DNA of 38,234 bases from Cladosporium halotolerans (taxonomy: Eukaryota). The position numbers and the translations under genes were made by a program. The stretch is taken from the NCBI RefSeq assembly GCF_011745625.1, contig NW_027191493.1:124001-162234 (forward strand), written 5' to 3'. Within the stretch, counting starts at the first letter, position 1. Each line of letters opens with the position of its first letter. Shown here piece by piece: positions 1 to 38,234 of this stretch. The notes below the pieces were generated by a model. It saw only the letters and a list, made by a program, of their open reading frames with translations. It searched no databases and was not told the DNA's origin.

Positions 1-845
1 AACGAGATGTCAGATCGGAAATGTGTCAGGGTAAGGCGATGGGGATGGTATGGAACCTATTGTTCTTGCTGATGGCGGATGACGTTGGATGGGGTTGGGA
101 TGGGGGCTGCGTTTCCGCGGATCGGTGAATGGGCGCTTTGCGATGTGAATTGGAGAGACACGGACAAGGCGCTTTGGATGGGATGAGATTTTTTTCTGGT
201 CATGTGCAATCTATTGAAGTGTGTGGTAAAGGATCATTCAGGATGAGACGGCGAGAGGGCATGGTCTTTGCCGTTCATGTTTGGAAAGACGGTGAAAACG
301 CCTTCCCGTGGACCATTTCATGAACAAATCTTGACACGAAAAGCCGTCCATCGGTCGGTCTAGGCAACCTTGTCCCAGAGGACAACTAGACTTCAAAAAC
401 CGGCTCGCAATTTTCTTCGGATTGTAAACTTATTATCTCAATCGTTTTCGAGCGGCTTACTCCGCTTGTCGACTGATCATTGCGAACGTAAATATTTCTT
501 TGCCATCGTCTCGCGTTCTCGAAACACTACCCCAAGTCGCGCGAGTCATGGGTCTCGAGCAACGCCCGCCCGTCGGCATGTGAAGAAGCTCCGCAGTGAA
601 GCTTGATCGCGGGAAGCTCTCACATTTTCCCGACTTGCGAAGAACCAACAAACACGTCGCATATCTATCCGGCTCTTGGGCTTGCACCTCCTATTTATGA
701 CAGTGGATCTCGTACAAACAGCTGTCAGCGTGAAACCAGAGCGCAAACCCCAACCCATCCAGCAGCGCTTTCGCGCACAAAACAAGCCACCACCCAATAC
801 CTCTCTCTCTCTCCCGCCCGTGGCCATACGCAGAACAAAAGCACA

Positions 846-1874
846 ATGCAATCCGCCCGCCAAATCGCCCGCCTCAACGAAACAGAACTGCAGAAGTGCA
901 TCCCGCCCTCCGCCTCCTGGCACACCGACTACCGCGACACGGCCTACATCCACATCGGCGGCCTGCCTTTTGAGTTGTCCGAGGGCGACGTCCTGACCAT
1001 CTTCTCGCAGTACGGAAACCCCGTGCACGTCAATCTGGTCAGGGACAAGGAGACGGGGAAGAGCAGGGGGTTCGCGTTTTTGAAGTATGAGGATCAGAGG
1101 AGCTGTGATCTTGCGGTGGACAATTTGAGTGGCGCGGGCGTGCTGGGGAGGGTGCTGGCGGTGGATCATTGTCGGTACAAGTTGAAGGAGGGGGAGGTGG
1201 AGGGCGAGGGTATGGAGGATGATGTTGGAGAGGAGGCTGCGGATGATACTGATAGGGAAGGTGAGGGGAGGAGGAAGAGAAGGCGGCGGAGTAGGAGTGA
1301 GAGTGGGAGTGAGGAGGAGGAGAGCAGACCGATGGTCAGGGAGGAAGTGGAGCTGGCGAAGCTGATGAAGGAGCATGATGAGGATGATCCTATGAAGGAG
1401 TTTTTAATTAAAGAGAAGAAGGAGGAGGTTGCGGACGCTTTAAAGAGGCTGGAGGTCTCGAAGAAGGAGGGGAGTGGCAGGGAGCGGAATGGGGAGAGGA
1501 AGAGGAGATATCATCGGTCGCGGAGGCATGACTCCGAGGATGAGGAGGAGCGGAGAGAGAGGCATCGGGCGAGAAGAGAAAGGGAGAAGGATGATGATCG
1601 GAGGGATGGGCACCGATCGCGACGCACAGAAGATGGGGACGAGAGGCGGGAAAAGCACCGGTCACGCAGGGAGGATGATGCTGATGACCGCGGTAAGGAC
1701 CATCGGGGATCGAGACGTGACGATTCCGAAGACGAGCATTATTCTCGTAGAAGAGATGACGAGCGAAGATCGAGGCGCGAACGGTCTGCTGAAAGGGAGC
1801 CCGAACGTCGGAATGGACACGACCGATCACGGCGTGATGATGCTCGAGAAGACGACCGCCAAAGACGGGACTGA
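846..1874 (+). CDS. IST3: U2 snRNP/RES complex RRM protein (Ist3/Snu17/RBMX2 ortholog) with a long R/D/E-rich tail
   Basis: ATG at 846 inside ORF 603..1874. SWHTDYRDTAYIHIGGLPFELSEGDVLTIFSQYG...RDKETGKSRGFAFLKYEDQRSCDLAVDNL...VDH is the characteristic RBMX2/Ist3 RRM. No intron needed. Confidence 0.93.
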   Translation: MQSARQIARLNETELQKCIPPSASWHTDYRDTAYIHIGGLPFELSEGDVLTIFSQYGNPVHVNLVRDKETGKSRGFAFLKYEDQRSCDLAVDNLSGAGVLGRVLAVDHCRYKLKEGEVEGEGMEDDVGEEAADDTDREGEGRRKRRRRSRSESGSEEEESRPMVREEVELAKLMKEHDEDDPMKEFLIKEKKEEVADALKRLEVSKKEGSGRERNGERKRRYHRSRRHDSEDEEERRERHRARREREKDDDRRDGHRSRRTEDGDERREKHRSRREDDADDRGKDHRGSRRDDSEDEHYSRRRDDERRSRRERSAEREPERRNGHDRSRRDDAREDDRQRRD

Positions 1875-1964
1875 GCCCGGATCGAGTGTCAGCATGCAAG
1901 AATGAAGCTCTCGCATCCTGCTGCACTGCAAGCTTCCATGTACAGCATAATATTAGTAAGGACA

Positions 1965-2378
1965 CTACACCTCATCCCCCTTCAACTTGGACGTCCTCTC
2001 ATGCCCCTCTTGATCCCCCGTATTCACCGTCCCGACCTTCTCAATCATCATGATCCCTGTCTCCTGCTCCGCCACAGGCCGATGCTGCATTGCCCTGGGC
2101 ACCTTGAACATATCGCCAGCTTTCAATTCGACCGTCTGGTCCACGCCCAGCTTCTCGGCTTCTTGTGGCGAGCTTGCTTTCGTGCTGAATTCGAGCTTCA
2201 TGGGGCCACCAGAGACGCAATAAAAGACTTCATCGGTGTCTGGATGTGAGTGCCAGATGAAGGAGCCTTGAATTTTGGCGACTTTGACAGTATGTGATGA
2301 GTCGACGGTCAGGACGTGTTCGGGCTGCCAGTGGTCGGAAATGGCGGCGACACGGTTGTGGAGGTTGATGGATTGCAT
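1965..2378 (-). CDS. Small cupin-domain protein (Cupin_2/RmlC-like), resembling a bacterial family
   Basis: Cupin motif 1 GSFIWHSHPDTDEVFYCVSG, motif 2 GDMFKVPRAMQHRP and C-terminal GTVNTGD. Intronless, 137 aa. Confidence 0.85.
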   Translation of the reverse strand: MQSINLHNRVAAISDHWQPEHVLTVDSSHTVKVAKIQGSFIWHSHPDTDEVFYCVSGGPMKLEFSTKASSPQEAEKLGVDQTVELKAGDMFKVPRAMQHRPVAEQETGIMMIEKVGTVNTGDQEGHERTSKLKGDEV

Positions 2379-3317
2379 AGTTGCCGGGAGCTCGACGGTG
2401 TAAGCTCTAAAAGTGAGATGTTAGGCTCGACTGCACTGTTGGCCTCGCAGTACTGAATTCTTCATATGGTATAAGACACACAAGCACAGCCGAAAAAAAG
2501 GTAGACTTGTCAGCCCATAGGGCGCGGAACATGAGATTAGCGTAGGTGCATATGTCACCCCTCCCGGGTGAGCGGCTATGTGCACAATTGGCAAGTAGCA
2601 GTCATAATAAATCGCTGGGCTCACGATGAATACATTCTTCAGGCCTTTGCACGTCGCCATTCCGCAAGGATAAGTGATGTGAATCTGACTTCTCATTTTA
2701 TAGTGCTTTCGTGGACCCACCAAAGAAGCTACTGCCACACAATAAAGGTGCATCTATCAATGCTCAAAGAGAGTTTCCCTCACGAGATCGCTGAAGATGA
2801 GCTAACGGTAGCTTTTGTCGTTAGGGCATGCTGACCAGATCGATCCTTTATGCTAGGCCGTTGCATGCTCAAGGCATTTTTCAAAGGGTCTTTGGCCATA
2901 TTCAAGTGACATCTCATCACTCTGTTCTATCGCATGCCATCACGCCACCCCTTTGAAACAGTCGTGTTTCCAAGGAAGAGGTGAACTCTGTCGTGATGAC
3001 GATTTTCGTACGTACTTACGACCGCCTGCGCCGAAACTCTTTCTCCGCGCATGGTGGGAACGCGTGCTGGAGCCCCACTCAACAAACCTCGGCCTTTCGC
3101 CCGACCGCAGATCAGCAGCGCTGGACGAGACCTTCCCAATCCGCCCTCCGCCTACTCTGCCTTCAGGGCCCCAGCTATGCCATCGATCCGCTTAGGCGAC
3201 CTGCCGACGCAAAGTGTCAGCAACGATTGCTAACACCGCCATCTATCGAATCTGGGCTTGGAGACAGATCTGGATCTGTAGGCTTGCCGAACGCGGCCCG
3301 CCCGATAATTTCTAACC

Positions 3318-5261
3318 ATGGCCGACGACGAAGTCGAGGACGTCGCGCGCCAGGTCGCTGGCTCCATCTCTGAGCGGATGCCGACTGTGATCACCCAGTT
3401 GCTTCATAGAAATTTCTCCGGAAGCATTGATGGCCTGCGTCTCGATTGCAATGTTACCCTTGGAAGTGCTTCGTGTATAGGCCAGGAGCCCATGGTGCAG
3501 GTCATCTCGGTCGATGTTGGGAGCCTATTGAGACAATTTCCAAGTCGCATGGATACAACGACCATCCAGCTTGCTGCGCCGACTTTTGATAGAGCGCCTC
3601 TGCCGCCACCGGAGCCTGTGGGAGGCGTCTCGAATGCCATTGAAGCACGCAATTTCAGACCGCGCTCGACCTTGGTCACACCGGCTCCTACGCCCGAAGA
3701 ACAATGCGACGAGCCTCCGTTGAAAACGCGGAAAGCCACCGGCGGCTTGCGAGTGGTCGTGGATCCAAACGCAGAGCCTGGTTCTACTGGCAACACTGCA
3801 CGCAGGCTGGAGAGTGCTGGCCGCGTCTTTCCCCAGCGCAAAAAGAATGTCGGAGACAACCCTGTCTTTCAGCCGTCGTCTCTCCAAAAATTTGTAAAAG
3901 GCGTCTTTGAAAGCATCTACTCGTCTTTGAAAATGGACCCGACCGAGGTCATCGAGCAATGGCAGGCCATCGAGTTCAACGGCCAGCCGAAACTTCTCAC
4001 TAGCACGGAGAGTGAGCTTGCTGCCAGAGACAGCTCTCTGAACGGAGGCGGTACTTTTGGCAGGATGAGTATCCTCGCTCGCAAACTTACACAGACCAGC
4101 CGAACTTGCAGGTCGCTTGAAGTGATTGTACAAGCAAAATGGGTGCAATTGTTTGACGACCGCGTTCATGAATTGTCCGCATCTATGAGTAAGGAGAAGG
4201 CGAAGAAGAGTACTATCTCAGAAGCCTGTCTCGACTTCAACTGGACGGAGAAAGAACTGCGCAACAGAATGGGTGTCTGGCGCGGTTACCAAGACATCCA
4301 AAAGGCTGGCGGCTGGGCAGCCTTGGTCTTCGCTGGCATGGGCCTCTATCGCTTCTGCAAGTACCGGGTATCATTCAACGAGGAGACTTTCCAGGCTCTC
4401 CGCGCTCTGCGACATAGATTCGAGGTTGCGGCCGACACTCTCCACCCTCGCTGGAGACACCTCCTCGGCATTGTAGGCGCATCTACCGAACGCAAATACA
4501 CTGGTCACCCACACGACTACGTAATTGGTATGCCAAACAATGAAGCCGTTCCCCTCTCCATCACCTATCAGCAATGGGATAAAGACTTCAGCTTCATCCA
4601 TCTCGACACCTGCCAAATCGACGAAGACGCCTGGGGCCTTTACGACCCCCGTGTGGTCCACGCCGCCCACAAGGAAAGCGCCCATACCTGCCAAATCTGC
4701 CACGAGCGCCAGTCCGACGATCCGCCGCAAAACAACTGCTCATGTTTCCCAAACCTCTACCCACAGACCATCCCACACAACGCCCCCGTTCAAGTCTACC
4801 GCACTCCCAACGGCCGCAACAACGGCCTTGTCGCGTGCTTGCCTTTCGATCGTGGCACGGCTGTCGGCGAGTTCGTCGGCCAGGTCACGTCCGGCTTGTC
4901 AAATCTGGACGTCATGGTGGGCCAGACGGAGAGCGCCAATTATCAGATCTGGCAGGGGCGGCAGGGCAATTACACCAGGTTTGTGAACCATTCTTGCCAA
5001 CCGAACAGCCAGTATGAGCGGTTCATGTGGATGGGCACGCAGAGAATCGTGCTTGTGAGTAAGGGAATCGAGGCAGGCGAGGAGATTACGGTCGACTATT
5101 CGGATACTTATTGGAAGGTGAGTGTTCAAGTGATGCATTCTGTAGTTTCGCCTTGAGGCTGACGATTTGTGTAGAATCTCGACAAGGAGTGTTTGTGTGG
5201 ACAGCCGAAGTGTCGGTACAAGAGCCGGTCTCGAATTTTGACGCCGCCGCAAAGCCGCTGA
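3318..5261 (+). CDS. SET-domain lysine methyltransferase-like protein with post-SET; exons 3318-5117 and 5175-5261
   Basis: SET motifs RFVNHSCQPN and EEITVDY. Intron GTGAGT (5118)...GCTGAC...TAG (5174). The spliced second exon gives NLDKECLCGQPKCRY (post-SET CxCx4C), with stop at 5259-5261. Confidence 0.88.
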
Positions 5262-5364
5262 AGAGGCCTCATCAACGTCTACAACGATTTCGCTGCTACA
5301 ACAGAGTGACTTCGCGGAGCTCATCGTCTGTGAAGATCGTTTTGATTTCGAAATACAGGAATCT

Positions 5365-7085
5365 CTAAGCTAGACTATCGCGCCTGGAATCCGCTGGCAC
5401 AGTCCGAGGCCTGAACTTCGTGTGGAAGTTGAGCTGCCGCACGAACCACGCATTGAAGGTCTGCCACTCGCTGCCAGGTGTTTCCAGCTCGACCTCGAAG
5501 TTTCGGAGGAACGTGGGTACCAGCTTGTAGATTTCTAGGAGACTAAAGATGGAGTCGTCAGTAAAGGGTTCGTTCTGGACGACAATTCTGACGGCAGGGT
5601 AGTCTTACCTGATGTTCTTGCCGATGCAAGTACGCGCGCCGGCGCCGAACTGGAACATAGTCGCCTTCATCTCCTTCAGCTGAGCTGGCGGGGCATCAAG
5701 CCAGCGCTCAGGTCTGAAATCGTCGACATCTTCGCCGAAGATCTCGGGTCGGCGGTGCAGGACCCAGGCATTGCAGCCGACGATGGTTCCACCGGGAATC
5801 TGTTCTCCGCAGATTTCCATTCCTTGAGGCGGCACGATGCGTTCAAGAATGAGACCGGGTGCTGGGTGAAGTCGGAACGATTCTTGGATCACGGCGTCAA
5901 GGAACGGCAGAGTCTGGCTTTCCTTCCATCCAACTTTGTGGTACGGTTTCTCGCTGATCGTTCCGTTGCGCGCGGCTTCGTCGAGCTCTTCCATCAGCTT
6001 CTTGTAAGCTTTGGGGTGCTTGACGAGGTTGTAGAAGACGCTGCTAAGGCTGATGGCTGTGGTCTCGGAGCCGGCGAACACCATGCTGTTGCAGGACGAC
6101 AGTACCTGTTGATCGGTCATAAACTCGGGGTGGTCGTGCTGCGCTTGGGTGAACTTAGTGAGCAAGTCGACTCCCTTGCCGCTCGACTCATCCGCCTCGC
6201 CCGTCTCGCGGACTTTGCTCATCTCGCTTTCGCGAGCGGCGGATTGCTTGAGTGCGAATCGAGTCACTGGGAACATCTTGTTCGTAACGCCCCACCGCTC
6301 CAGCGCGAGTCTGATCGGGTTCTTCTGCCAGACCAGATCAAGCAGAGGCATCTGCCCAACCGGGCCAGCATACGCGAGGAACCGACCAATAAATTCAACA
6401 ATGCCTTCAACGTCCTCGTTTTTCTCGACAAATCCAAGGCGTTTACTCCATGTCAGGTCGCCAATGACATCGAAGGCAAAGAACTGCAACCACTGTGCGA
6501 AATCACAGGTCTTGCCAGATTCCAGGAACCGCTTCTGCGTCTGCTCGATGAACACGTCCGTCGTGCTGTCTACCAACGGCTCGTAGTTCACCAGCGACGA
6601 CATAGAGAAGGCGTTGTTCACGCATCGCCGGTACTTGGCGTGGTACCCTTCGTCTGTCGTGCTGAAGAGCGAGTAGATCGGCCGGCCTTTCGAGATAGCT
6701 GCTTGTACTGGGTAGAACTCGGACTATCCAATTGCGTTAGCACTGGCCGAGAAACGGTACAGATGACGGAGAAACTCACCTTAGTCATGCCCTTGTTCAG
6801 CCCGTAGATGGCTTTTATCGCCCGCGGATCCGCGAACGACAACACATTCGGCCCCAGCCGCACGACGTCGCCGTGCTTCCGGTGCAATTCCACGTGCGTC
6901 CATTGTGCTTTTCGCCCACGCACGTCGAAGTACCGCCACCAGTTTGTGTAGCCTGCCAAAGGGTGGCCAGGGTATTTGTTGAGGCCGTTATGGAATTTGT
7001 TTTGGAGTAGTCGGATGGCGAAGCCGGAGATGAGGATAATGGGCCAATAGGCCCGGATGAGCGGGAGCAGCTCGCTGGCCAGCAT
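5365..7085 (-). CDS. Cytochrome P450, pisatin demethylase/CYP57-like; exons 7085-6780, 6723-5609 and 5542-5365
   Basis: N-terminal membrane anchor followed by YPG, VVRLGPN, I-helix AGSETTA, ExxR (ESFR), PERW and heme motif FGAGARTCIGKNIS. Two GT-AG introns with branch sites restore one continuous frame. Confidence 0.93.
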
Positions 7086-8498
7086 GTTGAATAGGGCTGG
7101 CGAGATGGGAGAGAGTTGAAAAAGGAAGGGATGAGGTGGTGAGACAGAAGGGAGACTGGATGAGGCTCACACATGTACCTACTTATTGTATGCCGCCTGT
7201 CAGAAATGCTTATCGGCTTGCGGCACACCGCATTGCATAGTTTCGCGTGGCTTGATACGAGCGAGGTCACGGCAGATGCAAACTCGGCATGTTCGGTGTC
7301 GACTGCGGTGCAAGTCGTCCAGCGTGGCTGGCCACGGCACTTGAGAATGAGAGGCTGTTGATCTAGGGCTGCGGCTTAGTTTGTGCCGATCTTTGGAAGT
7401 TAGGCTGGCTGATTCTGCGGTTGCAATAGGCGTTTGTGGCTATAGACCGTCTTGGGTGATAGTAGTGGTCGCCGTGCATTTGATGGGTACATATCTGTTT
7501 TGCCATCTGTTTGAGTAGCGACTGTTACAACAAGCGTGCTACCTTGCCATCACCCTTTGATCGAATCCAGCCTCCGAATCGCCGACGCTTCCGCGTTCTG
7601 CGTCTCTCACAACTGCCGAGTGTGGTGGTGGTTACGTCTTAAGGTCGCGGCCCCAGAGTCTTGGAAATCCGGAGCCCCGTGATTGTGACGCTCCACAGTT
7701 TGCCCGTCAGCTTTCGGCAGTTGTGATGAGCCCATCTGCCGCGGCTCCTGTTTGGCCTTGTGATGCATAATTTCAACAATCTTAAAGACCTGGCTGGAAT
7801 CACAAATCTAAGCCCCTCACCTCCGCGTGGACTCACGACATCTGGTCGCAAGTTTGTATGCTATCCAGCGAGAAGAACTTTTGACCGGAATGGGCTCATG
7901 CACGTATCTCGCCGTCAAACAGGGCTCGCATCCTCTGAGCAAGATACAGAAGTGACTGCTTTGGCGACAACTGGTAATTGGAGGCATTGTCTCACTCCAT
8001 TTGCACATTGATTAATTCTTCGCCAAGCTCCTCAGAGTGAGCCAGCCTGATTTCTTTTGCACATCCATATCCTTGGACCATCGTTCGGGTATATCGAAAC
8101 AGCTCTGCAAACGACATGTACCAGTCCTTTCTGTCTACAGCGCACCCGGAGCCATCCTCTGCACAATCCAATTATCACAACGGGCGAAGTGGGCTCATGT
8201 TTCTGTTCATCTACAATTGTTTGGGGGAAAGAGCGGAAAACAAGGAGTTCTCACTAAGATACTACTGTCCTCCGCGTTCAGCATTCAGCCTGGGACCTTT
8301 CCGTCGCCGCGTATGCGGATTGCGAGGGTATCCTCGCCAGACGCAAATTGATGCTGGATTGTTGACGAGATAGATCAATCTCGGCAGAGAAGCCCCAGCG
8401 CTTTCTTCCAGCGATTATAGGTACGCTTAAGTCATCGGCGAAGTGCTAACCTTTCCCCATTCTCGGTAAGATGTACCTCTAGAGAGGCCTCATATGCG

Positions 8499-9095
8499 GA
8501 ATTCTTCCTTGAGCCTCGCGGACCTAAACCACCTCAGCGGAACGAATTGAATTGGGGAGTCGGGGAGGAAGCCGAACTTATCACACTCTCTCCAATGATA
8601 GATCCGGTCACCACGAAATGGACTTACGAGTCTGCGGTGCACGGCTTTGCGACACCACTCAGCCTCCCACGCCGAATGGCGATTGTCAGCATGACCAGAA
8701 CGTCTCGACGCTTACTTCAATTGATCACCTTTGAACAGCGAGCCACATCCTCTTGGGTTGTTAGTGAGGCCACGCCCGAGACTTAGTCTCTGTTGCATGG
8801 TTTGAAAGCCGTGTACGTTCCTCACCTCATTGCTTTTGAGTCGGCTTCCTTTCAAGGGAAAACAGCTCCTGTAGCAGTAGAGCTTGAGAAGGCATTGCAC
8901 AAAGGTCCACCGTGGAGTCTTGCTGGAGGCGATCACGCGAGTATGTTGTGGTGCGATGATTCTGGCGTGTCGGATAAGCGTTGGCTTGAAGCGAGCTACT
9001 TCTATTGGGCGGGAGATGCGCCCCGAGTATAGTGGGATTATACGAACGGCACCTGTAGGTACCCTCTGGTGCTACATCCAATTAAGAGCGGTTGA
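8499..9095 (+). pseudogene. DUF3405-like fungal protein, C-terminal half, interrupted by two in-frame TAG codons (8784-8786, 9030-9032)
   Basis: ORFs 8547..8786 and 8793..9032 are in one frame. It reads PRGPKPP..NWGVGEEAELITLSP..PRRMAIVSMTRTSRRLL..SEATPET*SLLHGLKAVYVPH..APRV*WDY..PLVLHPIK, matching motifs I recall for DUF3405 (WGVGEEADLI, RxSRRLL, LHGLKAVYxPH, LLHPVK). No 5' half found. Confidence 0.75.
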
Positions 9096-9394
9096 TGCAG
9101 CCCTCCTTGTTGATGATGCAGACTCGTTACCCACTGTACTTCTTTGATTACATCCGAAGACTCGCCTTAGACTTGATACAAGTCCCTGAGAATTGGTCCA
9201 TCGCTTTTCAGCGCAAAGCAAAGAGGTGCATGAAGGTGGTAGGCCAAAGCGATCACGCACGGAATCTCTTTGGAAAACGACATGTTATGCGATTCAATAG
9301 TGCCATGACTGAAACACCCAATGACTTGAAGTCATACAGCCAGTACAGCGCCCACAGCCTTTCATTATTGCTACTCGTGTGCTCAAGACTTCCG

Positions 9395-10551
9395 CTAATT
9401 CGAGCGAATGTTACTCATCCTGCTCTCCCCCGAGAGTTCGCTCGGATCCAACCGACCGCCTGGTGCCTCCGCGGGAATTTGAGAGGACTGAGGGAGTTCG
9501 TACGCGCCGTAGTACTCTCTCACAGCTTTTGAATGCCCGTCTTGAGCCATCAGCTCTTCAGAGTGTTGACCGGATCTCCCGTAAGCTGAATGGTCTTTTC
9601 TATCGATGTACTGAGCATCTCTGCTGTCTTGGCTCCGTCGGCGATGGCGGCGTCGGCGCCTGAAGACGAAAATGAAGACTCCGATCAAAGCGGCGACCAG
9701 GGCTACGCCTACTCCCACGCCGATTCCAATACCCATCGGCAAGTTACTGCTCCCGCTCTGCGTCGGACTTGCAGAAGCGGATTCCGGGACTGTGGTCGGT
9801 TCCGACGACTGCGTCGCGCTGCCGGCAATGGTTGAGGGAGGGTTGGTAGCTCGACTCGAAGCGCCTGGAAGTGTCGTTTTACTCAATTGTGATGTCGTCG
9901 TCGTCGCGTTCGTGGTTTCTTCGCTGGACGTATCTTCGGTCTGAGTTTCGGCGGTGCTAGCCGTTGTCGTCGTGGTTTTCTCGCTGGTGGCATCGCCGGC
10001 ATCTGTTTCGGTCTTCGCCTCGCTGATATCGGTATTGGCTGTGGTAGTCGGCGGTGCGGTCGTGGTAGGGCTTGGGGACGAGCTGGCGCTGGGCTCGCGA
10101 CGAATCCAGAACTGCCCTGTGTAAAAGCCACCACCAATCTTATCCTCTTGTGTGCCTTGCGCATTGACTGCACGGAAGGAGAATGGTTGACTGTTGTCGC
10201 CGTTGTCGTCGACTTCCCACTCCCACCATGTTTGCGTGGTGCCGGCTGCAAAGGAGTTAGTCAGAACTTGCTTCCACGGCTCATGAGCTCGGATGCAAGT
10301 GAGGACTCACTGACGCATGTCCTAGCGGTGTTGTATTCGGTTCCAGTAATGAGGAATAAGTTGACCGATGGATATTTCGTTTCCCACGAGACATTCATCG
10401 TTGATCCTGCCGAAAAGACGTACGACGCCTCCGTGTTAGGACTAATGAACACGCCATCTGGGTATTTAGGCGGTGGCGGTAGGTATGTCGTCGTCTGAGC
10501 GCTGGCCACAAGCAGTCGGAAAGACCATAAAGCAAGAAAACGGCAAATCAT
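9395..10551 (-). CDS. Type I membrane Ser/Thr-rich cell-surface protein (Mid2/Wsc-like architecture); exons 10551-10311 and 10245-9395
   Basis: Signal peptide MICRFLALWSFRLLVASA, small beta-rich extracellular domain, S/T-rich stalk, TM GIGIGVGVGVALVAALIGVFIFVF followed by RRRRR, and a cytosolic tail with ELP/AEAP/SELS motifs. Intron GTGAGT...CTGACTAAC...CAG. Confidence 0.85.
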
Positions 10552-11923
10552 CGTGAGGCCAGCTCGGTGACGATGACAGACGCTGGCTCGAACTCTCGTG
10601 AGAGACCTCAGCCCGGTGTCATAAGAACGTACCGGGACCATGCATGTAGTTCATATTCCGGGTGGCTTGGGTGGGCGGCTGTGCCGCCATGCAAAGCGAT
10701 CAGGCATCGCGCCTAACAGCCGGTTGCCATTGAGGGATGGCTTGCATGCAATCTTGGTGGAACACGCTAAGGACCGCTCCACCTAGCGAGTGACTACACC
10801 GGTCGTCCTGCAGCTAAGATTGTGTTCGGTCGACGTTGGCCTGCAGAAGAAGGCTACAGCACATCGTTGCTTGGCCGATTTATGTCGGCGTGCAGCCTGT
10901 ACCATGGGCAACAGCATCGCAGATCGATCAGACTGTGCATGCTTCTCATGATGCTCACAGTGCCCAGAAACAGGCTTCTCGCCTCATGGCGTTTTTGCAT
11001 GTTGGGGCAGTAGCGACAGCGCGCATCTCGGCAAGGAATTTATATTGCGGCGTGGAAACTAGACGCCGCAAAGGTGCAGGCCGACGGGGGAGCAATGGCC
11101 CAGCCGATTCAGCGGGTATGTCAGACAGTTTTGGTCGTCAGGTTTTATGTGCTCGATGCGCTGGGCCGGGACCAAGGGCGGCTTCTTGTGCAAAAGACCC
11201 ATCGCCCGTGATGTTAGTGATGGTGTTGATGTCTTCGCTGAAGAGTCCCTCAACACTTTTCCGCGCCATACATTCCGAGATGTCCAGCGTCACTCTGTGC
11301 CTGGACTCCGGTCCGCTTCATGAGAGTTACGGCCAACGACCATATGACTTAGCAGCTGATTGTTGAAGGATCATTTCCGCATTGTGGTCAAAATCGATTG
11401 CCTTGCCTGATCTTATTTTTGTGCCGTCTCGCTGCCACTCTATTTATTAAGCGCCGTTATGCTTGTCGGCGGGCCGGCAGGTGGGCCCGTTCAGCCAATC
11501 GAACCCATCATCACCCGCGCCAAGAGTAACTGCTTGCTTGCCAACTTGCAGACGAGCCCCGTTTGGCTAAGGAAGAACAGCTGCAGAAGCGAATGGATAC
11601 CAATTTTGGGCAGCGGCTATCATTCATGGCCCATCCAGACTATGCCGTATGCGGGTCCTCAGCCGGTCATCCTTGAAGGCGACCTCCGCTAGCGCACTCT
11701 GGCCATGCGCCTGTAGGCAGGAAGGCTCTTCAGGCGTTTCGCCATCACACGCGATGGATGAAGCGTACGCGCCTGATTTACCGGCGGAGTGGCCGTCTGC
11801 CGGCGGATAGCCTGGTTCGTGAATGCACTGGCCTCTTCGTTTCGTGACTTTACGCCGTACAACAGGCTCTCTTACCAGGCGAGTCGACTTGCCATCTTGA
11901 CTACGAATCGGGAAACGCTCAAG

Positions 11924-13325
11924 ATGCTGCCCGCGAGAACAAATCGCAGGACGGTGGTCACGGCGGCTGTGAGCGTGTTCTTGGTCTTCCTTCTCGGCTC
12001 ACAGCTTCACCTGCTGGACCCCTGGGCGGCAAATCCGCATGCATACCTTACGACCAGCTTCACAGAAGGCTCCGCACATCTTCCGTGCCACGGCCTCCCG
12101 GGCGCGAATGATACTCTTGTCATCCTGAAGACTGGTGCTGGCGAAATAGAAGACAAGCTTCCAATTCACCTTGAGACGACTTTCCGGTGCTATCCCAATT
12201 TCATAATCTTCTCTGACTGGGCGGAGACTTTCCGCGGCAATGTTGTCTTCGATGCTCTTGAGGATGTCGGCTCCGATCTCAAAGAGACACATGAAGATTT
12301 CGATCTTTACCGGAGACTGCAGCGCGGCGGACGAGCAGCGCTCGCGCCTTCAGAGCTGAGCGGACAGCTGAGCCGACCGCCAGGTGCTGGTGGCAAGCCA
12401 TCCAATGCTGGCTGGAACTTGGACAAGTACAAATTCCTGCCAATGGTGCGACGGACCCTAGAAGAGCACCCTGCGAAGAAGTGGTATCTTTTCATAGAAA
12501 CTGACACGTACATTCTCTGGAACACTCTTCTCGCGTACATATCAGCTCTGGACGCCACGAAGCCGTACTATGTCGGTGGCCAGACTTGGATTGGGGATGT
12601 TTTATTCGCACACGGCGGTACTGGCTTCATTGTCTCTCGGCCTGCACTGGAGATGGTCGTTAAGGAATATATCGAACACAAGTCCGAATGGGAGACTTTC
12701 ACGAAAAACCACTGGGCTGGTGACTGTGTTCTTGGCAAAGCTTTCAAGGACTCTGGTGTACCACTTACAGAGGCTTGGCCCATTTGGCAAGGAGATGACA
12801 TTGGTAACATGAACTATGATCGCGTAGACAATGGCGTAAGAAGGCAATGGTGTGCTCCAACGGCAGCGTACCACCACATCAGCCCGCCTGTCGTTAGGGA
12901 CTTGTGGGAGTTCGAGCAGCAGTGGACTTCTAAGAAGAGCAAGGTAAGTTCGATCTGCAAAGAGATTCTCTTTGGGTGGCGCGAAGACTGATCTCAAATC
13001 GCAGGATGAGGCACAGTTCTTGCGACACAGAGATGTATTCGGCGAGTACATTCTCCCTCGTACACTCCAGGAGCGAACCGACTGGGACAACCACAGCGAC
13101 AAGGAGCTTTCTGCTTCTTCCTCACCGGATGATTGCCGCGCGCTATGCGAGCAGGACAAGTCTTGCTTACAATGGGCGGTCTCTCCCGACAGTAAATGTT
13201 TGTCCACTTCTCGTCCAAATTTGGGAGAATCTTCGGAAGGGACTCACTCAGGCTGGATCAGCAAGCGCATGTGGGAGTTTTATGATACAGGTCCTCATTG
13301 TGATGGAGCGCAGTGGATTGTTTGA
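11924..13325 (+). CDS. Glycosyltransferase family 31 (Fringe-like) with C-terminal PAN/apple-like Cys module; exons 11924-12943 and 13005-13325
   Basis: Type II anchor VVTAAVSVFLVFLLG; motifs LKTG, GWNLDKYKFLPM, KWYLFIETDTY, FAHGGTGFIVS, AGDCVLG and YHH. Intron GTAAGT...ACTGAT...CAG; exon 2 encodes CRALCEQDKSCLQW. Confidence 0.88.
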
Positions 13326-13770
13326 TCTAGGTATGCATTGTTTTGTACGTCTTTGGCGCATTGAGCCCTTCCCTGCATTTCTGTGTGTCTTGACACGCGT
13401 GCCGGGCGAACGATGGAGCGATTTCTGAATCCTTTACACATGTTAAAGGCAAACCACAGTCTCCAAAAGCGACGTGTACAAGTCATAATATCAATGCAGG
13501 TCTTACCCAGAATAGGCCCCACAATGACTCCAACAATGAAAGGAAGTCTGAGATTTAGAGTTAGGTTGCTGCATCGCGTCGGCAAGCTTTCGGCGCGTCC
13601 AACGTAAGCTAGTGCCGAGGCTTGTATCTTTGAGGTAACCTCGGGATGAGCTCGAGATGGGCCCAAGCACATGGAATTCGAGCGATCTGTATCCATTGCG
13701 TCTTGATAGCAGTCCCATACCATCTCTTTATTTTCTCGTTTAAGGTCTATGAGGCTGTGCAAAGAGAATC

Positions 13771-14375
13771 ATGGCACGCATTCCATACCCCTCTACCAAT
13801 GACAAGGACTCTGCCAGCGCCGGCAAGCCTGTCCCTAACATCTTGAAGCTGTTGTCTCACAGTAGCGCGACGGTCAAGCACTGGGGAGCTGTCGGAGGCG
13901 CACAGTTCTCGCAGTTTGCGCTGAGCAAGAAGAACAGAGAGCTCCTCGTCCTCCTCACCACTGCGAAATTTGGATCGACTTACGAATGGACTCATCATGT
14001 TGCGCTGTCCGCGAAAGTGGGCGTCACTGACGAGCAACGCCAGTCACTTGCAGATGCGGGTAAAACTAGCGGATATTTCTCCAGTGTGAAGGCTGGATTC
14101 ACAGACACGGAGATTGTGTTCCTGCAGTTCCTAGAATCAGTCATTGACACGGGCGAAGTCAGCGACGACCTGTTGGCGCAGATGAGGAAAGCCTTCTCAG
14201 ACCGGGAAATCGTTGAGATCATCTCGATGCAGGCATGTTTTGTGAGGTCTGCTTTTTGGCCCGTTCTCCGCTGATCGATTCGCTGCAGGGGTTCTACTAC
14301 ACCTTCTCTAGACTAGATACGGTTCTGAAGGTGGACATGGAGAAGCCTGCGAAACCGAAGTCTTCGCGTCTTTGA
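13771..14375 (+). CDS. Carboxymuconolactone decarboxylase/AhpD-like protein with PTS1 (SRL); exons 13771-14232 and 14289-14375 (GC-AG intron)
   Basis: CMD-like motifs LSKKNRELLVL...STYEWTHH and FSDREIVEII. Splicing CAG|GCATGT...CTGAT...CAG|GGG gives IISMQGFYYTFSRL..., the expected final helix, and ends in SRL*. Confidence 0.82.
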
Positions 14376-15543
14376 GCGATGCCAGAAATCCTTTGTTCTC
14401 CAGACTGACAATTTGCCGAAATCGTCATGGAGGCGCCGAGACCATGAAGAATTCATTACCCAGAATAGAAGAGCGTACTGAAGTCCCCAGTGTCACTGGA
14501 CTTCTACCTCCATGGCCCGCCATTTCACACTTTCCTAGCCCACCGCGGCTGAGAGTATGTCAAGCGAAGCTTCAGAATATGCATGTGCGATGGCAGCTCT
14601 CTTTCATAGCCTTCCCAAAAGCGTGAAAAGCTCCATGCGATCGATTGTCAGCACGAGCAAAATGCTGCTGATGCCCGTGGCGTTGGCCGTTGAGAAAACG
14701 ATGCCGAGGAGAGCTTCGAGCGATGATTTGACGTATGCACGCGATGCTTGATAGCTTGATACCGTGATGAATTGATATCGGCAGCTGGACCCCCCTGTAC
14801 TAGGCCTTCATAACGGTATGAGTGTCGTGTCACCTTTCGGATGTTGTAGTTTTCCGGGTGGCGACTTCCAGGAAGCGGAATGTCAGGCGTTCAACATGAT
14901 TTCATGACCGGCAGGCCTAGCGGGCGCTTGCTGCTGGTATGGCGCCTTACCATATTGAGATGCTCAGATGATGATTTTCGAATTGGAAAGCATTTGAGAC
15001 AAGTGCATCGAATTGTCCGTGACGGTGGCGGACTCACGCGGAAGAGCTTCGGCGTTTGACTCGGCTGGCGTGGCTGGAAAACGCTGCGCAGCGATTACCG
15101 TGGTGGACCACGTAGAACATCGACAGTATTGCCTCACGAGCCTGCCTTCTGACAACCGTCTTACGGCGGCGGTCACCTGCAGTCAGAGGATGTGGAGATT
15201 CGGTTGTATGTATCCGTGTTGGTCGAGCGGCAGCCTTCCAGGCTTTCAGACCGGAGACACAAGTGGCCGCTCAAAGACCTACCGAGGTAGGGCCTAGGAC
15301 TCGTCAAATGGCAGCGTGACATGTCGACAAGGAGATAGGATTCCAGACAACCAGCTGTCGCATATAGAGTTCAGAGTCGCAGGTTGAAGAGGCAGAACGA
15401 CGGTGTTTAGACTTTCTCGCATAGCCGGAGACGAGGCGCACAGAGGCCGGCGATACATGCACCGAAGGCTGGCCCGCCTGCACCGAAGCCGAGAGTCGGC
15501 AGGTGTGCCGAGCCTGCTGCCATGTACAGCCTGAGGTGGCACA

Positions 15544-15575
15544 GGCTCGACTGGCTCAGCTGGCTCAACTGGCTG
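15544..15575 (+). repeat. 9-bp tandem repeat GGCTC(GA/AG/AA)CT, about 3.5 copies, in the LAD upstream region
   Basis: ggctcgact ggctcagct ggctcaact ggctg. Confidence 0.75.
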
Positions 15576-15594
15576 CCCCCTCCACCTCCCGACA

Positions 15595-15712
15595 CCCCCA
15601 CCACGCAGCGCCAGCCCCGCGCCCCACCACCAGCGCCCCGCGACGACGACACGCCCAGTGACGCCGACGCCCTCCTACCCGCCGGATAAATTGGCTTGGG
15701 TGCAACCCCCAG
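15595..15712. promoter_or_regulatory. Putative LAD regulatory elements: several CreA-type SYGGRG sites on the reverse strand and one CGGATAAA (CGGNTAAW, XlnR/AraR-type) at 15683-15690
   Basis: CCCCAC/CCCCGC/CCCCAG cluster plus CGGATAAA about 370 bp upstream of the LAD ATG. Fits known pentose-catabolic gene regulation, but the motifs are short. Confidence 0.45.
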
Positions 15713-15754
15713 CGCGCTGAAGCTTGACCCTCTGCCTCGCCGTCCTGACTGGCG

Positions 15755-15812
15755 CGGAATTGCTGCACGGTGGACTCGCTCGCCGGAATTGATGCACGGT
15801 GGAATCGCTCGC
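15755..15812 (+). repeat. 29-bp tandem duplication (2 copies, 2 mismatches), each copy with CGG-N10-CGG
   Basis: cggaattgctgcacggtggactcgctcgc / cggaattgatgcacggtggaatcgctcgc. Confidence 0.9.
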
Positions 15813-16051
15813 CGCCCAGTCCACAGCAGTAATGCAGTAATGCCTCGGACCGTCCACTGCCAGCGCCCTCTCGCTCGCACGCCGTCCCACGGTTGGCCCG
15901 AGAATGTGGGCATGACGCTCCGCCATCAGGGCCCTGGCGATCATTCTTCTACCGCATCGCGCCCGACTTCTTTTCCACCGACATACACCACTCGTCTTAA
16001 CTCACCTCTCTCCTCCCTCTCCTCGACGCGATACCCCCGCCCGCACACATC

Positions 16052-17247
16052 ATGTCGACCACCACAACCACCACCATTGCGCCTTCAAAGGCCAACATTG
16101 GCGTCTACACCAACCCAGCCCATGACCTCTGGGTTGCCGAGGCCGAGCCCAGCCAGCAGGAGGTTGAGAAGGGCGAGGCTCTGAAGGAGGGCGAGATCAC
16201 AGTCGCGATCAAGAGCACCGGAATCTGCGGGTACGAAAGCACACCTCCAAGCCGCTCTTCCAATCTTCACAAAACAATTCCCCTAACAATTTTCCCAACA
16301 GCTCCGATGTCCACTTCTGGAAACACGGCTCCATCGGCCCCATGATCGTCGAAGACACCCACGTCCTCGGCCACGAGTCCGCCGGCGTCGTCGTCGCCAA
16401 GCACCCCTCCGTCACCTCCCACAACATCGGCGACCGCGTCGCCGTCGAGCCCAACATCATCTGCGGCGAGTGCGAGCCCTGCCTGACCGGCAAGTACAAC
16501 GGCTGCGAGGACGTCGCTTTCCGCTCCACCCCGCCCGTCCCGGGTCTTCTCCGCCGCTATGTCAACCACCCCGCCGTCTGGTGCCACAAGATCGGCGACA
16601 TGAGCTACGAGGACGGCGCCCTGCTCGAGCCGCTCAGCGTTGCACTCGCCGGCATGCAGCGCGCCAACATCACCCTCGGCGACAGCGTACTGGTCTGCGG
16701 CGCTGGCCCGATCGGTCTCGTCACTCTCGCTTGCGTCAAGGCCGCTGGCGCAGAACCCATCGTCATCACAGACATCGACGAGGGCCGCCTGGCCTTCGCG
16801 AAGGAATTCTGCCCCAGCGTCCGCACCCTCAAGGTCGAGTTTGGCGACTCGCCCGAGCAGTTCGCCGAGAAGGTCGTCAAGCTGGCCGACGGCGTCGAGC
16901 CCGCTGTCGCCATGGAGTGCACCGGCGTCGAGTCTTCCATCTCCGGCGCCATCCACGCCGCCAAGTTCGGCGGCAAGGTCTTCGTCATCGGTGTCGGAAG
17001 GCCCGAGATCAAGATCCCGTTCATGCGCTTGAGCACTCGCGAGGTCGACCTGCAGTTCCAGTACCGCTACGCGAACACTTGGCCCAGGGCTATCAGGCTG
17101 TTGAACGGTGGCGTGGTCGATCTGAGCAAGTTGGTGACGCACAGATTCAAGCTTGAGGATGCCATTGAGGCGTTCAAGGTTGCCAGCGATGCGAAACAGG
17201 GTGGCATCAAGGTCATGATCCAGAGCATGGACGAGGGTGAGAAGTGA
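16052..17247 (+). CDS. lad1: L-arabinitol 4-dehydrogenase (Zn-MDR); exons 16052-16230 and 16302-17247
   Basis: [14 protein letters not shown], spliced [17 protein letters not shown], structural Zn motif [21 protein letters not shown] and [29 protein letters not shown]. Strong C-ending codon bias. Confidence 0.92.
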
Positions 17248-17462
17248 GGTGGCTTGTCGCAGCGTGTTTTTATGAAAGAGCTATGATAAATGTTGATTAG
17301 AACCAAGCGAGGCGTTCAAGGCTTGTGGGGCGGAGTGGGAGTCTACCACTGAATGCGGCTTGGATATGGAGGAGCTGGGCTGGTTTGGGCATGATGCAGA
17401 TGAGATACAATGAATAAGAAAAAACAATTTAAAACCAGATTACCTTGTCAGACGTCACTCTT

Positions 17463-19133
17463 CTACTTTGCGGCGAATTCCAAAACACAAACCCAGCCCT
17501 CTCCCTCCCCGCTGCCAACCCCACACTCCCAAACCGGCACGCACCTCACGTTCACCCCATCTCCCACAGCCGTCTCAAACTCCCCTCCAGCCGCAAACTC
17601 AGGCACCCCGGTGACAGTCGCTATCACCGCTTCCCTGAGCTTCCGCCCACTGAACGCTTCCTTGCCGTCCATCGCCGCGAACTTCTCTCTCATCTCGCCA
17701 GAGACGAGCGGGATCTTGACGCCGACCAGCAAGCCGGAGGCGTCGAAGCGGGAGGGCTGGAGCAGCATGAAAGTGCTGTGGGCTGTTTGATGAGCCGATA
17801 GAAGGGTGAGGAGGGAGCGGGTTTCGGGCGTGCAGGTCTTGCTGGTGAGAGTTGGCAGCGTGGCTTTCGCTGCTGAAGAGGGAGCTGGCGGTTCTTCGGC
17901 GCCGTCCAGGTTGGCCCAGTCGATGCTGGGACTGGACGCGGCTTCTGGTGATGGGGTGGCGGGGACGGGTGTGAGGATCTCGATGTCGTCGAGAGTGCAG
18001 GCTTGCCCGCGCGCGAACTCGGCCAGCGCCGCGTACTGGAATTGGTGCGTCAGGTCGGTTTCTACGAGTAGTGTGAGGGACTTTGCGCCCGTTTTGCGGT
18101 CGCAGCCGGAGTGTAGTGTTTGCAGGGTGATTCTGCTTTCGGGCGCGATGGTGCTTTCTGGTGGAGAGATCAGGAGCTTGCTTGTGTGTGAGACACCGTA
18201 GGGTATCGCGAGGTGGGTGCAGTGGCCGGGTGGAAGGGAGGACGCGGAGGACTGAATCACTGGGCAGCCGGAGATGGTGGTGTCGATGAGGGCTAGGGTG
18301 CTGGGGTCTTCTGAGATCAGTAGGTTCGCTGTTGAAGCGGGATGCTGGCCTTCGAGATTGCTCAAAGATGTGCTGCTGCTCGCACTCTCATGTGACACAT
18401 CGCTGGGAAGCTCGTCAAAATATGCTCTGCGGACGCGCTTCTGTACCAGCGGAGTCGCGGCCAGAGCTGTAGTCAGCCGGTCCACTTGGGCGAGGGTCAG
18501 GCTTACTTTGCGCTTGTTCGATCCCCTCTTCGGAGTCGCCATGTCGACCTTTAAAGGCTCTTGGAATGTCAAAGCCTTCAACTTCTCGCTAATCTCACCT
18601 TTGCTATCTGATTCCGCGGCAGGAGTGACTGGTGGAGTGGGCTGCGGACTGGACAGGAAGACCGAATTCTTCGTCGCGTCGATGGGCGAAAAGTAGATAT
18701 CGGTACTGGAGCCGCCAGAGCTTGTCGGTGTATGGGTAGGAGAGTTCTTCTCACGACGGCTGGCGCTCCTAGCAAGGTGGGAAATCGGCGGTGTGATGTA
18801 TTCGAAATACTGGCTCATACGTCCGTTGAGGAACTCAGGCCCCTCTTTCTTGCCGTTTGTCATCCCAGCCTCGGATTCATTGACAGTTGAAGGTATCTTG
18901 AGCTTCAGCTTCGCAGAACACTCACGCTGAGCTCCCTTTTTGGATCTCAATGCGATCTCAGATATTGTTCTCACAGGCAGTGGAGGTAGAGGCCTTTCGG
19001 GCGGCGGGCTGCCATCAAACTTGAGATTGCGCGCTGTATCTGATGTACTGTCAGACTTCGACGTGCTCCCTGAGATCCGCGTGCGGCCCATCAGCTGCGC
19101 CGCAGAGGAGACAGTGTAGTCTGAGGAAACCAT
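17463..19133 (-). CDS. Hypothetical protein: disordered S/P-rich N-terminal half plus a possible degenerate LOV/PAS region and PAS-like C-terminal domain
   Basis: 556-aa ATG-started ORF with coding-like composition. LALIDTTISGCPVIQSS...GHCTHL...VETDLT and TFMLLQP...RCVPV...GWVCVL resemble segments of fungal LOV proteins. Confidence 0.75.
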   Translation of the reverse strand: MVSSDYTVSSAAQLMGRTRISGSTSKSDSTSDTARNLKFDGSPPPERPLPPLPVRTISEIALRSKKGAQRECSAKLKLKIPSTVNESEAGMTNGKKEGPEFLNGRMSQYFEYITPPISHLARSASRREKNSPTHTPTSSGGSSTDIYFSPIDATKNSVFLSSPQPTPPVTPAAESDSKGEISEKLKALTFQEPLKVDMATPKRGSNKRKVSLTLAQVDRLTTALAATPLVQKRVRRAYFDELPSDVSHESASSSTSLSNLEGQHPASTANLLISEDPSTLALIDTTISGCPVIQSSASSLPPGHCTHLAIPYGVSHTSKLLISPPESTIAPESRITLQTLHSGCDRKTGAKSLTLLVETDLTHQFQYAALAEFARGQACTLDDIEILTPVPATPSPEAASSPSIDWANLDGAEEPPAPSSAAKATLPTLTSKTCTPETRSLLTLLSAHQTAHSTFMLLQPSRFDASGLLVGVKIPLVSGEMREKFAAMDGKEAFSGRKLREAVIATVTGVPEFAAGGEFETAVGDGVNVRCVPVWECGVGSGEGEGWVCVLEFAAK

Positions 19134-19815
19134 GAGTCCTGTTCGAATAAGTCAAAAAGTAGGGAGTGTTTCGTAAGTCGAAACCGACCAGGGACACCAC
19201 ACCGCCCAGCAGTGTTCAACAAATGTGTCGTGAAAGTGGTGTGGGAGGTCTCAGACCTCGCTAATCGTGCTGCAGCGAAGTTGGGGAATTTTGAGACTTG
19301 CTCACCTGGCGAGGGAGTAGCATTTTGCAAAGATGGTCAGTTTGGACAAAGGGAAGTGTGGTCTTTGAGGACGGAGATTGGACAACGTCATCAGGCGGCG
19401 TCAAGACAATGCAATGTAGCAAGGCTGAAAGAAAGGACAAAGGGATTGCGGAGGGGGACAAGGTGAGGTCGGTTTCTGAGGGTTGCGGGTCGAGTAAAGC
19501 TGGTGTTTGACACGTGATTGGACTTGTATTCGTGTGATCGTTCAAATTTACAGTAAAATCGCCTGTCTGCCATGCTTATTATGCATATCGCGCTTATGTG
19601 TGGTCTGTCGGTTCTCCGTGAACCCGTGCATCGCTTTGTTCCATGTGATCTCATCGACAAGCTGTCGTGAGCGCACTGCGCCGTGATGGAAGAAGTTGAA
19701 TGAATTAGGAGCAGCCAGTTCTTAGGTCCGAGAACACTGTCGTAGCTCGGCTTGCCAAAAGCGACTTTGCCGGCAGTCCAGTGTCAGTGCTTGAGTGGCA
19801 CACTGCCACAGCTGT

Positions 19816-21177
19816 CTAACCGCTGAGAAGGTACTCCACTGCGCCTTGAACGCTGCCGCCGCTGCGTCTCAGGGCCTGGACGTTGCGTTCAAACTCGTAG
19901 AAACCCATGTCGTTGAGCTGTTGTAGTTGTGCCGCATATCTCTCTTCAGGAGGCGTGTTGTCTGGTGCAGCAGCTTGCTCGCCTTGGCCGCCCATGCCAC
20001 CCATGCCACCCATGCCTGCGAATGGGTTGAACCCGGCTTCGCCTGCTCCGCCTGCTCCGCCGCCTCCCATCATCTGCATCATTTGTTGCATCATCTGAGG
20101 ATTCTGCATGAGCTGTTGCGCGGCAGCTTGGAAGGGATTGTTCTGCTGGCCTTGACCTTGCCCCTGCGCACCACCGCCAAATATGCTGGCGAATGGGTTG
20201 GGTGGGGTTTGTTGAGCGCCTTCGGCTCCGGTATTTTGGCCGGGCGTGGTACCCGCACCTGCGCCTGCTCCCAACCCGGCTCCTGCTCCAGCTCCTGCTC
20301 CGGCTCCAGCGCCGGGGAAGAGTGCTGCAAACGGATTCGCACCACCGGCACCGCCGAATGGGTTCGGTGGTGCGTCTGTGCGGCCAGTCTGACCCTCTGA
20401 CGTGTTGTTGCTGTTGTTTTCCGCCGGCGGGGTATTATCTGTCTGTCCTGGCATTGGAAAGCTTCCTGCACCGCCTGCTCCGCCTCCCATCGATCGCTGC
20501 ATCTGCATCTGCATCCTGATCATATCCGGGTTCATCATCATGCGCCTGAGCTCAGGGTTCTCGATCGCAGCACGAGCCATGGGGTTGTCGCGGATCATAG
20601 GATTGTTCCGCAGCATGTCTATCACGGCAGGGTTGTTCATGGCTTCGTTCATCTGCTGGGCGAAATTGGGGTCTTCGAGCATCCGCAACATGTTCTCGGG
20701 GTTCGGCGGAGCACCCATCCCGCCGTCGGCACCAAACATGTCTGCGCCGGGAAGACCATGGAAGCCGGCATAACGTGCGCCGGTCAGCTGTGCCAGAGGG
20801 TTGCCTGCGCCGGTGCCAGCTTGGATGTTCTGAGGCACGTTTCCTGCGGGGCTGCCGCCGGCGCCAGGTGGCACCGCTGAGCCGCCTTGGTTCGCAGGGT
20901 TCTGTCGCTGGTTGCTCTCGGCGCCCTTGACGAGGTGTACTGTGTTTCCTTCCTTGATCTTGCAAGTGCTGAGGGTGTCCGGATCCTTGAGGACACGTCC
21001 GCTGTAGATGAGTCGTTGCCTCTCGGCGGGAATGTTCGCGTAGTCGGAGGTAGACAGCTTCTGCTTGAGGTCGCCCACAGTCATTGAGCGGGGTACTGTG
21101 ACGGCATGTTTCTGGTCGGAGGAGGACTTGACTGTGAAGGTGATTTGCTGGTCGCTGGGTGCGTTCTCGTCGGCCAT
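19816..21177 (-). CDS. DSK2: Ubiquilin / ubiquitin receptor Dsk2 (UBL-STI1-UBA)
   Basis: UBL QRLIYSGRVLKD...TVHLVK, M/N/P-rich STI1 repeats and UBA PPEERYAAQLQQLNDMGFYEFERNVQALRRSGGSVQGAVEYLL. Confidence 0.96.
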   Translation of the reverse strand: MADENAPSDQQITFTVKSSSDQKHAVTVPRSMTVGDLKQKLSTSDYANIPAERQRLIYSGRVLKDPDTLSTCKIKEGNTVHLVKGAESNQRQNPANQGGSAVPPGAGGSPAGNVPQNIQAGTGAGNPLAQLTGARYAGFHGLPGADMFGADGGMGAPPNPENMLRMLEDPNFAQQMNEAMNNPAVIDMLRNNPMIRDNPMARAAIENPELRRMMMNPDMIRMQMQMQRSMGGGAGGAGSFPMPGQTDNTPPAENNSNNTSEGQTGRTDAPPNPFGGAGGANPFAALFPGAGAGAGAGAGAGLGAGAGAGTTPGQNTGAEGAQQTPPNPFASIFGGGAQGQGQGQQNNPFQAAAQQLMQNPQMMQQMMQMMGGGGAGGAGEAGFNPFAGMGGMGGMGGQGEQAAAPDNTPPEERYAAQLQQLNDMGFYEFERNVQALRRSGGSVQGAVEYLLSG

Positions 21178-21697
21178 CTTGGCCTGGTCGATGGTGGTGA
21201 TGTGCGGGTTGTGTGAGTGTGAGAGTGGTTTGCTAGAGCAAGTCGAGGTATAACAGCAGGGAGGGCTCAGCGCAGTGGATGCTGGTGCGTTTCGGTATTA
21301 CAGAGGTGGATGCGAGTGAGGGCAGGGCGGTGGTGGCACACAGAAGCACAGAGAAGGCGGCGGACACATGCGCCTGGCGTGGGACGGACTTGCGGGCGCT
21401 GATGCCGTCACTCGCACCTGGCCAGCAGCCAGCAGCCAGCAGCTCGGCAATGGGGAGCGTGAGCAGCCTGAGGCAGCGAACATCCAACCTCCCCCCTCCG
21501 AGATATCTTATCTTAGCGCTGCATCTGCCCACTCGTACGCCCACCACTGCCGTTGGAGGCGTCTTCAGCCGCAGAAGCGAGCTAAACTAAAAGGCAGCGA
21601 ACACCGACTTTGCAAATGCGTTGTCGGTGGAGCTTTCCATCGCAGAGTAAGTACTCCGTGATGAGTCGTCTCGCACAATTGCGCCCTCGCTGAAGTC

Positions 21698-22972
21698 ATG
21701 TCCGCTCTCTTTGAGGACTCCAGCCATTCCGAGCGATTCTTCAGCACACTTCCGAGAAGCTCGTCAACAGAAGCCATCCATCTCCGGGTGCTTGAGTGGT
21801 TCTCGGACGACACTGGCGGGTACGCTGACTTCTCCGTCTCTTCGGCCGAGGAGCTTTTCACGCGAGATACCGATGCCAATTGCAATCTGAGGGTCATTTT
21901 CGCACCGTCCCAACCGACCCCGGGATCTTGGGGTGAACAAAGAGCCTTTCAGGCCATCTTCCAATACTACGACGTACCTTCTACGCTCACCTCCGAGTAT
22001 TTTACTAGCCCTGCATACTCGTTTGGGAAGAGACAGGGTCTAAAGGACCCCGAAGTTGATATCGCATGGACACGCTTCCTGTGCAAGGATGTCTTGTCTC
22101 ATCCTGGCGATCGAGATGAACGTGAGCTCAAATTCCATGACAACTTCCTCTGGATTAAATGCATCACACTGCTACACACGCGCAATCGGGAAGACAAGTC
22201 AAGATGCGTGACTATGCTGTGCTTCGGCGCTCCTCAGGCGGTCAGAGAACGCTTCGAGCGTTTGCTAAAAGCTCATGCTTGGATGGACGCGGTGCACGAG
22301 CCGTATATTCTCTTTGCTCTCGTTTTCGAGCAGTGCTTTTTTTTGCTTGACAAAGCAGCTTGGACCCTTGCGACTTGGTTCCGTCCATTGGAGAGGGCGA
22401 CCTTAGATCGCGCCCGCACCGAGGTTTCCGGGGTGGACTGGCGATGGTCGATGGACTTTGCCAAGCTACACGAGATTGCGAAGCACGCTATTTATTTAAA
22501 CGAAGCTGCCACTGCTGCGGTGCTTGAGATGGAAAGCGTTCTTTCGCACCTCCAAGATCCCTCACACCAGACGGATGCCAATCCTTTGATCCAGGCCGCT
22601 ATCTCGCAGCTTCAGTACCAATCTTCGGCTTTCCGCTCGACCCAGCTGAGACTTTCGAGTCTCGACAAGCGCATTGCAAACGTAATAAGCCTTTCTTTCA
22701 ATCTCGTCAATCAGCGTGACAGCCGGCTTTTGAAGCACGACAGCAACGCCATGAAAGCAATCGCACTGTTGACGCTGGTTTTCTTGCCAATGACGGGCAT
22801 TGCAACGCTATTCAGCACCCCGTTCTTTGAGGTAAGAAACGGTCAACTTGTAGTTGCCATGTCCTTTTGGGTTTTCTGGGTTATCTCGGTCTGCCTTACG
22901 CTTGTTGTCGTGGCTGCCTGGTTTTGGTGGTATCATAAAGTCAAACAGCAAGCTGCAGTCGTCAAAAAGTAA
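21698..22972 (+). CDS. Fungal CorA-like Mg2+ transporter-domain protein (divergent, no GMN)
   Basis: Coiled stalk RLSSLDKRIANVISLSFNLVNQRDS...DSNAMKAIALLTLVFLPMTGIATLFSTPFF plus a second TM FWVFWVISVCLTLVVVAAWFWW, typical of the fungal CorA-like family. Confidence 0.8.
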   Translation: MSALFEDSSHSERFFSTLPRSSSTEAIHLRVLEWFSDDTGGYADFSVSSAEELFTRDTDANCNLRVIFAPSQPTPGSWGEQRAFQAIFQYYDVPSTLTSEYFTSPAYSFGKRQGLKDPEVDIAWTRFLCKDVLSHPGDRDERELKFHDNFLWIKCITLLHTRNREDKSRCVTMLCFGAPQAVRERFERLLKAHAWMDAVHEPYILFALVFEQCFFLLDKAAWTLATWFRPLERATLDRARTEVSGVDWRWSMDFAKLHEIAKHAIYLNEAATAAVLEMESVLSHLQDPSHQTDANPLIQAAISQLQYQSSAFRSTQLRLSSLDKRIANVISLSFNLVNQRDSRLLKHDSNAMKAIALLTLVFLPMTGIATLFSTPFFEVRNGQLVVAMSFWVFWVISVCLTLVVVAAWFWWYHKVKQQAAVVKK

Positions 22973-23460
22973 CGGGATTGAGATACGCCTGCGGATCTCG
23001 GAGTCTGATACAGGCTTTGTCAAGGAGCGATTGTAGGGGCTCATGATTTTTTCAACACAAATCTTCGCATCCTTTAGCGGCTACTTGTCGCGCGCCCTCA
23101 GCGTTTGCTTAGCTTAGCCTGCACATACTAAATCTGGCACAATGCAAAATTATCCTGGCACTGCTGGTGACTATCGCCTCGCTGCTTAGCCTTGTTGCCG
23201 TGGACAGCATTGCGGTTGCTTCAGGAAACGCGAGCCGCTCTAAATGCGTTTGGGAACGCCCTAAAACGCTGTGTCATTAACCAGCTTCAAAATGTGTCAG
23301 AGGAGCAGTTTGATCGATCCACTCAATCTCAGTATAGATGTGTGTATGTGCGTCATGCTTTCGAGTCTTGCCGCCCCTATCACTTTACAATAGTACTGCC
23401 TCTCTTGACGACTGCTTCTATATACCGTGCACACAAGCAAAGCTGACATAGAAAGACCAT

Positions 23461-25020
23461 TCAATGCTCAGAATACCAGCCTCGGAGTTGCGAGTGGTCC
23501 TTTCGTAGCGTCGCAGTATCAAGGACACTTCCATTGCCGCTAGCGACAAATTCATGGGTAAGATGGGTAACGTTGTGGAACGTAAGGCGCGACCACCCGT
23601 ACACTGTGTCAAGCGCGAAACGAGAATAGTTCTTTAAGGGTTTCACAAGCGAATCCAGTCCATCGTAATGGCCCGCGGCGCCGTTGGTGATGTACCAGGG
23701 ATATGTCGGATTTTCCAGCTCATTAGCATCGATTTGGTAGTTGTAGAGCGGCGCGTTGCGCTCATAGGCATGAACGTGACCCGACAGAACAAGATCCACA
23801 GAATGATTGAGGAAGAGAGGCTCAAAAACATCCTGGCAATCGAGGCAAACGCTGCTTGATTTGTTCTTGGCGGAGATGTACCACGGGCGATGCCCAGAAA
23901 CGACAATCCACGGTGTTTTCGACCTGTCGACGAGAGCAAGGTCTCGGGCGAGCCAAGTGGTCTGCTGATTCATCTTGGAGCCAAACGGGCCGGAGTCTTC
24001 GTGTTCAGAGCCACCCACTTCGTCCGGTCCAATAAGCCCGTGGCCGAGATCCGTCTCGGTATCAAGCTGGATGAAGTGTGTCATACCGTGATCAAAGGAA
24101 TACCAGAAATTGCCGAGGCCGTTACTCTCCACCGAGGGCATGCGAAAGTGGTTGCGGTAGCCAGTGAAGTTTGTCTGGCCAGGCATGCAGATGCTGTCCG
24201 TGTAGGTGATGTTGTGAACCAAGTCACTTGTGCCACCGTTGTCGCAATTCGCCTCGTGATCGCCAGGACCCACCATGTACGGCTTGGTGGAAGTGATCGG
24301 AGTCATCTCATCATAGAATGCATTGAGAATCCGCTCGTAAGTTTTGACACCATCTGCAACACTGAAATTGGGCAAGTAGCCTTGGATGGACTCCTTAAGC
24401 CAGTAGTCGGCATGAGCGATGTCACCGGCTAGAAACTGTCAGCGGACCAGCACCATGAACACGCTGAGTGCATCAAACTTACGGTGCCATAGAAAATCAA
24501 ATCCGTGAAGCATGCTCTCAAGGGACTCGATGGTGTTGTTTTCACCTGGCTTCAGCGGGACCGCGCCTCCTGTTCCCGCTGATGTCGAGAGCCCAAGAGA
24601 ACCCATCGTACCCATGTCGACAACCACAGCAGCAGTGAATGGAGCATGATCCCCTGCAGCACGGCTCGTGACAAATGTGAACGGGGTGGTTGAGTTGCTG
24701 CACTCTGGTTGATAGTAGTACTTAGTGTTGGGCTTCAGTCCGCCGAGCTTGACGTGGTTGTTGTAGGTGGTCGAAGTACGATAAGTCACCGAGATGTTCG
24801 AGCTGGCTTGCTGATCAAGATGGTCGATGCACTCGCCAAAGTGTACCCGAGGTTGCTCGATGCGCGAGAAGGTATTCCAAGATACATGCATGCCAGTGCT
24901 GCCAGCATATGCCAAGCGTAATTGCATTGGTTTGTGGTCATGGCAGGAGCCATTGTAGGCCACTGTCGATGCTAAGCTGACACCAAGAGGAATCAAAACG
25001 AGGCTGGAAGAAGGCTTCAT
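23461..25020 (-). CDS. Secreted purple acid phosphatase-family metallophosphoesterase with two variant metal ligands; exons 25020-24483 and 24428-23461
   Basis: Signal peptide, FN3-like N-domain (QLRLAY...MHVSWNT...HVKLGGLKPNTKYYY), motifs VVDMG, GDIAHAD, GDHE, VSGHRP and SGHVH, and a C-terminal PAP domain (GAAGHYDGLD, YGWSRLTFHN). Confidence 0.9.
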
Positions 25021-25939
25021 GCTGACGTGCCACGGGCTAATGATTTTGGCAGAGTACTGCGTCACATCGAGCTATATACCTGGACTGTGACTTAGAGGTA
25101 CGACACGGCTGAATGGAGTGCAAATTAACGAGAGGTGACGCTCGCCACGCGTCGGTCAGAGCACACGCTGCCAATAGCTACGCTTGAGACGTGAACGTGC
25201 GTGCGATGTACATACCGCATGCCCTACCGCTTTGGAGGCTTAACGAGAAGCTTGTGAAGCTTGAAGGCACGTGGGCCGCTAGAAATGGGCCAGCCCGTCT
25301 GTTGTGCCGCTCTCCACGTGCCTGCGTTCAGGCTGGATCAAACGATGCCGAGATCCGAACAGCCGTTGCAAACCCGAGATCTCATGAATGTGTACGAGTC
25401 TCTCAAATCTTCGATGTCCACAATCGTTTTACTGACTCTATCATTGCCTGCTCTGCAAGACAGCCAGACCTACAGGTTGGCGTCATGTTTGAGATTCGAG
25501 AATAAGCTATGCTCAGATGGAAATCGAATACGCATGAATGGATTTACAGTAGCGTGCATCGTTACGGTCACACGAACAAAAAGGCAGTCAGCTTATTATG
25601 AATGTATCACCCTACCATTTGTGAGCTTGGTCTACACCTTATCGGGGTCTACACCTCATCGAGTCCAAAGGTGTCACCATATTCCGGCAGTCCAATCAAT
25701 TGTCGTCAATCTTTGTTGGAAGAATTTGTCTGCTCGCCGGCTTTGTGGCAAGTTTCGACGTATGCAGAAGCAAAGCGCTTAGAGGTCAGACAAAGGGAGC
25801 ATAAGGTAGGTTTGGCGAGGCGTGTGACCGTAAAATGAGCTCAAAGTTTACATAGCATCCAGTTCTTGTCTCGCGAGCAAAGCATCAGTTTGATTCATGG
25901 CACCGGAATCACCCCATTCACATCAACTTCTCATTTGAC

Positions 25940-26531
25940 ATGAAGACCTCTAGTGTCCTCCTTAGTCTTGGGACCGTGGCCTACGCCATCAATCTTCGTC
26001 TCTGAGTTTCTAGTAGTGTCTGTCGGGATCATGGTGCGGCACTTCTCTATACCGACTGGCAGCCCGGTGTTAAAGCTGCCTTCCTTAGTCGCGATATATC
26101 TGACTCACTCTGACGACTGAACAGGCATGTTGCGACCGACCCACCGGTGTCTTCATTTCCATCATTCTATGGCACTCCAAGAGAGTGGTTTATTGAAGTT
26201 CGCAGGCATGAAGGCGGCAACTCCGAGCATATCAAAACCTTTGAGGCCATCACGGAGGTAGTCTTCAAGTGTCTGACCAGCGGTCCATACACTGGTGCCG
26301 GGTATGGCTTCCGCTCAAGAAAACGCAACAGTCGTGAAAATCTGGCCATTGCCAATGGTTTAGAGGCGGAGTATGCGTGTTCGACTTATCAGAAGCCAGA
26401 AATTCTCGAAACTGGAGACGCGCAAGGATTTCGCTCGTGAGCTTGTCTGACGTACAGGTATCTGAGTTGGTGAGCAGAGCGCTAAGGGCTCTATTGCGTC
26501 AAATTGCCAGAAGTTCAAGATCAAGGGGTGA
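25940..26531 (+). pseudogene. Degenerate gene for a small secreted Cys-containing (effector-like) protein
   Basis: MKTSSVLLSLGTVAYAINLRL* (TGA 26003-26005), then VSSSVCRD..., a probable intron ending CTGAC...AACAG, ACCDRPTG, and frameshifted FYGTPREWFIEVRRHEGG...CLTSGPYTGAGYGF.RKR...C..QKPEIL...LSDVQVSELV. Confidence 0.55.
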
Positions 26532-27101
26532 AATCGGTCACAGAGGGGTTTCAACCAATGTTAATTTTTTTTTACTGGGATTGCTTCATATTGGTGCTTA
26601 AGTAACTCCATTCGAGGACTTTGCGTTTTTTTCTCTCATTCGAAAGCCAATGAAAATCTTGACAACTCCTTAGAAAGGCCCAAGATCGGTCGTGTGAGTG
26701 CCCGCAAATCGTAGATTCTCCGCCGCGTCATGTTGGCGAATGCCGTATCATGTGCTGAGCTGTGGACACACCAACATAAAAATCGCTCGTCTATCGTTCC
26801 AAATCCGCCATAGATTACTTAGTTGGGCAATTGCATAATTTCTCGTTTCTTGGAACCTGATCTCTTCTTATCGTGTACCAGCGTGAACTCTAAATTCAAC
26901 TATACAGAGTCCAGTCATAATGAAAGATATTGCGGCTACGCACATGCAAAGAAAATGGCGGTGTGGTATACGTGTCCTGCAGTTGGAGATATGGAATCTG
27001 ATAATGTAAGGTAGGTAGACTTGAGATTCACACTTCGCTTTCTCCAGATCTCGCTCGTTCGTCATTAAATTTTTCTGACCCCATACCTCCTAATACCTAC
27101 C

Positions 27102-28730
27102 ATGGTTTCCTACAAGACTCCCTCAAGCAGGCTTGCTCATTATCAGGCTTGGACCAATGCCTGGCTTGCTACCAAGCCATCTGATCTGCCAGCCGAAGAA
27201 TGCTTGTCAATTGTAGAGGCAGAATGCATTATTTGGATACATCAAGAGGAAGGTCTTACGAATCAAGACACCAAGTGGTTGCACAGGCTTGTCGCTTGCT
27301 TCAAAAAAGCCGCAAAAGCCCGAATCATCCGTCTAGGCGGTAGTGTTCCACCATCGTGCGATGAGTGCGACGTGCTGTCCGAGAACTATGATGCCCGGGT
27401 CGAGTGTGGCTGCTCTGGCCTCTACCCTGTACCGAGGACCTTTGGTGCGGCCGAGCTAAAGAGCTGCGGATGCAAGTCAATCGAGCGCATGATTTCAGCA
27501 GGCGAGCTGGTGAACACCAAACAGGATGAATGGAATCGCTCGGTCTTCTTCTCCTCGAAAGGACTGTCCTCAGCTATGACAGAACTCGCGCTCTGCCACG
27601 CGGACATCCAGCCTCGACCTTACACTTGCCTCGGAACCAAAGCTTGGCCTGAAGTTCGAGCACCGGATCGCAAGCCTCATCCTGACAGAGACCTCGACGA
27701 GAGCACCTACAGCGAGCTGTTCCCGACGCATGAGCGCATACGATTGAGCGCAGACGCAAAGCATTTTTTCGCCGTGGCAAGCGGTGCTTCACTGATCGAT
27801 GCCGGGATACAAATGGCCATTTCAGATTCAGGAAACGACATTCTGATCGGGGATTATTGTGACGCAGCCTCCGAAGACTGCCTCATGGCCCTACAGCAGA
27901 TCGGTGCCGCTGCCTTTGCCTTTCTCAAGCTGTGTGTCTACGCCGGCTTGATGACAGACTCGCATTTCGACCACCTCGTGGCGCAGACGATTCAATTCCG
28001 CATCATTAGCTACTGGAGAGACCACGCCCTGTCACGACGCCCTAGCGGCGTGTACGGTAGTCGTATGACAGGGATGGAAGTTCACCGACACATTGACCTA
28101 GGAATGATTGTCGGAATAGTCACCGCCTCGATAGCGACGGGACAGACCTTGACTGCAGAAGAATACAAAGAAGTGGTCGACGCGACCGTCCTCATCAACG
28201 ATCTCATCGACTTTCGTGGCGATACATGGAGGAACCAACGCGAAAATGTTGTCCTTCGTGGAGTCCGAGGATGCTTGTGCAGCTACCTCGACAGCCTACT
28301 GTGCAACTGCATTGGATCTGCCGCGGACTTGGTCTCGCGTGGTGGGATTTTCGCCCTCAACGTCATGTGCTTCTGCAATTGGATGTTGATGAGCTCTGGA
28401 CATAAGCTGTTCGAGACATTCCACGGAACGCACCCATCTGGCGAAGACCAACTATGCCACTATAAGTCAGAAGACAGCGGCGGGTTCGAAGCGCTTCTGG
28501 GAGCTCTTGAGTCGTATGGTACCCTTGGCGAAGATGGTCCCAACATCAATATGAGGAGGAAGGATCTTCAGCTTCGCTATTCCAGGCACCGGCAGACTCC
28601 CGAGACCCACATCAGATGGATGGCGGATGTCGTTCGAATTGTGTTACACCCGAAGACTCTAAGGCGACTTGTCGATGTCGTGCATTACTCTTGGTCTGGC
28701 AAGCTGGGCAAAATTGATTATTGCGCATGA
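27102..28730 (+). CDS. Uncharacterised 542-aa protein with class I isoprenoid synthase/terpene cyclase-like motifs and a Cys-rich N-terminal region
   Basis: Intronless ATG ORF. Acidic motif SDSGNDILIGD, RHIDLG (RxxDxG), NDLIDFRGD followed by ENVV, then NW. Function inferred only. Confidence 0.8.
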   Translation: MVSYKTPSSRLAHYQAWTNAWLATKPSDLPAEECLSIVEAECIIWIHQEEGLTNQDTKWLHRLVACFKKAAKARIIRLGGSVPPSCDECDVLSENYDARVECGCSGLYPVPRTFGAAELKSCGCKSIERMISAGELVNTKQDEWNRSVFFSSKGLSSAMTELALCHADIQPRPYTCLGTKAWPEVRAPDRKPHPDRDLDESTYSELFPTHERIRLSADAKHFFAVASGASLIDAGIQMAISDSGNDILIGDYCDAASEDCLMALQQIGAAAFAFLKLCVYAGLMTDSHFDHLVAQTIQFRIISYWRDHALSRRPSGVYGSRMTGMEVHRHIDLGMIVGIVTASIATGQTLTAEEYKEVVDATVLINDLIDFRGDTWRNQRENVVLRGVRGCLCSYLDSLLCNCIGSAADLVSRGGIFALNVMCFCNWMLMSSGHKLFETFHGTHPSGEDQLCHYKSEDSGGFEALLGALESYGTLGEDGPNINMRRKDLQLRYSRHRQTPETHIRWMADVVRIVLHPKTLRRLVDVVHYSWSGKLGKIDYCA

Positions 28731-28981
28731 TGACAGGGGAATATTGGAATTTCTCAAGTACAAGTATGACCATTCACTCAACTGCAATGTAATTGATGGT
28801 GATAGATCAGGTTGAATGATGGTCTGAAATATCGATCCATCATTGGGTTCCTCACAGGTGCGGATCACTTCTCGATTGTTAGCGTGTGGAACGCAAAAAT
28901 AATAGAAGTTCCCGGCCAGATCGTGCAAAAAGCACCATAGCACATGGTGTTGTGAAGTTTTGCGGTGGCCGAGAAATCTGA

Positions 28982-29632
28982 TCATAAATATATGGAAGCG
29001 ACTTGGAAGTGTATATCCTCTCTCAACCCCTCCATACCGGCTGTGTGCGTGAAGCCCTTTTTGAGGACACTCGTAGCACCTGGAACGGGCTCAAAGCCCA
29101 TTCGTGGCCAGAAGTCTCCAGTCTCTATCCGCGAGTAATTGACAAAAAGCCGCGAACCACCTTTCTCAACCGCCGCTTTCAATATGGCGTCAAGTAGGAG
29201 CCTACTTAGCCCTCGTCTCCTATGTGTTTCATCGACGCAGAAGCAGCATATTTCCCATTCCACGGCTGAGTTGAATGGCGCGGGCGATTGACCGGAGTCA
29301 GTAGGAGAAGATGCAGTCTGACCCTGTCCAACCTCGGCGCTCTTCTCTTTGTTGATCCAGTCGATACCTCTGAACGGTAAGAGGCCGCCGCAAGCTGAAG
29401 GGATGCCGTCGAGCAGTAAGACGGCGAGGTAGCCGTCGACTCCGAGTTCCTCCGCCAGGCGCTCAATGCCGATAATTGGGTTTGGATTGAGACGAGTCCA
29501 AGAGGGTGGAAAAGCCTGGATGTCCTTTCGCTTGAAGGACGAGATGATCATGGAATGCAAGGCCGAAGTCCATGGCTGGCTCGGTAGGGCTGCCGAGGGG
29601 ACAACGGCTATTTCCGGGATGAGCGAGGTCAT
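28982..29632 (-). CDS. GNAT-family N-acetyltransferase
   Basis: ATG at 29632. Acetyl-CoA motif A EICCFCVDETHRRRGLSRLLL and motif B FWPRMGF. Intronless. Confidence 0.85.
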   Translation of the reverse strand: MTSLIPEIAVVPSAALPSQPWTSALHSMIISSFKRKDIQAFPPSWTRLNPNPIIGIERLAEELGVDGYLAVLLLDGIPSACGGLLPFRGIDWINKEKSAEVGQGQTASSPTDSGQSPAPFNSAVEWEICCFCVDETHRRRGLSRLLLDAILKAAVEKGGSRLFVNYSRIETGDFWPRMGFEPVPGATSVLKKGFTHTAGMEGLREDIHFQVASIYL

Positions 29633-30836
29633 GGTTGTGGCGCGAGGCGTCACCAATAGTGCGCGCGTGAGACGGAGTGCTGACGAACAAATGGACCGCG
29701 CTTGTCCGGCGGTCTAGGAATGTCACCTTTGGGCGTCTGATCGCATATAAGTAGATGTTTGGCTGCGATAGTATGAATCACGGAAGCGAGCATGGGCGCA
29801 GACTTGCTTTCGAGTCACCATGTGAGTGTTCAGCTGCGCAGCGCAGTGGAGCACCGGTATCATTGTCATGGTGAAGATGCTGCGCAGGTATGTTGCCAAT
29901 TGTTGGACTCGTTTGCATGTTATGTTACCTTTCGAAGGATCGCAGGCGTCGCGCACTATTGGCCATAAATCTCCTACACACGCCGGCAGTCGCTTAGACC
30001 AGAGGTGTCACCGAGAAGGACAAATCGTTCTCAGTCCTCCTCCGCCTTGGGCTTCCATGGCTCGGATGCCTCGGCAGAGCTATTCTTGTCATAACGGCGC
30101 CGGCTAAGGCGCCACGGCGAGGCTGAGGCGGCGCTGCCGCGGAGGGCGGCGGGCAGAGTCGATAGTCTGCTTCGGCCTTCGCGTCGAGCAGCCTCTGCGG
30201 CGTCTGCGCAGATCTGGTGGAGGATGCAAGTAATAATATTGCCAAGGCGCAGGTGTCGTGCGGAGAATTGATCGAACAGACCGGCTGTCATGCACGCAAT
30301 AAACACACGTGCATACCTACACACAACAGACCGCCGCCTACCGCGTGGCCGGACAAGGCCTTATCCACCTCCACGCCCATCTCCGCTGCAGCCGCTCACT
30401 GCGCCGTGCGTGCGCGTCCGTCCGGTGCCGCAGACGTCATCAGCCTGCGACCGGGCAAACACTGCGGTACCAGAGTGCGTGAGGTAGCTGTTGCTGGTAT
30501 AGTCGCCAGCCGACTCGCTCCGGCCGCGTGCGCTCCATTTGCGAGCACAGAGAGGCTTACCTGAGCTGCCCCAGGCTCTTCACTACCTTATCCAACCTCT
30601 TGCGCCCCTCCGCAGACCTCGTCTCTTACTTGCGCGCTGCTTTCCGTTCTGACTCGCCGTCTCGGCCTGAGACATGAAAGCCTTGTGATGACTCTGCGCT
30701 GACTGGAGGCTACAAATCGCCCTGCGCTGTCTGTACCCTGAAGAACCTGGACCGCGGGCTCTCATTAGAACGACAACAGATCACCGGGACTGTCAAGGCC
30801 GGTGTCGCATGCTGCCTGAGACCCGCGTGAGACAAA

Positions 30837-32828
30837 ATGCCCGGACCAACGCTGTGGGAGAGGGTGCGTAGCGGAGGCAAGACAGGCTTCGACAAGGCAT
30901 GGAACGCAGTCGACAAACTTGGAGCGCCGGTAAACAGGCTCTCTAACAAGCTGGGAAGCGAGGCGTTCTGGCCAACCACACTGGACAAGGAAAGCGACAA
31001 GGCGGCGCGCATTCTGAAGTCGTTCTGCAAAGATGGCTTCTACGCCGAGGAAGAGCAAGGAAACACCGATGGGCCAAAGCAGAAGCAGAAGGTGCTCAAG
31101 AAAATACCCGCGGAAGTCATCAAGAATGCAAAGGCGCTGGCAATATTTACAACAATGCGGACCGGTCTGTGGATGTCTGGCGCCGGAGGCTCAGGCGTGC
31201 TGATCGCAAGAAAAGATGACGGATCCTGGTCACCGCCGTCCGGCATCATGCTCCACACCGCGGGCTTGGGTTTCATGGTGGGCATTGACATCTACGACTG
31301 TGTCGTCGTCATCAACAGCGAAAAAGCATTGGAGGCGTTCTACAAGGTACGCTGCACATTGGGAAGCGAGATCAGTGTGGCTGCTGGACCAATCGGTGCG
31401 GGTGGAGTACTGGACACGGAGGTACATAAGCGCCAAGCGCCCATTTTCACCTACATGAAGAGCCGAGGGTTTTACGCAGGCGTACAAATAGACGGCACGA
31501 TTGTCATCGAGCGGACAGACGAGAACGAACGTTTCTACGGCCAGCGCATCGGAGTAAAGGATATCCTCGCAGGCAATGTCCAATATCCGCCACTAGAGGT
31601 GAAACGCTTGCTGGAGACGATCAAAGCCGCACAAGGCGACACAGACGTGGACGAAAGCATTCTTCCGGACCAGCCTCCTCCCAGCGATTATGAAATCGAC
31701 GACGGACACCTCTTTGGCGTTCCCGACAACGAAGACCCAGATCCATATGGCGTTCTAGCTCTAGAGAAGGAAGGAATGGCTGTGCGCGACGCCGGGACTC
31801 ATGAGCGCGCCTCATGGGAGCAATTCAGCTTCAACCCATCGCCTACCAGCCCTATACACGCAGTGTTTGCTCGCACATCTGGAGAAAGACCTCGATCAGG
31901 AATGAGTTCTGGCTTCGCCCTAAGTCGTCCGGTGAGTTGGCGCACAAGCACGCAGAGCTCGAACATTACAGCGGCACCCAAGGCTCCCTCAAGCTTGCGC
32001 ACCAGCTTGGAGCAAAGCCGCCCGCCTCCTTCAATGGTCGACAGCAGCACACAAACCGACTTCCCGGACGTGCCTTCTTCAACGCGTTCGAGCAGTAGAC
32101 GGAGCAGCCACGGTGGCGAATCGAGTACGGGGAAAAATGGTAAAGAGAGCACATCGGACAGCAGCAGGAGAAGCAGTAAAAGCAGTGCTCCCAACAAGAA
32201 CATCCAAAACATCCCCGAGAATGAGATCCTCAACACGCAGCCAGGTCACGGATTCGTCACACCGCCTCGTACTCCAGATGTGGACGAGACTCCGAAACCA
32301 ACATCTCGACACCACGAGGCTGACGCCGTGAAGAGCGACGAGAATGAACGGGACGACGAGGACGATCATGAGGACGTTCAAATCGTGGACCACGGACCCA
32401 TGGTACACAGTATCCAGACTATTCAGCCCGCCACACAGCAGAAGATATCTAAAGCGCGTCTGGTAACAGTGGCGAAGCGGGCCCCGCCAAAGCTCCCTCC
32501 CAGGAATCCGAACAGAAGTGGCAGGGGCCCTGTGGTAATTGGTGGTAGTCCGACCGGGAGCACGACCGAGGACTTGGAAGGCTCGCCTGCTGGGAGCGAC
32601 ATCAGCCGCAGAGCGAGTAGCAACGCTTCGCCTTCCCTCACAGCTACCAATGGTGCGGCAGACCCAGTGAACAAAGGTATGGAGCAGATTAGCTTGAACG
32701 ACAACGAACCTGAAGAAGAGGACATTGGGAACCGTAATCCATGGGCGAAGGTGCATGAGAGGCGCAAGAGCCAAGAAGAGCAGCAAAAGAAGGACGCAAG
32801 GGACAGCATGCCCGGGGGGTTTGATTGA
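30837..32828 (+). CDS. Ysc84/Lsb3-like SYLF (DUF500) actin/lipid-binding protein, no SH3, with a disordered Pro/Ser-rich tail
   Basis: DKAARILKSF, IPAEVIKNAKALAIFT, SGAGGSGVLIAR...WSPPSGI and FTYMKSRGFYAGVQIDGTIVIERTDENERFYG; PPKLPPRNP SH3-ligand motif. Confidence 0.9.
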   Translation: MPGPTLWERVRSGGKTGFDKAWNAVDKLGAPVNRLSNKLGSEAFWPTTLDKESDKAARILKSFCKDGFYAEEEQGNTDGPKQKQKVLKKIPAEVIKNAKALAIFTTMRTGLWMSGAGGSGVLIARKDDGSWSPPSGIMLHTAGLGFMVGIDIYDCVVVINSEKALEAFYKVRCTLGSEISVAAGPIGAGGVLDTEVHKRQAPIFTYMKSRGFYAGVQIDGTIVIERTDENERFYGQRIGVKDILAGNVQYPPLEVKRLLETIKAAQGDTDVDESILPDQPPPSDYEIDDGHLFGVPDNEDPDPYGVLALEKEGMAVRDAGTHERASWEQFSFNPSPTSPIHAVFARTSGERPRSGMSSGFALSRPVSWRTSTQSSNITAAPKAPSSLRTSLEQSRPPPSMVDSSTQTDFPDVPSSTRSSSRRSSHGGESSTGKNGKESTSDSSRRSSKSSAPNKNIQNIPENEILNTQPGHGFVTPPRTPDVDETPKPTSRHHEADAVKSDENERDDEDDHEDVQIVDHGPMVHSIQTIQPATQQKISKARLVTVAKRAPPKLPPRNPNRSGRGPVVIGGSPTGSTTEDLEGSPAGSDISRRASSNASPSLTATNGAADPVNKGMEQISLNDNEPEEEDIGNRNPWAKVHERRKSQEEQQKKDARDSMPGGFD

Positions 32829-33074
32829 TTATTAAATGGCCGCCCTTAGAAGCCAAGGCGTTTTTGGAGGAACCCCGGGATCTCAGGGCCGGGCCACGTT
32901 TACGAATCTGCAACGAATTTCAAGGGGATCTAGCGAGGAGCTTTACGAATTTGATTGGGAGTGGAACAGGCTTCCGAGTTGTTTGAACATAGATCGTAGC
33001 ATACAGATTGACATCATATCTGAATGCATGAGCAAAGAACAACTCACACTCACTGCCTCATGTGCGGAGCATTC

Positions 33075-34162
33075 TCACAACTTCGCCTGCCCATCTTGCG
33101 GCACCTTGACTACGACTTTGCCCCAGGTCTCCCTCCCGCCTAGGGCCTGCAACGCCTCACCGACCCTCTCCAATCCCACATATTCCTTGTCCTCGAAGTT
33201 TGTTCCACGTATCTTCTTCGCCTCCATCAACTCGAACAGTCCATCCCAAACAATCTGCTGCATTTCCGGCTCGTTGTACGCATACGCGCCCCAATGCAAC
33301 CCGATCACCGAAATGTTCTTCAATAGCAACTTGTTCATCGCCACTTTCTCGATCTCACCTCCAACAAACCCAACGACGATCAACCGTCCATTCCACGCGA
33401 TGCATTTTGTGCTCTTATCGATCAGCCCCACAGGATCGTACACGATATCCACGCCCTTCTTTCCCGGCGTCAGCTCCTTGACCTTCAACGGCCAGTCCTT
33501 GTCCTTGTAGTCAATGCAGTAATCCGCGCCGAATCTCTTCGCAACCTCAAGCTTATGCGCCGTTCCCGCAGTTGCGACAACCGTGGCGCCAAACGCCTTT
33601 GCAATCTGCACAGCTGCAAGTCCGACTCCGCCCGCGGCCGCGTGCACCAGCACCCAATCTCCCTTCTTGATCCCAGCTCTTGTCACAAGCGCTGCGTAGC
33701 TCGTTGGCATCGTGACGAACAAGCCTGCCGCCTCAAAGAGACCCCATCCCTTCGGGACAGGCTTCAGCTGCGCCTCTGTAGCACAGACGAGCGTTGCGTA
33801 CCCGCCTTGCGCCGCGCCGAAGACTTTGTCGCCCACGGCGAATTTGGGGTTCTTGGAAGATGCTGGCACGGCGGTGATGACGCCGCTGAATTCGGAGCCG
33901 GAGATCCAGGGGAGGGGAGGCTGGTGCTGGTATTTGCCGCGGATTTGAAGAAGGTCGAAGAAGTTTGTTGCGGTGCTGTGGATGCGGATTGTGTATTGGT
34001 CTGGTTTCGGGACGGGGTCGGGCAGGGTGGTCACGCGGAGGTCTTGAGGTCCCTAAAGGCGAAGCGGTTAGACAGATGGGTGTGAGGAGATGCGCGAAGC
34101 AGGAGCATGGAAAGGGAGGGTAGACGGACGGAGACGTATTCTTTGACTTGGATGCCGCGCAT
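33075..34162 (-). CDS. NADPH:quinone oxidoreductase (zeta-crystallin-like MDR) with PTS1 (AKL); exons 34162-34130 and 34052-33075
   Basis: NFFDLLQIRGKYQ, GSEFSG, VLVHAAAGGVGLAAVQIAKA and GKVVV, ending AKL*. Intron GTCCGT...CTAAC...TAG. Confidence 0.92.
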
Positions 34163-35772
34163 TGTGGAGGGAGGTGGCTGTTCGCTTTTGGTGGATGGAG
34201 GAAGGGATACGACGATGTATACAGATATGGGACTGGGGAATGTCGACGCGGACGAATGATGCACCTCTTCGCGTCTCTGTTGGACTTGGTGGTAGATGCT
34301 TAGTACATGGTAGGGAGCTGTGTTCGTCCACTCGGGATTCTGGCGGCTATTGAGCTGTCTCGTCGTCGGCCAGCTTCATGAGCCGAGGCACGAGCAGAAC
34401 GCTAGCCGACCTCACACCTGAGGTGGTATACGCATCACAAAGGCCCAAATTGGAACCATGCATACTTCAAAGGAAGCACGCCAAATGGCGAGAGGCAGAT
34501 GTGCAAGCGGACGAACTCGTTCCGTATCACACGCTGCCTGTCAGGCGTCGTAGAGTCATCAGTAGGAGAAACCTGGGAAGCAAATGCCCTGACGTCAACG
34601 AGCGAGGTACTATGTATAGTAAAGTAAACTGCACCACAGCCACGTTCCTCGCGTATATGCGCGACAAACTGTCGCACATACGCGCCGCGGACAACTCAGC
34701 CGCGCAGCTCGGGCTGGGCCAATACTCGAGGCCGTACATCTATACCAAAGTCCTTGAGCTTCGCAGTTGATCACTGGGTCGGGTCCTATCTCGGCGAGCC
34801 ATCCCGACGCCAAGGCCTCGCCAATCCCCGATCTCCGTCCTCCCCTTCTCTTGCCCAGCGCCCAAGAACGACGAAGCAGACACCGCGCCTGGGCCGGTCG
34901 CGGACCCACCAGCCACACTCCTTGCTCGCCGGAAGTGCATATCTCAAGCTGGAAGCACAGGAATGAGCGTCCAAATGTCGGCATGTCGATAAGCAAGGCA
35001 TAGCGAACTTGCACAGCGGAGAACTCTGACGGCAAGTTCTTGTGTGTTAGCAAAATTGAACGAACAAGTATTTCTACCGGCAGCATCGTGCGCCGGCTGT
35101 GTCCGAGTGTGTTGAAACTTCCCATTCTGCCAAGTTCAGCCCGAGTCAGCGCCCAGCAACCAAGGCTCATCCTCCTCCTATTGTCCACCGATGGCTCCAG
35201 CCATGCCGCGTAAACAGGATTGCCAATCAAGCACTAGCCGCCGTCTTGCCTGGCCGCGCACTGGACATGATGCTGACCGAACCAATTGATCGACTATCTA
35301 CGCACGCTCCGCGAGACACTTCGTGGGCTTCTTTCATAGCATCGGTCTCCGATTCCATCCTCAACTATGACCTCCCGTCAAATCTCCTACAGAGATCGAC
35401 GAAACGCCCCGATTATTTCTGACCTCCTGCTTCTCAAGTATGGCTAGGCAACGGCCCCTGTATCAGGCTGCCCTTTTCCCCCGGTCTATCCCGTCCCTAC
35501 GCCACCTACATTACTAGGCATCATACTTAGAATGACCTTTCGCTCGAGCTTCGTACACCCCCAGCTTCCTCGGATGCTACGCACAACCATCGAGCCTACC
35601 TTGCTCCTTCACTATATCACTTCAATTGATACTCTGGTCTGAAAATCCTCTCCTCGCGTTGGAGAGTCCTCAAGGACGAAACCATTGCGAATTTCCAACT
35701 CTTTTGTCCCATCAAACGCCTTCGGCATCATACTACCGCGTCCTGGATTATCAGGCGGAGCCATTATCAATC

Positions 35773-37698
35773 ATGCCAACCCTGGATATTAGCGAGCTCA
35801 ACATCGTTGTCGCGGTGCTCGGTGCGAGACCAATACCCCAGGGCACGAGCTATATGGCTAATCGCCACTAGGCGCTTTTACCATACTATACGGTCTTTGC
35901 TCAGTAAAGATTAAGCAAGTATGGTACCTTGGCGAGGCTCTTCCAGCACTACTTGCTGGAATCATCCTTGGGCCTGTAGCTGCCAGGTTCCTCGACTCTG
36001 AACGATGGGGTTCTGCCGTCCAGGATCAAACAGGGGCCATCACTTTGGTACGCTCCCTGTACACCTATTCGATCAAGATGGCTGCCTCGCCATTTTGTCA
36101 ATGTAGCTGACGTCGTACAGGGTGTTGCCAGGGTCGTCATCGGCGTTCAGCTTGTGATTGCGGGCTACCAACTACCCGCAAAATACCCTTGGCATCGCTG
36201 GAAAGACATGGTCCTCGTCTTGGTCCCTATCATGACAATCATGTGGCTCTGCACCACTGGATGCGTCATGCTTGTGATCCCAAAACTGACCACACTTTCT
36301 GCAATGGTCATTGCTTCGCAGGTCACCTGTACAGATCCTATCCTATCGCAGGCCATAGCGAAGGGCCCCTTCGCAGACAGATACGTCCCACGAGCACTGC
36401 GAGAGATCATTTCGGCTGAAGCAGGCGCTAATGACGGCTTCGGCTTTCCCTTCCTGCTACTAGCTACGTTTCTCATCCGCCATGCTCCCAAAGAGGATTT
36501 GAACTTCATATCTAGCTCTGCTCACTTAGCCAGCAGAGCAGAAGAGGTAGGCCGCCTCGGCGGCGGCGTGGGGGAAGCCATCGAAAGTTGGGTTGTCGAA
36601 GGTTGGCTATACTTCATCTTGCTCGGCGCAGTCGTCGGCGCCGTGCTGGGCATTACAAGCATGTTTGCTGTCACATTCACACTGAAGCGGTTGGTATCTC
36701 CCTGTCTGCAAACTCCCTGTCTCTTTCGTACACGGACTAATTTTGGATTCAGCAAATGGATTGATACCGAGTCCCTTCTCCTTTTCCCGACCGCACTTGG
36801 CCTCTTCATACTCGGTGTCACCGGACTCGCCGGTTTGGATGACCTGCTCGCATGTTTCTGCGCTGGAATGGCTATGAACTGGAATGGAGTGTACCTCCAC
36901 GAAACACTTGCCCGGCACGACGAAGTCAACTCCTCCATCGACGTGCTCCTAAACTTCGGCGGCTTCATGTACATCGGCACCATTATGCCGTGGTCCGAAT
37001 TCAACTCCGATATTACAGGTATCACGCCCGGTCGCTTGGTCGGCCTAGGCTTCTTGGTTCTGCTATTCCGACGCATCCCAGCGATCATGGTCATGTACAA
37101 AGCGATGCCAAACACCGTCAAATCTTGGAAAGAAGCCCTATTCATGGGATACTTTGGCCCCATAGGTATTGGCGCTGTGTTCTACACCGAGCATTCGGTA
37201 CATCTGTTTCCCGAGCTCGATGCCGTTGAGACTCTTGAAGAACAGAACTTGCTCCGGGCAATGAGGCCAGTGGTATACTTCCTTGTATTGTTCAGCATCG
37301 TAGTGCACGGTCTGAGTATCCCTGCGCTGGAGTTGATCTACAGGTGGCAGGGTGTACAGCCCATCATGGAGCTTCAGCCGAGCATGGAACGCAGGAGGAG
37401 CGTGAGCGAGCCGCTACCGCCGAACAGCCACGTGGATCCGAGGTTTGGCAGCGTGGTTAGGCACAACCGCTTTTCGAGAGTCATAAATCGGGACGAGATC
37501 GGCGATCTCGAGGAGAGATGGTCTAGCAGGCCTAAGAACGCATCGGCATCCAGACCAACCTCAAGAGGCGTATCTTGGGTAGTCAGTCCCCACTCGAGGA
37601 CCACGTCAAGAGGCAGGCAGATACCTATGACGCCGGTATGGCGGTTAGGGCGCGACGATAGTAGGGACTCGCTTAAGGATCAAGGCCGCGACTCGTAA
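35773..37698 (+). CDS. Na+(K+)/H+ antiporter, CPA1 Nha1/Sod2-like; exons 35773-35821, 35872-36047, 36121-36689 and 36753-37698
   Basis: KIKQVWYLGEALPA...GIILGP, TCTDPILSQ, ISAEAGANDGFGFPF, DDLLACF, RRIP, ALFMGYFGPIGIGAVFY and SIVVHGLSIP. Three GT-AG introns with branch sites. Confidence 0.92.
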
Positions 37699-37966
37699 AT
37701 GTATTTTCGTAGTCAGTTACAATCGTCGCTTGCGACGTACTTTCCCGGTTCCGTACTGCGATGCCATCATAGATGTTTCATAATACAGATCGATGAAGCA
37801 TCTTAAGAGACACAAGTAGCAACGCATTCTTAGCACGTGGTAACGCGACACGTTTCTATGATATCTTAGTAGGTATCTTAGCTACTAGCTTGAGCTTGGA
37901 TCTACTATCATTGACCTGTGACCTCTTTGCAAATTGAAGACCAGCAGAAACATTACCTATCTGGCG

Positions 37967-38136
37967 TCACCACTTATCGCTTCCATGATGGACCCATTGA
38001 TCGCCAATAGCAAGCATTTTGCAGTTTTAGCTTCAGGTCTCTCCTGACATTCTGATATTCAGCTTCTTCGAAGACGTTGAACAGCCCGAAAGGATCTTTC
38101 TGCGTGTCGAACAATTCCCACTCCCGGTCTTGATCA
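37967..38136 (-). pseudogene. C-terminal fragment of a sulfatase-like gene, frameshifted
   Basis: DQDREWELFDTQKDPFGLFNVFEEAEYQNVRRDLKLKL, then in another frame KMLAIGDQWVHH, matching the sulfatase C-terminal pattern EWELFD..KDP.EL.NV....Y......L..KM..IGD. Similarity stops at the tandem repeat. Confidence 0.65.
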
Positions 38137-38227
38137 CCTCGCCAAAAGGCAACGGAGGAGAACACTGATCTCCTACTAACCCTCGCCAAAAGGCAACGGA
38201 GGAGAACACTGATCTCCTACTAACCCT
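38137..38227. repeat. Perfect 44-bp tandem duplication (2 copies plus 3 nt)
   Basis: cctcgccaaaaggcaacggaggagaacactgatctcctactaac at 38137-38180 and 38181-38224. Confidence 0.95.
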
Positions 38228-38234
38228 AAGGCGG

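Follow-up and report, generated by a model that had tools for sequence, protein, structure and literature searches.

An intronless gene in the 38,234-nt window (the whole stretch of DNA that was analysed) encodes a 542-aa protein, P0001, that is probably a soluble, Mg2+-dependent, diphosphate-ionising terpene cyclase of the class I type, belonging to a non-canonical family restricted to fungi. The features that bear on this assignment are as follows.

27102..28730, + strand: gene of protein P0001, intronless, 542 aa, stop codon included (from the ORF list and its translation)
27102..27695, + strand: N-terminal region, residues 1–198, made up of three long helices and an extended, ordered coil; C102, C104, C124 and C176 are invariant (from the secondary structure and pLDDT of the model)
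27405..27413, + strand: invariant C102-x-C104, accompanied by C124 (27471–27473) and C176 (27627–27629)
27699..28421, + strand: class I terpene-synthase-like helical core, residues ~200–440
27834..27860, + strand: candidate first metal-binding motif, N245-D246-x4-D251-Y252-C253, at the C-terminal end of helix 245–252
28017..28064, + strand: conserved basic loop, R306-D307-H308 ... Y318-G319-S320-R321, with candidate diphosphate-binding residues
28083..28103, + strand: H328-R329-x-x-D332-x-G334, at a helix break between 329–332 and 336–346 (DSSP on the model)
28197..28247, + strand: putative second metal-binding motif, N366-D367-x-x-D370-x-R372-x-D374, then R377, R380, E381 and N382, on helices 352–369 and 371–376
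28377..28415, + strand: N426-W427 ... H434-K435-x-(Y/F)437-E438, a candidate for the functional role of the RY pair
28617..28724, + strand: conserved C-terminal extension, W506-x-A-D509-x-x-R512 and D525-x-x-H528-x-x-W531 ... C541 (invariant alignment columns)

Gene, family and distribution

Translation of 27102–28730 on the + strand gives a frame free of internal stops over 542 aa, as an earlier sequence-only reading of this DNA had described it, and the aligned homologs are full-length, collinear and 540–550 aa long. The same reading took the protein for an orphan. This proved wrong: at least 100 homolog clusters exist, and 80 matches were obtained among 1.84 billion cluster representatives. 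All 21 organism-named clusters (of the at least 100) are fungal, and the family is widely spread in Dothideomycetes, Eurotiomycetes, Leotiomycetes, and Xylariales, including well-studied and industrial fungi, e.g., Aspergillus niger, A. tubingensis, Penicillium citrinum, and Cladosporium. No prokaryotic relative was found in 185,579 species genomes (motif scan and tblastn; 63 pattern matches).

None of the sequence methods applied (Pfam, PDB sequence and profile searches) linked the family to terpene synthases. P0001 matched no Pfam family at E up to 10, and at the same threshold none of the 39 aligned members matched the Pfam terpene-synthase families (e.g., Terpene_syn_C_2, TRI5, Terpene_synth_C). 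Two hits, MscS in a single-protein PDB sequence search (E ~0.03) and a phage tail fibre in a PDB profile search (E 0.29), were judged to be noise. An exhaustive phmmer search of the 1.84 billion representatives returned only members of the family itself, and sequence homology to VigB or TriDTC (see below) was not demonstrated. A profile of residues 200–530 run against proteins of 584–2000 aa yielded seven matches, all of them family members with extensions, and no fusions, which is weak evidence of absence. Two homologs of 589 aa, P0074 and P0077, have the length of VigB but are not VigB-like, carrying the motifs of the P0001 family instead. The UniRef name of one homolog, P0097, begins with "Terpenoid synthas", and by language-model features the TRI5 and Terpene_syn_C_2 families are among the closest Atlas clusters (0.90–0.92). 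Neither the literature on non-canonical cyclases nor the locus tags of the homologs yielded a characterised member.

The genomic context is not that of a terpene cluster. In the window, the P0001 gene has neighbours of the housekeeping type, with neither a prenyl diphosphate synthase gene nor any other terpene gene beside it, and in 13 metagenomic loci no homolog has a prenyl diphosphate synthase, a P450, or a terpene synthase beside it; nor is any partner gene conserved across these loci. The gene appears to be transcribed, weakly, in a close relative. In run X2 from this relative, contigs cover only 27069–28736, with both flanks uncovered and no joints, and the neighbouring contig ends in a run of 25 T, as polyA RNA typically gives. 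Transcript cover is low relative to the neighbouring gene, contig depths being unable to rank expression. X2 is the only RNA-like run: run X1 was rejected as RNA, with the flanks and the gene evenly covered on a 10-kb contig that is probably DNA, and run X17 contains only two short contigs.

Predicted fold and conserved motifs

The confident model of P0001 is a helical bundle. Among 48,161 chains of solved structures, the best 50 for the full-length model are all of the isoprenoid-synthase fold, mainly class I cyclases, with cyclases in rows 1–32 and transferases lower. For the domain-only model, 47 of the best 50 rows have this fold, two are UbiA-type prenyltransferases, and one could not be classified. 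On these models, the predicted fold of P0001 is the alpha-helical class I (isoprenoid synthase) fold, and both the order of its motifs and the helices that carry them are as expected. The sequence-only reading, which had proposed a non-canonical class I cyclase or another enzyme of this fold, is thus borne out with respect to the helical fold and the conserved motifs, but not by a significant Foldseek match: against the PDB, neither model gave one at E ≤0.001 (best E 0.18 and 0.32). ABC transporters head the Foldseek list of the domain-only model at low probability, and the weak Foldseek rows that are best in probability and TM-score are terpene or prenyl synthases. Interpolation between the limits of the aligned CLM1 ranges places D114 and N243 of CLM1 (numbering from excerpts of PMC12703729) no more than ~8 and ~6 residues away from D251 and N366, respectively. 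Compared with canonical class I cyclases, P0001 has ~200 additional N-terminal and ~100 additional C-terminal residues. An Atlas look-up of residues 1–198 gave no usable match; the conserved columns of the C-terminal extension (W506 ... C541) are kept in 86–87 of 89 family members.

Canonical class I cyclases carry DDxxD/E on helix D, (N/D)Dxx(S/T)xxxE on helix H, and, close to the C-terminus of the core, an RY pair. The segments to which the sequence-only reading had drawn attention all lie where it placed them: the acidic S241DSGNDILIGDYCD254 at 27822–27863, R329HIDLG334 at 28086–28103, I365NDLIDFRGDTWRNQRENVV384 at 28194–28253 with N366 37 residues after R329, and the later N426WML. Across the family the two acidic motifs are kept as well, and so is the RxxDxG element. 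Of the 89 family sequences used for conservation counts, each of at least 480 aa, all have D367, D370, D374, Y252, R329, D332, R306, R377, W427, H434, and E438, while N245, R372, R380, K435, and H308 are kept in 88, D251 in 87, and N366 in 85. The candidate catalytic residues are thus retained in 85–89 sequences, though overall identity within the family is only 38–70%, and judged by this conservation the motifs of P0001 exceed chance.

In the first motif, D246 is kept in 82/89 and C253 in 85/89 sequences. A DDxxD motif is absent from this segment (N245-D246-I-L-I-G-D251-Y-C-D254), as its only conserved acidic residues are D251 and D246, spaced differently; the motif is a candidate counterpart of DDxxD and of D260YGT in VigB. 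The second motif can be read in two ways, as N366/D370/D374 with NSE/DTE spacing or as a D367/D370/D374 triad of the DxxDxxxD form. The sequence-only reading had placed NDLIDFRGD between NSE and DDxxD. N366, D370, and D374 keep the i, i+4, i+8 spacing of the NSE/DTE triad; both spacing and helix position are right, but Asp stands in place of both S/T and E.

The basic loop (G319 88/89, S320 87/89, R321 77/89) is a candidate for diphosphate binding, judging by its conserved residues; it is confident in the full-length model and poor in the domain-only one. The R329-x-x-D332-x-G334 element, in which position 334 is G in 67/89 and A in 22/89 sequences, is a candidate diphosphate sensor/effector. 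The RY pair of canonical cyclases is absent, as the sequence-only reading had noted, and at the corresponding place the family has the conserved H434-K435-x-(Y/F)437 (position 437 is Y in 66/89, F in 16/89, and H in 6/89), which may be its functional counterpart. In common with the canonical cyclases (trichodiene synthase 1jfa, LrdC 6oh6, T-muurolol synthase 9hqd, and CLM1 8h4p) are an acidic residue at one helix end, a later helix that bears N/D-x3-D-x3-D at NSE/DTE spacing, and an RxxDxG-like element at a helix break.

The N-terminal cysteine cluster pointed out in the sequence-only reading (C86DEC89D, C102GC104SG, C122GC124) is present, but several of its cysteines are not conserved. In the alignment of 39 family sequences, C102, C104, C124, and C176 are invariant (39/39), while C86 is kept in 27/39, C122 in 9/39, and C89 in 4/39. 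By analogy with the remote structural Zn2+ site reported for ABA3 cyclases (excerpts of PMC11695735), which prompted this reading, the four invariant cysteines are a candidate structural metal site.

Relation to other non-canonical cyclases

The closest motif matches are two cyclases described in 2025. According to excerpts of its description (PMC12703729), VigB from Virgaria nigra is an experimentally characterised, non-canonical, Mg2+-dependent diterpene cyclase of vinigrol biosynthesis, 589 aa long, with the motifs D260YGT, R339 (with G340 at the kink), N369DIQDYERD, and Y436 of the RY pair. When the motifs quoted there are compared with P0001, candidate counterparts appear in matching order and at much the same places: D251YCD for D260YGT, R329 before a kink for R339 at the equivalent helix kink, N366DLIDFRGD for N369DIQDYERD, and K435/F437 for Y436. 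Both are fungal "hypothetical proteins" much longer than canonical cyclases and missed by sequence searches, both have CLM1 (8h4p) as a structural neighbour, and both have N- and C-terminal extensions; truncation of the terminal domains of VigB abolished production (PMC12703729). There are also differences. The gene of VigB is clustered with genes for a GGPP synthase and a P450, whereas that of P0001 is not; G340 of VigB directly follows R339, whereas the Gly/Ala of the P0001 family comes five residues after R329; and the helix connectivity of VigB is reported to be altered.

TriDTC (Tri4155) from Trichoderma is a harziane/trichodermanin diterpene cyclase in which Ala substitution at each Asp of the D445xxD448xxxD452 triad abolished the product (excerpts of PMC12370890). 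At the level of motifs, D445VGD448LCAD452 corresponds to D367LID370FRGD374, present in all 89 family sequences. Both proteins have helical-barrel models without an InterPro or Pfam family, mostly intronless genes, and a long N-terminal region. Active-site residues of TriDTC lie 33–36 and 124–128 residues upstream of the triad, compared with 33–38 for the kink and 115–116 for the DY of P0001, though the triad itself comes ~78 residues later in TriDTC. The 38 homologs of TriDTC found by BLASTP (47–97% identical) are confined to Trichoderma, Metarhizium, and Ophiocordyceps in that account, and none of the 21 named P0001 homologs come from these genera. Some homologs of TriDTC whose families were intact showed no activity in two hosts (PMC12370890), so the presence of motifs is no guarantee of activity.

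Among other non-canonical groups, ABA3-type cyclases (BcABA3, SkABA3; excerpts of PMC11695735), which are fungal or bacterial, are likewise all-helical and missed by motif searches; however, they bind Mg2+ via one conserved Glu and have no NSE/DTE equivalent, whereas the P0001 family has an acidic triad at this place and hence departs from the ABA3 type. The humulene synthase AsR6 (class IC) and the actinomycete classes ID, IE, and IF (excerpts of PMC11234867) are, like P0001, non-canonical and class I-like. They were found by context or structure and often lie outside terpene clusters, as does the P0001 gene. Class ID and the P0001 family both have ND-type motifs, but the motif sets differ from that of P0001, comprising D(N/D), ND, and RxxKD in class ID and Asp/Lys residues in AsR6. 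The suggestion of the sequence-only reading that the family is undescribed holds in so far as no characterised member was found, but the same motif logic has been published for VigB (PMC12703729) and TriDTC (PMC12370890).

Proposed mechanism, alternatives and significance

We infer the following course of metal and substrate binding, catalysis, and product formation. A prenyl diphosphate, whose chain length would be that of FPP or GGPP, would enter the helical barrel formed by residues ~200–440. Mg2+ ions holding the diphosphate would be chelated from two sides, by D251 together with N245/D246 at the helix end and, opposite, by the N366/D367-D370-D374 triad, while R306, H308, R321, R329, R372, R377, R380, and H434/K435 may provide a further grip on the diphosphate. 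Ionisation of the latter would yield an allylic cation, which would cyclise in the lower half of the barrel, where the lining is hydrophobic, with the D332-G334 kink possibly acting as the sensor/effector. The N- and C-terminal extensions, including the possible Cys4 metal site, may buttress the core.

The predicted cyclase has to be weighed against three other explanations. The protein might have an isoprenoid-synthase-like fold and yet serve another function, i.e., other phosphate- or diphosphate-ester chemistry, or non-catalytic binding or regulation. The cyclase activity of the family is a prediction only, and the housekeeping-type neighbours, the low transcript cover, the number of invariant cysteines and the size of the terminal extensions, both atypical of cyclases, and the documented inactivity of some TriDTC homologs all agree with such a function. 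On the other hand, three strict Asp residues with metal-triad spacing and about ten basic residues are maintained across 38–70% identity, which points to metal-dependent catalysis on an anionic substrate, and the match to VigB spans four separate elements in the same order. We consider this explanation unlikely. Slightly less likely still is a prenyltransferase with a terpene-synthase fold, which would ionise a prenyl diphosphate and move the prenyl group to an N, O, or C acceptor. It has against it the rank of cyclases above transferases in the structure search and the fact that both VigB and TriDTC are cyclases; moreover, no acceptor-binding feature was found, nor a conserved partner gene across the loci. 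For the specific suggestion of an FlvF-like C–N prenyltransferase, made in the sequence-only reading, nothing was found specifically in favour.

The least likely explanation, and in our view an improbable one, is that the resemblance is coincidental, an unrelated helical bundle carrying motifs that resemble those of terpene synthases by chance. Against it, the weak Foldseek rows best in probability and TM-score are also terpene or prenyl synthases. Chance likeness would yield a mixed list of structural neighbours, while here the best 50 of 48,161 chains fall in one fold class, as do 47 of 50 for the independent domain model, and the motifs follow the helices and order expected.

It is conceivable, although we regard it as rather doubtful, that the P0001 family, VigB, and TriDTC all branch from one ancient superfamily of "long" class I-like fungal cyclases, that the C102/C104/C124/C176 set is a structural metal site new to the class, and that family members in Aspergillus niger, Penicillium, and Cladosporium, encoded by unclustered genes, make still-unknown terpene scaffolds. 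The hallmarks of the superfamily would be one acidic DY site together with an (N)DxxDxxxD triad, a basic element of the HK/RY kind, and long extensions at both termini. Were it real, it would overturn the proposed de novo origin of TriDTC from Trichoderma non-coding DNA.

Terpene cyclases that cannot be recognised as such are a known blind spot of genome mining, and newly recognised cyclase families have each brought new carbon skeletons (e.g., vinigrol, harzianes, and gersemianes). Since the P0001 family is invisible to Pfam, unclustered, and present in industrial fungi, an active member would reveal an unaccounted source of fungal terpenoids. In that case, the combination DY ... NDxxDxRxD ... 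HKxY would be a clean beacon for mining, and it would become possible to test whether the "unprecedented" VigB and TriDTC families arose separately or belong together in one old superfamily.

Gene, surroundings and transcript coverage

The window looks like nuclear DNA of a fungus, with a GC content of about 50–60%; its recognisable genes include RRM, SET, P450, zinc-ADH, ubiquitin/UBA and CorA-like genes, as well as those for purple acid phosphatase, GNAT, Ysc84 and a Na+/H+ exchanger. Translation of the studied ORF confirmed every motif named in the sequence-only reading, including the N-terminal cysteines and the 37-residue gap from R329 to N366.

Features of the window and of the studied protein
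27102–28730, +: studied ORF, 542 residues, uninterrupted
residues 241–254: acidic motif, SDSGNDILIGDYCD
residues 329–334: RHIDLG
residues 365–384: second motif, INDLIDFRGDTWRNQRENVV
residues 426–429: NWML
27405–27413: C102, C104
27471–27473: C124
27627–27629: C176
5608–6723, −: cytochrome P450 (Pfam E 1.5e-53), ~20 kb upstream of the studied gene
17466–19151, −: 562-aa ORF without a Pfam family

The studied gene is flanked by purple acid phosphatase and GNAT acetyltransferase genes, and neither a prenyl diphosphate synthase gene nor any terpene gene is present in the 38-kb window. The P450 was not counted as clustered because it is too distant and housekeeping genes lie between. Contigs of X2, a sequencing run from a 95–99% identical relative, cover the studied gene at 27069–28736 only, with bare flanks, no joints and a depth of 2–9; the GNAT gene (ORF 28982–29656, −; covered region 28900–29656) is covered at a depth of 429. 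The 25-T loose end that opens the GNAT contig, at 28900, suggests a polyA site at that position. As a hint rather than a measurement, the X2 pattern points to polyA RNA with an intronless, weakly covered transcript of the studied gene.

Neighbours of homologs differ among 13 metagenomic loci, and no conserved cluster was found there. Porphobilinogen deaminase and GH5 lie upstream of the homolog in two loci, L003 and L008. In two related loci, L004 (context genes at 5845–7243, 10019–11162, 12763–13542) and L005 (2012–3429, 6212–6889, 8277–8675), the homolog has an FAD-dependent monooxygenase on one side and an NmrA-like gene on the other, and farther along there is a UstYa-family gene; this may be a lineage-specific tailoring context. 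Other neighbours include a GMC oxidoreductase, a copper amine oxidase and a fungal transcription factor. Immediately upstream of its homolog, L008 carries a Tc5/pogo-type transposase (3412–5193; HTH_psq, HTH_Tnp_Tc5, DDE_1) that is extra relative to L003; this looks like an insertion polymorphism. At L013 (4210–6003, +), a 598-aa ORF without a Pfam family adjoins a partial family homolog.

Family extent and conserved residues

The protein had been called an orphan, a description that the searches contradict. Searching 5.8 billion clusters by word index gave at least 100 homologs, a lower bound, the weakest among the matches listed having E = 2e-93; identity over aligned segments is 97% for one and 38–74% for the others. 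Among 1.84 billion representatives clustered at 50% identity, exhaustive phmmer gave 80 matches at E ≤ 0.001, five of them at least 475 aa long and the remainder fragments; therefore the family is compact. HMMER found no link beyond the family in this set. Among the matches listed, all 21 organism-named homologs are fungal, 20 of them from Ascomycota (Cladosporium, Clathrospora, Penicillium, Aspergillus, Talaromyces, Pseudogymnoascus, Neoarthrinium, Gomphillus) and one a Tricholoma record. A motif scan and tblastn of one genome per species (185,579 species) found no prokaryotic relative. The Tricholoma furcatifolium sequence (P0059, 49% identity), the sole basidiomycete-labelled homolog among the matches listed, resembles the query about as closely as the Penicillium and Aspergillus sequences do, and could reflect contamination or horizontal transfer.

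The studied protein has no Pfam family at E up to 10, the 39 aligned family members have no relevant one, and in PDB sequence searches neither the protein nor the family profile hit anything but noise. The putative catalytic residues are nearly invariant both in a 39-sequence alignment (members 38–70% identical to the query) and in 89 family sequences of at least 480 aa.

Conservation among the 89 sequences
89/89: D367, D370, D374, Y252, R329, D332, R306, R377, W427, H434, E438
88/89: N245, H308, R372, R380, K435
87/89: D251
85/89: N366

The second motif has two readings: an NSE/DTE-spaced triad (N366, D370, D374; i, i+4, i+8) and DxxDxxxD (D367, D370, D374). Seven cysteines (C102, C104, C124, C176, C393, C452, C541) are invariant in 39/39 aligned sequences, and four more are kept in 33–37. 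For a protein in which visual inspection shows no signal peptide, that number is unusual; the cysteines may make up disulfides or at least one structural metal site.

Predicted fold and comparison with known cyclases

AlphaFold2 with the 39-sequence alignment gave a confident, mostly helical full-length model (pLDDT 92.9, pTM 0.93). Foldseek against the PDB returned no match at E ≤ 0.001. Helix 245–252 carries D251-Y252 at its C-terminal end, R329...G334 spans the break between helices 329–332 and 336–346, and helices 352–369 and 371–376 carry the second motif.

Solved structures listed beside the full-length model, with the value listed for each
8h4p, CLM1: 10.7
8zaf, SkABA3: 10.5
8zac, BcABA3: 9.9
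8kih, PhmA: 9.9
7oc4, AsR6: 8.7

ABA3 cyclases have a Glu-chelated Mg2+ cluster and a remote Zn2+ site (Li et al., PMC11695735). Interpolated from the ends of alignment ranges rather than aligned by residue, D114 and N243 of CLM1, a class I cyclase, fall within about 8 residues of D251 and 6 of N366, respectively, which is consistent with, and not proof of, their equivalence.

The closest parallel is VigB, the Mg2+-dependent vinigrol cyclase acting on GGPP, a 589-aa "hypothetical protein" whose ColabFold model resembles CLM1 (Tsukada et al., PMC12703729). Its D260YGT, R339, N369DIQDYERD and an RY-like pair including Y436 are mutation-sensitive, G340 beside R339 lies at a helix kink, and truncating the terminal domains abolished production. 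In the motifs as quoted there, unaligned, the order is identical.

VigB and studied-protein motifs
D260YGT and D251YCD: offset 9 residues
R339 (at kink) and R329 (before kink): offset 10
N369DIQDYERD and N366DLIDFRGD: offset 3
Y436 and K435-L-F437: offset ~1

In the diterpene cyclase TriDTC/Tri4155, the triad D445xxD448xxxD452 is essential, no InterPro family is assigned, the genes are mostly intronless, and a de novo origin in Trichoderma is proposed (Yang et al., PMC12370890). If the family is related to VigB or TriDTC, the kinship is at superfamily level: phmmer gave no out-of-family match among the 1.84 billion representatives, and a profile search among 584–2000-aa proteins gave seven matches, all in-family variants. 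Two 589-aa matches, of VigB length, proved to be ordinary family members.

That the fold similarity is coincidental is the least likely explanation. The best full-length Foldseek row is MoeN5 at E 0.18, and the model of residues 200–530 folded alone (11-sequence alignment; lower confidence, pLDDT 78.1) again lacks a significant match, with ABC transporters topping its list at low probability. On the other side, other weak full-length rows are pentalenene, aristolochene, dehydrosqualene and squalene synthases, and the rows at TM ~0.4 for residues 200–530 are terpene or prenyl synthases only. A prenyltransferase on the same fold, for which DabA among the structure matches listed speaks, is improbable, if less so than coincidence; a different or non-catalytic function on this fold is unlikely too, though the foremost of these alternatives, and the near-invariant putative catalytic residues speak against it.

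No paper was found by locus tag or topic that names a family member (the VigB supplement, with a homolog list and alignment, lay outside this scope and might list one). The word "undescribed" must be qualified by the 2025 literature. Structure-based mining yields further non-canonical classes, often outside clusters (Abe et al., PMC11234867). The core idea of a non-canonical, terpene-cyclase-like enzyme holds up: most likely, the studied protein is a terpene cyclase that depends on Mg2+, ionises a diphosphate and works as VigB does, and its fungal family is a non-canonical, uncharacterised one.
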